Part shown: one piece after another, positions 1-64,000 of the stretch
Layout of the letters: each line of letters starts with the position of its first letter
Position numbering within the stretch: position 1 is the first letter of the stretch
DNA from: an uncultured Acidobacteriota bacterium
GTDB taxonomy: Bacteria; Acidobacteriota; UBA6911
Direction: 5' to 3'
Assembly (NCBI GenBank): GCA_963761825.1
Contig: CAVXIH010000010.1
Coordinates: 155,554 to 219,553 of the forward strand
DNA length: 64,000 bases
Notes under the pieces: generated by a model
Seen by the model: the letters and a program-made list of their open reading frames with translations, nothing else
Database searches by the model: none
Told to the model about the DNA's origin: nothing
Position numbers and translations under genes: made by a program

Positions 1-16
1 TCAAAGAGTGCCGTGA

Positions 17-52
17 GTCTGAAATCAGGAATCAGGAATCCGGAATCTCGAA
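17..52. repeat. Tandem heptamer repeat AATCNGG x5 (aatcagg aatcagg aatccgg aatctcg aatcggt), immediately upstream of the first ORF
   Basis: Read directly in the sequence. It is related to the GGAATC/ATCGG units at 28931-29066. Confidence 0.5.
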
Positions 53-55
53 TCG

Positions 56-610
56 GTGTGGTACGATTCTTCCATGATACAGCTGAGCCTATTGTTTCTG
101 TTCCTTGTCCAGGCTGCCCAGGCCGTGCGCACGCCGGATGTACCTGAGGCTCCCGGTGTCTATTATCTACAGGACGAAGCCGCCTGGGTCCCCCTCCAGC
201 CTGTCGTCACATCGGATGCGAAGGCCAAGGGCTTGCAGTTATTTGTGTATACCGAAGGCTACACAGACCTTGACCTAAATGTTGTGTGTCCAGGATCCCG
301 GGCTTTAATCCGAATACTTGTGCCGAAGCCCGTGTTGTATGTTCGCGCGATCGGCTCCGCAAAGGATGCGATGCTCATCAGACTGACGAAAAAGAGGGAC
401 CAGCGCGTTGTTAAGACCTCTTTCTCGAACGTCACCATGGCAAACAAGGGGGGCTTCAGAAGAGAGGATGTTTTTAAATTGATCCTTCAGGAATCTCCGG
501 ATGGTTTTTTTTCTGTTTCGCCTGAGAAGGAATTGCCCGCCGGCGAATATCTTCTGGTGCTGGGCAATGCCGTGCCCGCCTATGATTTCGGTATCGATCG
601 GAAGAAATAA
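56..610 (+). CDS. Hypothetical exported protein (184 aa) with an N-terminal hydrophobic signal-like segment
   Basis: ORF with an LLFLFLVQAAQA signal-like N-terminus. No recognisable family. Confidence 0.45.
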   Translation: MWYDSSMIQLSLLFLFLVQAAQAVRTPDVPEAPGVYYLQDEAAWVPLQPVVTSDAKAKGLQLFVYTEGYTDLDLNVVCPGSRALIRILVPKPVLYVRAIGSAKDAMLIRLTKKRDQRVVKTSFSNVTMANKGGFRREDVFKLILQESPDGFFSVSPEKELPAGEYLLVLGNAVPAYDFGIDRKK

Positions 611-630
611 CAGCCTGCTCCGGATTTGCC

Positions 631-1866
631 TCAACGAGGAATCGCGCTTTGATTCTGTGCGGGCACCATTTTCCAGAACAGGATTCCTGCCAGAACGGCC
701 AATCCGGCACCGAGCAAAAAGGGCGCCGACGGACCGAAGCCGCTCCATCCAAAGGCTCCCTGCCAGAGCAATCCCGCAATGACCGAAGCCGGGAAAGCTG
801 CCAGGCCGATGACGGCATTGCATATGCCATATGCTTTGCCCCGTTGATCGGGTTCCACAAGGTCGGCAACGAACGCCTTAGCGGAACCTTCGGTGGCAGC
901 ATAATACACCCCATACAGGCCGAACAGCGTCCAGACCTGCCACCCGGTCTTCGAAATAGCAAAACCTAAATAAACCAGTCCGTAGGCAATCCAGCCGCAA
1001 AGAATCAGACGTCGACGCCCTATTCTGTCTGAGAGAGCTCCCAAAGGACCGGCCAGGACAGAATAGACGCAGTTGAAAGTCATCAGCATGAGCATGATTT
1101 GCAGCACGCTCAGTCCGCGATTCTGGCCTAGCAGAATGATGAATGCATCCGATGAGTTGCCCAAGGCGAACAGACCCAGCACGATCATGAAAAGCTTAAA
1201 TCGCCTCTCCATTCCTTTCATGCTCAGCATAGGTGTTTTCGATTTGCTGCGGATTCCGGTATCCTTAGCGCCAAAGGCAAGGATAAGGACGGCCAATAGT
1301 GCGGGAAAGATGCTGATCAGGATCGCGATCTGAAACGTTCGACGAGACAGTTCGGCAGCGCTGCGCTCGGTCATCCAGACAATGACCGCGGCGGTCAGGA
1401 CCCCGATGAATGCTCCGGCCGTATCTCCGGCACGATGCAAGCCGAATGCGAGTCCGCGGCGTTCTTCGTCGATGCTGTCGGCGACTAATGCGTCCCGTGG
1501 TGCGGTACGGATGCCTTTGCCCAGTCGGTCGGATACCCGAACCGCCAGAACCAAGCTCCAGGCATCGGCAAAATATAAAAATGGTTTGGCGCATGCAGAG
1601 AGAGCGTAGCCGACGACCGTGATCCATTTGCGCGTTCCCAGTCTGTCGGAGAGCGCACCGGAGTAGATCTTCATCAAGCTTGCAGTGGTTTCGGCCAAGC
1701 CGTCAATCAGGCCGATTGCTGCAGTCCCGGCTTTGAGGACGTTGGCCAGAAACAGCGGTATGAGGTTGAAGATCATTTCCGAGGAAATGTCGGTCAGAAA
1801 AGAAGTCGCCGTTACGACCCAGAGATTGCGGGGTAACCCTCTCAGACTGGTCTTGCGAGCATTCAC
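631..1866 (-). CDS. MFS transporter
   Basis: 411 aa with multiple predicted TM helices and MFS-like motifs (G-x-L-x-D-R-x-G-R-K-like loop 'SDRLGTRKW'). Confidence 0.75.
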   Translation of the reverse strand: MNARKTSLRGLPRNLWVVTATSFLTDISSEMIFNLIPLFLANVLKAGTAAIGLIDGLAETTASLMKIYSGALSDRLGTRKWITVVGYALSACAKPFLYFADAWSLVLAVRVSDRLGKGIRTAPRDALVADSIDEERRGLAFGLHRAGDTAGAFIGVLTAAVIVWMTERSAAELSRRTFQIAILISIFPALLAVLILAFGAKDTGIRSKSKTPMLSMKGMERRFKLFMIVLGLFALGNSSDAFIILLGQNRGLSVLQIMLMLMTFNCVYSVLAGPLGALSDRIGRRRLILCGWIAYGLVYLGFAISKTGWQVWTLFGLYGVYYAATEGSAKAFVADLVEPDQRGKAYGICNAVIGLAAFPASVIAGLLWQGAFGWSGFGPSAPFLLGAGLAVLAGILFWKMVPAQNQSAIPR

Positions 1867-1902
1867 GCATAGCTCCGTAAAAGCGCGGCTGCAACCGCCG
1901 GA

Positions 1903-3345
1903 TCACCCGCGCAGCTTTTGGATTGCGGCGTGCAGGTTGGCGAATAGGTTCTCGACCAAACTGGTAGGCACTGCCGAGAAGGCCAGCCGGATCAAACCGA
2001 CGAGCACAATCACTCCTGTGCTGTAGTTCGCAATCAGCTCTTTGCGCAGCGCCTCGCAATCGACCCCGATGGGTTTTATGCACATGAAGTAGCCCGAGTT
2101 GAACGGCATTACTTCGAAACTCTGCGCATATTCCGGATGTGCTTTGAGAGTCTCGCGGATCTTCGCAACGCGCTCCGCAAGAATTTCATATTTCTGCTTC
2201 TTTTGCGCCGCGTACTCCGGAGCGGTATAGGCCTTCAGCAGCATGGACTGGGAAACGCATGGGGCATTGGAAATATTGCCGCGCACGATGCCAGCGGCTT
2301 TGTTTTCCAAAGCTTTGAGCTGGGCGGCATTGGCACCTTTAAATCCGAAAGTGATAAAGCCCACGCGGAATCCCCACACGTAGTCTTCCTTGGTGGCGCC
2401 GTCGAGCTTCACTCCCAGGACATTGGGATGCAAATCCACCAGCGAGCTAAAGAGAGATTCCTGTGCAATGCCCTCTTCGTACACAAGCCCGAAGTAGGCA
2501 TCATCAAGCACAACCACGACTTGGTTGCCGGCTTCGGCAGCCTTCCGGATTTCGGCTGTCAGGGCTTTGGCTTCGGCTTCCGTGGGTGTATAGCCGGTAG
2601 GATTATTCGGGAAATTCAAGAGCACGAATTTCTTTCCGACTTTGCCTGAATTGAGCGCCTTTGAAAAAGCCTCTACGTCGAAGCCGCCGTTCACAAACGT
2701 ATTGTAGAAAGAGAGTTTTGCTCCGAAGGCTTCGGTGAATACCAGTTCGTAGTTGTCCCAATAGAGGTTGGGAATAATAACTTCATCGCTCGGATCGAGG
2801 AACATATAACCGGCGATCGAGAGCGCATGCGTGAGCGCTGCCGTTACAACGGGTTGACTGAACGTCTTGCCCTTGAGTCCCGGATTTTTAATTGTCAGCA
2901 GCTTTCCCCATTCTTCCCTCAGTTTGGGCAGCCCGAAGCTGGGCGCATAGAGGAAGGAGTCTGAAGGTATATTTACCAGGGCTTCCATGCACTCGAGCGT
3001 GAGCGGCGACCCATCATTTTCAAAGGCTGTGCCTATGGTTGCGTTGATCTTCGCCGCCTTCGCTTCGGCTGTCTGGCCCAGAATTCCCTTAGAGGGAAAA
3101 TAAATGGCTTTGCCGCGCTCAGAAAGCATCGTGAAGATTTGCGGGGCTCCAGCTTGAAGGTCGGCGTTCAAAGCTTCAGCAAGGGGATTATAGGGGCTCA
3201 TAATATTCTCTCCGTGGGAATAAAGCCCAAGGGGTATCCCTTGGGCTTTCGATGCTGTCAATCCTTTAAAAGTATCGTCAAGCCTTTCGCGCATTGCACG
3301 AATTTTCAAATCGAGCTGTTCGCGGTTGGCTATCCTAGCCCGCAT
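1903..3345 (-). CDS. PLP-dependent class I/II aminotransferase. The true start is probably the internal Met at about 3201 (MSPYNPL...).
   Basis: NFPNNPTGYTPT motif and overall aminotransferase fold I signature. The N-terminal 48 aa of the ORF may be spurious. Confidence 0.7.
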   Translation of the reverse strand: MRARIANREQLDLKIRAMRERLDDTFKGLTASKAQGIPLGLYSHGENIMSPYNPLAEALNADLQAGAPQIFTMLSERGKAIYFPSKGILGQTAEAKAAKINATIGTAFENDGSPLTLECMEALVNIPSDSFLYAPSFGLPKLREEWGKLLTIKNPGLKGKTFSQPVVTAALTHALSIAGYMFLDPSDEVIIPNLYWDNYELVFTEAFGAKLSFYNTFVNGGFDVEAFSKALNSGKVGKKFVLLNFPNNPTGYTPTEAEAKALTAEIRKAAEAGNQVVVVLDDAYFGLVYEEGIAQESLFSSLVDLHPNVLGVKLDGATKEDYVWGFRVGFITFGFKGANAAQLKALENKAAGIVRGNISNAPCVSQSMLLKAYTAPEYAAQKKQKYEILAERVAKIRETLKAHPEYAQSFEVMPFNSGYFMCIKPIGVDCEALRKELIANYSTGVIVLVGLIRLAFSAVPTSLVENLFANLHAAIQKLRG

Positions 3346-3487
3346 TTCTCACGGGCTTTCTACTGCGGCGGCGGATCCGGGCATGTCTACTGCGTTGCGC
3401 TCCGTCGGGCTCCTCGACGTACTGTCGAGTACGTCTGCGGGGCCCTCGGTCGCGCGCCTTGTATCCACGCCCGTCTGAGCCGCCTCG

Positions 3488-5317
3488 CTACGAAACCCCG
3501 TGAGAAATGCGGGCTAGACGTTTACTGATCGCCTCCAGCTGTTCGATGAGTTCCTTCGGCATTCTCGCGCCGAATTTGGGGTAGTGGGCCGATCTGACGT
3601 CGGCGATCTCGGCCTTCCAGCCGTCAATGTCCACTTTGAGCAGTTCGCGCATATCTTCGGCCGTGACGCCGGCAGGCGGCGCGATAGCATCGGCCGCCGG
3701 CACCCAGCCGATGGGTGTTTCAACAGCCGCTCCACTGCCGTCGCATCGCTCGAATACCCATTGAAGCACTCGGCTGTTCTCCCCATACCCCGGCCAGAGC
3801 CACTTTCCTTCTTTGGTTTTTTGGAACCAGTTGACGAAGAAAAATCTGGGCTGTGATGCGACCGGAGTTTTTTCGCCCATCCTGATCCAATGTCCGAAAT
3901 AGTCTCCCATGTGATAGCCGCAGAATGGCAGCATGGCAAAGGGATCCCGGCGCACAGACCCGGCCTTGAGATCCAGGGCCGCAGCGGTCACTTCACTGCC
4001 CACGATAGATCCCATAAACACGCCGTGATTCCAGTCGAAAGCTTGCGTCACAAGAGGGATCGTGGAGGGACGGCGGCCGCCGAACAGAAAAGCGTCGATG
4101 GGAACCCCCGCCGGATCTTCCCATTCAGGAGCGATGGCCGGGCATTGCGCTGCAGGCGCTGTAAAACGCGCGTTAGGGTGGGCTGCAGGGGGCTGATCCT
4201 TATTCGTCTTGTCCGCAATCCAGGGCTTGCCTTTCCAGTCGATAAGCTTGCCCGGAGCGTCGTATCCGATCCCCTCCCACCAGACATCGTTGTCTTCGGT
4301 CAGCGCGACATTCGTAAAGATGGAATTACGCTCGATCGAGCGCATGGCGTTCGGATTCGAACCCACGGAAGTGCCGGGAGCCACTCCAAAGAAACCCGCC
4401 TCGGGATTGATTGCGTAAAGCCTGCCATCCTTGCCGGGCTTCATCCACGCAATATCGTCCCCGATGGTCTCGACTTTCCATCCCGGAATAGTCGGGACCA
4501 GCATGGCCAGGTTTGTTTTGCCGCATGCGGAAGGGAATGCGGCGGCGACGTATTTTACTTTGCCTTCCGGATTTGTGAGTTTAAGGATCAGCATGTGTTC
4601 CGCCATCCAACCTTCGTCTCTGGCTATAACGGATGCAATGCGCAGGGCGAGGCATTTTTTGCCGAGCAGGGCATTTCCTCCATAACCGGAGCCGTAGGAC
4701 CAGATGGTTTTCTCTTCGGGAAAGTGCGCGATATATTTCTTGTCCAGTGGCGCGCAGGGCCATTGGCCGGCGTCATCCTGGCATGAGAGCAGCGGTTTGC
4801 CGACCGAATGCAGGCAGGGAACAAACTCGCCGTTTTTTCCGAGAACCTTAAGCACCCGGACGCCGACGCGCGTCATGATGTGCATATTGATGACGACATA
4901 TTCGGAGTCCGTAATCTGAACGCCGATCTTGGCGATGTGAGATCCCACAGGTCCCATGGAAAAAGGGATCACGTACATCGTGCGGCCTCTCATGGATCCC
5001 GTGTAGAGCTTTTTCAGAGTTTCCTTTAGTTCAAGGGGATCGATCCAGTTATTGGTCGGACCGGCATCCTCTTTGGATCTGGAGGCGATATAGGTGCGGT
5101 TCTCCACGCGAGCCACGTCGGAGGCGTCGGATCGGAATAGAAAAGAATTTGGACGATTGGGAAGGGGCGTTGCCAGGCCTTCCTGCAGCGCAGTTCTGAT
5201 GAGTGAGTCGTATTCGGCCTTGGTTCCGTTACACCAGACGATAGAATCCGGTTCGGTCATTTTGGCGATTTCGTCAACCCAAGCCAGAAGCTTGGCGTTA
5301 TCGGTTGGAACTGTCAT
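3488..5317 (-). CDS. pckG: Phosphoenolpyruvate carboxykinase (GTP)
   Basis: Hallmark [12 protein letters not shown] kinase-1a motif and GDDIAWM motif. Start taken at MTVPTDN. Confidence 0.9.
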
Positions 5318-5444
5318 TGAAATAATCCTCAATACTGAAGAATGAATAATGCAAGTCTTGCCTCGCGCCGCAATGCTGTTTAAAAGGCATCAAATCTGCC
5401 GCGACGGCAATAGCCGATACTATGAATTCAAAAGCAACTGCACC

Positions 5445-5476
5445 TTGCTGGTCCGGGCTGAAGCCCTGACCAGCAA
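5445..5476. promoter_or_regulatory. 13-bp imperfect hairpin (ttgctggtccgggc tgaa gccctgaccagcaa) in the pckG/gltA divergent intergenic region
   Basis: Inverted repeat read in the sequence. Confidence 0.3.
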
Positions 5477-5684
5477 ACTATTTTGATCCACTGGAACTGA
5501 ATATGTCCCCTGCAGCATAAGGGACTACAGTTTACTATACTTATTTCAGAAGTTCGGTCAAGAAAAGCTCCAGGATGCCCCGCAGCGAGGGAGAGGCTTC
5601 TACTTTTCCTTCCTCCGTGCTGCCATTATGGTATGTTTTAAAAAGAGACTACTTACTACGAAAAAATGGAGGCATTGAACCGAC

Positions 5685-6959
5685 ATGGCCAACATAGAAC
5701 TGAATGGGAAACAATATGAATTGCCCGAAGTCGTGGGATCCGAAGGCGAGCATGCGGTCGACATTTCCGCGCTGCGCAGCAAGACCGGCTACATAACCCT
5801 GGATGACGGCTATGGGAATACAGGTTCGTGCCAGAGCAAAGTCACCTTCATCGACGGCGAGCAAGGTATCCTGCGCTACCGGGGAATTCCGATTGAAGAA
5901 CTGGCAGAAAAATCAACGTTTGTGGAAGCGGCATACCTGTTGATATGGGGCAAGCTTCCTACGCTTCAGGAATTGAAAAACTTTTCGCAGTTGCTGACGA
6001 AAAATGAAATGCTGCATGAGGACATGAAGTTTCATTTTGAAGGCTTTCCTACGAACGCGCATCCGATGGCGATCCTATCTTCCATGATCAATGCTGCCGG
6101 ATGTTTTGTCCCTCAGGTGCTCGAACCCGGCGATGAATTGTTTGTCATGCAGGTGGCACGGCTGATGTCTCAGGTGCGGACGATCGCGGCATTCTCCTAC
6201 CGCAAGTCGCTGGGACTGCCAATTATTTATCCCAAACCTACCTATAAGTATTCGGCGAATCTGCTCCACATGATGTTTTCCGAGCCCTACCAGGACTACG
6301 AGCTTTTGCCCGAAGTTGTTCAAGCGCTCGATTTAATATTCCTTTTGCATGCGGACCATGAACAGAACTGCTCGACGTCCACAGTGAGGATGGTCGCATC
6401 CAGCAAAGCAAACCTTTTTGCGTGCGCAGCAGCAGGTGTCTGCGCTCTCTGGGGCCCCTTGCACGGAGGGGCGAATCAGGCGGTTCTGGAGATGCTTGAA
6501 GATATCCATAAATCTGGGGATAACGGTTCGAAATTCATAGAGCAGGCAAAAGACAAGAATTCCGGAAAGAAACTGATGGGGTTCGGGCACCGCGTGTATA
6601 AAAACCATGATCCGCGCGCCCAAATCATCAAAGCCCAATGCGACCGGCTGCTTGCCGCGCTCAATAAAAAAGATCCGCTTCTGGATATTGCCAAGCGGCT
6701 GGAGGAGGCCGCATTAAGCGATCCGTATTTCCTGGAACGAAAATTGTATCCTAATGTCGACTTCTACAGCGGAATTATCATGCGGGCAATGGGGATTCCG
6801 ATCAACATGTTTACCGTGATGTTTGCCATAGGGCGGATGCCGGGCTGGATCTCCAATTACAAAGAAATTATGGACGACAAGGAAGGGCGCATTTACCGGC
6901 CGCGCCAGGTATATCAAGGACCGACGGAAAATCACTATGTGCCGATCGAGAATAGATAG
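5685..6959 (+). CDS. gltA: Citrate synthase (type II)
   Basis: [14 protein letters not shown] motif and full-length 424 aa. Confidence 0.9.
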
Positions 6960-7013
6960 AAGGCATATCTTCGTTCACACCCGCGTGTTTGGATTATTCT
7001 TTACAGTGGTGCT

Positions 7014-7971
7014 ATGAAACGGGTCAGTGTCATCGGAAGCGGCAACGTGGGCGCAAATTGCGCCTTCTTCATTGCGGAAAACCACGCGGCGTCTGTCCTG
7101 CTAGTGGATGTTAAGCAGGGTCTTTCCACCGGCAAAGCCTTGGATATCTCGGAAGCGGGGCCGATCCGTCACTACGATACCGAGATTCGAGGTGCCGATG
7201 ATATCCGGGCAATTCGCGGCAGCGACGTGGTTGTTATTGCTGTGGGAAGAGTGCGTAGAGCGGGCGAGAGCCGCGAGGATCTCTATGGCGACAACGGGCA
7301 GCTTTTGCCTCGCATCTGTGCGGATATCAGAGAGTTGGCTCCCGATGCGGTTGTGATCAATGTCATAGAACCTGTCGACATGACCACGCTGCTGGCGCAA
7401 CGGCTTCTTGGATTTGACCGCACGCGAGTTTTGGGAGTCGGAGGTCTGCTGAGCTCAACCCGGTTGCGGTATCTTGTCAGCACGGCGCTGGGAGTTTCCC
7501 CTCGCGATGTTACCGGCATGGTTATCGGGCCTCATCATACGGATATGGTCGTCCTGCGAAATACCGTCAGAATTTCCGGGATCCCAGCGGATACGTTGTT
7601 AGCCGCGGAGCAATTCGACTCGATCATCGCGGAAGTGCGCAAAGCCGATGACACGATTCTTTATATGTCGCAACAGGCCGCGGCCTTTTATGCGCCCAGC
7701 GCCGCCATTGCCGCTCTGGTGCATGCGATCGTGCGCGATACAAAAGCTGTTCTAGCCGGTATCCATCCGGCTTGAAGGAGAATATGGCGAGAGCGAAATT
7801 GCCGTCAACGTCCCCGCGCGCATTGGCGCCCGAGGCGTAGAGCAGATAGTCAGCGTAGAATTGAGCGCCGGAGAACGCGCGGAGTTTCAGAATGCGATAG
7901 CCTCGCTACGCGCATCTCTGGGGCGCGCAGGGGGCTGGTGCGATCGAACGGGAGGTGCGCGAGATGCCTAG
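7014..7971 (+). pseudogene. LDH-like malate dehydrogenase paralog interrupted by a +1 frameshift at about 7771. Its C-terminal 65 aa continue in another frame to a stop at about 7971.
   Basis: The N-terminal 253 aa carry GSGNVG and the Arg of the R-x-P-G loop. The downstream frame reads GEYGESEIAVNVPARIGARGVEQIVSVELSAGERAEF, which is homologous to the C-terminus of the adjacent mdh. Confidence 0.6.
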
Positions 7972-8908
7972 GCGAAAAGTCGGCATAATCGGCGCCGGTA
8001 ACGTCGGCGCAACTTCGGCCTACTACATCGCTGAAAAAGTCATCGCCGACATCGTCATGGTTGACGTAGTCGAAGGGCTGCCGCAGGCAAAGGCACTCGA
8101 CTTCCTGCATGCCGGTCCCATGCGCGGATATGATGTTTCCATTCAGGGAACGAACGATTTTTCTGCCATAGCCGACAGCGACGTTGTGGTGATCACGGCC
8201 GGCGTGGCCCGCAAGCCGGGCATGGATCGTATGGATCTGCTCAAGGTGAATGCGGGAATCGTTAAAACGGCGGCAAAGCATATTGCACGGTATGCTCCGA
8301 ATTCGACGGTGATTGTGGTTTCCAATCCGCTGGACATAATGTGCCATGTCGCCTATCGCACCACCGGTTTTGCCGTGCGGCGCGTGGTAGGCATGGCCGG
8401 CATCCTCGACTCGACGCGCTTCCGCTGCTTCGTGGCGGACGAATTGCACTGTGCTCTCTCCGACGTGCATGCGATGGTTTTGGGCGGGCATGGAGACCAG
8501 ATGGTGCCGCTGCCTCGCTTTGCCACCGTGGCGGGAATTCCAATTACCCAGTTGTTGGATAAATCCGCCATCGACCGGCTCGTGGAACGGACCCGCAACG
8601 GCGGAGCGGAGATCGTTGCGCATCTTAAAACGGGATCCGCCTATTATGCCCCGGCAGCTTCCGTTGCGGAGATGGTCGAATCCATCATCACGGACCGCAG
8701 GACGCTGGCTCCGTGCGCTGTATATTTGCGCGGGGAGTACGGTATCGAGAACCTGTTCATCGGCGTGCCGGTTCTTTTGGGGAAGAACGGAGTCGAACGC
8801 ATTGTGGAACTGGATCTCGATGAATCGGAAAAAGCTCTGCTTCGTGACAGTGCGGCCGCGGTACAAAAAGGCGTAGCGGACCTGGATACATTCTTTGACC
8901 TACGCTAG
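7955..8908 (+). CDS. mdh: Malate dehydrogenase (LDH-like, NAD-dependent)
   Basis: GAGNVG Rossmann motif and GVARKPGMDR substrate loop (Arg indicates MDH). 317 aa. Confidence 0.85.
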   Translation: MREMPRRKVGIIGAGNVGATSAYYIAEKVIADIVMVDVVEGLPQAKALDFLHAGPMRGYDVSIQGTNDFSAIADSDVVVITAGVARKPGMDRMDLLKVNAGIVKTAAKHIARYAPNSTVIVVSNPLDIMCHVAYRTTGFAVRRVVGMAGILDSTRFRCFVADELHCALSDVHAMVLGGHGDQMVPLPRFATVAGIPITQLLDKSAIDRLVERTRNGGAEIVAHLKTGSAYYAPAASVAEMVESIITDRRTLAPCAVYLRGEYGIENLFIGVPVLLGKNGVERIVELDLDESEKALLRDSAAAVQKGVADLDTFFDLR

Positions 8909-8977
8909 TGTTCTGTTCTAAGCAGAGGCTTTTGCTGCGGTAAACACTCCGGGTTTTCTGTCGTAGGAGCTCCAGAT

Positions 8978-10921
8978 ATGAAACTGTGGAAAGCCTTGTC
9001 TGCAGCGGCTATTGCGCTGTTGGTTGTATTAGAATTGCACTCGACCGCTCAAATCATCCCTCCGCTGATGGATGTTCATGCTCCCGATGAAATCCCCGAT
9101 GCATTCCAGGCGGTAACCCAAAACTTCGATTTTGTCAGACGGGAAGAAATGATCCCGATGCGGGACGGGGCGAAGCTTCACACGGTTATTATGATACCTC
9201 GAGCAGAGGAGCGCATGCCGATACTGCTGACACGTACACCCTACGGCGCGTCCCGGCGCTCTTCGCGCGATCAGAGCCCGCGTCTCGAGGCGGTTCTGCC
9301 CGGCGGCGACGACGTGATCTCCACGGCGGGCTATATCCGCGTCTTTCAGGATGTGCGCGGCAAATACGGGTCTGAAGGCGAGTACCGGATGAACCGGCCG
9401 CTGCGCGGGCAGCTGAATCCAACCGACGTGGATCACTCCACCGATACGTACGACACGATCGAATGGCTCCTGAAAAACGTGCCGGAAAACAACGGCCGCG
9501 TTGGAATGATCGGAACCTCCTACGACGGATTTCTGGTGCTCATGGGACTTGTGAATCCGCATCCTGCGCTCAAGGCTGCGGTCCCGATCAATCCCATGGT
9601 GGATACGTGGATAGGAGACGACTGGTTTCACAACGGCGCGTTTCGCCAAATCATGATGGACTACATCTATGATCAGGAAGCGTCTCATGACTCTTCTATC
9701 AGTTGGGGAAGCGGCACATACGATCAGTACGATCTATTCATGGCTGCAGGTTCGGCCGGCGAGTTGGGACGTCGGGTGGGAATGGAGCAACTTGGATTCT
9801 GGCGCCAGTTGCTGCAGCATCCTTCCTACGACGCATTCTGGCAGGGGCAGGCTCTGGATAAAATACTCGGCGGCCAGCCGCTGAATGTCCCGACACTTTA
9901 TGTGCACAGTCTTTGGGATCAGGAAGATATTTATGGTGCCATCGCTACCTACCGGGCGACCGAATCCAGGGACCTGCGCAATGACAGGAACCATCTGGTG
10001 ATAGGTCCCTGGTCCCATAGCGGCTCCAATGGCGATGGATCTTCATTGGGACCCATTAAATTCAACGGGGACACGGCTTACTTTTTTCGTCGCACGGTTC
10101 TGTTGCCCTTCTTGAATGAGCATCTCAAGGAGGGTGCCCCGAAGGCGAATACGCCGCCTGTGCTGGCGTACCAAACCGGGACGAACTCCTGGCAGCGCTA
10201 TGACTCCTGGCCTCGCAGTTGTGAATCCGGCTGCGCTGCCCGCATGCGCACGATCTATCTCCGGAAGGGCTTTCGGCTTGAATTTGAGAAGCCGGGCTCG
10301 GAAGGAATCGCCTGCGATGAGTATATTTCCGATCCGGCGAAACCGGTGCCCTATAGGCTTCGTCCGGTCCGCCCGACATATGCGCAGGATTCTACCTGGG
10401 GGCGGTGGCTCGTGGACGATCAGCGCAGCATTGCGGCCCGCCCCGATGTCTTAAGCTATTCATCGGATGTCCTGACTCAACCGGTTGCGATCAGCGGCCA
10501 GCCGGTCGCGAATCTATTCGCGTCGACCAGCGGCACCGATGCCGATTTTGTTGTGAAGCTGATTGACGTCTATCCCGATTTGTATCCATCGCAGGCCGAA
10601 CTTGGAGGATATCAGCTGATGATTTCGGCCGATATCCTGCGCGGCCGGTACCGCAAGGATTTTGCGCATCCATCACCGGTCAAGTCAGGAGATGTGGAGC
10701 AGTATCGCTGGAATCTGCCTGCGGCATCGCACGTCTTTCTGCCGGGGCACCGGATCATGGTGCAGATTCAATCGAGCTGGTTCCCGCTCTATGATCGCAA
10801 TCCTCAAACCTATGTAGAAAACATCTTTTATGCCAAGCCCGAGGATTTCCGGAAAGCGACGCAGCGCATCTATCGCACCGGCGCGCAAGCGAGCTCGATC
10901 GAGCTGCCGGTAGTGCCGTAG
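8978..10921 (+). CDS. Secreted CocE/NonD-family (S15, X-Pro dipeptidyl-peptidase-like) hydrolase
   Basis: Signal peptide and TRTPYG motif. 647 aa, typical of CocE/NonD. Confidence 0.8.
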   Translation: MKLWKALSAAAIALLVVLELHSTAQIIPPLMDVHAPDEIPDAFQAVTQNFDFVRREEMIPMRDGAKLHTVIMIPRAEERMPILLTRTPYGASRRSSRDQSPRLEAVLPGGDDVISTAGYIRVFQDVRGKYGSEGEYRMNRPLRGQLNPTDVDHSTDTYDTIEWLLKNVPENNGRVGMIGTSYDGFLVLMGLVNPHPALKAAVPINPMVDTWIGDDWFHNGAFRQIMMDYIYDQEASHDSSISWGSGTYDQYDLFMAAGSAGELGRRVGMEQLGFWRQLLQHPSYDAFWQGQALDKILGGQPLNVPTLYVHSLWDQEDIYGAIATYRATESRDLRNDRNHLVIGPWSHSGSNGDGSSLGPIKFNGDTAYFFRRTVLLPFLNEHLKEGAPKANTPPVLAYQTGTNSWQRYDSWPRSCESGCAARMRTIYLRKGFRLEFEKPGSEGIACDEYISDPAKPVPYRLRPVRPTYAQDSTWGRWLVDDQRSIAARPDVLSYSSDVLTQPVAISGQPVANLFASTSGTDADFVVKLIDVYPDLYPSQAELGGYQLMISADILRGRYRKDFAHPSPVKSGDVEQYRWNLPAASHVFLPGHRIMVQIQSSWFPLYDRNPQTYVENIFYAKPEDFRKATQRIYRTGAQASSIELPVVP

Positions 10922-10997
10922 CGAATAGCGGCACAATCTGGTGCTATCCTTCTTAAGCTCTCAGCTGCCGGAATCGCTTACATCTGAAGGCTGCTGA

Positions 10998-13075
10998 TTA
11001 TGCTTGTCCTAGCTTTTTATTCGACTGGAGCACGTCTGCGACATGTTTCATGCCGAGATCTTCCAGCGTTTTTCTCTTGGGATAGCCTGTTTTGGAATCC
11101 CAGCCTTCAATCTGATAAAAGGCGGTCTTCCATTGTTCGACGCCCTTGTCATCAAGATACAGTTCCCGGCAGTCGACCCAGTCCCACTTGGAACCGTCGT
11201 AGACCGGCAGCGTGGTCCCGAAGTTGGCCATGGATGCGCCCCGTTTGTACATATACCCTGAAAACTTTTCGTTTTCCCGGGTCCTGCCCTGCATTACGAA
11301 GATAGCCCTCTTCAGATTCCAGGCTCTGCGCCCGATTTCGATGCCATCCAGAAAAGTTTGGTTTCTCCCTGTGACGGCGTTGAGGAAACGGGGCTCCGCT
11401 TCCGGTGTCGCTCCCTTTCCGTCGGGATTGGACGGGATTGAAATAGTTGCCCATCGCCCAATCGCAAAAGAGCGCCGATTCCTTATAGTATGTTGCATAA
11501 TGCTGGTGCCAGGCGACGAACTTGGCTTTGTGGTCGGAGTAGATGCCGGTTTTATACGCCTGCTCCCCCTGCCAGCTGTAATCGAACATGAAGGGATCGT
11601 CGCTGTAGGGAGGACTCGCGGAGGCCAGCAATTTGACATATTGCTCGCAGGACATCAGCTTGGTGGGGCCAAGCTGCATGTCATGGTTGTTGATGTCTCT
11701 GGAATCCATCAGGTTGCCATAGGCCCACTCCACCGTCGGCATAGTCCAGTGATCCATGTATCCCCATGCGGGCAAACGCAGGATGCTGTTCAGGTCGCTG
11801 ATTCTTCCGATTTTTTCGGCGAAGCGGACGATCCCGTCGGCGAGCAAATCTCCTATCCCGATGCGCTTGGCGATTGCCAGCGCAAATATTTCGGCAAATT
11901 CCACTTTTTCATACTGATCCATCGGCAGTGGATGGGTGTCTACCTTTTTCCCCGGACCGATGACGCCCATGTCATACAGTTTCTTGACATACCACCCGGC
12001 GCCGGTATTCGCCGGGCATATCGATCCTATTTCAGTGCCCGGCAGTGCCGGGAAACTTGCGGCTCCCATGAAGCAGAGGTCGGAAGCATTCAATCCGAGC
12101 TTCTGGACCGCATCGCTTGCTTTCCACATGTCCGATGTCGGCGTGCGTTTGTATGGAGGAGAAGGAAGACTATACCAAACCATTTCGGTGCAGCTGTCCG
12201 AATCCACGCCCTGAATCTGGCTCCTGCTGTGGCATCCGCGATTGCAGCCCATGCAGCAGGAAACTCCCGGCTTTATATCCCTGCCGGGGCCGCGCTGGCC
12301 GCTCATAGGGAATGTGGCCTCAAACCACTCCCGTGCTTCCAGCACTGCCTTGGGATTGGCTATCTTGATGCTGCCGGTGCCGACGACCGCGATGGCCTTC
12401 AGGTTTTTGGATCCGAAAACGCCGCCGAATCCTCCCTGGCCTGCGCCGGATCCTCCGGCATGAACGAGGGAGGCGATACGGGATTTGTTTTCACCGGCCG
12501 GGCCGATAGTCACGATGGCGGGGCGCTGCGTGGAATATTTGTTTCCCAGTTTCTGCCACTCGGAGCCATATCGGACGGGAGCCTTTGTGCTCTCCATCTT
12601 CCAGATTTCTTCCTGGGTTTCCCAAACGTTGAGTCCCCACAAGGGGCCGGCATCTTCAATCGTGACTATTGTCGTCAACGATATTGATATAGACGGGTGA
12701 TTCCGATTTTCCCTGGACTACCACACCATCCCATCCGGCAAGCTTGAGCGCGGGTGCGAAACTGCCGCCGAAATTGCTGTGGCCGAACCAATTGATCGGC
12801 CAGGTCTGCGCAGCCAGACCGGAGACGCTGGTTCTTCCTGCAAATGCGAGTCCCGTGCCGGCCAGCGGCCCCGTCATCAATGCCACAATGTTTCTCGGAT
12901 CAAAGGCATCTTGAAGGTCCCAGCCGCCCGGAGCTACGCAGAGGTCCCAGAAAAGGGCGGTTCCTGTTCCGTGCCCGCCGCCATAGGCTTCATATTTTGC
13001 TGAATCCAGAGCACTGATTTGTCTGGTTGTCAGATTGATAAGAAGTATCTTGCCTGCAAATCCCGGTGTTCCCAT
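10998..13075 (-). pseudogene. Aldehyde:ferredoxin oxidoreductase (tungsten AOR family, YdhV-like) split into three frames, with frameshifts near 12656-12680 and 11400-11435
   Basis: The N-terminus FAGKILLINLTT...YGGGHGTGT sits in ORF 12656..13075. The middle with CDWAMG is in 11152..12678. The C-terminus AWNLKRA...GWD..TG.P...LEDLG is in 10998..11639. Confidence 0.7.
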
Positions 13076-13104
13076 TTGCGCTCTCCCTTCTTCACGCTTT
13101 GCGT

Positions 13105-13863
13105 TTAGTGCCCGGAAATATTCGGCTTTGCTTCCGGACTTGCGCCGGGAGGAGCTTTGGGAGGCGTCGGCGGCGCCAGATTCACGTCATAACCGCTGAT
13201 ATCGGCTTGCGCCGGCATTTCCGCGACCAGCTTCAATGCGCCCATCGGGCAAGTGGTAACGCAAGCCTGTTTGCCGGCAGGGCCGCCCTTTTTGCTGAAA
13301 TAGGGCGTGTGCACGCACAGATCGCATTTGGTCGTTTTCTGTGTCGCTGGATTCCAGATCGGGCGGTGCGGATGGTGCGGACAGGCTTTAACGCAGGACT
13401 GACAGCCGATGCATTTTTCGGCCGTGATCATGCGCACGTTGCCGTTCTCCGCGCTGACATGGCAGGCGCCTGTCGGGCAGCTTCTTACGCACAGCGGGTC
13501 GGGACATTGCCTGCATACGGCGATCTGGATGTCATAGGGATAGCGCGTGAGGACGGAGCGGCTGACCTGAATTCGCGACAATGAAGTGCTGGTCTCTCCG
13601 TCGTGGACCAGGGAACAGGCAAGCATGCAGCTCAGGCACCCCGCGCAGCGGCGGCTGTCGTACACCAGATATCCGGTCGATTTTTCATAGGGATTTTTGG
13701 GCGCTTCGGCGGCCGTCATGGCCACCGCCGCATCCGGTGTAAAGGCGGTTAGAGCTCCGCCCGCAAGGACGGTTCCGCTGCCGATAACAAAATCGCGTCT
13801 GGAAAAATTCTTCTTTTTCTGGGTAGTCTTCTCTCCGGCCATGGATAATACCTCCATCCCCAA
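13105..13863 (-). CDS. Tat-exported 4x[4Fe-4S] ferredoxin-type subunit (DmsB/YdhX-like), partner of the AOR
   Basis: Twin-arginine signal RRDFVIGSG and four Cys clusters (CAGCLSC.., CRQCPDPLC.., CIGCQSC.., CDLC..CVTTCP). Confidence 0.75.
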   Translation of the reverse strand: MGMEVLSMAGEKTTQKKKNFSRRDFVIGSGTVLAGGALTAFTPDAAVAMTAAEAPKNPYEKSTGYLVYDSRRCAGCLSCMLACSLVHDGETSTSLSRIQVSRSVLTRYPYDIQIAVCRQCPDPLCVRSCPTGACHVSAENGNVRMITAEKCIGCQSCVKACPHHPHRPIWNPATQKTTKCDLCVHTPYFSKKGGPAGKQACVTTCPMGALKLVAEMPAQADISGYDVNLAPPTPPKAPPGASPEAKPNISGH

Positions 13864-13954
13864 TTTTCCCCAGTTTTTGCAGGATATTCAATCTAATTGA
13901 CAGTTAAGCCCATGCAAATCCGCATTGGCCCCCAAAACGCTCGGAAGCTCCAGC

Positions 13955-13966
13955 GCAATCGATTGC
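13955..13966. promoter_or_regulatory. Perfect 12-bp palindrome GCAATCGATTGC with a neighbouring imperfect hairpin (ctggaatttc...gaaatccag) in the AOR-operon/DUF262 divergent region
   Basis: Read in the sequence. Candidate operator. Confidence 0.3.
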
Positions 13967-14223
13967 TGGAATTTCATGGCGATGCTCGAAATCCAGCAAT
14001 TGATTCCGATGCTGATTCCAACAAATTCTATTGTTTGCGGGAGAGGCGTCCATATTGTTGCTTTTGCACCACTGCTTGACTTGATATCATGCACCCGGCC
14101 ATGCGTTGCATGGACCGGGGCATAGGGTTAGGGAGACGTGCTAGGCAGCGCGGGATTGAGATGGATTTCCAGTGTCGATTTAGTCCGCATTGGGTAAAAA
14201 TAGGGCTGCGGTAGGAGGAGATT

Positions 14224-14967
14224 TTGGATTACCGCAATCGAAAAATCAGCACCAGGAATAAGAACCTCAGTGACTTTATATGCCAGCTTGCGGCCGGTGA
14301 GTTTCTGATTCCGACGTTTCAGCGCTTGTTCATTTGGGATCCGGAGCACATCGTCAATCTATGGGACAGCATCTACCGGTGCTATCCGATCGGCAGCATC
14401 CTGTGCTGGAAAACCAAAGTCCGGCTTCATGTCCACAGACAGTTGGGCGGATTTTATCTTCCGGAGGACAACGATTCCGACCAATCGTCACGGTCCTATA
14501 TTCTTGACGGGCAGCAGCGAGCTACGTCCCTGCTTGCCTCTTTTTACGGCGGGACGGGCAGAACCCGGGAGCAGTTTTCATTCGACTATACGCTCTACTT
14601 TGATTTGACCAAGGCGGAATTTTTCTTCGAGAAAGACTATTACAGGCATCGATGGGATGCCGATCCGGCGTTTCTCATTCGCCTGAAAGACGCCCCGGGC
14701 TTGTCGGCGGACTACTGTTGCTCGCTCACTTCTCTGCAGGGATTTTCCGAGTCGGTCAACAAGAATCTTGAGCAGTTGCAGTTTGTTTTTACGGATTACA
14801 GTATTCCCCTGATAAGTCTGGAGGGATACGACATTGCCGGCGTGTGCGGAATTTATGAGCGCATCAATCAGACCGGTGTGCGGCTGACGAATATGGACAT
14901 CCTGATCGCCAGAGGCTTTAAAAATTACGCTACCGTCGTCGAAGAGGATTTTCCCATTTCACAATAA
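14224..14967 (+). CDS. DUF262 (GmrSD N-terminal/ParB-like nuclease domain) protein. Stand-alone at 247 aa, with no DUF1524/HNH partner domain.
   Basis: FQR..W and DGQQR motifs of DUF262. Confidence 0.6.
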   Translation: MDYRNRKISTRNKNLSDFICQLAAGEFLIPTFQRLFIWDPEHIVNLWDSIYRCYPIGSILCWKTKVRLHVHRQLGGFYLPEDNDSDQSSRSYILDGQQRATSLLASFYGGTGRTREQFSFDYTLYFDLTKAEFFFEKDYYRHRWDADPAFLIRLKDAPGLSADYCCSLTSLQGFSESVNKNLEQLQFVFTDYSIPLISLEGYDIAGVCGIYERINQTGVRLTNMDILIARGFKNYATVVEEDFPISQ

Positions 14968-15012
14968 CGGGAGTTTTCCCGGCAACTGCCTGCTGCCGGT
15001 ATCCTGCTGCCA

Positions 15013-16056
15013 TTACAGTTCCACTATCTTTTCCAGCGCTTCGAACTGCTCCTGAGTTCCCAGCACAATCAGCACATCGCCTTTTTCGATCTTTGATAGT
15101 GCTTTAGGCTGCATTTCGAAGGCGCCGTCGGCTTTTCGCATGGCCAGAACCAAGGCGCCGGAAGTATTTGTGATGTCCGCATCCCGGACACTTTTGCCAA
15201 TCAGCGGTGAGCCTTCGGGGATGGTGATTTCGAACAGGCTGAAATCCACCTGTCCGCCATGAGTGACGAGATCGAGAAAGTCACTGGCCACGGGCCGTGT
15301 TGCCAGCGCTGCCATTCGGGTGCCTGATATGAAATAGGGCGAAATAACCCTGTTCGCGCCTGCCATAATCAGCTTTTTTTCGGTATCGTGCACGCCAGCT
15401 CTGGCCACGATGTTGAGGCCGGGATTCAAGACGCGCGCAGACAGCGTTACATAAACGTTGGCTACGTCCGAATCAGAGCAGGCCACAAGACCCTTGGCGT
15501 GCAGAATTCCCGCTGCCAACAAAATGCTGTCGTTGGTCGCATCCCCGAAGATGCCGGCGAAACCCTTGGCTTCCAGTTCTTCCAGGGTTTCTTTTTTGCT
15601 GTCGATTACCACGAAAGGGATGCGGGATGCTTCAAACGTTTGCGCTACCTGGTGGCCCACTCTGCCGAATCCGCAGATGATGTAGTGGTCTTTCATTTCC
15701 CTGATTATTTTGTCCATCCTCTTCCTCTTTCGATATCCGGTCATCTCGCCTTCAACGATAATCTCCACCGCCTGGCCCGCAGCATAGATGGCGCTGCCGA
15801 CACCGCCGACAATGATGAACATGGTGAAAATTCTGCCGGCTGGCGAAAGAGGGTGCACTTCCTGGAATCCGACGGCAAAAAGCGTCGTGGTGATCATATA
15901 AATGGCTTCCAGGAACGTCCATTTCTCGACGAGCGTATAGGCCAGGATGCCAAACAAAACCACAGACAGGATAACCAGAATTGCCGGCAGCAGTCTTCGA
16001 AACGGATGATTCATGGAACTCCCGTGCGCCAATAGGATCCGCCCGAACGGGGGCAA
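15013..16056 (-). CDS. Two-TM ion channel with RCK (TrkA-N/TrkA-C) domains. Its selectivity filter is atypical (TLFAVGFQE rather than T-V-G-Y-G).
   Basis: Pore helix plus GFGRVG Rossmann motif of the RCK domain. Confidence 0.75.
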   Translation of the reverse strand: MPPFGRILLAHGSSMNHPFRRLLPAILVILSVVLFGILAYTLVEKWTFLEAIYMITTTLFAVGFQEVHPLSPAGRIFTMFIIVGGVGSAIYAAGQAVEIIVEGEMTGYRKRKRMDKIIREMKDHYIICGFGRVGHQVAQTFEASRIPFVVIDSKKETLEELEAKGFAGIFGDATNDSILLAAGILHAKGLVACSDSDVANVYVTLSARVLNPGLNIVARAGVHDTEKKLIMAGANRVISPYFISGTRMAALATRPVASDFLDLVTHGGQVDFSLFEITIPEGSPLIGKSVRDADITNTSGALVLAMRKADGAFEMQPKALSKIEKGDVLIVLGTQEQFEALEKIVEL

Positions 16057-16122
16057 TGGACGGCTGGCATCATATCACGGTTCAGCGGTTGCCGCATTCT
16101 TGGAGAGAGGGGATGCTTCGAT

Positions 16123-17361
16123 TTGATATATACTTGGCCTGCAAGTGAAGCGATTAAGCCAAAGCCAGGAGTGGGAAATTTGGATCGACCAGACATAGTA
16201 CCTGTGACAGATGCCAGAACCTTGCGGCAGTTTATCCGGCTTCCGTGGAAGGTTTATCGCGAGGATCCTTTTTGGGTTCCGCCTCTGATCGTCGACATGC
16301 AGAAGGTGCTCGATAAAACCAAGTATCCCTTTTTCGATCACTCCTGCGCGGATTTATTTATTGCCGTGCGGCATGGCGAGGTGGTCGGTCGCATCGCGGC
16401 CATCCTGAACAACAATCACAATCGCTACCACAACGAAAGCACCGCCTTTTTCGGCTTCTTCGAATCGATTCCCGACCAGGACGTCGCCTCGGCGCTGCTT
16501 GATCGTGCCGCCCAGTGGGCACGGGATCGTGGCATGCATCAATTGCGCGGGCCGATGAATTACTCGACCAATGAAACCGTCGGGACCCTCATTGAAGGAT
16601 TTGATTCCTGCCCCTGCCTCATGATGCCTCACAATCCGCGCTATTATCCCGAGCTGATTGAAAAAGCCGGGTTTGACAAAGCGATGGACCTCTATGCCTG
16701 GTGGTTGCTGACCGAAAAAGGGTTGAATCCCAAAATTATTCGAGTGGGCGAGATGGTTTTGAAGGAGGAAGGAATACGGATTCGTACCATCGACATGAAA
16801 AAGTTTTGGGATGAAGTTGAAGTTCTCAAAAGAATCTATAACGATGCATGGAGCACCAACTGGGGATTTGTGCCCATGACGGATGCCGAATTCGGGCACA
16901 TGGCCAAAGATCTGAAAACGATCGTGGATCCGCGCGTGGTCCTGATCGCGGAAAAAAACGGGGAGCCGGTCGCATTCTCGCTAGCTCTGCCCGATTTCAA
17001 CCAGGCGTTGATAAAGATCAATGGAAGGCTTCTGCCGTTTGGCCTTCCCAAGCTGATCTATTATGGCCGCCATATCCGGCAGGTCCGCGTGCTGGCTCTG
17101 GGAATCGCAAAGAAGGTGCAGAACTGGGGCGGTCTCGGTGCCGCGCTTTATTACGAATCTTTCCGCCGCGGCGTGGCCGCGGGATATCAAAGCTGCGAGT
17201 TTTCCTGGACACTGGAAAACAACGACCTGATCAATCGAAGCATGCGGCTCTTCGGCGCTGAGATTTATAAGCGCTACCGCATATATCAAAAAGCGCTGCC
17301 GACTTTTTCCAGTTCCTCTGCCAGTACATCGACCGCGGTCCGTATTTCCTCTTCGGTGTGA
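16123..17361 (+). CDS. GNAT/FemAB-like N-acyltransferase, a candidate bacterial ceramide synthase (bCerS-like). An alternative TTG start at 16180 follows an AGGAG box.
   Basis: Acyltransferase-like fold signature. Gene context with spt, ACP, acyl-ACP synthetase and a CerR-like reductase. Confidence 0.5.
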   Translation: MIYTWPASEAIKPKPGVGNLDRPDIVPVTDARTLRQFIRLPWKVYREDPFWVPPLIVDMQKVLDKTKYPFFDHSCADLFIAVRHGEVVGRIAAILNNNHNRYHNESTAFFGFFESIPDQDVASALLDRAAQWARDRGMHQLRGPMNYSTNETVGTLIEGFDSCPCLMMPHNPRYYPELIEKAGFDKAMDLYAWWLLTEKGLNPKIIRVGEMVLKEEGIRIRTIDMKKFWDEVEVLKRIYNDAWSTNWGFVPMTDAEFGHMAKDLKTIVDPRVVLIAEKNGEPVAFSLALPDFNQALIKINGRLLPFGLPKLIYYGRHIRQVRVLALGIAKKVQNWGGLGAALYYESFRRGVAAGYQSCEFSWTLENNDLINRSMRLFGAEIYKRYRIYQKALPTFSSSSASTSTAVRISSSV

Positions 17362-18821
17362 GTCGCGCTGATAAAAAACCTCAGCCTGGCGGCATTTTCC
17401 TCGACTGCAGGATGGACGATCGGCTGGACATTAATGCGCCGGGCAGCCATCGCGTGACTCACCTGCATGCTTTGATTCGAGTTGCCGATGATGGCAGGGA
17501 TGACGGCCGCGCCCGCAGACAATCCCGTATTGATTCCCTTGCTGCGGGCAAGGTCGAGAAAAAGTTTCGCTCGCCGGCGCAGCCGTTCGACGATTTCCGG
17601 GTGGCGCTGCATGAGCTCCAGAGATTTCAGCGCAGCGGCCGCATTCGGGGCGGGCATTCCCACAGAGTAGAGAAATCCCGGTGTCGTGTACTTAAGATAG
17701 TGCACAAGCTGCCTGCTGCCCGCGATGTAGCCGCCGCAGCTGGCAAAGGACTTGGACAGCGTCCCCATCCAGAGGTCAACGTCCTGAGGATCGATCCCGG
17801 GATAATGGTGGGCGATACCGCGTCCCGAAGGGCCCAGCACTCCTATGGAGTGTGCCTCGTCGACTATCAGGTTGCATCGAAACCGTTTCTTCAATTCGAT
17901 CAGGCCGGGCAGGTCACAGATATCGCCATCCATCGAAAAAAGCCCTTCAGTACAAATAAGGACTCTCCGGTATTGGCTGCGATACTGCGCCAGCGTCTGT
18001 TCAAGTTCCGTCAGATCGCCGTGTGAAAACGATCGCCGTTTCGCGCCGGATAAATATATTCCCTGAATGATGCTGTCGTGACAAAGAGCATCGTGCAGGA
18101 TCAGGTCATTCCTATCGAACAGGTGGCCGATGGTTGTGACGTTGGTGGCGTGGCCGCTGACAAAAACCACCGCATCCTCCACGCCGATATGCTGCGCGAG
18201 CCCCTGTTCGAGTTCCCGATGAATGGGGCGCTCCCCGGAAACCAGACGGCTGGCCGATACGGATGTTCCGAAACGGTCGGTGGCGTCCTTGGCGGCAGCG
18301 TTGACTTCGGGGTGTCCTGAAAATCCAAGATAGTTGTAGCTTGAAAAATTGAGCATCTCGACGCCATCGATGACGCTCCGGTTTCTTGCGGTCCCGTCAT
18401 GGGCGCGGAAATAGGGATTCTTCAGCCCGATCCGCTCCATTTCCTGAAGCCGCCGTTCGAGGTTTTTAACTTCGGGAAAATCCGCTATATTCCAGCACTC
18501 GGTGGCTGGCGGCGTTGCTTTTTCCGTTGCCGGGTTTTGCTTCGGATCCTGTATTTCACCGGGCGCCGCCTGCTCTGACGGGGACAATCTGCGAACAAGA
18601 TTCAGAAGATCACCCACGCTGCCGAGAGCGGCAACTTCTTCGTCCCTTATGCGTATCGAGAAGTCTTCCTCCAGAAGGCCTATCACCTCCATCACCGCCA
18701 CGGAATCCAGGCCGAGTTCTGAAATCTTTGTTTCCGTGTCAATGTTCCCGAGTTCCTTCAGGCTGATGTTATAAACAGCAGCCTTGAGAACGTGTATCAG
18801 TTCCTGATCCGTGCTTTTCAT
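17286..18821 (-). CDS. spt: Acyl carrier protein fused to a serine palmitoyltransferase-like alpha-oxoamine synthase
   Basis: N-terminal ACP motif GLDSVAVME. PLP-lysine motif GTLSKSF.SCGGY of the KBL/AONS/SPT family. Confidence 0.8.
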   Translation of the reverse strand: MKSTDQELIHVLKAAVYNISLKELGNIDTETKISELGLDSVAVMEVIGLLEEDFSIRIRDEEVAALGSVGDLLNLVRRLSPSEQAAPGEIQDPKQNPATEKATPPATECWNIADFPEVKNLERRLQEMERIGLKNPYFRAHDGTARNRSVIDGVEMLNFSSYNYLGFSGHPEVNAAAKDATDRFGTSVSASRLVSGERPIHRELEQGLAQHIGVEDAVVFVSGHATNVTTIGHLFDRNDLILHDALCHDSIIQGIYLSGAKRRSFSHGDLTELEQTLAQYRSQYRRVLICTEGLFSMDGDICDLPGLIELKKRFRCNLIVDEAHSIGVLGPSGRGIAHHYPGIDPQDVDLWMGTLSKSFASCGGYIAGSRQLVHYLKYTTPGFLYSVGMPAPNAAAALKSLELMQRHPEIVERLRRRAKLFLDLARSKGINTGLSAGAAVIPAIIGNSNQSMQVSHAMAARRINVQPIVHPAVEENAARLRFFISATHTEEEIRTAVDVLAEELEKVGSAF

Positions 18822-18918
18822 TATTGGAACGCTCTTCTTTGAAAAACCTGCCGCGCACAGGCGCCTGCATCGGCAGCAACGAAAATGGAGAATAGAAAGA
18901 CAGCATGCTGTGGTTCAG

Positions 18919-20640
18919 TCAGCTGAGGACCATGCCTTCTGCCGGAGAGGATTCTGTTACGCTGCCCGGGAATCCGAGCTGGCCCTCTTCAAACAGAGCC
19001 TTGGTTTGCCTGCGCTGCAGTTTGCCGCTGGAAGTTTTCGGAATAGATCCACGCCCGACAAGCACGACCTTGTGCACCGCAAGGCCGAGCGCAGATCGCA
19101 CCTGATTGCCGATTACCAGCGCCAGTTCTTCACTATTCGTCATGGTGGTTTCCGCAATGATTACAAGCTTCTCGGTGGAATCCCCATTGACCGAGAATGC
19201 CACTACACTGCCTTTGCGAATGCCCGCGATTTCTTCGACAATCCATTCGATTGCCTGCGGAGGATAATTGCGACCATTGATAATGACCAGATCTTTCTGC
19301 CTCCCGGAAACATACAGATCGCCGTTGAGGATAAAGCCGAGATCGCCGGTATGGAGCCAGCCTCCCTGCAACAGTTGGCGCGAAGCTTCCGGATTTTGAA
19401 AATATCCAGGAGTAACACTCGGTCCGCGGAAGACAATTTCACCCACCTGGCCTTCCGGAAGCGGTTTGCCTGTGTTGTTCAGGATCCTGATTTCGTGGCC
19501 CGGGAAAGTGCGCCCGCAGGAGACCAGCTCAAATTTCCTCTTCGGATCCGTTACTTCTTCGTCGGAGCCGATGGGACGCGCTATGCTCCTGGTCTCATAG
19601 GCGTGGCGGTCGATTACCAGCTTTTGCATAGGTTTATGCAAATGGTCGAAAGCGATCGCAAGCGTTGCTTCCGCCATCCCATAGCACGGCAGGACCGCAT
19701 TCGGTTTGAGCCCCAGGGGCGCAAAGGCGGCAATAAAGCTTTCCATCGTTTTGGGGTTGATCGGTTCCGCGCCGCAGCCGAGGACGCGCAGACAGGATAA
19801 ATCCGGATTAATGCGAGACGTCTTGGGCGCTCGCTTCGCAGCAAGTTCAAAAGCGAAATTTGGTCCGAAGGTGATCGTTGCGCGATATTTATGGACCGTC
19901 TCCATCCATACGCCGGGATGCTTTACGAACGCAATTGTCGGAATGAATACTACCGGAATTTGCGCGACCATCGTTGCGATCACAAATCCAATGAGACCCA
20001 TATCATGATAGAGGGGAAGCCAGCTTACGGCGCGATCGGTATCCGGGTGAATTTCGAGACTCTTGATGGTTGCCTTTGCGTTGGCAATGAGATTTCTGTG
20101 TGTGACGATGACTCCTCTCGGCGCCGAGGTGGATCCCGACGTGAATTGGAGAAAGCAGGGCTCGTCCGGCCTTGTCCCTGGCTCGTTCAGCGTCAGGTCC
20201 CCCATTTGCTGCAGGGATTCAATGTCCAGAATGCTTTGTAGCGTGGGCACGCGGGAAAGAACAGGCTGAAGCAAAGGAATGAGTTCTTTGGTGGTGAGCA
20301 GCGCTTTTGCGCCGGAGACACGCAAAATGCCAGCCGCTCTGTCGATATAATTATCCAGTCGGCCAAGTGCCAGGGGAGGGTACATAGGAACGGGCATGAC
20401 TCCCATGCTGACCGCCCCAAGGAAAGATAGAACAAAATCTTCCGGGGCGTTCAAAACCAGGGCAAGACGATCCCCTTTCGTCAAGCCGAGTGTTTGAAGG
20501 CACGCACCGAGCCTCTTAGCCTCCCTGCAAGCCTCCGAATAGGACCAGTCGGCGGGCGTGAGGTCGTTGTCAAGGAATGTATAGCCTTTATGCTCTATGT
20601 GCGCAATCGCATCACACGCAGCATTCAGCGTCTCTTCCAT
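18919..20640 (-). CDS. Fatty acyl-AMP ligase / acyl-ACP synthetase (adenylate-forming)
   Basis: 573 aa, ANL superfamily, with a FAAL-like N-terminus. Confidence 0.75.
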   Translation of the reverse strand: MEETLNAACDAIAHIEHKGYTFLDNDLTPADWSYSEACREAKRLGACLQTLGLTKGDRLALVLNAPEDFVLSFLGAVSMGVMPVPMYPPLALGRLDNYIDRAAGILRVSGAKALLTTKELIPLLQPVLSRVPTLQSILDIESLQQMGDLTLNEPGTRPDEPCFLQFTSGSTSAPRGVIVTHRNLIANAKATIKSLEIHPDTDRAVSWLPLYHDMGLIGFVIATMVAQIPVVFIPTIAFVKHPGVWMETVHKYRATITFGPNFAFELAAKRAPKTSRINPDLSCLRVLGCGAEPINPKTMESFIAAFAPLGLKPNAVLPCYGMAEATLAIAFDHLHKPMQKLVIDRHAYETRSIARPIGSDEEVTDPKRKFELVSCGRTFPGHEIRILNNTGKPLPEGQVGEIVFRGPSVTPGYFQNPEASRQLLQGGWLHTGDLGFILNGDLYVSGRQKDLVIINGRNYPPQAIEWIVEEIAGIRKGSVVAFSVNGDSTEKLVIIAETTMTNSEELALVIGNQVRSALGLAVHKVVLVGRGSIPKTSSGKLQRRQTKALFEEGQLGFPGSVTESSPAEGMVLS

Positions 20641-20834
20641 ATCCTCCTCGTCCCGTCAGGGCGCGTTGGATTGCAGGTTCCCTGCAAGGGCAGGCATATG
20701 AAAACCTTAATCGCCCCTGGATCCAATCCCGGCAACCTTTGTTATCACGCTATCTTGATTTGCTGGTCGAACATAGCCTGTTTTGCGCAGACTTTCAATC
20801 AGTTTTCCCAGGGGATAGCGCCTATCATTGCCAG

Positions 20835-21836
20835 CTATAGCCATCCTCGATTCTGGTACCAACGAACTGTTTCGTTTATTCCCCTGGCCAGGTCTGTCGC
20901 AGGGCTGAAACCCAGCGCGGCCAACGCCTTGGATGAATCGCATATCCAGGATGTCTGGAGCAGTTCCCGGACCTTTTGGCTGTTCAGTGTTGCCGGCCGG
21001 CCAGTGACTTTCGCCCAGAGATCTCCCGCGCCGCCTATTGCTTCAGCAAGCCATTGAGGAAAGGAGATCTGCCGATAGTGCTTTCCCAGAGCCTGCGCTA
21101 TCGCGCGTCCGATGTCCTCCCAGGTATAGATCTCCGGGCGGGAGACAAAATAGATCGATCCTGAAGGCGTGTCGCAGTTGCCTGCCTGGATGCAGACAGA
21201 GGCCAAATCATGGACGTGAATCAGGCTGAATCGACGGATCAAGCGTCCCGGCGTGAACAGGCAGCCCCGCTTGATCATGCGGAATGCAAGAAGCGTTTCT
21301 GTGTCATACGGGCCATACACCGCCGAGGGTCGAAGAATCGTGACAGGGAAGGCGTGTGAAAATTGCAGGACTTCCTGTTCAGAAAGAAGCTTGCTCTCTC
21401 CATACCAGGAAATTGGATTTGGCTTGTCCTCTTCGTTCAGCCCCCGGTTGCCCGTGCCGGGTCCTGCGGCAGCCAGACTGCTCATGTGCACAAATCGTCT
21501 CAAATCAGGATTCGTTTCTGCCAGCACTTCCAGAAGAAGGCGAGTCCCTGCCTGATTGACCCGCACATAGTGCTCACGCCGCGCAGCTTTGATCAGTCCG
21601 GCCAGATGATAAACGGTTTGAACTCCGCGCACGGCTTCCCGGATGGAATCCCGGTCGTTCATATCTCCAATTACGAGGCGCACATGCAGTTTTTGAAGCG
21701 CATGGGTATCGCTTGTGTTTCTCACGAGGCATGTAACCTCGTGTCCTCTCTGCAACAGTGCTTCGACAAGATTTCGCCCCACGAAGCCTGTTCCGCCGGT
21801 GACAAGCACACTCCCGTTTGAATTGTCTGTCTGCAT
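20835..21836 (-). CDS. NAD(P)-dependent epimerase/dehydratase-family reductase, a candidate 3-ketosphinganine reductase (CerR-like)
   Basis: VTGGTGFVG Rossmann motif. Start taken at MQTDNSN. Confidence 0.65.
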   Translation of the reverse strand: MQTDNSNGSVLVTGGTGFVGRNLVEALLQRGHEVTCLVRNTSDTHALQKLHVRLVIGDMNDRDSIREAVRGVQTVYHLAGLIKAARREHYVRVNQAGTRLLLEVLAETNPDLRRFVHMSSLAAAGPGTGNRGLNEEDKPNPISWYGESKLLSEQEVLQFSHAFPVTILRPSAVYGPYDTETLLAFRMIKRGCLFTPGRLIRRFSLIHVHDLASVCIQAGNCDTPSGSIYFVSRPEIYTWEDIGRAIAQALGKHYRQISFPQWLAEAIGGAGDLWAKVTGRPATLNSQKVRELLQTSWICDSSKALAALGFSPATDLARGINETVRWYQNRGWL

Positions 21837-22101
21837 TATTCCGTTTCTTCTGACTGAGGTTTGAAGCCGCCCCCGACACGCTATCGTTTTATACAATGGA
21901 TCATAGGAACGACGCAAGCAAGCGCTGCTCTTCATGCGCACCTTCCTCACTGCAAACAAAAACATGTGGGTCGGGGCTCTTTATTTCAACCCCGACGCAT
22001 TGCGACTCCAAACAGATGTATCAAAGTTTTGAGACATTTGAAGCTCCGACCCACATATTTTACTGGTTTGTGATGATGGAGTTGCCGCCTTCGAAAATCA
22101 A

Positions 22102-24235
22102 TTAAAGCAGCAGGACGGAAAGCAGTGTTGCGGGAATCAACCAATAGGCTGTTCCCGCCAATCCCGCGAGGGGTGCCAAGACCAGGCTTGCGAGAACCGA
22201 TCCCATGCATCCGCCGATCAAATCTGCGGCATACAGCGGGGTGATCACTTTCCCTTGATCGCTCACGGCATACAGGCCGGCAAACGCGAATACTCCGGAC
22301 ACGAAGAAACCTGTCAGCGCCAGCAGTCCCAGGATTTCCAGAAGGCCTGCTTCGCCGCCGGAATTTATTTCCAGGCCAATAGCCGCACTTAGCCCTGCAA
22401 ATCCCGTAAACAGCGCAATCCCGAATCCTTTGGAGATACGATGTTGCATCCGAGCGAAGGCAAATGCTCCCAGGGCCAATCCGCCCATGAAGCCTGTGAG
22501 TAGTATCCCAATATCCTGGAAAAGAATGCCGTGCTTGGTCTGATAGTGCAGAAGAAGAATCGTCTCCAATACCATGCCTGCAAATCCCGCCATTCCCGTT
22601 AGCACTGTGCGTTTTATGGACCACGATGAGCGCATCAGCAGCAGGAAGGGCAGACTGAGAACAACCAGGATGAAGGTTTTGCGACCGCCGCTCAATTCGG
22701 GAAATGAAAAATCCCAGAGTATTGAGGAGGGGACGAATTTGGAAAGCCAGATCAGAATCGTGTACTGATAGCAGATGGGCCGGGTATCGGTATTGACCGG
22801 GGCGGTGCCGGATTCGAGAATCCGGGAGATCTCGCGAAATCGGTCGTTGGTATAGATATATCGGAGAAACTTCGCCGAGATAATTCTGGCCCGGATCCCT
22901 CTGTTTTCCAGCCGGGCAACTTGAACGAAAGGGTCCTTTGGCAAAGGATCCATAGATCCAATCACAACATTCGTGCTGCCCGGAATGAAAACAACTTCCG
23001 GAAAGACCGATCTGGCTGCCCTATAGATGCTGACCATTCTGCGCGTAAGCTGTGGAGTCCAGAAGTTTTCCGACGACTGAAGGCTGAATGCGACAATGCC
23101 CTGTGCGTTCAGTTTCGCATGGCATTGTCGAAAGAATTCCCGGGTATAAAAGCGATTTGTCTGTCCGGACGTCGGCTCCGGCATGCCCACCAAAATAAGG
23201 TCATATTTAGGCGCCCGATTGAGGAACCGGCGCGGGTCGTCATAGATAATCCGAACATTGGCGGCGCGAAGGGAGTTTTGTATGTCCAACGGGAGGTGTT
23301 TGGCAACAATGCGGATCAGAGCGGGATTCTGCTCCACATAATCCACCGACTCAGGAGAGTGCAACAGGACTTCGCGAACGGTCCCTTCAATGCCCCCGCC
23401 GAGCACCAGAACCTTTTTGGGATTTGGATGCTGTAAGGCTGCCGGATGGACAAACTCTTCAGCCCGGGTGCCTTCGCTGTCAAACAAAAGGGCGTCGTTT
23501 TCGAATACAGATGTCTGGCCATCCCGGGAAAGAACCGTAATTCTTGAATAGGGAGTATCCCTTGTCTCCACAAGATTCCGGTGGGTCCAGGATGTCATGA
23601 GCCGGTCGAGCGGGGAAGACTTCCAGGCAAGTGCTATCAAAATGCCGATAGCAACCATGGCGGTAAGGCGGAGCCAGCGCGAGCGGCTTCGGCGAAAATT
23701 CAGCAACGACGATCCGGCTGCAACCCCCGCACACAGCAGGGCGATAAAGAAATTCTGACAGCCGAATTTTAAGAAATAGCGTGGCGCAGATTCCTCCTGC
23801 CAATCCCCCCAGGCTTTCGATGCCATAGGCTGTTGCCAGCGACTTTGTCCCTGCCATATACGCCTTGGCCGTCCACTGAAACAGCAGACCAAGAAGCAGT
23901 CCCGCAGGCAGGAGAGAAACACACACAACGCCAATCTGCGTGTGCAGCGGAAGATATCCGCCCGGCACATCGGAAAAGAGAAGGCGGATGGAACGGATGA
24001 AGGCTACATCAACAGGAATGCTGATGGACAATAGCAGAAAAAGAAATTGGATGCTGGAAGAGGACGGAGATTTGGTTTTACGACGCAGCATGGTGCCGCA
24101 GGCGCTGCAAAGCAGCCAGACCCCCAGGGCAAGCGTGTAGATCAACTCAACGCCATAAAAGGCAACGCTGAGTTCCCGGAGCAGCACAGCCTGCGCCAGA
24201 ATGGAGACAAATCCGACGGCGAATAGATATCCCAC
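22102..24235 (-). pseudogene. Spermidine-synthase-like aminopropyltransferase domain flanked by N- and C-terminal polytopic membrane domains. Frameshift near 23740-23760.
   Basis: The N-terminal TM domain is in ORF 23480..24235 and the rest in 22102..23970. LVLGGGIEGTVREVL is SpdS-like. Confidence 0.6.
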
Positions 24236-24237
24236 AT

Positions 24238-25758
24238 TTACCTGAATTGCGATTCACTGAAAACATCTGCCTGAAAGACCTGGAATTTTGCGTTCCGCTT
24301 CCAGCATCCCGCTTGCAGCCCCGCTTTCATACAGAGGTTGTCGAGCATTTCCGCCCGATCCCAATGATTTTCCGTCGCTACCTGTGGAAGGAATACTGCG
24401 GATGTCCCCGCAGCGGACATCAGAACACCATCGCGGCCGACGACGATTTCGTTGGAGGAAGCGATGGCCTTCATGGGAGTCAGAACAGAGATTTCAATTT
24501 CAAGATTTTTCAGTTCATTGATTTCGACAGGCGCAAATCTGGAGTCGCCGAATGCCGACTGCAAAGCCATCGATCCCACCGTTTTACCAAGCGCAGTATC
24601 TCCCGGGATGTGTCCGATGCAGCCCCGAAGCTGTCCGGCCTTTCTGAGCGTAACAAACGCGCCTTGCGGAAAATCCATTCGTGCCGGAAGATTCCGCGCC
24701 AGCGGGAGCGTTTGTGTCGTCAGATACCAGAGGATGGATTCCCTCGCGAATGCGAGCAGAATTTTCTTTTCTGATTTCTGCAGCGGCGTTGCCCGGGAGG
24801 GCGCGGTGGCGCGATTCAAGACAGTCGTATTACTCGGAGTCTTTCCCGGAGCCAGAATGACCGCTCCGTACCCGACAGTGCGCGCAGCGTCATAGCCTAC
24901 CAGGACATCCCCGGAGTTTGCGTAGCCTGCGACCACGGCGCGCGTGGCGCCCAGCGCCTTGGCTGCCGCCATCCCTGCAAGGATTGCGGCTTCCCCGCAC
25001 GCTCTCGTTTCCAGATTAGGCAAGTCCAGAACACGCATCACGGAGGTGACCCGTGAAGGATCCAGGGCGGCAATGGTTGTGAGAGTCAGAGAATCCGCTT
25101 TTTCTGCATTCGTATTCGTCGGATAGTGGGACAAGTCCGAGCTGATCACGATCAACGCCCGCCGGCCCTTTAAAACCTTTCCCAGCGCCTCGCCGAAGCG
25201 CAGGCACATTTTGCTGTCCGGCGGATGGATGATAGCGGGGACAATCCGGGCATTCGGGAAAAGGGTTTGCACAAAAGGAAGCTGAACCTCGATGGAATGC
25301 TCTCTTGTATGAACCTCGCGGTTTCGATTGCAGTCCGTGCACTCGGCCAGCAGGGCGGAGGTGATCTCTTCATCAACCAGGCTGTTGCCCAGAGGAGTGC
25401 GAAAAGAACCATAGTTTCCCAGCGAAATCCCGCTGAAATTCCCTGTTGTGTGATTCACTCCCAGCAGCACAACGACGTCATACGTACGTCCAGCGACCTG
25501 ACGGTATGCGTCCGCACAAATCTGGCCGGAATATATATATCCGGCGTGAGGCACAATGAGGGCGAGCGGCTTCTCCATGGGAATTTCGACAGAATCCTGG
25601 AGATACTGCTGAATGGCAAGCTTCAGCTTCTGCGGATCGGCCGGGTAGAACTGGCCGGCAACCGCCGGCGGCCGTGTGTCGGCCGGCTTGGTGCCGGAGC
25701 CTGCAGATGAAGCCAGAATCACCAGGGCTGCAATGGCAAGAGCCAGGCTTCTTTTCAT
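24238..25758 (-). CDS. Memo1-like (AmmeMemoRadiSam protein B) fused to an AMMECR1 domain (protein A), with an N-terminal Sec-type signal peptide
   Basis: Signal MKRSLALAIAALVILASSA. Memo motif LIVPHAGYIYSG. AMMECR1 motif GQLRGCIGH. Confidence 0.75.
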   Translation of the reverse strand: MKRSLALAIAALVILASSAGSGTKPADTRPPAVAGQFYPADPQKLKLAIQQYLQDSVEIPMEKPLALIVPHAGYIYSGQICADAYRQVAGRTYDVVVLLGVNHTTGNFSGISLGNYGSFRTPLGNSLVDEEITSALLAECTDCNRNREVHTREHSIEVQLPFVQTLFPNARIVPAIIHPPDSKMCLRFGEALGKVLKGRRALIVISSDLSHYPTNTNAEKADSLTLTTIAALDPSRVTSVMRVLDLPNLETRACGEAAILAGMAAAKALGATRAVVAGYANSGDVLVGYDAARTVGYGAVILAPGKTPSNTTVLNRATAPSRATPLQKSEKKILLAFARESILWYLTTQTLPLARNLPARMDFPQGAFVTLRKAGQLRGCIGHIPGDTALGKTVGSMALQSAFGDSRFAPVEINELKNLEIEISVLTPMKAIASSNEIVVGRDGVLMSAAGTSAVFLPQVATENHWDRAEMLDNLCMKAGLQAGCWKRNAKFQVFQADVFSESQFR

Positions 25759-25852
25759 GGTTTTCCCCTTGAATATTGGATCCTTCGCATTTTTAGCCCG
25801 CATGTTTCACGATCTTTGTTTGGCAGGCAGGCTCGAACGCCAAAAACATATT

Positions 25853-27049
25853 TTAGGACCAGACACCTGCAATGGCTCTTCCGCAGAACTTGCAGTTCCC
25901 GCGCACAATATTCAGCTCCGCTATAAAAAAGGAGCTGCGTCGAATCACAACCTTCCCGCATTGGGGGCAGTATGTGTGATTGCCCGGATGGTCCGGCACA
26001 TTCCCGATATAGGCATAGCGAATGCCTTTGCTCATCGCGCAGTTCCGTGATCGCTCCAGTGTCGCCACCGGAGTGGGCGGGAGATGGAGGAGCTGATAAT
26101 CCGGGTGAAACCGCGTGAAATGAATCGGGACATCCGGCCCGATCTCTCCCATGATCCAATCTGCCAGTCCGGCCATCATTTTGTCTGAATCATTCAATGT
26201 CGGGACAACCAGATTGACGATTTCAAGGTGCACGCCGCTTTTGGCTATTTGCCGGATGCTGTTGAGAACCGGTCGAAGCTCCGCGCCGCATACATTGCGA
26301 TAAAAATCCTCGCTGTAACCCTTCAGGTCGATCTTAATCGCGTCCAGGATGCCGCACATTTCCTTCAGGGGTTCGGCGTTCATAAAGCCGCAGCTGATCA
26401 TCACGCAGCGCAGCTTCTGTTTTTTCGCCAACGCAGCGGTGTCGGCCAGATACTCCATAAACACGGTCGGTTCATTATAGGTAAAAGCTACGATAGGAGA
26501 TTGCCGCGCGGATGCCGATCCGACAATTGCGGCAGGCGCTACGAACGGCGTATCGAAATCCTCAGGCCGGGATTGAGAGATTTCCCAGTTCTGGCAGAAC
26601 TTGCAGCGCAACGGACAGCCCGAGGTCGCAAAGGAAAACGCATCGGAGCCTGGAAGGAAATGATAAAAAGGTTTCTTCTCGATCGGATCGATATGGATCG
26701 TTACTGGCCGGCCATAAACCAGGCTGCGCAACTCGCCGTTGACGTTCATGCGGGCGCGGCATTTTCCCCGCTCGCCCGGCTTGATGACGCAGGACTGGGC
26801 GCAGAGAAGGCATTTCACAATCGCATTTTTGCCGGCATGCGCCCCGACTTTAAGTTTTGATTCGGGCTTGTGGCATTGCATGCAGTCGATGCCGGGAGAT
26901 GCCGTGGAAATCCAATAGCGCGCTTTGGGCGCCGACCGGATTAAATCTCCTGTGCGGTCAAAAACCGCGGCTTGGGCAAACGCAAGGGAACTGCCGATTG
27001 TTGATCCGATTTTTGTTGCCGTAATCAGGAACTCACGTCGTGAAATCAT
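25853..27049 (-). CDS. AmmeMemoRadiSam-system radical SAM enzyme (PflA-like) with an N-terminal twin-arginine (Tat) signal extension
   Basis: SRREFLITATKIGSTIGSSLAFAQA Tat signal. CPLRCKFCQN radical SAM motif. The N-terminal C..C..C..GERGKC element is typical of this subfamily. Confidence 0.75.
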   Translation of the reverse strand: MISRREFLITATKIGSTIGSSLAFAQAAVFDRTGDLIRSAPKARYWISTASPGIDCMQCHKPESKLKVGAHAGKNAIVKCLLCAQSCVIKPGERGKCRARMNVNGELRSLVYGRPVTIHIDPIEKKPFYHFLPGSDAFSFATSGCPLRCKFCQNWEISQSRPEDFDTPFVAPAAIVGSASARQSPIVAFTYNEPTVFMEYLADTAALAKKQKLRCVMISCGFMNAEPLKEMCGILDAIKIDLKGYSEDFYRNVCGAELRPVLNSIRQIAKSGVHLEIVNLVVPTLNDSDKMMAGLADWIMGEIGPDVPIHFTRFHPDYQLLHLPPTPVATLERSRNCAMSKGIRYAYIGNVPDHPGNHTYCPQCGKVVIRRSSFFIAELNIVRGNCKFCGRAIAGVWS

Positions 27050-27407
27050 TCGTTCCTTCCCCTGCTACGATAATCCCCTTGTTGATGCGCTGTCAATCCT
27101 GCCTCCGCCTCTTGCGGTTGCTACGACCGTAGTCTTCATCAGGTCGGGGTCGGAATCGAAACGTTCAAGAACAAATCCAATAGCGATATCGACCCTGATA
27201 CCGGCCGCGACTCCGATGCTGAAATTTGCGATAAATGCTTCCGTTTACGTGCTTTTTCGGGTGATCCACGAATCGCGAGAAATTCAGGCGTGCTAATTGG
27301 TCGGACCATGATAAAATCACCCCGTTTTGCAGAGATGAGATGGAACTTCTGCGATATCGGATTCAGTTGGGTTTCATTTCTAATAGAGGAGCGGGGAGGA
27401 TAGCGCG

Positions 27408-27653
27408 ATGGTCGACGAAGATCTAAAATTACAAATTGAAAGGCTTAAGGCTGAGAACGAGGCTCTCAAGAGGTCCACTTCCAAAGGGCTTTCCATGAAA
27501 GTCAGTGAGAAAGGAGCCCTTTCGGTTTATGGTCTGGGCCGATTCCCTGTAACTCTTTATAAAGAGCAATGGCTTCGACTGCTTGATATGACTGAGGATA
27601 TTCGAGGATTCATCAAGCAGAACGAAAGCCAGCTGAGATCCAAAGGGCAGTAG
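27408..27653 (+). CDS. Small hypothetical protein (81 aa) with a coiled-coil N-terminus, divergent from the radical SAM gene
   Basis: GGAGG box 8 nt upstream of the ATG. No family recognised. Confidence 0.4.
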   Translation: MVDEDLKLQIERLKAENEALKRSTSKGLSMKVSEKGALSVYGLGRFPVTLYKEQWLRLLDMTEDIRGFIKQNESQLRSKGQ

Positions 27654-27888
27654 CCGTAGCACACAGCGGCTGCGGAGTATTGCGCGTGCTTGGATTCCGA
27701 ATAGCGTTTCGGTCGATGTTTGTACTTCCGTTTTCCAGCGGGAAATGGATGCTGCGATGTCTGGCTGCCCCATTAATAGGCCTCAAATAGCACGAATTGC
27801 ACAAAAACAGGTTTTCTATTTTTGATCACTCGATTTTCGTTCGAGAGTATCGTAATCTGTAAGTCTTTATTTAGAACATGGAGATAAT

Positions 27889-28797
27889 ATGACGGCAAAA
27901 CTAATTCTGGGCACAGAGGTCCAGACAACAATTCTCAAAGAAATTGAAGAAGAAGTAAAAAGGATCAAGCAGGAAAGAGGCGTCGTTCCAGGCTTGGTAA
28001 CTATCCTGGTGGGGGAGAACCCGGCGTCCATATCCTACGTAACTCTTAAGGTCAAAACGGCTCTCAGTTTAGGTTTCAAGGAAGTGCAGGACAACCAGCC
28101 CGCCGATATACCGGAAAAAGACCTTCTGGCTCTGATTGACAAATACAATAAGGACGAGTCGATCAACGGAATTCTGGTTCAATTGCCTCTGCCGAAGCAT
28201 ATCGACGAGAAAAAGGTGATCAATGCGATTGACCCTGACAAAGATGTGGACGGTTTTCATCCTGTCAATGTGGGTAGAGTGATGATCGGGGGGAGCGAGT
28301 GTAAGTTCCCGCCTTGCACGCCTGCCGGCATTCAGGAACTGATCGTGCGTTCCGGAGTCGAAACAAACGGTGCGGAAGTGGTCGTTGTCGGCCGATCCAA
28401 TATCGTCGGCAAGCCGATCGCAAACATGATGCTCCAGAAAGCCCGCGGCGCAAATTCAACCGTGACGATCGTGCACACCGCCACGAAGGACCTGGCTTCT
28501 CACTGCCTCCGTGCGGATATCCTGATTGTTGCGGCAGGAGTCCCGGGTCTCGTGAAGCCTGAGTGGATCAAGCCGGGCGCATGTGTCATCGACGTAGGCG
28601 TCAACCGTGTCGGAGAAAAGATCAGCGAAAAGACCGGCAAGAAAGTGGCCATCCTGCGAGGAGACGTCGATTTTGAAAAAGCCAAGGAGATCGCGGGCTC
28701 GATTACGCCGGTCCCCGGTGGTGTTGGGCCGATGACCATCACCATGCTCATGAAAAACACGCTGAATTCACTCAAGTTCAAGCTGGGTATTGCTTAA
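27889..28797 (+). CDS. folD: Bifunctional methylene-THF dehydrogenase / methenyl-THF cyclohydrolase
   Basis: Full-length 302 aa with YVTLK..., DVDGFHP.N.G and PGGVGPMT motifs. Confidence 0.9.
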   Translation: MTAKLILGTEVQTTILKEIEEEVKRIKQERGVVPGLVTILVGENPASISYVTLKVKTALSLGFKEVQDNQPADIPEKDLLALIDKYNKDESINGILVQLPLPKHIDEKKVINAIDPDKDVDGFHPVNVGRVMIGGSECKFPPCTPAGIQELIVRSGVETNGAEVVVVGRSNIVGKPIANMMLQKARGANSTVTIVHTATKDLASHCLRADILIVAAGVPGLVKPEWIKPGACVIDVGVNRVGEKISEKTGKKVAILRGDVDFEKAKEIAGSITPVPGGVGPMTITMLMKNTLNSLKFKLGIA

Positions 28798-28834
28798 CAA
28801 CTGGCCATCCGGCCTGATGGTGTAGTTTCGCCCT

Positions 28835-28879
28835 GTTCTTGGAGTCTTGGAGTGAATTTTTCTCCAAGACTCCAAGAAC
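28835..28879. terminator. Perfect 18-bp stem with a 9-nt loop (gttcttggagtcttggag / ctccaagactccaagaac) 38 bp after the folD stop. No immediate U-tract.
   Basis: Read in the sequence. Confidence 0.45.
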
Positions 28880-28930
28880 CCGGAAGATTCCCCCCCTTAT
28901 TTAAAGTCCCGCACTTTCCGAAATCAGGTC

Positions 28931-29066
28931 GTTCGCTATCGGAATCGGTATCGCTATCGGTATCGGATATCGCGATCGGGATTCGGTTGGTAGTTTTGGC
29001 ATGTTTTTATAAGAGCCGATATCCGATTGCGATCCCGATACCGATAGCGATACCGATTCCGAACAT
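28931..29066. repeat. Long imperfect inverted repeat built from ATCGG/TATCGG hexamer units (26-nt perfect core ggaatcggtatcgctatcggtatcgg / its reverse complement) around an AT-rich 30-nt centre, upstream of the MFS gene
   Basis: Read in the sequence. It also produces the artefactual PIAIPIPIAIPIP reading frames. Confidence 0.6.
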
Positions 29067-29140
29067 TTTGATTTTGGTATTGATGAGGACGTCAGTTCCA
29101 TCTGGCCATCAGACGACTTGCGGGATAGACTTCACGCAGA

Positions 29141-30424
29141 ATGACACAAATAATACCATTGGATTCAGGCACTACGGGAGAGCTTCCTCAGAGAGGAGGG
29201 CTGTCGAAACTAAAAACTGCCCTACGTGCCCTGCGCCACCGCAATTATCGCTTGTTCTTTGCCGGCCAGTTGATTTCTCTTGTAGGAACCTGGATGCAGA
29301 TGATCGCTCAATCCTGGTTGGTCTACCGCCTGACGGGTTCCTCCTTCCTGCTCGGTGCGATCGGTTTTGCATCCCAGATGCCGATTTTTCTCCTGGCCTT
29401 CGTCGGCGGAACCATTGCGGATCGGTACAATCGCCATCGGGTTGTGATTGCAACCCAGGCGGCATCGATGATTCTTGCCCTGTCCTTGTCCGTTCTGACG
29501 CTGACGGGAACGGTGCGCATATGGCATATCTTCGTCCTCTCGGCTCTGTTGGGCGTCGTGAACGCGTTCGATATGCCGACGCGACAGGCATTTATCGTTG
29601 AGCTGGTGGAGAGAGAAGATCTTATGAACGCGATCGCTCTCAACTCTTCTATCTTCAACGGAGCTCGGGTTATGGGACCGGCGGTCGCGGGTATGGTGAT
29701 TGCCGGTATCGGGGAAGGGTGGTGCTTCTTCGCCAATGGCATCAGCTATGTGGCGGTCATCGCCGGGTTGCTGCTTATGAAGCTGAAGGCACACGAGGGA
29801 ACCAACCGCAAGGAATCCGCCATCAGCAGCATTCTGGATGGGTTCCACTTTGTGCGTCGCACGCGCCCAATACGAGCGCTATTGTTGCTGCTTGGGTTGC
29901 TCAGCATCGTCGGGATGCCATACTCGGTGCTCATGCCGATTTTCGCCGACAAGATACTTCACGGCGGGCCGCGCGGCCTCGGCATCCTGATGGGAGCCAC
30001 CGGATTTGGCGCCCTTATTGGCTCGATTTCCTTGGCTGCCAAATCAGGCACGGAGGGACTCGGGAAACTGGTTGCTTACGCGAGCGCAGGATTCGGGGCG
30101 GGGCTTCTTTTATTTTCCGTCTCGCGCAATTTCTGGCTGTCGGCGATCTTTCTCGTCCCCGTCGGCATGTCATTCATGATCACCATGGCTTGCACCAATA
30201 CGCTGATCCAGACGGTGGTCCCTGACCATTTGCGCGGCCGCGTCATGGCGACGCACGTGTGGATGTTTTTGGGGATGACTCCGTTCGGTTCTTTTCTTGC
30301 GGGAGCAATTGCGACGCACGCAGGGGCGCCGGCGACAATGTTTGTGGGAGCGCTTTTATGTATGGCGGGAGCCGGACTGTTTGCCTTCCGGCTGCGGGGA
30401 TTGCAGTTTTCTGCCCGAAGTTAA
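29141..30424 (+). CDS. MFS transporter (DHA3/EntS-like)
   Basis: 427 aa, 12 TM helices, conserved RNYRLFFAGQ..S..G region. Confidence 0.8.
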   Translation: MTQIIPLDSGTTGELPQRGGLSKLKTALRALRHRNYRLFFAGQLISLVGTWMQMIAQSWLVYRLTGSSFLLGAIGFASQMPIFLLAFVGGTIADRYNRHRVVIATQAASMILALSLSVLTLTGTVRIWHIFVLSALLGVVNAFDMPTRQAFIVELVEREDLMNAIALNSSIFNGARVMGPAVAGMVIAGIGEGWCFFANGISYVAVIAGLLLMKLKAHEGTNRKESAISSILDGFHFVRRTRPIRALLLLLGLLSIVGMPYSVLMPIFADKILHGGPRGLGILMGATGFGALIGSISLAAKSGTEGLGKLVAYASAGFGAGLLLFSVSRNFWLSAIFLVPVGMSFMITMACTNTLIQTVVPDHLRGRVMATHVWMFLGMTPFGSFLAGAIATHAGAPATMFVGALLCMAGAGLFAFRLRGLQFSARS

Positions 30425-30691
30425 ACTGATTTTCAGCGCACTTTGAAATGACAGGCTCGTTCCATTCCCATGGTAGAGTTCGCGCCCGGCTGGCGGTAAT
30501 TTATTTTCCAGCAAAAAATGGACTTTATCTGATTTTCCATTATAATGACGCGGCTGGCAGCCTCGATATCCATGAGGGATCGGGGCCGTTCGCTGCGATT
30601 ATCCGGGGCGTCCGGACGGGAAATATTCTGGTCGGTATTATTATAAAAACCATAAAAAAGAAAGACCAATAGAACTTACGGAGGATGGCAC

Positions 30692-32460
30692 ATGGCAAAG
30701 CTTGATCCAACTAAACTTGCTGACTGGCAGATCGCATTTGAATGCGAAAAAGATATGAAGACAGTCCAGCAGCTTGCGGAAGGACTCGGAATCAAAGACA
30801 TGGAATTGATTCCCTATGGACATTATTATGGCAAGGTTGATTATCGAGCCATAATGGAGAGAGTAAAAGACAGACCGGACGGCAAATACATTGACGTTAC
30901 GGCGATCACCCCGACTCCTCTCGGGGAAGGCAAAAGCACTTCCACCATGGGCTTGGTTCAAGGCCTGGGAAAACGCGGAAAGAAAGTAACCGGCGCAATC
31001 CGTCAACCTTCCGGCGGACCGACCATGAACATCAAGGGAAGCGCGGCAGGTGGCGGCTTGGCGCAGTGCATTCCACTCACCCCGTTCTCACTTGGATTGA
31101 CCGGCGACATCAACGACATCATCAATGCGCACAACCTGGGAATGATCGCTCTCACTTCCAGAATGCAGCATGAATACATCAATGACGATGCCTTCCTGGC
31201 ATCCAAGAACCTGAAACGGCTGGATATCGATCACAGAAACGTTGAGATGAAGTGGGTTATCGATTTCTGCGCTCAAGCGCTCCGCAATATCACCATCGGC
31301 TATGGGCGGCAAGATGGATGGCTTCATGATGCAGTCCGGATTCGCCATTGCCGTAAGCTCCGAATTGATGGCGATTCTCGCTGTCGCCACCAGCCTCAAA
31401 GATATGCGTGAAAGAATCGGCAAAATGGTGGTTGCTTACAATAAAAAAGGCGATCCCGTCACGACAGCCGATCTTGAAGTGGATGGCGCCATGTGCGCAT
31501 GGATGGTCAATACTATCAATCCAAGCCTGCTGCAGACGATTGAAGGACAGCCCATTTTTGTTCACGCTGGACCGTTTGCCAATATCGCCATCGGTCAATC
31601 CTCCATCGTGGCGGATAAACTGGCCCTTAAGCTTGCGGATTATCACCTCACCGAAAGCGGATTCGGCGCCGACATCGGCTTCGAGAAATTCTGGAATCTC
31701 AAGTGCCGCTATTCCGGCCTGAAGCCGAATTGCGCCGTTGTGGTTGCCACTGTTCGCGCTCTCAAGAGCCATGGCGGCGGCCCCGCCGTTCCTCCGGGCA
31801 AAAAGCTGGATCCCGTTTACTCACAGGAAAACGTTGAGCTGGTGGAAAAAGGCTTGTGCAACCTTCTCAAACACATTGAGAACGTGAAGAAAGCCGGCAT
31901 CAACCCGGTCGTCTGCATCAACTCGTTCTACACGGACACAAAGGCCGAAATCGATTGCATCAAGAGAAACGTCGAAGCTATGGGCGCACGTTGCGCGGTT
32001 TCCGAACACTGGCTGAAGGGCGGCGACGGCGCGTTGGAGCTCTCCGATGCCGTCATTGATGCTTGCAACGAACCGAACAATTTCAAGTTCCTCTATGAAC
32101 TTGAAATGCCGCTCGGCAAGAGAATTGAAACTCATTGCCAAGGAAATCTATGGCGCAGATGGTGTAAGCTACACTCCGGCTGCCAAAGCCAAGCTCATCA
32201 AGATGGAAAAAGATCCTGAGCTTGCCAAACTCGGCACATGCATGGTCAAGACTCATCTCAGCCTTTCCCATGATCCCACCCTCAAAGGGGCACCCAAAGG
32301 CTGGACGTTGCCAATCCGCGACATCCTGACGTACAAGGGCGCGGGCTTTGTGGTTCCGGTTTCCGGGGATATCACCCTTATGCCGGGCACCGCATCGGAT
32401 CCTGCATACAGAAGAGTTGATGTAAATGTGGAAACCGGAAAAGTTACCGGTGTGTTCTAG
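30692..32460 (+). pseudogene. fhs: Formate--tetrahydrofolate ligase split over three frames, with frameshifts near 31290-31300 and 32125-32135
   Basis: [17 protein letters not shown]-loop in frame 1. GGKMDGF...[16 protein letters not shown] in frame 2. [11 protein letters not shown]...TGVF C-terminus in frame 3. Confidence 0.8.
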
Positions 32461-32477
32461 TCCCTTTTGAAAAGATC

Positions 32478-32504
32478 GGCGCCGGGGGCATTGCCTCCGG
32501 CGCC
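32478..32504. terminator. 11-bp stem (one G-U pair) with a 5-nt loop hairpin 18 bp after the fhs stop. It lacks a U-tract.
   Basis: Read in the sequence. Confidence 0.3.
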
Positions 32505-32638
32505 GGTTCCTCCTGAAGCAAAGACTAACTCCGATCCCGATCTTGACCCCGACCCCAAATTTTATCTCTGAGGTGTAGGCTGATAGCGGACAGCTGTGAG
32601 CTGTCGGGTTCTGACGACAGCCGACTAGCGACTGCCGA

Positions 32639-34030
32639 CTACTTAATCCCCGGCTCCGTCATATTCCGCAAATCGAAAATTTCATTGAGCCTTTCCCTGG
32701 ACAAGAGGCCTTTTCCCTCGACAATCTGGGCAATGGACTTGCCAGAAGCGAGATATTCCTTAGCCACTTCTGCGGCGGCCGCGTAACCGATGTGAGGGTT
32801 CAAAAGCGTAACGATGCTCATGCTGGATTCGGCAAGCGCTTCGCACCGCTTGGCGTCGGCCTGGATGCCTGCCAGGCAGAATTTCGCGAAGGCGCCGACG
32901 GCGTTGCTGAGAATCTCGATTTCGTGGAGCAGGTTGAATGCAACTACCGGCATCATGACGTTCAACTCCAGTTGCCCGGCCTGAGCGGCCAGAAGAATCG
33001 TCGTGTCACAGCCAATAGCCTGAAAACAGACCATGTTGAGCATCTCCGCCATGACCGGATTCACTTTGCCGGGCATTATTGAAGACCCTGGCTGGACGGC
33101 AGGCAAGGAGATTTCCGCAAATCCGGTCTTAGGCCCGGAACTCATAAGTCTCAGATCATTTGCGATGCGAATCAGGTCCTGAGCCAGGCACCGGACGGCG
33201 CCCGAAAGCTCCACAAAAGGCCGCAGCGATTGCATGGCCTCGAAGTAATCATCCGCCATCCGGAAGTCGATCCCGAGCTCCATGCTCAGCTCCTGGACCA
33301 TCATGGAACGGTATTGCGGATGTGCGTTGATGCCCGTGCCAACGGCGGTTCCGCCAATTCCAAGTTCCTTGCTGGATTCTGAAGCTCTGCGGATGGACTC
33401 CTGGTGTTTGCGCAGGCAAACCGCATATGCCCCGAATTCTTGACTCAGGCGCACTGGAACGGCGTCCTGCAGATGGGTGCGGCCTGATTTGACAATTTCA
33501 TCGAATTCTTCTGCTTTCGCGGAAAAAGCGCTCTCTGCCTCTTTCAGAGACGACAATAAAGACCGGGTGTCGAGGAAGGCGCTGATTCGGATGGCTGTTG
33601 GACATACGTCATTGGTCGATTGCGCCATATTTACGTGATCGTTGGGATGGATGACGGAGTAATCCCCCTTTGTCCCGCCCAGGAGCTCGATGGCCCTGTT
33701 GGCGATTACCTCGTTGGCGTTCATGTTGTGGGACGTTCCGGCACCCGCCTGATAGACATCGACGACAAACCATTCCCGTAATTTGCCGTTTAGAATTTCG
33801 TCGCAGGCGCCGACAATGGCATCGGCCTTTCGACCATCGAGCAGACCCAGAGTCTTGTTAACCCTGGCGGCAGCTTTTTTGATGCGGACTGTCGCGTCGA
33901 CATAGGAAGGCTTTGGCTTTAAACCGCTGATCGGGAAATTTTCAATTGCGCGATCCGTCTGTATGCCGTAATACGCATCCGCCGGTATCCGCCGCTCGCC
34001 CAAAGAATCCTTCTCTAATCGTGTTTGCAT
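32639..34030 (-). CDS. aspA: Aspartate ammonia-lyase
   Basis: GSSIMPGKVNPVMAEM signature. The N-terminus is AspA-like (EKDSLGERRIPADAYYG). Confidence 0.8.
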   Translation of the reverse strand: MQTRLEKDSLGERRIPADAYYGIQTDRAIENFPISGLKPKPSYVDATVRIKKAAARVNKTLGLLDGRKADAIVGACDEILNGKLREWFVVDVYQAGAGTSHNMNANEVIANRAIELLGGTKGDYSVIHPNDHVNMAQSTNDVCPTAIRISAFLDTRSLLSSLKEAESAFSAKAEEFDEIVKSGRTHLQDAVPVRLSQEFGAYAVCLRKHQESIRRASESSKELGIGGTAVGTGINAHPQYRSMMVQELSMELGIDFRMADDYFEAMQSLRPFVELSGAVRCLAQDLIRIANDLRLMSSGPKTGFAEISLPAVQPGSSIMPGKVNPVMAEMLNMVCFQAIGCDTTILLAAQAGQLELNVMMPVVAFNLLHEIEILSNAVGAFAKFCLAGIQADAKRCEALAESSMSIVTLLNPHIGYAAAAEVAKEYLASGKSIAQIVEGKGLLSRERLNEIFDLRNMTEPGIK

Positions 34031-34559
34031 TGTGTTTCCCCCTGATTAAAAATGAGCAGAGCGGCCGGCTAAAATCAAGAAGTTAATTCCGGAAGGATCA
34101 AAGATGGATGAATCCGTGGATTTGCCCGTTGAAGAGACAAGAGAAAATTAGCAGCGGTATAGGATTTAATATCGTGGATTCTATGGCTTGGTAAGGCGAG
34201 TAGTTGTCTCCGGCAGACACAACATCGTAATGATATCGTCGGTTTAGCCGACAACAATGTTTCCTTTCCTTGGAATGTTAGACCAGTTCCACGACGGGAT
34301 TTATTGTCAAAAGCTCTTCAATTTGGATGGTGCAGAGTCCTGTCCGGGCATGGCTTTTTAAGGATATCCTTGGCTCCTTGCCGGTGAACCATTGCACAAT
34401 TGTTCCTCTTCCTCACTTTTATTTATGAGATGACTTCATTAGATGGCGCTCATCAATCGACAGCTTGGGTGAAAAAACGAGTAACCCAATAACCCATTGC
34501 TGTCGAATAAAGTAAACGTGCACTATATCTTTCAACATAATTGGAGAAGGGGAGTATTC

Positions 34560-35060
34560 GTGAAGAAAAAAACAGCTTTAATTCTCGTTACGATCGCTGC
34601 TGTGTTACTTACAATTAACACGGTCTATGCTGGAGTCCCAGGAGGAGTCAAGGACCGCTTTATCTTAGGAGATTTCGTTTGGAAGGAGATGGCAATCAGG
34701 GAAGATCTGGCTCCGGACTACGAAACCTGCTGGAAAAGATTCGTAGAAATAATGGTCGATAAAGGATACGAAATAGGATTCATGGAAAAGGATTCCGGAT
34801 ACCTGCGGACTAATCCTAATACGGGGATTGTTCATCTGAAGTCCAACTGGATTTATGAGGTGAAGGTAATAGGCAAGCTTGTGGTTAACGAAAAAGACTT
34901 GAAAAACGGCAAGAAAACCGTCGAGAAGCTGCGAATACAGGTTCAAGGGGTGGTTACCAAATCGGTCAGAGGTGTATTGGTCGAATCCTACTCGGGCTAT
35001 GATAAGCTGGTTTTACAGGACATGTTCAACGACCTACAGCTCGTATTCGGTCGTCAGTAG
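34560..35060 (+). CDS. Hypothetical small exported protein in an AT-rich segment. A GTG start at 34560 is likely.
   Basis: KKKTALILVTIAAVLLTINTVYAG signal peptide. No family. Confidence 0.4.
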   Translation: MKKKTALILVTIAAVLLTINTVYAGVPGGVKDRFILGDFVWKEMAIREDLAPDYETCWKRFVEIMVDKGYEIGFMEKDSGYLRTNPNTGIVHLKSNWIYEVKVIGKLVVNEKDLKNGKKTVEKLRIQVQGVVTKSVRGVLVESYSGYDKLVLQDMFNDLQLVFGRQ

Positions 35061-35565
35061 ATTTCAAAACATCTCCAAAAGAATCCGAAGTCATTACCGT
35101 AGAAGGGGAATGAAGAGTTTCCGGCGCACGGATGAGGATGTTTGCAGCTATAGATTCACCAGACTTCATCCGGAAAATGCTATCCTGACTGGGCATCCCT
35201 AGGCGACCGCTGCCCGTTTCCTGCCATGCCGGATGAAGATGTGGGCGACCTAGGGTAAGCGGAGCGGCCAATCTGCTCTGCAATTATGTAATCGCGTATC
35301 AAAAATCCATCTTCGGCGACAGGATTCCGCTGTAATCAAATCAAAGGCATTCAAGTCGATATATTGCAAATTATTGGCAGCCGAGTAAAGGTACGGAGAG
35401 AGGGAGTTCCGAGATCAATTGAAGAGAGTTGAAGCCGATTCCTGCAGATTCTCTTCCGATCCTGCAGTCTTTGATTCTTCCGATAGCTTGTTTATGCTAT
35501 TTACATAAATTCCAGGTCTGTCGAGGATGGAGGAATTCCCAAGGAAATCCCGACTTCAATTCAAT

Positions 35566-36327
35566 CTATGATTTTGGTTTTCTGCGATACTTCTGTTTTT
35601 CTTTGGGAGCCATTTTCTCCGTAGCATATTGCACAATCAACCTTGGGCAACGATCTTTCCATTGCAGGAGGATCTTCTCTACTGGCGCGCCCTCGCGCTT
35701 CCAGGCTTCACGCAAAAACCAGCCAAGCCCCTGTTGAACCACCTTTTCCTGATCCATCATCAAGGGGACAATAAATTTTAAAAGCGGTTGGATCGCATAG
35801 CCGGCACGCAATGCCTCAATAAAACCGACTGGAACGGCCCGGCGTTTCCACTTGGAGCCGGATTCCCTCCAAGTTGAGAACTCTTCCAGTTTGGTGTTCT
35901 TTGTTGCGAAGAACTGTCGTAGCACCATGCCGCAAAATACATCGGTATGTGCCCAGTTTCGAAATCCCCCTTCCTCCAGCCAGTGTCCCAATCGTTCCAG
36001 GACTATGGAAGAATATTTTTCCGGGAAAGCGGCTGCAAATCCAATGGCAAAGCTGGCCTCTTCATATTTACCATTTTTCAGGAGTGCTTCCCCCAAGGCA
36101 AGAAATCCATCAAAGTCCAAATCCCTGGCAAATTCCTTGATCCAGCAGTCTCTTTGCGCTTCGTACACCTTTTGTTCTATTCCGTAGGCGTCATACCCTT
36201 CCACAAAATAGCGGGCATATTTTTGGACTCTTGCCGGATCCGCATGGGCCAGGCAAAAATCCCGGATTACCTGCAATTTGCTTTGAATGATCGGACCTTT
36301 TGCTTCCTGCGACATGGAATCCCTCAC
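35566..36327 (-). CDS. DNA alkylation repair protein (AlkD/AlkC-like HEAT-repeat glycosylase family)
   Basis: All-helical 253 aa with the DNA_alkylation family pattern. Confidence 0.6.
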   Translation of the reverse strand: MRDSMSQEAKGPIIQSKLQVIRDFCLAHADPARVQKYARYFVEGYDAYGIEQKVYEAQRDCWIKEFARDLDFDGFLALGEALLKNGKYEEASFAIGFAAAFPEKYSSIVLERLGHWLEEGGFRNWAHTDVFCGMVLRQFFATKNTKLEEFSTWRESGSKWKRRAVPVGFIEALRAGYAIQPLLKFIVPLMMDQEKVVQQGLGWFLREAWKREGAPVEKILLQWKDRCPRLIVQYATEKMAPKEKQKYRRKPKS

Positions 36328-36613
36328 TTTAGCGGAAGTCAGCGTTTGAGGTCCATTCTAGCTCAGGTATACCTGCCTTAGAAAAAGTGCCTTTGCTTCT
36401 TTATGAATGGACTCAAATGAATCTAACCACTTTTATTCCTATCTTTGGTAGAAGATAATGAGAATCAATAAAAGACTGCGGATTGGAAAAATTAATGCCC
36501 ATCCCCACAGATTTTCTTCCTTGCTCACAGCCTCTGATGCTCGACAACGTGTGGCTTCCCTGAACGGGACTTCATGGGAGTCAGCGGAAATTTCAAATTT
36601 ACAGGCTGCACTT

Positions 36614-37102
36614 TTACCTGCTGATAGGATGCGAATTCGATTTTGACCGCGGCTTAGGCAACCATCGATTTACAATCGTGCGGTAGTGCGTCCACTCATT
36701 GCCGAATTGCCGAGCAAGCGTTGGTTCTTCGTAGAAGATGACGCGCAGATGGAAGCTGATCGCCAGCATGCCCGTATAGGCCGCCATTATTGGGGATCCG
36801 GCAATAACGCTCCAACCTGCAACGCATCCAAGGACGCCCACGTACATTGGATTACGCATGAATTGATAAAGCCCGACAATCACGAGATTCCTGGGAGGAT
36901 CCCAGGGTGCAAGAGTGCCTTTGCCGATGACGTAGAAATCACGAACACACCAGAGTACTATGCCCACGCTTAAAAATAAAATTGGCCAGCCTAAGACCGT
37001 CCCCCGTGTCCGAAAACGGTCGATGCCAGATAAAAACCAGGGAATCAACCCTGCAACAACAACTGGAAGAGCCAGGAACGCAAGTAGAGCACGAAAAAAC
37101 AT
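36614..37102 (-). CDS. Isoprenylcysteine carboxyl methyltransferase (ICMT/PEMT-family) membrane methyltransferase
   Basis: RNPMY motif and 4-5 TM helices. Confidence 0.7.
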   Translation of the reverse strand: MFFRALLAFLALPVVVAGLIPWFLSGIDRFRTRGTVLGWPILFLSVGIVLWCVRDFYVIGKGTLAPWDPPRNLVIVGLYQFMRNPMYVGVLGCVAGWSVIAGSPIMAAYTGMLAISFHLRVIFYEEPTLARQFGNEWTHYRTIVNRWLPKPRSKSNSHPISR

Positions 37103-37564
37103 GCTGCTATTCTACCGGTTTCCACCTGGGATTTTCGAGAAGATATCTCCTGCGACCGGTTTCCCTCAACCGACTTCGTGGGAGTTGTAGAAATTTGAGG
37201 CTACCGGCTTCTGCGAGAAGGCTCCATGCGCTTAGTTTAGGAATGCTTTACAGGTCACATAGTTTGCATATCTATCAGAAATGCACTGGTCGTTTGCTGG
37301 GATGAGCGAAAAGTGCGCCATGCTACTTATCGAGCCCCTGATGGCATTGCGATGTCTATTCATGGAATCCTTCTTTTGGAGGGCTATAGCGATACTTGCG
37401 TAGAAGGCACGGAAGAAGGCGTCCGCGATCATTTACACAGTCTAAGTCAAAGCCTCCCTCAAAACGCCAGCCCGGCACCTTGAGTGCCGGGCCGTTTCGT
37501 AAATTCGAGTGGGCGGGGATACATCGCTTCCCCGTTTTCGTGCGGGCTGCTTCTACTCGCTGAT

Positions 37565-39046
37565 CTATTTCAGATCACTCACGATAGTGCGCGCCGCAAG
37601 CACGCCGTTATAGGCGGAAGAGCCAACGCCGAATCCGCTGCCTGCGTAGAGTCCGCCCCAGAACTGGTTGGAGATGGCGCACTCACCGCTGGCATAGAGA
37701 CCAGGAACGGGCTGAAGATTGCCGTTGACGACTCTGGCATCATCATCTGTTTTGATGGAAACAAGAGAGCCAGCGGTCGTGTAGGCAATCTGTTCGGCAT
37801 AGAAAGGCCCATCTTTGATCGGCGTCGCTTTTCCCACCGGCAAGCCGAACTCCGGGCTCTGCCCCGCGTCAACGGCGGCATTGTAGGCGGCGATGGTCTG
37901 TTTCAATTGAGCCGCGTTGATGTTGAGGCCCTTGGCAAGCTCATCGATCGTGTCATATTCGGATACGGTTCCCGCCTTCACCTTTGCCGCGACGCTTGCT
38001 TTCGTGCTGTCAGACTGCCCGTTGAGCACGGTGGTATCGAGAAGCCTGTAGCAATTCGTTGTGTTCTTTTGAGTCTGGAAAGTGATGTTGTAGCCCCAGG
38101 AGTATTCATCCATGTAGCGTTTGCCGTCCTGGTTGACGTAGAAGCGCGAGGGAATTGATCCGCCGCCCAGTGATCCCGCATAGGCCATGACTCCGGTCCC
38201 GATTGTCGGCACACCAAGCTTCTCTACGAGGCCAAAAATATCACCCGTTGCGCCGGGGTTCGAGGCGTAGGGATTCGGTCCCGTCGGGACGTTCTTATAC
38301 ATCCCTGCGGTCATCTTCTTAACGAGATCCCCTTTGCTGGAGAACCCTCCGGTTGCGAGAAGGACCGCCTTCGCGCTGATGGTGTAGCTCTTGTCTTTGG
38401 TCTGGACCTTCACGCCCAGGACTTTTCCGTCGGCAATGATCAGATCCGTCACCTTGGCGTTGAGCCGCAGATCCACCTTCTGTTTCTTGAGCTGGTCTTC
38501 CAGGACATTGGCTATGGCGTTCGTTCTCCCCGCGGGCATGTAATACCACAGCTGCCTTCCTTGCCGGGTCCACCTTTCCTGGTGCGGATCCTGGCCCCGG
38601 GTTGCATTGGCTCCGTCGAAGTCAACGCCCCAGGCGATGAAATTATCGGTAACATATTCCGACAGATCATACAGCTTGCGCACGAAGGCGTGGTTGACGT
38701 TGTCCTTCCCGATGTAGTGGTCCAGGAAGCCAAGTACATCGTCGACCGTATTCGTGTTGAATGATTTCTTGGAAAGCTTCGAGCTCGTGCCGATATAGCC
38801 GCTGGAATAGCGGAGGGATCCGCCGGTTGTAGCCTGTTTTTCCAGCAGTACCACTTTGATGTTGGGAGTCTGTGTTTTCAGCTCGAGGGCCGCAGTCTCG
38901 CCAGAGACGCCCGCGCCAACGATAACGACGTCGGCCGTTTCATCACCGTTTTTTTGTGTACGATTCTCCATTGACTTACAGGGCATAAAGCTGAGCACGA
39001 TGCACAGGGCGGCAAGCCCTGTCAGCGCTTTTGTAAGGCGTCTCAT
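37565..39046 (-). CDS. Exported FAD-binding flavoprotein (FAD_binding_2, fumarate-reductase/flavocytochrome-c-like)
   Basis: Signal peptide, DVVIVGAGVSGETAALEL dinucleotide motif and a C-terminal GLYASGECA. Confidence 0.75.
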   Translation of the reverse strand: MRRLTKALTGLAALCIVLSFMPCKSMENRTQKNGDETADVVIVGAGVSGETAALELKTQTPNIKVVLLEKQATTGGSLRYSSGYIGTSSKLSKKSFNTNTVDDVLGFLDHYIGKDNVNHAFVRKLYDLSEYVTDNFIAWGVDFDGANATRGQDPHQERWTRQGRQLWYYMPAGRTNAIANVLEDQLKKQKVDLRLNAKVTDLIIADGKVLGVKVQTKDKSYTISAKAVLLATGGFSSKGDLVKKMTAGMYKNVPTGPNPYASNPGATGDIFGLVEKLGVPTIGTGVMAYAGSLGGGSIPSRFYVNQDGKRYMDEYSWGYNITFQTQKNTTNCYRLLDTTVLNGQSDSTKASVAAKVKAGTVSEYDTIDELAKGLNINAAQLKQTIAAYNAAVDAGQSPEFGLPVGKATPIKDGPFYAEQIAYTTAGSLVSIKTDDDARVVNGNLQPVPGLYASGECAISNQFWGGLYAGSGFGVGSSAYNGVLAARTIVSDLK

Positions 39047-39488
39047 TGGAATTTCCTCCTCTAAGGTCGTCGCAATAGTCTAGCTCGGGAAGCCTATCTA
39101 GGGAATCCCTGTTGTCGCGTATTGGGGTGTAAGTCCACTTGTATATTTATAGCGTGGCAAAGTGTCAACGCCATGCTATCGGAATGATGGGTCTGCCGCA
39201 GGAATATGGGGCGAAACCTGGCTCTTTGCTTGCAACCTTCGGCAGCGCAAGTTATCCTCGCACGTCTTAGTTGATCCCGCCGTGCTTCCGCCCGAATGGC
39301 CTGACTCTCAGTAACAGCATCGTGAGACGTAATCACTTGAACGGAGATCCCGTTCCAGATGCACAGAATTACTTTCCAGCATGCGACCGCTGAGGAGTTA
39401 TCAAGATCAGTGATACAATACCTCCGCACATCCAAGCCAAAAAGATGAACTTATAACCAGTGAGTTTACCGGATAAATAGCTTTAGTC

Positions 39489-39797
39489 ATGGACGGAGAA
39501 GCATTTCGATTGCACAGAGCAGTCAACCGAAACGAGGCAAGCCAGTTAATGGACTTAAATATTGAAGATACAATAGACCTGCATTCGTTCCTGCCACGGG
39601 AAATAGCAGATCTGGTCGAGGAATATCTATATCAGGCGGTGCTCAAAGGCTACCGGGAAGTCCGCATCATTCATGGCCGGGGCATAGGAGTGCAGCGCAG
39701 TATGGTCCACTCTGTGCTGCAAAAGCATTCGAGCGTGGTTGCCTACCGCGATGAAATGGATCACGGCTCCACGATAGTTACGCTAAAGCAGGACTGA
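39489..39797 (+). CDS. Smr-domain protein
   Basis: DLHSF....EVRIIHGRG Smr signature. 102 aa. Confidence 0.7.
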   Translation: MDGEAFRLHRAVNRNEASQLMDLNIEDTIDLHSFLPREIADLVEEYLYQAVLKGYREVRIIHGRGIGVQRSMVHSVLQKHSSVVAYRDEMDHGSTIVTLKQD

Positions 39798-39918
39798 GGT
39801 GGATCTCTATCCCATAGATTCCAAGCTCCAAACTTCTCTGAAGATATTTTCCCGAATTGTGCCGATATTTAAGAACAAGCTTTGCGGATTTACCGCAAAG
39901 GCTTCGGGAGCGCAAGGA

Positions 39919-41841
39919 ATGAGGGCAATCTCACTGGGTATCATCATGCTGCTATCCGCATTGCCGATATTCTGCCAACAGCCTTCGAGCTCCTTCCTTT
40001 TCGTGGATGTGCGGGAAGAGGACTGGGACATCCGCGATTGGTCCTTGATCCGGCTCGGGCAGTTGAGTGTCCTCCACGAGCGAGCTGGAGACCAGCTTCA
40101 CGCGCAAGTGCTATCCACCGTGGAAGCTCCGGAAACGCCAAAGTTTCCGCACAGTGCCACTCCTTCATGCGATGGCAACTGCTTCCTCGTATCTTCTTTT
40201 GAGGGGGGCTCCCGGAACCAGCTCGGCGGCTACTATAGTGCTTTTTCCCTGGCGCCATCCGCCTCCCGCCTTACTCTGGAGAAATGGGATGGGGCCCATC
40301 GCGCCCTAACGCTGGAGTTCAGTCGAACTGGCGCCGGCTTTTGCGGAATGTGGGTGCATTTGTTTGATTTCCGGCAATCGCCGGCAGATCGTATCTATTT
40401 GGATATTGGAAACTACTCTTTCCTCACTTTCTGGGTTCGCGGACAGCGAGGAAACGAACGGATTCTATTGAAGGTTTCTGATGCCGATTGGGAACGGAAA
40501 GAGGATGCATTGCCGGTTGGCGAATTAAGCTCCTTTCTTCCAGGCCGGAAAATTGAAAGCACCTGGCAACGAGTGATTGTGCCCCTTTCAGCGTTGCCCC
40601 GCAGCCTGAATTCCCGCAGGCTGGCCTCTTTGGTTTTTGAAGCAGTCGGCTCCGGCACAGGACGCATCGCAATCAAAGATCTTGCATTTTGCCTTAAGTC
40701 TGAACCATTGCCGAGTCTAACACTTCCATCTGCTTCCAAAAGGGACGATCGAAAGCTCGAGAAGGCTATGTGGGTTTGGAATACTGCCGAGATTCTGCCC
40801 GTTGCCGCCAAACAGACTGCGCTGGCTGATTTTTGCCTCCGCCAGGGCATCGGCCAGCTGTACCTTCAGTTGCCAAAGAAAGAGAAAATGGATCCTCGCA
40901 GCGAGACGCTGCCTCTGGATGACCGATGGAGACGTTTGCTTTCGTTTCTCGCCGACAAAGGTGTTCGCGGCTATGCGCTTGACGGGTACAAGGAATTTGC
41001 ATTACCGGAGTGGCACGAACACGTTCTGGACACCGTGGACAAGGTTATTGCATACAATCGCACTGCCGCACCCGGCGAACGGTTCGCAGGCATTCACTAC
41101 GATATCGAACCTTACCTTCTTTCCGGATTTCACGGACCGAAGCGACAACAGATCCTTACGGCCTATCTCGAGCTTCTGGAAAAAATATCTGCGCGATCAA
41201 AAAGCGCCGGCATGAGTCTTGGCGTCGATATTCCATTCTGGTATGACACCCCTGATGCTCTCACAGGGAAAGATTTTGTTGTTGAATTCCACGGCAAGCC
41301 CAAGCCCGCCAGCGAACACATCATTGATTTGGTGGATTCGGTTGGCGTCATGGATTACCGCACGTCCGTCTTCGGCGCGGATGGAATTGCTGCGCAAGCG
41401 GAAGGAGAATTGGCCTATGCTGCAAGGTCCGGCAAAACAGTTTTAATAGGCCTCGAAACGATCCAGTTGCCGGATGAGGAATTGCTTCAGTTTAAGGGGA
41501 AGCCGATTCAAGGAATTCCCGAGCATGCTTCCGCGCAACGAATCATCGTCCTGGAGCGCATTTCCCGGGGAGCTCGAGTATGGCTTATACCCGCATCGCA
41601 ATGGGATGACTTTTACAGATCCGCCCGTGAACAAACAGACGCCGCAAAATTCCAATGGTGGCCGGCAGCTCAAACCATCGCAGTTCCGTCCAGCAAACTT
41701 ACGTTCGCTCGCCTGGGGGCGGACAAGCTGCAACAGGCAATTAGCGAAGCAGAAGAAGAGCTGCTTCGCTGGAGTTCCTTCGCTGGTTTTGCCTTCCACG
41801 ACTACATCGGCTTTCCATTTCTCCTCGAATCAAGGAAATAG
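39919..41841 (+). CDS. Secreted protein with an N-terminal beta-sandwich-like region and a C-terminal TIM-barrel glycoside-hydrolase-like domain. First gene of an EPS-type locus.
   Basis: Signal peptide MRAISLGIIMLLSALPIFCQQ. The start was moved from ORF 39799 to 39919. Confidence 0.55.
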   Translation: MRAISLGIIMLLSALPIFCQQPSSSFLFVDVREEDWDIRDWSLIRLGQLSVLHERAGDQLHAQVLSTVEAPETPKFPHSATPSCDGNCFLVSSFEGGSRNQLGGYYSAFSLAPSASRLTLEKWDGAHRALTLEFSRTGAGFCGMWVHLFDFRQSPADRIYLDIGNYSFLTFWVRGQRGNERILLKVSDADWERKEDALPVGELSSFLPGRKIESTWQRVIVPLSALPRSLNSRRLASLVFEAVGSGTGRIAIKDLAFCLKSEPLPSLTLPSASKRDDRKLEKAMWVWNTAEILPVAAKQTALADFCLRQGIGQLYLQLPKKEKMDPRSETLPLDDRWRRLLSFLADKGVRGYALDGYKEFALPEWHEHVLDTVDKVIAYNRTAAPGERFAGIHYDIEPYLLSGFHGPKRQQILTAYLELLEKISARSKSAGMSLGVDIPFWYDTPDALTGKDFVVEFHGKPKPASEHIIDLVDSVGVMDYRTSVFGADGIAAQAEGELAYAARSGKTVLIGLETIQLPDEELLQFKGKPIQGIPEHASAQRIIVLERISRGARVWLIPASQWDDFYRSAREQTDAAKFQWWPAAQTIAVPSSKLTFARLGADKLQQAISEAEEELLRWSSFAGFAFHDYIGFPFLLESRK

Positions 41842-42076
41842 AAGCATTCCGCAACAACAATTCTTTTTCCCCCTGCCTTCCCTCCAATAAACGAGTCTTG
41901 TAAGGACGTCCCCACAGGGGCGCCGCCATTGGCTGCGTTGCGTTTATCGTTTCCCGGAAGCCGGGGCCTTTTTCGTTTTCAGATAAGTAATCTTCGAACA
42001 CCGGACTGCCGATAAAGCAACGCGGGCATGAGATTTAAGGATACTCGCTTATCCAGATCCCGAGGATTACTGAGCT

Positions 42077-43387
42077 ATGCGCGTTGACAGCGGAACGATA
42101 AAACTAGCAGACAATTTAGCATCCTGCTGTTCCAGAAGCAGGTGGTCGAGTTGGGCCTGTTTTTGCCTGACAATGGTTCTGATGCTTACTGCAGGAACCG
42201 CCGCGCCGGCATTTCAATCGGATTCCGACTGGGCAACTCGCATTCGGGCACATGTGGATAGTGGAAATCTTCAACAGGCAATGGGCACAACCAATGAATG
42301 GCTCAAAGCATATCCGAACGATCTGGATGCGCGCGCCTGGCACGCGCGTTTGCAGGCCTGGACCAATCACTGGAAGGAAGCAGAGAATGAATATCGCGAA
42401 TTGACACAGCTTTCTCCCCGCGACACCGATTTGTGGATGGGGCTCGCGGATGTTCTGATTTGGCAGGCGCGCTACGAAGAGGCATTAACCTATATAGCCC
42501 GGGCGATGGAGATCGATCCCAAGAGAGCGGATTGCGAGCTTCGCCGTGCCCAGGCGCTTCAGGGGCTTGGCCGAAATCGTGAATCTCAAATCGCTTACCA
42601 AGAAATACTGACCAAGGACCCTTCTTCTGCTGAGGCCCGCAAGGGGCTGGATCAAATCCGTTCGGCAAAGCGTTACGAAATCCGCTTCGATTCCGAGTTA
42701 GACAATTTCAGCTACACCGACAGTGCCGGATTGTTCGGGCTGGCAATCCGATCCCGATGGAATTCCCGCTGGGCGACATTCGGTTCTCTTCACCGGTTCC
42801 AGCGGTTTGGCGAAGCTGCAACCAGGGTTGGTGCAGGCGCCACATTGAATTTCGGATCTCGGGATTCTCTCACTGTCGCCGGCGCTACGGCAGGAGACAA
42901 CGGCATTATTCCACGCGCAGAGGCTGAGTTTGAATACAGTCATGGATTCCGCCTGTCGGAAAGCGGGGCAATCCGCGGGGTCGAGGCCCTCTATCGGCAA
43001 CGCTGGCTCTGGTATCGCGACACGCGTCTGCTGGTTTTATCGCCCACTGCCATTCTGTACCTTCCGAAGGATTGGAACTGGCTGTTCCAATATTCGTCAA
43101 ATCGGACCGTCATTACCGGAAACGCACCGGATTGGAAGCCCTCCGGTTATACCAGGCTCACATTCCCTCTCGGAAGCCGACTCACGGGGAATCTCCTTTT
43201 TGCCGTGGGCGTTGAGAACTTCGGTTATGCCGACCAAATAAGCCAATATTCCATGCGCACCTATGGCGGTGGATTGCGATTTAGAGTTGCGACCGGCCAG
43301 GAGATCCTCGGCCACGGGCATTATCAGCAGTATTCCGACGGCAAAACTCTCGTGAACGTTGGGGCAAGCTATGCAATCCATTTTTGA
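42077..43387 (+). CDS. Outer-membrane protein with N-terminal TPR repeats and a C-terminal beta-barrel ending in Phe (PgaA/BcsC-like exopolysaccharide porin)
   Basis: TPR segment. Alternating-hydrophobic beta-strands. Terminal ...SYAIHF. Confidence 0.65.
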   Translation: MRVDSGTIKLADNLASCCSRSRWSSWACFCLTMVLMLTAGTAAPAFQSDSDWATRIRAHVDSGNLQQAMGTTNEWLKAYPNDLDARAWHARLQAWTNHWKEAENEYRELTQLSPRDTDLWMGLADVLIWQARYEEALTYIARAMEIDPKRADCELRRAQALQGLGRNRESQIAYQEILTKDPSSAEARKGLDQIRSAKRYEIRFDSELDNFSYTDSAGLFGLAIRSRWNSRWATFGSLHRFQRFGEAATRVGAGATLNFGSRDSLTVAGATAGDNGIIPRAEAEFEYSHGFRLSESGAIRGVEALYRQRWLWYRDTRLLVLSPTAILYLPKDWNWLFQYSSNRTVITGNAPDWKPSGYTRLTFPLGSRLTGNLLFAVGVENFGYADQISQYSMRTYGGGLRFRVATGQEILGHGHYQQYSDGKTLVNVGASYAIHF

Positions 43388-43397
43388 GGTATTGCCT

Positions 43398-44750
43398 GTG
43401 AGCAGTCTGGCCGAAACCGTAACGATCTCTCTGATCGCTACAGCCATCGGCATTGGATTGCTGATCTCCTTCATTCTATTGCGCCGAGCTTGGCGGAAAC
43501 GACATTTCCAGCGTCGTGACCAGCGGATCCAATACATTCGCGATAATTGGCAAAAAATTCTAAGCGAAGAGATTCGAGTTAAAGACTGGTTTTCGATAAA
43601 TATGAACCGCGATATAGTCGAGGAAATTCTTCTGGATCGACTCGCGGTGGCAGAGCCGGTTAAACTGCAATCGTTGCAGGAATTCGCGCGCCACAGCGGC
43701 CTCATGGATAGGAGAATTCGCCAGGTCGGCAAGAGCAAGGGCTGGAAGAAACGTCTGGCACTGATCGCGCTTGGTCGCATGCAATTGCCTGAAAGCATCC
43801 CTGCTCTTTCAGAAGCGTTGCAGGATCCGCGCGACGAAACTGTTGTGGATGCCATTCGCGCGCTTGGCCAGGTGAGCACGCCCGAAGCCGCACAGGCAAT
43901 CCTGCGGCAAGTTTCTCGAAAACCTCAGCAATGCCCTCCGCAAACAGTGCAAGCGGCATTAGCCCAATGCTATCGATCCGATCCGAAATTATTGTTAAGC
44001 GAAGTCCGGGAGGCGGATGATGTGTTGAGGCCAATCCTGGCGCGTGTGCTGGCAGAAGTTGCTGATCAAAGGCTGAGCGGCGACCTGATGGAGCTTGCGC
44101 TCGATCCTTTGGCAGAAGTGCGCGCATCAGCGGCACGCATTATTGCAGTGGTCAAGCCTTCCTACGCGCTCAACGTTCTTTCCATGCTTGCCGGGGATCC
44201 AGAATGGTTTGTTCGATTGCGCGCCGCCGTTGCGATTGGCGAACTGGGAGAAAGGCAAGGAATCCCCTTACTGATAAACGCGCTTTGCGATCACAACCGG
44301 TTCGTTCGTTTGCGGGCAGCCTCTCAACTGATCTGCTTCAAGGGTGACGAAGCCCAGGTGATCCAATTAGCAATGCAAACCGGGGATCGCTATGCCCTGC
44401 AGGCGCTTATTTCCGAAATCGAGCGCTCCGGGCGTCTGCCTGAAATGGTCAACGGCCTCGCGGCAGATGCTCCCAACCCGGTTATTGAGTCGGTTCTCCT
44501 GGCCGTTCTTCAGAACGGTTTCGCAAGCATTCTGGTAGACCTGTTGCTCAACCATCCGGATCGCCGTGTTTGCACTCGCCTGGCGCGACTCCTGGCTCGA
44601 TCCGGAGACGCGGCTCTTCTGGAACACTTGGCTCAGATCCATAAGCCGGATCTCGGGCTGGGACAGCAAAAGCTGCTGGGCTGGGCGATTGCACACCTGA
44701 AAGAAACAATCATTGCTTGCGAAGCAGGCAAGGAGGCGGTGTCTGCATGA
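43398..44750 (+). CDS. Membrane-anchored HEAT-repeat (PBS-lyase-type) protein
   Basis: GAGGT box 7 nt upstream of GTG 43398. One N-terminal TM helix followed by multiple HEAT-like repeats. Confidence 0.6.
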   Translation: MSSLAETVTISLIATAIGIGLLISFILLRRAWRKRHFQRRDQRIQYIRDNWQKILSEEIRVKDWFSINMNRDIVEEILLDRLAVAEPVKLQSLQEFARHSGLMDRRIRQVGKSKGWKKRLALIALGRMQLPESIPALSEALQDPRDETVVDAIRALGQVSTPEAAQAILRQVSRKPQQCPPQTVQAALAQCYRSDPKLLLSEVREADDVLRPILARVLAEVADQRLSGDLMELALDPLAEVRASAARIIAVVKPSYALNVLSMLAGDPEWFVRLRAAVAIGELGERQGIPLLINALCDHNRFVRLRAASQLICFKGDEAQVIQLAMQTGDRYALQALISEIERSGRLPEMVNGLAADAPNPVIESVLLAVLQNGFASILVDLLLNHPDRRVCTRLARLLARSGDAALLEHLAQIHKPDLGLGQQKLLGWAIAHLKETIIACEAGKEAVSA

Positions 44751-46183
44751 TAGAGTTCCTGACCATCTCCAGCTATTTCCTGTTCGCCTATTATGTCGCG
44801 ACAAATCTCATCTACCTTGTTTTGCTGGTCGCGTCGATCACCGAAACAGTCACACAGCAGAAGCGAATCGCTACTCTCCTTTTCGATCGTCTGCGCAACT
44901 CATCTCTCGCACCGCCCATCTCCATCCTTGTCCCTGCTCGCAATGAGGAGAAAAGCATCGTGGAATCGGTGCGGTCCTTTCTGGCTCTGGATTATCCGGA
45001 ACTTGAAGTCATCGTGGTTAACGATGGATCGACAGATGGCACGCTGGAGGAACTGCGCAAGCATTTCAGCCTATTGCGCACGGATATTCTATACGTTGCA
45101 GAAATTCCCACTCAACCGGTGCAAGGCGTGTATATGAGCGTCTCGGACCGGCGGTTACTGGTGCTCGACAAACAGTCGTGCGGCCGTAAGGCGGATGCGC
45201 TGAATGCCGCGCTCAATGCTGCGTCCAGCCCTTACATATGCGCTGTCGATGCGGACGCGATTTTGGAAAAAGATGCCTTGCTTCGCGTTATGGCTCCCGC
45301 TCTCAACGACCCGCGTCGCGTGATCGCCAGCGGCGGCATCGTACGGATTGCCAACGGCTCCAGTGTAAAGGACGGTGTCGTTCATCACGTTCGGCTGCCG
45401 CGGCGCATCATTGAGATCCTGCAGGTAATCGAATACTTGCGTGCGTTTCTGATCGGGCGGCAGGGATGGTCTTATTTCAACATGTTGACCATCATCTCCG
45501 GGGCATTCGGAATCTTCCGCCGCGACGTGTGCAGAGAGATCGGCGGTTTTCGTGTCTCGGCTATTGGCGAAGACATGGATCTAATTGTCCGAATGCACCG
45601 GCTCATGCGCACCCGGAAAGATCAATACAAAATTGCCTTTGTGCCGGATCCGGTTTGTTGGACCGAAGCGCCATCCTCCGCTAAGGCGCTGGCCAAGCAA
45701 CGCGCACGCTGGCAGAATGGCCTCTCAGATGTTCTTTTTCAGAATCGCGATATGGTGTTTAAGCCCCGATACGGCCGAATTGGATTCCTTGCCCTGCCCT
45801 ACCAGTGGCTGTTCGAATATGCCTCGCCGGTTATCGAGGTGTTCGGCTGGGCGTGCATGATCCTGGCTGGGATTCTGGGGATTCTAAAACCCTCTTTTTT
45901 CACCGAGTTCCTGCTCTTTGGCTATCTCTTCGGAATATTTATTTCCATCGGGTCTTTGGTTTTGGAAGAAATGACATACCACCGATACAACGATCCAAAG
46001 GATTTGATCCGGTTGATTGCCGTCAGCTTTCTGGAAATGATTCCATACCGTCAGATGAACAGCTTTTGGCGATTGCGTGGGATGTGGCAATATCTGAGAG
46101 GGAAAAACGACTGGCAGATGATCGAGCGCGTAGGATTTACATCCAAAGCCGGAACCTCCGCCGCATCCGGTGCCAAGGCATAA
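44747..46183 (+). CDS. GT2-family processive glycosyltransferase (PgaC/IcaA/cellulose-synthase-like)
   Basis: DGSTDGT, CAVDADA and QRARWQNG (QxxRW) motifs. The ATG overlaps the upstream stop (ATGA). AGGAGG at 44731. Confidence 0.8.
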   Translation: MIEFLTISSYFLFAYYVATNLIYLVLLVASITETVTQQKRIATLLFDRLRNSSLAPPISILVPARNEEKSIVESVRSFLALDYPELEVIVVNDGSTDGTLEELRKHFSLLRTDILYVAEIPTQPVQGVYMSVSDRRLLVLDKQSCGRKADALNAALNAASSPYICAVDADAILEKDALLRVMAPALNDPRRVIASGGIVRIANGSSVKDGVVHHVRLPRRIIEILQVIEYLRAFLIGRQGWSYFNMLTIISGAFGIFRRDVCREIGGFRVSAIGEDMDLIVRMHRLMRTRKDQYKIAFVPDPVCWTEAPSSAKALAKQRARWQNGLSDVLFQNRDMVFKPRYGRIGFLALPYQWLFEYASPVIEVFGWACMILAGILGILKPSFFTEFLLFGYLFGIFISIGSLVLEEMTYHRYNDPKDLIRLIAVSFLEMIPYRQMNSFWRLRGMWQYLRGKNDWQMIERVGFTSKAGTSAASGAKA

Positions 46184-46329
46184 CGCGGCCCTGCTATTGC
46201 ACTGCCAAAGAATATTCCTTGAGCTGCGGCAAATATCTTCAGCGAGCTTCCGTCGCCATAGGCATGCATTGAACGCGACTCATAGTGGCTCAATGCTTTC
46301 TCCCTGCCACTAGGACTCAGACAAGAATC

Positions 46330-48392
46330 CTAGGGAATCGCGTTAGCCGCTTTAGTGAGTGCTCTCAGGGCGGGAGCGATTGCGATGAGCATTTCTGCGT
46401 GCGTTTTTTCCGCCCGCTCAAGCGTAAGCGCCGCTTTTCCCTTCCAGTCCTCGGGCGGTCTCTGGCGCGATTCGAGATAATCCAGAGCCCGCAATCCCGT
46501 CTCGATCGATTCGGAGAGAGTCTCCGTTAGAGGCTCGATCTCCTTGAGAAGAAACGATTGCCTGATAACCGGCTTCAAGTCGGCCGAGTTGTCTCTCCAG
46601 GCAGAGAGCAATTTGCGGATCTGCTGAAAATCCTCTGTCGATCCGGCTGGGTTCGCGACTGCCCGGCCCACGGCATCGCCAAACTTTCGGGCAATCTCAC
46701 TTTCCGGCAAAACCGCGTCCACCATCCGATTCAAAGGGGTAAGACTGGAGTATGTGCGGGTTTTTACGCGAACGCCGAGTCGGGCGGGCTTGAGCAGGTC
46801 GGCGAGCATTTTCAGCGATGCGATGTTTTCGACTCCTGACATGCGCTGCAGCATCTTCATGGGGTTGGCCCGATGCATCAGGCCCAATGCATCCAGTTCT
46901 CCATTTACGAAATCGAGACGCCGGTACATGTCCTGTACGTCGCTGATTTCCCGGGGAGACCAGAGTCTTTCCGCAATCGCGGCCGTTCTCGGCCAGATCC
47001 TGGACTCGATGTTGTCAGAATTGACAAGTTCGCTCCACATGCAGGCTTCCCCTCCGAGAACCAGCGACTTTTCCTGGTCTGCCAGGCTTGCGGCCTCTTT
47101 GCCCAGGGGGTCGTTGTCATAGTGAAAAGAGGCGGGCTGCATTTGATCCAGATAGTAGCTATAGGATAGAACTCCGGCATAGCCCTGGCGTACGCTTTTT
47201 GCCAGATAGGAATGCCCTCGCCATGACTGAACTACCACGGTTTTGGGTAGGTCCGGATGGAGGATCTCATCCCAACCGATCATTTTTTTGCGGTGCTTCT
47301 CAAGAATTTGCTGCAGGCGCTGATTGAAATAGGCCTGTAACGCCGCATTATCCGGCAGCTTCTTTTGCACTTTGAAGGCCTGGATGCGCGAACTGGCGTT
47401 CCATTGCCTGCCGTTAACTTCATCGCCTCCAATGTGAAAATATTCGTCGGGGAAAAGTCCGGCCATCTCATCTATGAAGGAATTCAGAAAGTCATAGAGT
47501 TTCTTGGAGGTGGGATCCATGCAGGGATCAAAGACTCCCCAGGCGCGCTCGATGGAGTAGGGTCCGGGAGCGCTTGCCAGTTCGGGGTAGGCTGCAAGCC
47601 ACGCCGTCGTGTGGCCCGGCATGTCAAATTCCGGAATGATCCGGATGCCACGGTCGCGTGCGTAGTCAATGATTTCACGCACTTCCTGCTGGGTGTAATA
47701 GTTGCCCTCCGATGCGGCCAGCTGAAGTTTTGGAAATCGCCTGGACTCCACGCGAAATCCCTGGTCGTCAGACAGATGCCAGTGCAGGACATTCATCTTC
47801 ACTGCGGCCATGGCATCCAGATTCCGTTTGATGACTTCCGCCGGTTCCCAGTGGCGGGAGACGTCGATGAGCAATCCTCTCCAGCAAAAACGAGGCTCAT
47901 CTTTGATTTGCACGGCGGGGACAAAGAAGGATTTGTCATCGGTGCGTATCAGCTGCAGAAAGGTCTCCAGTCCGCGCAGGATGCCGATCGGAGACGGTGC
48001 TACCAGCCGGGCGCTTTGCTCTGTTACGTCCAGCGTGTAGGATTCATCGGCCCGAAGCGATTGGACCGGCTCTCCCGCTCCCGCACAGTGTATTTCGAGG
48101 GTTGCCTTGTTTCGAATCCGCGGAGGAGGCCATGGATAGCGGGATGCCGGTTTTCCTTTGAAGACGCTAGCAGCAATCGGCCTGTGGCTGCCGACACGCG
48201 CGGGTCTCCGTGTCCAGTCAGGATTACATCAAATGTGCTATCGATGGATAAGCGGCCCTGAGTCTGAACAAGGCTCTTCGGCATGGGCATCAGGTGCAGA
48301 GCCGGTTGCACCGGTTCTCCGATCCCGATTGCATAACTTGAAATCAAACCCGCAATGATCAAAGCGGCAGTGCGATGAATTCTGATCGGCAT
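46330..48392 (-). pseudogene. Secreted GH20 beta-N-acetylhexosaminidase (dispersin-B-like), with a frameshift between about 48030 and 48140
   Basis: HWHLSDDQGFR and HIGGDEV catalytic motifs. The GH20b N-domain with GILRGLETFLQL and the signal peptide lie in a different frame (ORF 48024..48392). Confidence 0.7.
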
Positions 48393-48556
48393 ACGCCTAT
48401 AATATCGGAATCCCGGATTTATGGCGCAACTATTTCTCCGGTTGCAGAAAATACCGCTAGTTCAGGATACGCAGGCCCGCGCGGGCTGTTCGGTAGTTGA
48501 CACGGGAGCCGCATGTCGGGTACCTTGATTTGTTGGAATCATATAAGGAGAAGGGT

Positions 48557-49147
48557 GTGGACAAAGAAATATCCATTGTTGGCGAACCGACCGTAAATCC
48601 GGCCGCATGCAGTTTCACGATTGACCGTCCCGTATACGCGGGCGGTTCCGCGTATTTTAAAAACAGGGAAGCGGCGGAGCATTCCCCTCTGGCAAAGCGG
48701 ATTTTTGAAATCCCGGAAGTTGAAAATATTCTGATTGCCGAAAATCAGGTGACCGTAACGAAAGCCGGATTCGATCCCTGGCCCGCGATCGGCAAGCAGA
48801 TCGGAGCAAAAATCAGGGAACACATCAGTTCCAACGAGCCCGCAGTTGATGCCCAATTCGATTCAACGATGCCGCCCGAAGCCGAAATTCGTGCGAAGGT
48901 GCAAAATCTTCTGGAAACGGAAATCAATCCTGCTTTGGGAAATCACGGAGGCTTTGTGGAGCTGATCGACGTGAGGAGGAACTCCGTTTATCTCAAGCTC
49001 GGCGGCGGTTGCCAGGGCTGCGGATCGGCAAAGATGACACTGAAGATGGGAATAGAAAGAGTGATCCGGGAACGAATTCCGGAGGTCGGGGAAGTCCTCG
49101 ATGCCACGGATCATGCGGCTGGGCGCAATCCGTATTATCAGCCGTAA
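48557..49147 (+). CDS. NifU-like / Nfu-type Fe-S cluster scaffold protein (two Nfu domains)
   Basis: GGCQGCG CxxC motif. AAGGAG 6 nt upstream of GTG 48557. Confidence 0.7.
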   Translation: MDKEISIVGEPTVNPAACSFTIDRPVYAGGSAYFKNREAAEHSPLAKRIFEIPEVENILIAENQVTVTKAGFDPWPAIGKQIGAKIREHISSNEPAVDAQFDSTMPPEAEIRAKVQNLLETEINPALGNHGGFVELIDVRRNSVYLKLGGGCQGCGSAKMTLKMGIERVIRERIPEVGEVLDATDHAAGRNPYYQP

Positions 49148-49437
49148 AGGCGCGTCAGTCTTATATCTTGCGCGAAGCAGCAAGAGATATTTCTGAGTCG
49201 CTCGAGCGGCTGCGCTTTGGTTTTATCGTGATCAAAGCGCACGTATTTGCGATGAAATCGACGTGCTTTGTGTGCGATGAGCTCTGGCTGCGGCCCCATA
49301 AATCGATGGCGGATATTGATAAATAGGGGCTTTTTTTAAAAAACATCATTGCTTTTTCCAAGAATATCCGCAAAATGTGTTTAGCTTGTTTGCTGTTTTC
49401 CAGTAGATTCCTAACCGTCTTTCATTGGAGGAACTGA

Positions 49438-49734
49438 ATGGCTAAAGTAATGACGAAAGCACAATTGGTTACGCTGATCGCAGAAAAGTGCGAGCTTACA
49501 AAAGCTGCAGCTAACGGAATTCTCGAAGTTATCGCGACCACCGCGGTAGCCGAGACCAAGAAGAATGGGCAGTTTATTATCCCGGGGATTGGCAAGCTGG
49601 TAAAATCACAGCGCAAGGCCAGAATGGGCCGCAATCCGCAGACGGGCGCCACTATCAAGATACCGGCAAAAACGGTTGTGAAGTTCAGAGTGGCCAAAGC
49701 CTGTAAGGATGCAGTTGTTCCTGGAAAGAAATAG
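49438..49734 (+). CDS. hup: HU-family DNA-binding protein
   Basis: 98 aa. GFG..V..R.AR.GRNP.TG arm signature. Confidence 0.9.
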   Translation: MAKVMTKAQLVTLIAEKCELTKAAANGILEVIATTAVAETKKNGQFIIPGIGKLVKSQRKARMGRNPQTGATIKIPAKTVVKFRVAKACKDAVVPGKK

Positions 49735-49835
49735 ACTCTGCCCTTGGAAGCATTGATGGGATCAGGCCCTCAAAATCTGTCTGGTCGGGGCAGCAAAGCT
49801 CCGTACCTATCATAGATTCTGGGAGCCTGATTCTA

Positions 49836-50888
49836 TCAGATCCGCATGACCTGATCCTCAGGACCCCGTTTGCGCACGCAGCTGCTGAGAACATTCAAAC
49901 TCAGCAGTGTCAGAAATACCATGCAAAGAGGCATAAGGTTCCACCAGAAGTCCGTGATGATGCGCGTGTCTTTCAGGCTGCGCAGCATGGAACCCCACGA
50001 TTCTCCCGCATCCTGAAACCCTACATTCAGGAATGAGAGGATGATTTCGCCCAGAAGAAAAACGGGGGCGGCAACTGCCAGTTGCGCTAAAACAAACGGC
50101 ATCAGAGAGGGAAGCATGTGGCGCAGGAAAATATGCGTCGGAGTGCCGCCCAGCGAACGGGCGGCTTCAACATACGTGGAGTTTCTGACCTGCAGTATCA
50201 AGCCACGAACTCCTCGAGCCATCGGAGGCCACGCAACCGCCGCAATGGCTGCGGTTACCCAGATCAGGGTCTGTAAAAAAGGAATGCGCATGGGCAAGAT
50301 CGATCTCAAGGCCAGCACCAGATAGAGAGCCGGGAGTGCCAGGACAAATTCCGAAAAGCGCATGAGGAGAGAATCCACCCATCCGCCGAACAAACCCGCA
50401 AATACTCCCACTGCAAGCCCGATGGCAGAGTAAAGAATGATGCCGAGTCCGACAACCAATAAGGACGTCCTGGTTCCTGCCAGCACGCGTGCAAGGACAT
50501 CGCGCCCCAAATCGTCGCTACCCAAAGGATAATACCGGGGATATTGGGCTCTCCCTAGCAGATGCCGGTCTGAAGAGAACAGTCCTAAAATGGTGTATCG
50601 GTATCCTTTGAAGAAAAATTCCAGGGGATAGGCTTCCGCGGTGTTTACCTTATAGGAGGCCTCCAGCGGATCGCGCAGTTCTGTTTTGTAGATAAAAGGT
50701 TTTTGGAGCTGCCCCTGCCCGTCGAAAAAATGAATGCGCTCGGGCGGGTGATAGAACATCGCGAGGTCCTGCATCGCGGGGGGATTGGAAGACAGAAAAT
50801 CCGCGAACAGGGATATCAACAGCAACACAGCGAAGAATCCTGCCGCAAGGTGTACGCCTCGCAGTTTTCTCATCACACATCCTTCCAT
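49836..50888 (-). CDS. Peptide/nickel ABC transporter permease (DppC/OppC-like)
   Basis: 6 TM helices and the EAA-type permease loop. Confidence 0.8.
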   Translation of the reverse strand: MEGCVMRKLRGVHLAAGFFAVLLLISLFADFLSSNPPAMQDLAMFYHPPERIHFFDGQGQLQKPFIYKTELRDPLEASYKVNTAEAYPLEFFFKGYRYTILGLFSSDRHLLGRAQYPRYYPLGSDDLGRDVLARVLAGTRTSLLVVGLGIILYSAIGLAVGVFAGLFGGWVDSLLMRFSEFVLALPALYLVLALRSILPMRIPFLQTLIWVTAAIAAVAWPPMARGVRGLILQVRNSTYVEAARSLGGTPTHIFLRHMLPSLMPFVLAQLAVAAPVFLLGEIILSFLNVGFQDAGESWGSMLRSLKDTRIITDFWWNLMPLCMVFLTLLSLNVLSSCVRKRGPEDQVMRI

Positions 50889-51874
50889 GTATGAGACCGC
50901 GTCCTTGGATCGAGCGCCATCAGCGCAAAATCAGCCAGCAGATTTCCCGCGACAAGAAGGAAGCTACTGCCAAGTACGCAGCCGGCTAGCAGGAATAGAT
51001 CACTGTTGAACAACGCGTCATAGGTGATCTGGCCAAGACCGGGCCACGCAAAAATTATTTCGAGAACAAGACTGCCGCTGAGGATACCCCCGAGCATCGG
51101 TCCCGATATCGAAAGAACCGGATTCAGTCCGGGACGCACGATATATTGAAAGAAAATGCGAGAACGGCTCAACCCGCGAGACCGGGCGAAGCGAACGGAA
51201 AGCGCGTCGCGCCCGTTTCTTGTCGCCGAATATTGGATGCGTTCTACATACGCGAAAATTGGGATCGTGAGGCAGACAACCGGCAGAATAAGGTGATGGA
51301 TGCGGTCGATGGTCCACTGCCAAAAGCCGGCGTTCGGGTTTGCTAGAGAATTCATGCCTCCCAGCGGGAACCAATGGGTATGAGCGGCGAACAGTAAAGC
51401 AACCAATCCCAATAAAAGCGAAGGCAGAGACAATGTGATCGAAGAGAGAAAATCCAGCAGGCGCCCCGCCGGACGTTGTGCGGCAATCCCATGTGCGGAC
51501 CCGACGATTATTCCCAGCCCGAAACCGAGAACCAGTGCAGGAATTCCCATCCATAGCGTCTTTGCCAGGGCATCGGCCACAACCTGCAAGACCGGTCTCT
51601 GATAAAACATGGAATAGCCCAGGTCCAGCCGGAACAGATCCTTCAGCCAGCGCAGGAACTGAAGATAAAAAGGAGCGTCCAGTCCATAGGCGTGACGCAG
51701 TTGTTCAACGGTTTCCGTGCGAACCGAGGCATCCAGAATGTGCGTGCTGAAAAAATCGCCTGGGATGAGTGAAGACAGCAGGAATGTTGCAAGCGCAACG
51801 AGGAGCGATAGCAGAACGAGTTGTGCCGCACGTTTCAGAATAAAAATCCCTATTCGCATAGCGATGCCATTCAT
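50873..51874 (-). CDS. Peptide/nickel ABC transporter permease (DppB/OppB-like)
   Basis: TM profile and a 16-bp overlap with the downstream permease. Confidence 0.8.
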   Translation of the reverse strand: MNGIAMRIGIFILKRAAQLVLLSLLVALATFLLSSLIPGDFFSTHILDASVRTETVEQLRHAYGLDAPFYLQFLRWLKDLFRLDLGYSMFYQRPVLQVVADALAKTLWMGIPALVLGFGLGIIVGSAHGIAAQRPAGRLLDFLSSITLSLPSLLLGLVALLFAAHTHWFPLGGMNSLANPNAGFWQWTIDRIHHLILPVVCLTIPIFAYVERIQYSATRNGRDALSVRFARSRGLSRSRIFFQYIVRPGLNPVLSISGPMLGGILSGSLVLEIIFAWPGLGQITYDALFNSDLFLLAGCVLGSSFLLVAGNLLADFALMALDPRTRSHTWKDV

Positions 51875-53646
51875 GGTCTGCGTATAGTTATTTCCTCGGC
51901 ATTCCAGATAAGATGCGGGACCAGTATCGATGGATGCACGTTATCCAGCTTGTTGCTCCATCCGGCCAGGATGTTGGGCGCGATGACAGGGATTGCCGGC
52001 ATTTGCCTGGCCCAGATTTCCTGCGCCTGATCAAAACTTGCTTTCCGCTCGGTATCTCCCGTGCTGCTGACAAGCTTTGAGATCAGCATGTCTATCGTCG
52101 CTTCCCACGCCCGCTCCGGCTTTTCCTGATTCGGTTGCCAGAAATGAATGTTCCCGCTGCTATACCAGAGGTTGGTCTGCAGATCCGGCGCAACATCCGT
52201 GGGCGTGAAACCGAACAGAATCGCTTCATACTCGAAGGTGCCAAGAAAACGGGAAGCGATTTCGTTGGGCAGGAGATGCTGTATTCCTGCCCGGATCCCC
52301 ACTTTTGCGAGGTTGTCCTGAATAACCTGGACCGCCTTTTCGCGTATATTGTTGCCGCGCGAAGTGACCAGGCTCAACTCCAGAGGGCGCCGTTTTTCGC
52401 CATACTCCAAAACTCCATCCTGATTTATATCTTTCAGCCCGCACTGTGCCAACAATTCCCGGGCGCGTGCGGGATTGAATTCGGTCTTTGAAATCCCGGT
52501 ATAATACCATTGAGAATTTCCGGAACTCACCGGTCCATATTGAGGCGATCCGAGACCGAGAAGGATGGACCGAGTCATCCCATTCCGGTCGAGGGCATAG
52601 GAAACGGCTCGGCGGAATTCCGATTTTTCAAAGAGTGCGAGCTTTTCCGGATCGACGTACGGTTTTCCCAGTCTGTTTACTCCGCGGTTGAGATTGAACC
52701 ATAGATAATCCATCGTCAATCCCGGACCCAGGTCGCGCAGGACATAATTCTGCTGCGTGCGGCGAAGCATGGCATAGTTTTCAGGGCTGAGAGACGGCGA
52801 ACTCATCAGGTCGAGTTCGCCTTGCCGGAACCGGAGCGCTTCGGAATTAAAATCCGGAATGATCAGCAGCGTGATAGTGTCCAGATAAGGGAGCGTGATT
52901 CCCGCGCGATCCTTTTTCCAGTAATAAGGATTCCGCTCCAGGACAATCTTAATGCCCCGCTGATATTCTTTTAGTCGAAATGGCCCGAGCCCCGCAACAT
53001 CCTGCGGATTCACTGTGGGTCCCCAGGCTGTTGAGAACCGGCCCTCCTGGTAGACCTTGAGCAGCCGCCTTTTCGGAAGAATAGGCACAGAATCGAGCAT
53101 CCTCAGTCCCATGCCAACGGTTCGCTTAAACGTCAACCGCACTGTGAAGTCATCGATCTTCGTGAGGGATGGGAATGCGCCGTCAGTTTCTATCTGCCCG
53201 GCCAGCGGACAAGCGATTTTGGGATCCGTCAGCGTCTGAAATGAAAACAGGACATCATCCGCAGTGAAGGGCGTGTTGTCTGAAAATCGCACGCCGCGTC
53301 GCAGATGGATTGTGAAACTCCGGCCGGCTTTGTCCGTTTCCCATCGTGTGGCTAGGGCCGGTTCAAGCTGCAAAGTGCTTCGGTTGATGTGCACAAGGTC
53401 CGCAGACAGCCTGTCTGTGATGAGCGTATTAGCCAGTCCCGAAGCCAGCATGCGATTGAAACTGGATGGATCCGAACTCACTGCCAGAACGATATTCCCC
53501 CCGCGCACGCCGGTCAGGTTTTGGGCTCGAAGAAAATCGGTGCGATCAGGCTCCTGTGCAAGAAACGGAGTACAGAGGGGAATCGCCAGAATCAGACAGA
53601 GCAGAAAATATCCGCGCGACAGCTTTGGCATGTTTGGCAGTTTCAT
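51871..53646 (-). CDS. ABC transporter substrate-binding protein, family 5 (peptide/nickel). Start taken at MKLPNMPKL.
   Basis: Signal peptide followed by an SBP_bac_5-like sequence. The first 69 aa of the ORF are probably not translated. Confidence 0.75.
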   Translation of the reverse strand: MKLPNMPKLSRGYFLLCLILAIPLCTPFLAQEPDRTDFLRAQNLTGVRGGNIVLAVSSDPSSFNRMLASGLANTLITDRLSADLVHINRSTLQLEPALATRWETDKAGRSFTIHLRRGVRFSDNTPFTADDVLFSFQTLTDPKIACPLAGQIETDGAFPSLTKIDDFTVRLTFKRTVGMGLRMLDSVPILPKRRLLKVYQEGRFSTAWGPTVNPQDVAGLGPFRLKEYQRGIKIVLERNPYYWKKDRAGITLPYLDTITLLIIPDFNSEALRFRQGELDLMSSPSLSPENYAMLRRTQQNYVLRDLGPGLTMDYLWFNLNRGVNRLGKPYVDPEKLALFEKSEFRRAVSYALDRNGMTRSILLGLGSPQYGPVSSGNSQWYYTGISKTEFNPARARELLAQCGLKDINQDGVLEYGEKRRPLELSLVTSRGNNIREKAVQVIQDNLAKVGIRAGIQHLLPNEIASRFLGTFEYEAILFGFTPTDVAPDLQTNLWYSSGNIHFWQPNQEKPERAWEATIDMLISKLVSSTGDTERKASFDQAQEIWARQMPAIPVIAPNILAGWSNKLDNVHPSILVPHLIWNAEEITIRRP

Positions 53647-53916
53647 TGAATTTGACCGGACTGTCAAGAAATTCACAGCTAAAGAAGTTGTGTATTGAGC
53701 AGGCCTTTCCCTATAATGAGCAAATATCGGAGATCCCTCTCTCTTCGAATATCCCCTCAGAGCGGGGGCATGGGACTGAGTGTCGCCAGTCGGGACGCAT
53801 CCACAGCAGTAGCCTTCTGAAGAATGCGGCCTTGGCAGCGGCATTGAGCTCATAGTGCCCGTATAGACTTGGCTGTGTTTTGATGGGGATCTATCTGTTT
53901 ATTCAGGGGAGTCGCT

Positions 53917-56900
53917 ATGAGCAAAGAACAAAGACAACTCAGCGCAGGCCTGGTTGTGGGTAACCGTTATAGGGTGGAACGGCATTTAAGCGCCAGCAGT
54001 ATGGGATCCGCATACTTCTGCACGGATCTCCTGGGAGGAGAGACCGAGGTCGTATTAAGGATTTTGAGTCTCGGTGCATCTATTTCAGAACAGGCTAAAG
54101 AGTGCAGTCGCGAGTTCTCGATCCTGCGCCGTCTAAACCATCCGAACCTGGTACGTATTGCGGATTTTGGCGTAGTGGAGAATTCGGGTGATTTGTTCCT
54201 GGTACGGGATTGGATTCATGGCCGAAACCTTTTCGCAGCGACCGAGGGGATGGATGCCGATGCCATACTGAATATAGCCATGGATCTATCGAGAGCGCTT
54301 CAATACCTGCATGCGCGGGGCATAGTTCATGGGCATTTGAGTCCTTTCAACGCCATCCTTTCAAACGAAGGGGAAGGAATCGGAAAGCTCAGATTAGTGG
54401 ATTTTGGTTTGGGCCGCAGGATTGGGAATGGGCAACTGGACCGCAGCATCGGAACGTTGGCCTATACGGCTCCGGAGATTCTGTTGGGAGGACATGTAAA
54501 CGGGCGCTCGGACTTATACTCCCTTGGAATCTTGCTGTATCAGCTGTTGACACGGCGGCTTCCGTTTGAGGATGCGGATCCCGAATTCTTAATACAGAAG
54601 CATTTGCAGAGCAGCGTGGATCTGCGCCCGATAGAGCGGATGCGAGGCGGGAACCGTGTGTCCCCGCTGGTACAGAGCCTGCTCGATAAGGACCCGGATA
54701 AAAGACCCGCATCCGGGGAAGACGTGATCCGGCTGATTATCGACGCTTCGGGGAGAAACTGGTTGAATGCCGACATCAAAGAATTGGAGAGCCATTTCTG
54801 CGCCTCCCAATTTGTCGGCCGCGAAAAAGAGCTGTTGCATCTGCAGGAATCAGCGAGGCGAGTGAGGGAAAACGGGCGTGGCTGGACTGTCTTTATAACC
54901 GGCGAAGCGGGATCGGGAAAAACCAGATGCATGGAAGAGCTGAAAAGCTGGGCACTCCTGGAGGGTTGGCAAATTGCGGAGGGCACGTGCGGGTCCCGCG
55001 AGGCCGGATCGTATGCGCCGTATCGCCAGATCCTGGCCAATAGCGATCCCGCGGAGGGAGAGGCGCTGTTCCACTTTCAAGATGCTCCTCGCGCGGCGGC
55101 GCCGGAAATATTTGATGCTTCTTCCGAGTACGCAACCGGCCAGTACCGCGATCTGCTAACCAGAGAACTGATACGGCGCATGAAGGCACGCCCGACACTG
55201 CTTTTGTTGCATGATTTCCATCTTGCAGATGAGGCCACCAGCACGGTCCTCGACTATTTGAGCTCCGATATTCAGGCGTCACTCCGTGTTGATGTGCGTC
55301 AGTCTTCGTTCCGGAGATGAGATTAAGGGAATCATGGGAAGAGTCATCGATTCGGCGACCCGGCAGGAGCGAGGGGAAGTGCTTCCGCTGGATCCCCTCG
55401 AAAAGGAAAGCGTGGAACAGCTGATTGAGGGAATGACGGGTGACAGCAGCCTGAAAGCGACGCTCGGAGAATGGATCTTTAAGAGTATCGGCGGGAATCC
55501 ATTTTTCCTCGAAGAGATGCTGAAGCACCTGGTCGAACAGAAACTCCTGTGCCGCGAATTCGGTAGATGGAGATTTGCCGAATCGGATCTGAAGAAGCTG
55601 GAAGTGCCTGAAAGCGTTGGTGCGGTCCTGCTGAGGCGTTTTGAACAATTGTCTCCTCCGGCCAGAGCGTTGGCTAACTGGCTGGCTTTGTTTCAAGGCG
55701 ATGTTTCCGAGATCGCTCCTGAACTCGGTGATGGCACAAAGTCCTGCTCTTACAACCGATGCCTTGCAGGAGCTGAGCCATCGCCAGATGACACGTACAG
55801 AAACGAAAAGAACCGAGGAGACAGTAGGATTCGTCCATTCCCTTATTGCAGAGGTGATCCAGAGCAACCTGCCCAAAAAGCTGCGCCAGAAAATGCACCG
55901 CAAAATAGCCGAAGTGCTTGAGCGGGAAATGGGAGCGGAAGGCAATGTGCAGGAACTGGCCATGCATTATATGGAGGGGAATGCGGGGGACGTTGCCGTT
56001 CGATATGCCTGGAACGCTGCGGTCCAGGCGCGCGCGGAATTCGCGCACGAGAGAGCATTGCATTGCTACGAGTATGTCTTTAAAAACAGAAACGGCTTGA
56101 CCAACGGGCAGATCTGCGCGGCGGCAATCGAGGCCAGCGATACGATGTTCGCCCTGGGACTGCCGAAACGGTCCATCCGTCTTTTGAAGATAGAAATATC
56201 CAGAGGCAAAACCGTGAGCGCCGAGCTTAAAGCGCGCATGTATATGCAGCTGGCATTGTCGTATCAGCACCTTGGCGATCTGCATAGGCAGGAAACGTGC
56301 TGCAAGAAAGGACTGAGCTTCTTTCGAAACCGGCCGGCCGGGGAAATCAATATGACCAAAGCGATGCTTTGGGCTGAAATGGCTTTTGCCGCCATCCTGC
56401 AGTCGCATTCCCGTCGAGGCTTACTCTTTTTGGACAAAGCGCGCAAATCCTGCCCTGCTGAAAATGCGGCTGCATTGGAAGGGCGCATAGAGAGTCTTGC
56501 CGCCTCCATGCACCGCATCGCCTGCAATTTGCGCAAAGCTCGGTCCGCAAGCGAAAAGGCAGCATCAATCCTTTCCCATTCTGAGGAATCCTATTTAGCC
56601 TGCTCTGCGTATTCTACCTTGGGAGGCGTTTTGGCAGGGATTGGTAGATTTCCCCTTGCGCTGAAAAAACATGCGCAGGCAGTTTCCTTGAGTGATAAAA
56701 GCCGTTCGGTAGTGCTCAGGTCTCAGACCTTGGGAAATCTCGCCGAATGCCTGTGCCGGATGGGACGTACGCAGGAGGCGGTGAATACTGCCGAACGTGC
56801 GGTCAAATCCGTATGCGACGCCAACAGCCCCGCAATCAGTTACGCATTCAACGCTATTCTGGCTGAAACCAGACTCGCTGCCGGCAACTATCGCGGTGCC

Positions 56901-59366
56901 TGCGAGGTTGTCGAAAAACTGGATCGCAACGCCAAACACAACCAGGCGATTTATACCGTGGGACATGTGCTCTATGTGGCAGCCAGCCTGAATTTTGTGT
57001 TGGGCAAATTCGATGCGGCGCTGGAGCATATCGGCAAACTATGCGCCATGGAAAACCGTGAAACCCCTTTCTACGAACGCGAGTTGGCAGAAGCTCTAAG
57101 AGCGCGAATCCTTTTCGAGCACGGGAATACTTCGAAAGCTCTGGCCAGTTTGTATGCGCTGGATAGGGAGGTGACGGAGAAACACTGGCCCTATCAGATG
57201 TGTGTCATAAAGCTGTACATAGGCGACATGCTGGTAAGGCAGCGGAAGCTGGATAAGGCGGAGCGATATGTCAGAAATGCACTCAGATTGGCGAAAGCCA
57301 TGCAGGCCGTTTCCCTGATAGCGTATAGCCATTTTCTGCTGGGACTGATCTATGCGCAACTGCATCGTTCGGGAGGTGGGATGGGCTGCAGCGATGGGAA
57401 AGGAGATCTTGGGCCTGCCGAGCCCTTCCGGGCTAGAGCGATTGAAGAGCTTCGAGAGGCCTGCCGGATAGCAGAATCTTCGTATCATGCCGAAACTGTA
57501 TGGAGAGCGCATGCTGAATTAAGCCGGATCCTGAGGTCCATGCCGGCTGCAGGCAATTACCTGGAGCATGCGAAAAAAGCCTACGAGCTTTTGTGTAAAG
57601 CTGAAGATCAAGTGCCCTCGGAAATGCTGCCGGCTTATTGCAGCGCCTTCGACCGGAGCCGGATAAAGGAAGAATTAGCCCGCCTGATCGAATCGGGCAG
57701 AGATCAGGAAAGCGGTGCCGGAGTTGCTGTCGCCGAAGTACGCGATGAAGAAAAAGCCCGGATATTGCTGCGCGTGAGCGCGACGGTGAGCACTATCGGG
57801 GAACCGGGGCCTTTACTGGAAGCGATTCTCGATCAACTGGTCCAAGCGGTGAAAGTTGAACGGGCCTTTATATTTTTAAGGGATGAACTGACTGGAAGCC
57901 TGCAGTTGGCCAAAGGAAGAAACGACAGGCAGGAGTCCCTGACGGGAGAGAACAATTTGGACCGGAGCATTCTGGTAGATGTATTGAAAAACGGGAAGCC
58001 GATCGTAAGTGCCAACGCACACGAGGATCCGCGCTTCAGAGACAAAGATCGCGCGGCCTCCCATAAGACTGGAAAGCTCCTGTGCGCCCCGCTGAAGCTG
58101 TCGGACCGGATTCTTGGAGTGCTTTATGCGGACCACTCCTCTCCGGCGGGAGGCTTAAGCGACTCGACCGTCAGCCTCTTCGCTGCCTTCTGCAACATTG
58201 CGGCAATGGCGATTGACAGCGCTCTGGCGCATCAGCGACTGGTGCAAGAAAAAACCGAGCTGGAAAAATACCTGCACCAGGCGAGGGGGGAGGAGTATGC
58301 GGAGATCGTCGGGCGCTGCGCATCCGTTGAGTTGCTGCGAGACCGGATAGGCCTTGCCGCCGCTTCTCCCGCGGATATCCTGATCACCGGGGAGAGCGGA
58401 ACGGGCAAAGAACTGGTTGCCCGGGCCATTCATCGAACCGGACGGCGGAAGAATGGAAAATTTGTAGCCGTCGATTGCGGTTCTCTTTCCGATACTCTTG
58501 CCGAAGCCGAGCTCTTCGGTTTCCGTAAAGGGGCGTTTACGGGCGCCGCGGAAAACCGGCAAGGGCTGTTGGAGGCAGCCCACGGAGGAATCCTTTTCCT
58601 GGATGAATTGTCCAATCTTCCTTTTCACATACAGGCCAAATTTCTGCGGGTTCTCCAGGAGCGTGAGGTGCGGCGATTGGGTGAAACCATCCCTCGGAAG
58701 ATCGATATTCAAGTCATCGCCGCGACCAACAAGGATCTTCTGGAGGAGATGAGAAATGAAAAGTTTCGGATGGATCTCTATTACAGGCTGAAGGAAATTG
58801 AAATCCGGGTGCCTCCGCTGCGGGAGCGTTCGGGGGACATCCCCCTTCTGATCGAATGGTTTTTAAGTCAATTGGCAGACCGGGAAGGGGGGCGGTCCAA
58901 GCGATTTTTGTCCGAAGCGCTGGAATTGCTCAAAGGATATTCCTACCCGGGAAACATCAGGGAGTTGAGAAATATCGTTGTCAGTTCCTACTATTCGACG
59001 GCCAAAACAAGTCTCGGGATTGACGATCTGCCGCCCGAAGTCCGCCGCGGGAAGGCCGTGCCGGTCGGCCCGGAATTGATTGCCGCAGCTGGTATATACC
59101 GTGAAATTCTTGAAGGAAGAGGCAATTTTGAGAGCCTGGTGCAGGAGCCTTTTTTGCAGCACCAATTTGGTTCATCGTTTGTCCGGGCCATAATCCAAAG
59201 GGCCCTGGAAGACTCCGGCGGCATATACTTGCAGGCGTTTTTGTTGCTGCGCATTCCCGAAAGCCGCTACTCCGTGACCATGCAATTCCTGAAGCGCAAC
59301 AACTGCTACCTCGACTTCCGTCCCTTCAGGCGCAATCGCGGGAAGAACGAGGATCCCAGTCCATAG
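53917..59366 (+). pseudogene. Giant multidomain regulator: Ser/Thr (pseudo)kinase - STAND/AAA NTPase - TPR - GAF - sigma-54 activator AAA+ - Fis-type HTH. Split by frameshifts near 55290-55300 and 55725-55735.
   Basis: Kinase-like domain with HGHLSP and VDFG. P-loop TGEAGSGKT. Sigma54 motifs GESGTGKE and GAFTGA. C-terminal HTH. Pieces are ORFs 53917..55320, 55286..55921 and 55641..59366. Confidence 0.65.
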
Positions 59367-59407
59367 TTCGGATTGTTTCAGGGTATAGCAATCCCTGTGT
59401 CGCGGGA

Positions 59408-61276
59408 TCAGGATCGGGGCGGGAATCCAATTACATTGCTGTCCAGGGATGCGGTTTCTTCGGCACGCGCTTCGACGCTTTTCTGGGCCGAACGGAGAAG
59501 AGCAAAGATATTGATGCCATCCCGGGGGTAGGAGGCCATGCCAATCTGGCAATCGATAGTATAATTTTGGCCTCCGATGGTTGAGGCGTGGCTTTGAATC
59601 TGCTGCCTGAGGCGCTGAGCGCAATGAAGCGCCTGTTCGTCGCGTATGCCGGGCAAAAACGCAACGAAACTCTGGTGCCCGAATCGAACCACGATATCGG
59701 TCTCTCGCAGCTCCAGTTTGATATCATCCGCTATCTTTTTTATGGCCGCATGCCCAATTTCTGTTCCATAGAGACGGGTAATTTGGCTCAAGTTGCTGAT
59801 TTCAAAGAAGATCAGAGAAGCCGGAGACCTGTTTATTTCGGCGAGAGAGATCAACTGCGGGCTGATTGCCGTCAGATAGGACATGCGGTGCATCCGCGTG
59901 GTCGGGTCCAGGATTTTTTCGGCTGCCGGGGCTTCCTGTTTTTTTGAATCGGAAATGATCGGCGCAAGAAATCCGGCCAATGCCTGGAGGATTTCCAGTT
60001 CGTTTCGGGTGTATGTGGAGGGTGCCTGCGTATAGAGGGAAATGGTCCCCAAGGATTCATTGTCGTGGGTGATGGGGACGACCAGCGTATCTTTGAATAT
60101 GGAAAAATCGCCTTCGATATCCTGAAAATCGAGGGCCGGCCCGGTATTGATCATCGGCCGCCCGTGAGCGTATACCCAGCCGCTGATCCCTTTTCCGACG
60201 CTCATGATGTGGTCCTGAATTTTCTCGGCGAAAATGCCGCCTGCATGTACGGCGCGCAGACTGTCATTGCCTTCAAGCAAATAGAAAGCGCAGGTATCGA
60301 ATGGCACGATTTTCTTCATCCGGGAGGCGAATATAGGGAGTAGATCTTTCAGATCAAGATGTCCTGCAATGGTGCTGCAGAATTCGGCAAGCAGGATAAG
60401 CTCTGCCGGCATATCCATGGTATTCGAGGGAACTGAAGCCGAAACATCGGCAGCCGACAGGGCCTGGTTGACCGTTTCGAAATATTTCCGGAAAGACGGT
60501 TCCGGGGAGTTTTCCGCTTCTTTGACGGCAGCTTGCTCTATTTCTTCAATGTGATCGGCGAACAGTTTTACCACTTCCGGATCGTAAAAGATTCCGGATT
60601 GGGCCAGCAAAAGCTCGCGCGCTTCTTCTGTCTGGATAGCGAGTTTGTAGGGCCGGGAGAAACGAATGGCATCGAAAGCATCGGCAACCGCGAGGATTCT
60701 GGATGCCAGGGGTATTTCCTCGCCTTTCAGGCCGTCAGGGTAGCCATTCCCATCCCATCGTTCGTGGTGGTGGCGGACATATTTTGCGGCTGGATAAGGG
60801 AAGTGGACATGCTGCAGGATCTCGTCTCCCGCAGCGGCATGCACTTTAATTTTTTCAAATTCCTCCTTTGAAAGCCGCCCGGGTTTATTGAGGATGTAGT
60901 CGTCTATCGCCAGTTTGCCGATATCATGGAGCAGAGCGGCTGTCTTTATCGCTTTTAACTCATTCGGATCTTTGATGTTGCAAAGCTCTGCCATCCGAGT
61001 TGCATAAATCTTCACTCTGCGGATATGGCCATACGTTGTCTGGTCTTTGGCATCAACCGCCAAGGCAAGGGATTCCACGGTTCGCATATACAGCTGCTCC
61101 TGTTCTTCCAAATGCTTTTCGGCTTCCGTTACTCGGGTTTTAATAACTTGATTCCATCCCCATAGCCAACTCCAATTAGTGGTGCAACTACGAGAGGGAT
61201 GCACCATGTGATCTGAAGAATTCATGAAGTCGACTAATGATAATAGCAGAAACTGAGGCTGAAATGGAATAATCAA
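59408..61276 (-). CDS. HD-GYP phosphodiesterase - GAF - degenerate GGDEF protein. The start is uncertain.
   Basis: HHERWDGNGYP HD-GYP motif. The GGDEF-like C-terminus reads RFGHQSF instead of GG(D/E)EF. Confidence 0.7.
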   Translation of the reverse strand: MIIPFQPQFLLLSLVDFMNSSDHMVHPSRSCTTNWSWLWGWNQVIKTRVTEAEKHLEEQEQLYMRTVESLALAVDAKDQTTYGHIRRVKIYATRMAELCNIKDPNELKAIKTAALLHDIGKLAIDDYILNKPGRLSKEEFEKIKVHAAAGDEILQHVHFPYPAAKYVRHHHERWDGNGYPDGLKGEEIPLASRILAVADAFDAIRFSRPYKLAIQTEEARELLLAQSGIFYDPEVVKLFADHIEEIEQAAVKEAENSPEPSFRKYFETVNQALSAADVSASVPSNTMDMPAELILLAEFCSTIAGHLDLKDLLPIFASRMKKIVPFDTCAFYLLEGNDSLRAVHAGGIFAEKIQDHIMSVGKGISGWVYAHGRPMINTGPALDFQDIEGDFSIFKDTLVVPITHDNESLGTISLYTQAPSTYTRNELEILQALAGFLAPIISDSKKQEAPAAEKILDPTTRMHRMSYLTAISPQLISLAEINRSPASLIFFEISNLSQITRLYGTEIGHAAIKKIADDIKLELRETDIVVRFGHQSFVAFLPGIRDEQALHCAQRLRQQIQSHASTIGGQNYTIDCQIGMASYPRDGINIFALLRSAQKSVEARAEETASLDSNVIGFPPRS

Positions 61277-61279
61277 TTA

Positions 61280-62700
61280 GCCAAGGGGAAGACATGATCT
61301 TCACCCAAAACTTAAGAATACTTTCTCCATGTTGACCAAGCAATTGCAATTGAGGTCAGCAATGGAGTTTGGAAAGAAAGTAAGTGACAACTACAGCCAC
61401 CGCAGGGAGCAAAATATCCTGCAATTCATTGCTTCCATGATTCATCAAGCTGATAGATCGAGCTGTATAAGAAAGCGCAGCATGTTGTGCTTGCCGTGTT
61501 AAAAACAACTCTATATATGTGAATTTTGGGACGTTGCGCAAAGATCGGAGATTGAGACTAAATATAAAGAAATGTTGCCATGATGCATGGAGCGATGCCA
61601 TACATCATGGCAATTGCCATGATATATGCATCTCCAATTGTGATCGTAGCGTTGAAAGATGGTAAAAAGAGGAAGAATGGTAGAGTTGTAATAGAGCGAG
61701 GAGTGCTAAGCAGGAGCCAGCCATTGTCAAAGGATGAGTAGCTAATTCCCATCCAGCCCATAAAACAATGGGAAATGCAAGGCATGCCACCGTTACTACA
61801 TACACTTTAAGCTTAAATGGCAAATCGCCCCAATTCATAACACGCTACCACATCTTAGATCCATGTTATGTATCGGCAGCATGCCTTTGAAATTGTTAGC
61901 ACAGAATTGCATACTATCCAACCGAGCTGGATTATACGCTCATTGAGTAGGGTAATCAAACACTATGCCCCAATACTTTTAATCTGTGTTTATTAGCAGG
62001 ATGCAAATCAATTATCTGCCGGAAATCCTCGATCTATGTCCAGATGATGGCTGGATTTTCACGGGGTTCAAGGATTTCGATTTCAGTCTGCATGTCAATC
62101 TCCAATTTAAGCTGTTCTGTTAATCATGGATGAACTCTTGCGAGTCCAGTTCATAACCAAAGAATCGCGCTTGCCATAAGGTGTTCCTCCTATTCAAATG
62201 GCCTGCAACGACGCAGTGCTTTTGGCAAAGCAATGCATTCGCATACGATGCAAATGCAACCAGAACCATTGCCAGCACACCATCGAGCCATAACTAGAAA
62301 GCAATGGCCCGACAACATGCCGGAACGGCAAATTGCTTAATGCAGCCTCAGCGTTGTGCTCTGCTCAGATTGGAGTCTGTGTCTGAATCTTTTTGCCGCT
62401 AGGGCTCAAAACTCAAACACTCATCAAGGTGAGTGAGCTATTCGAGAATGCTGATGCTACTGCCTGGGGTTCACACCTGAACCATGCAAAAACCGAAGAT
62501 CCAAATGAATCCCCGACGTGCTCCTCCCAAGCTACTTCTTGATATATCGAACCCTAGCAAACCCCTCAAGTTCTTGTCAACAAAAATCTTACTTCCTCTA
62601 AATTTGGGCGAATCTCTATTTTCCGCAGGATTAAGCCGCGCCGGCAGAAAATTGTGTGCGTATTTGGAGGTGTAACTTAAGATGATTTGGCTTTCGGATT
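61280..62700. other. AT-rich ORF-poor island of about 1.4 kb, with three alternating near-palindromic 15-17-mers (tgccatgatgcatgg / tgccatacatcatggca / tgccatgatatatgca) at 61575-61630
   Basis: Lower GC than the flanks. No ORF over 80 aa apart from three frame-hopping hydrophobic minus-strand fragments. Confidence 0.5.
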
Positions 62701-62732
62701 GCGCTGTCTCTTATACTGAGTGGAAGTCCAAT

Positions 62733-63997
62733 TTATGGAAGGTATTCCCAGAATTCGGTGCGCAACCAGCGGGTTGCCCGCCGTGTAGCGATTTCAAAAA
62801 TGGTTCGTTTGCCGCAGAGTATTTTGCCTACTCCTGTCATGCCGGCCTTAAGGCTCCCGTCCGAATTTTTCAGCTCTCCCTTCACGATTACGATTTTTTC
62901 CAGGCCGCTCGCTGCCGCTACGGGAGCGATGTTTCTAACGGTCGCCTTATACCATCGCTTTGGAAAGCCGCGAACCTTGATGGTGATGGGAAATCCCACC
63001 TGGACGTCGCCTATCTCCTTTTCCGGCACCGGCATCTCAACGATTACCGTTCCTTCGCTGACTATCTCGCAGAACATAGTTCCCTTATCCAGGAAGTCCC
63101 CGATCCGGTTCTGAAGATAGGACGTGGCCACGACGCCGTCAATCGGGCTCCGTATGTTCAGGAGATCCAATTGACGCCCGAATATATTCAATTGCTCTTC
63201 AAGCTTTTTGACCTGGGATTCCACGGCCCGGATGGATTCTTTGCGGGATCCGGCCCGAAGGATCGTGAGCTCACTTTCAGCCTGAGCCAGCTCCTTACGC
63301 TTTATGTCGCGGCTGCGATCTGTTTGTTCTTCCAGGACTTTCAGCTGTCCTTTTGCCTCCATTAACATCTTTTGCTGCACTTCAAAGGCTGTCCGGGTGC
63401 GATCCGCTTCATTGGCGGCGATAAGACCGGATTCCCGGAGGCGCTGGGTTCTCTCGTGCACCACGCGTGCATTTTCCAGTTCAGCTTCTCTTTTTGCAAC
63501 GGTTTCGAGCAACACAGCCTTTTCCTGCTGAATACGCGCCGCATTATAGAGTTCCGCCTTCTTGGTATCGACAAGCCTCTTGGCTTTTTCAATTTCCTCC
63601 GGGCGGGATCCAGCCTTCAGCAAATCCAATGCCGCCTTTTGTGTCGCCAGTTCGCCCTTGGTTTCTTCGTAGCTGTTGGACAGCTCCAGATTTTCGATTT
63701 CCGCCAGCAGTGCTTCTTTCGCGCGACCTGCTGGCCCTGCTCAACATAGATCTTCTTCAAATTTCCGGAAACCTGCGGCGTCACGGAAACTCTCTGCGAT
63801 GCGATTATCGTGAAATCGCCCGAAATTTTCAGTTCCCATGGCAGGAAACTGGCGATCAGGATCAATATCAAGGCCAAGAGAGCTATGGGAAATTTTCGGA
63901 TACGTAGCTTCACTAGTTGGGTTCCTTTTCCGGAAACGGTCTTATTTTCCCTATTTGCGTTGGGCATTGCCATAAAAAATAACACGGAAACCAACAA
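62733..63997 (-). pseudogene. HlyD-family periplasmic adaptor (secretion/efflux) with a frameshift near 63690-63720
   Basis: The N-terminal TM and VTPQVSGNLKKIYVEQGQQV sit in ORF 63617..63997. The coiled-coil and barrel domains sit in 62733..63629. Confidence 0.7.
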
Positions 63998-64000
63998 AAT

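Follow-up and report, generated by a model that had tools for sequence, protein, structure and literature searches.

The usual switch of a sigma-54 activator is a receiver, GAF, PAS or V4R domain, and in the GAF-containing bEBPs of the NifA, FhlA and NorR type the GAF domain lies directly upstream of a Sigma54_activat domain with a GAFTGA motif, intact Walker A and B motifs and a lid. The DNA-binding effector of E. coli MalT is of the LuxR type, and PknK of Mycobacterium tuberculosis, in which a Ser/Thr-kinase fold at the N-terminus precedes an AAA_16 NOD and a TPR sensor resembling that of MalT, is not known to contain a GAF domain or a sigma-54 module. PknK has been described as a serine-threonine kinase and the output of MalT as a DNA-binding effector domain, and the STAND scheme permits effector domains at either end (PMC4381067). 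Bacterial Hanks-type pseudokinases retain the kinase fold without at least one required catalytic residue, and in M. xanthus 11 of 99 STPKs are reported to belong to this group (PMC6791715).

Here, we describe a regulator encoded on a 64,000-nucleotide stretch of DNA (the window) from an uncultured Acidobacteriota bacterium. The protein shares the GAF domain and the adjoining sigma-54 module with the NifA, FhlA and NorR type, but carries about 1280 extra N-terminal residues (pseudokinase, STAND and TPR) and is devoid of a Pfam-detectable HTH_8 domain. Its N-terminal part follows the domain order of PknK; its kinase, however, has lost catalytic residues, and its output is provided by a sigma-54 AAA+ domain, which sets it apart from both MalT and PknK. 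It also differs from the bacterial Hanks-type pseudokinases in that the kinase fold shares one polypeptide with a STAND NTPase and a sigma-54 activator, a combination for which a full-text literature search returned no published description. Two database models match parts of the protein below their cut-offs. The best NCBIfam match is to NifA (TIGR01817; residues 1283-1688), with 317.7 bits against an equivalog cut-off of 528.85, and positions 605-912 of the TOMM system kinase/cyclase fusion protein model (TIGR03903) align with the STAND segment (residues 396-715) at 167 bits against a cut-off of 706; there is neither a cyclase domain nor a TOMM context. The same domain order and size are found in uncharacterised kinase-STAND-TPR-GAF-sigma-54-HTH_8 proteins such as P0166, P0175 and P0183, which are 27-38% identical to the window protein in the GAF/AAA+ region. 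We believe that the region is probably one intact, large sigma-54 bEBP gene of an Acidobacteriota family, with artefactual breaks, a pseudokinase head and a diverged Fis-type end.

Gene model and the two frame breaks

The gene begins with an ATG at 53917, preceded 8 nt upstream by GGAG, and ends with a stop codon at 59364-59366 (Table 1). As assembled, it consists of three plus-strand ORFs (53917-55320, 55286-55921 and 55641-59366) which occupy frames 1, 2 and 0 and together cover 53917-59366. Deletion of G55278 and A55710, neither of which is present in a 94.4%-identical relative (L003), yields a single ORF of 1815 aa without internal stop, in agreement with the hybrid regulator of about 1800 aa and the double break proposed in the preliminary description, where the breaks had been placed at about 55295 and about 55730.

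Public gene calls report pieces of this protein, including one of 1157 aa with 100% identity (P0121) and kinase-AAA_16 fragments of 456-797 aa, which could be taken to mean that the three ORFs are separate cooperating genes for a kinase/STAND protein, a linker protein and a TPR-GAF-sigma-54 activator. This is extremely improbable. The regulator is one unbroken ORF at 13 Acidobacteriota MAG loci, 12 of them encoding 1787-1809 aa and one 1667 aa, and all 13 intact orthologues contain the GESGTGKE and GAFTGA regions, the former with the Walker A pattern GE[ST]GTGKE. In addition, the 74%-identical orthologue in an Illumina-type k141 assembly (L004) runs for 1395 aa without a break up to the contig end. 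The window's ORF boundaries fall exactly on the single-base indels relative to L003, the middle ORF has neither a domain nor a start of its own, and truncation at contig ends or frameshifted assembly accounts for the short public proteins. The preliminary description had named separate genes, each with its own start and stop, as the outcome that would refute it; this outcome did not materialise, and the single-gene reading holds.

Table 1. Features of the regulator locus (window coordinates; residues of the repaired protein)
Feature	Position	Strand	Evidence
Whole regulator gene	53917..59366	+	1815 aa after removal of extra bases 55278 and 55710
Protein-kinase-like domain, residues 21-265, catalytically degenerate	53977..54711	+	Pfam Pkinase 123.8 bits (cut-off 31.7), motif alignments, dN/dS 0.21
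STAND-type P-loop NTPase core, AAA_16, residues 298-458	54808..55291	+	Pfam 77.8 bits (cut-off 32.6)
First frame break	55278..55278	+	One surplus G relative to L003, GGC[G]TCACT
Second frame break	55710..55710	+	One surplus A relative to L003, TTCCG[A]GATC
TPR, MalT-like helical repeats, presumed sensor, residues about 700-1260	56016..57698	+	TPR_12, TPR_MalT
GAF domain, residues 1299-1432	57813..58214	+	Pfam GAF 55.2 bits
Sigma-54 interaction AAA+ domain plus lid, residues 1464-1712	58308..59054	+	Pfam Sigma54_activat, AAA_lid_14; Foldseek
Family-specific five-helix C-terminal domain, residues 1715-1815	59061..59363	+	AF2 pLDDT 91, profile comparison
Convergent neighbour, multi-TM protein with HD-GYP, GAF and GGDEF	59408..61838	-	Pfam, synteny; context only

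The preliminary description had left two explanations for the breaks, a non-functional protein or a wrong assembly, and our comparisons favour the latter. A genuine recent pseudogene, in which two real 1-bp insertions broke a once-functional regulator in this strain, is unlikely, even though both breaks stand in the assembled sequence, the inserted bases lie outside homopolymer runs and L003 carries two frame-breaking indels of its own, different from those of the window, in the same gene, while the adjacent 4-kb ABC-transporter genes show zero indels between the two assemblies. Compared with L003, the regulator has an overall dN/dS of 0.154, and its individual domains, those after the breaks included, have values of 0.06-0.21. 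This matches the 0.10-0.17 of four intact neighbouring genes and is not near 1 as in a decaying pseudogene; the lesions are private single bases, common to no relative. At least three further genes in the window are frameshifted in a similar way, namely FTHFS and AFOR, each divided into three ORFs, and the HD-GYP gene, which spans three frames here and is intact at 796-815 aa in its orthologues. The sources of the related contigs, ENA 'contig_N' assemblies and 'MFD' MAGs, are of the same type and heavily fragmented. Because relatives are intact, dN/dS is low and neighbouring genes are also frameshifted, the breaks reflect neither decay nor gene boundaries but are almost certainly single-base insertion errors of an error-prone, probably long-read, assembly, and the actual gene is unbroken. 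A frame break in a long-read MAG should be compared with relatives and with neighbouring genes before it is given a biological reading.

The kinase-like head

The N-terminal domain has the fold of a Hanks-type kinase but not the full set of catalytic residues. In VVLRIL (54049-54066) the beta3 Lys is replaced by Arg, and in HGHLSPFN (54328-54351) the HRD motif reads HGH, with His in place of the catalytic Asp, while the DFG motif (54397-54411), the catalytic-loop Asn and the APE motif are retained. Judged from these substitutions, the head cannot carry out canonical phosphorylation, since it has Arg in place of Lys and His in place of the catalytic Asp. The earlier proposal of a pseudokinase lacking these two residues is therefore borne out, and the loss extends across the clade: the catalytic Asp is found in 12 of 44 orthologues, and Lys, Asp, Asn and DFG Asp together in five (P0140, P0146, L010, L017 and L019).

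These five orthologues, together with the DFG, Asn and APE residues of the window protein and the purifying selection indicated by the dN/dS of the domain, are what could be expected if the domain still acted as an enzyme through non-canonical residues, with Arg serving for Lys and His as the base, or as a nucleotide-binding switch, and autophosphorylated or phosphorylated a partner. The pattern of variation makes such activity rather unlikely. Among orthologues the position of the catalytic Asp is occupied by N, H, R, S, A, T or C, and the Lys, the alpha-C Glu, the DFG Asp and the Gly-rich loop vary freely as well, which argues for relaxed constraint on catalysis and not for an alternative mechanism. 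The kinase-like head is most likely a non-catalytic regulatory or docking module.

The losses distinguish this clade from more distant proteins of the same architecture. All four catalytic residues are present in 44 of 45 distant relatives with a canonical HTH_8 domain, most of which are non-RD 'HGD' kinases, whereas the window clade combines catalytic losses with a diverged C-terminus. The existence of such relatives, with an active-looking kinase and a canonical HTH_8, suggests that the loss of catalysis accompanied remodelling of the DNA-binding end in this clade.

From the STAND domain to the C-terminus

On the repaired protein, Pfam reports the order Pkinase, AAA_16 (STAND), MalT-like TPR, GAF, Sigma54_activat and AAA lid, followed by a conserved 100-aa C-terminal domain, so that the STAND, TPR, GAF and sigma-54 AAA+ modules first recognised in the broken reading frame are all present. 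The STAND core contains a Walker A motif (GEAGSGKT, 54901-54924) and a Walker B motif (LLLLHDFH, 55198-55221), and G329-T336, D433 and D438 show little or no variation in a family alignment of 17 homologues. TPR_12 scores above its cut-off (44.6 versus 30.1 bits), and TPR_MalT, at residues 857-1133 (56487-57317), falls below it (38.6 versus 45). Sigma54_activat (PF00158) spans residues 1464-1629 with 219.1 bits against a cut-off of 20.2 and includes the Walker A motif GESGTGKE (58389-58412, residues 1491-1498), the GAFTGA sigma-54 contact loop (58530-58547, residues 1538-1543) and the Walker B motif ILFLDEL (58590-58610, residues 1558-1564). AAA_lid_14 follows at residues 1635-1712 with 70.5 bits, and Foldseek matches this lid to those of NtrC1, FleQ, ZraR and LuxO.

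The activator had initially been called complete, with a Fis HTH; this holds for the sigma-54 AAA+ part but not for a canonical HTH. Pfam detects no HTH_8 in the C-terminus of the repaired protein at E<=10 and none in 33 family tails, whereas the distant members P0166, P0175 and P0183 have a canonical HTH_8, and a Foldseek search with the tail alone returned no structural match in the PDB. The Fis-type assignment comes from profile comparison: in hhalign, the family tail profile aligns with the tails of the HTH_8-type proteins with 88% probability and a score of 36.4, whereas none of 30 shuffles exceeded 14.3. The alignment covers helices 1-2 only and ends before the recognition helix. The putative diverged Fis-type HTH lies at 59178-59297 and is followed by a conserved CYLDFRPFRR end (59304-59333). 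We regard the domain as family-specific, with a probable, diverged Fis-type HTH and a putative role in DNA binding.

Defence systems often contain STAND NTPases and kinases, and PADLOC matches individual domains of this protein to defence models (the kinase to PD-T4-6/mad6 and the AAA+ domain to RtcR-type models), so an anti-phage STAND (Avs-like) or another conflict-system NTPase had to be weighed against a transcription regulator. We consider this highly improbable: the matches are generic, with none to a defence-system protein model over its full length, and a whole sigma-54 activator module makes up the C-terminal half. Nor does the gene sit in a variable island, as the locus is collinear with the housekeeping genes Nfu, HU, GH20 and ABC transporter across divergent MAGs. 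The HD-GYP neighbour is kept in every locus with enough downstream sequence. Nearby -24/-12 promoters, a search for which had been suggested earlier, were not found in convincing or conserved form: a consensus scan of the window shows no enrichment (47 matches versus 35.7 expected), and 470 kb from 36 related loci contain five near-consensus sigma-54 sites only, none at a conserved position. The sigma-54 dependence of the regulator is predicted from domain homology.

Distribution and proposed mechanism

The preliminary description regarded the fusion as rare, which our search for the architecture contradicts. Among the best 150 matches in 1.84 billion cluster representatives (50% identity clusters), about 65 are kinase, GAF and sigma-54 proteins of roughly 1330-2180 aa, mostly with a detectable STAND segment, and proteins of the HTH_8 type account for about 50 of the 50%-identity clusters among these best 150. 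NCBI already labels such proteins 'sigma 54-interacting transcriptional regulator'. The domain fusion is thus uncharacterised yet not rare, and the regulator is of a known type but in a variant that has yet to be characterised, its family so far seen solely in Acidobacteriota metagenome-assembled genomes.

By analogy with the STAND mechanism described for MalT and PknK (PMC4381067), a signal bound by the TPR and/or GAF domain would open the STAND domain, whose closed ADP form would give way to an ATP form that multimerises. Multimerisation might in turn allow or de-repress assembly of the C-terminal AAA+ ring, whose GAFTGA loops, as in related activators, would remodel sigma-54 RNA polymerase at promoters. 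More tentatively, it is possible that in this Acidobacteriota lineage the kinase became an allosteric or docking module while the Fis-type HTH concurrently became a new five-helix DNA-binding domain, giving rise to a pseudokinase-gated bEBP that couples two oligomerising ATPases, the STAND NOD and the AAA+ ring, within a single chain.

The impact in practice is modest. Generically named database entries for the proteins already exist, and the organism is uncultured. Ahead of the AAA+ ring, the family nevertheless has a kinase fold and a nucleotide switch of the STAND type, and pseudokinase-gated, two-ATPase control of sigma-54, if true, would be a mode of regulation without experimental description so far. 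Moreover, members with active kinases and members with pseudokinases share the same architecture and offer a natural comparison for how bacteria reuse a dead kinase domain as a regulator, and the family could reveal how two oligomerising ATPases are coupled within one protein.

The regulator gene and its frame breaks

The regulator region is covered by three long ORFs, each in its own frame (see the table); the preliminary description had noted the broken frame and concluded that the protein may be non-functional or the assembly wrong. In a base-by-base alignment with L003, a relative available as the public contig ENA ERZ25039502 and 94.4% identical to the window across 17.7 kb, the window carries one extra G (55278) and one extra A (55710) in the regulator gene, and without these two bases the gene becomes a single ORF of 1815 aa. 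L003 has neither insertion, its own copy being split by two different single-base indels further downstream, and in the related locus L004 (GCA_035506515.1; k141-style contig name; 74% identical) the reading frame stays open for 1395 aa, where the contig stops. Scanning species-representative genomes, we located 31 regulator loci in Acidobacteriota MAGs, and the gene is one ORF in 13 MAG loci (twelve of 1787-1809 aa, one of 1667 aa), all of which hold the sigma-54 Walker A and GAFTGA motifs. These observations also led us to reject programmed frameshifting, since the breaks are missing from the ~95%-identical relative and from every intact orthologue.

Between the window and L003, dN/dS for the whole regulator gene is 0.154 (Nei-Gojobori; codons of an indel run at 56618-56643 excluded), with 0.06 for the STAND part, 0.14 for TPR, 0.18 for GAF, 0.19 each for AAA+ and tail and 0.21 for the kinase-like domain; four neighbouring genes give 0.10-0.17. 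The window genes for formate-tetrahydrofolate ligase and aldehyde:ferredoxin oxidoreductase are each spread over three ORFs that match consecutive parts of one Pfam model, so each must contain two or more frameshifts, a sign of an error-prone assembly. The HD-GYP gene downstream of the regulator is likewise distributed over three frames. Fragmentation at varying positions is also seen in related 'contig_N' assemblies and 'MFD' MAGs. From the L003 and L004 comparisons, the intact orthologues, the dN/dS values, the other broken genes of the window and the fragmented related assemblies, we consider assembly error to be by far the best explanation of the two frame breaks. The alternative, a very recent and real inactivation of the gene, appears improbable to us on the same evidence. 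On this reading, judged from assembled sequence, the regulator gene is real and very probably intact in the organism itself.

In the TPR region, the run at 56618-56643 consists of four compensating single-base indels relative to L003 (+1, -1, -1, +1), and reflects local sequence divergence or, alternatively, further minor errors in the assembly of the window or of L003.

Features of the window and domains of the repaired regulator
Feature	Position	Strand	Pfam result
Aldehyde:ferredoxin oxidoreductase, three overlapping ORFs	10998-13075	-	consecutive parts of model
Formate-tetrahydrofolate ligase, three overlapping ORFs	30692-32460	+	consecutive parts of model
GH20 hexosaminidase ORF, 527 aa	46330-47913	-	catalytic domain only
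Regulator, first ORF	53917-55320	+	Pkinase, AAA_16
Regulator, second ORF	55286-55921	+	no match
Regulator, third ORF	55641-59366	+	TPR, GAF, Sigma54_activat, AAA_lid_14
Convergent gene downstream of regulator	59408-61838	-	HD_5/HD, GAF, GGDEF
Pkinase	residues 21-265		123.8 bits
AAA_16	residues 298-458		77.8 bits
TPR_MalT	residues 857-1133		38.6 bits, under cut-off 45; TPR_12 above threshold
GAF	residues 1299-1432		55.2 bits
Sigma54_activat	residues 1464-1629		219 bits
AAA_lid_14	residues 1635-1712		70.5 bits
Conserved tail, no Pfam match	residues 1715-1815		

The kinase-like domain and the C-terminal tail

The motifs quoted in the preliminary description are present, as VVLRIL, HGHLSP, GESGTGKE and GAFTGA, together with GEAGSGKT, and its account of the gene proved accurate overall, save for the completeness of the C-terminal activator and the rarity of the fusion. 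NCBIfam has no equivalog for the repaired protein (best match NifA, 317.7 bits versus a cut-off of 528.85), and PADLOC returned only generic domain matches for the regulator.

The claim that the kinase-like domain has lost its catalytic residues was right for the window protein and is valid clade-wide. With positions set by alignment to a PknB kinase-domain sequence, which served as a position ruler only, all four catalytic residues are kept in just 5 of 44 members of the orthologue group (a set with some redundancy between database proteins and loci), the catalytic Asp in 12 and the beta3 Lys in 27. The remaining members have N, H, R, S, A, T or C at the Asp position, Arg replaces the beta3 Lys in most of those that lack it, and VxxR and HGHL(S/N)PFN are common to the window protein and its closest relatives. 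Among 45 distant long relatives of the same architecture, mostly non-RD 'HGD' kinases, Asp and beta3 Lys are kept in all 45 and the full set of four in 44. The C-lobe is near-invariant in the family alignment, for example RRLPFEDEDPGFLIQKHLQG, and the domain is under purifying selection (dN/dS 0.21 versus L003). Lost catalytic residues together with a near-invariant C-lobe and purifying selection are the signature of a pseudokinase, which would be retained for a role other than catalysis. Pseudokinases have been reported in bacteria before (PMC6791715).

The protein had also been described as a complete sigma-54 activator ending in a Fis HTH, which could not be upheld in this form: a Pfam search with the limit relaxed to E<=10 gave no HTH_8 match for the window protein, and the tails of 33 family members gave none either; nine of these tails have sub-threshold similarity to DUF3369. 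The tail sequence is well conserved, and AlphaFold2, supplied with the 33-sequence alignment, predicts a confident five-helix domain (pLDDT 91 in both models; pTM 0.80 for the tail-only model). Comparison of the tail with solved structures by sequence gave no match, and Foldseek with the tail alone gave none in the PDB; with lid and tail together, the Foldseek alignment with NtrX and ZraR extends across their DNA-binding regions. As the sole query of a word-indexed homologue search, the tail retrieved just 3 fragments. A comparison of its profile with the C-terminal ends of 41 distant relatives, most of them of the HTH_8 type, reached a probability of 88% and scored 36.4, against maxima of 14.3 among 30 column shuffles and 13.0 with the alignment reversed. 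The match pairs VRxVIxxALxxxxGxYRxAFxLLxIP of the tail with helices 1 and 2 of the Fis-type HTH. A canonical HTH_8 is found in the distant members P0166, P0175 and P0183. This profile match over helices 1-2 argues that the tail is a diverged Fis-type HTH, extended by a conserved CYLDFRPFRR and putatively altered in the recognition helix.

The neighbourhood of the regulator

The MAGs share a gene order of GH20, Nfu, HU, a divergent SBP_bac_5/permease transporter, the regulator and a convergent multi-TM HD-GYP/GAF/GGDEF gene, followed by an RND membrane-fusion gene wherever the sequence reaches that far; the transporter genes are missing from some related loci. Wherever a related locus extends far enough, the HD-GYP gene adjoins the regulator. 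Given that collinearity spans the entire region, adjacency by itself is no argument for a functional link. One collinear contig, L006 (CAVVOB010000022.1), is titled 'Nitrospirota bacterium' and has a regulator 77% identical to those of the Acidobacteriota MAG loci, which suggests that it is mislabelled or mis-binned. GH20 orthologues in L003 and L004 are 621-731 aa long with an additional N-terminal Glyco_hydro_20b domain, and the short ORF of the window is probably due to another frameshift or a mis-set start.

The -24/-12 promoters envisaged near the regulator were undetectable in the window and in related loci. A window scan for TGGCAC-N5-TTGCW that tolerated 2 mismatches yielded 47 matches versus 35.7 expected, and a stricter scan (GG/GC required, no more than 1 mismatch), run over 470 kb of loci, left 5 sites, of which none is positionally conserved. 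The best intergenic-looking sigma-54 site, at 61704-61719 (-), is not conserved in L003 and was dismissed. Scans for sigma-70 promoters and terminators at 53550-53950 and 59300-59480 found nothing, and no Rfam family or tRNA was detected in the window. A stretch of ~200 nt upstream of the regulator ATG (~53690-53916, +) is conserved in L003, L004 and partly in the related locus L002, and contains CCCTATAATG and ATCGGAGATCCCTCTCTCTTCGAATATCCCCTCAGAGCGGGGGC, the latter with a possible CCCC/GGGG hairpin.

In the HD-GYP gene, the position of the GG[DE]EF motif reads FGHQSF by eye, suggesting a degenerate GGDEF domain. The gene's intact orthologues have 796-815 aa, including an N-terminal multi-TM region; the window ORF has 622 aa, and the N-terminal part is scattered over frames -1, -2 and -3. 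Three copies of TTGCCATGAT(G/A)(C/T)ATG lie at 61575-61628, the third at 61575-61590; they include a 20-bp perfect palindrome, ATCATGGCAATTGCCATGAT, at 61604-61623, which is conserved in ~8 loci. The palindrome resembled an operator conserved ahead of the HD-GYP gene, a reading that we rejected since the alignment places it within coding sequence, in the codons for ...GDAYIMAIAMMYG... of the N-terminal membrane part (frameshifted in the window). As it encodes ...YIMAIAMMYG... of the membrane domain, it is a coding palindrome.

Distribution and a possible mode of action

The fusion had been thought rare, a view contradicted when the TPR-GAF-AAA+ part was searched exhaustively with HMMER against 1.84 billion cluster representatives. 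The best 150 hits include 14 orthologue-level clusters that also have the kinase (13 of 1739-1826 aa and one, N-terminally cut, of 1566 aa) and ~52 further clusters of ~1330-2180 aa that combine a kinase at the N-terminus with a sigma-54 AAA+ module at the C-terminus; in most of the latter a STAND segment is detectable, and in nearly all a GAF domain precedes the AAA+. Databases name such proteins 'sigma 54-interacting transcriptional regulator' (NCBI) or 'Nif-specific regulatory protein' (JGI), and a full-text literature search yielded no paper describing the fusion of a kinase or pseudokinase with a sigma-54 activator.

Sigma-54 AAA+ modules of bEBPs need oligomerisation to act, and GAF domains serve as input or brake in regulators of the NifA/NorR type. 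STAND proteins can have effector domains at either end, and in the MalT/PknK paradigm a signal on the TPR sensor opens the NOD, leading to ADP/ATP exchange and multimerisation (PMC4381067). By analogy, and with each step inferred rather than demonstrated here, the same sequence of events in the window protein would act on a C-terminal effector that is a sigma-54 AAA+ module, active only when oligomerised. The GAF domain would probably provide a second input or a NifA/NorR-like intramolecular brake, and the pseudokinase most likely a regulatory or docking surface. The architecture is not rare, but uncharacterised, and we regard the gene as an undescribed variant, of moderate interest, of a known kind of regulator.
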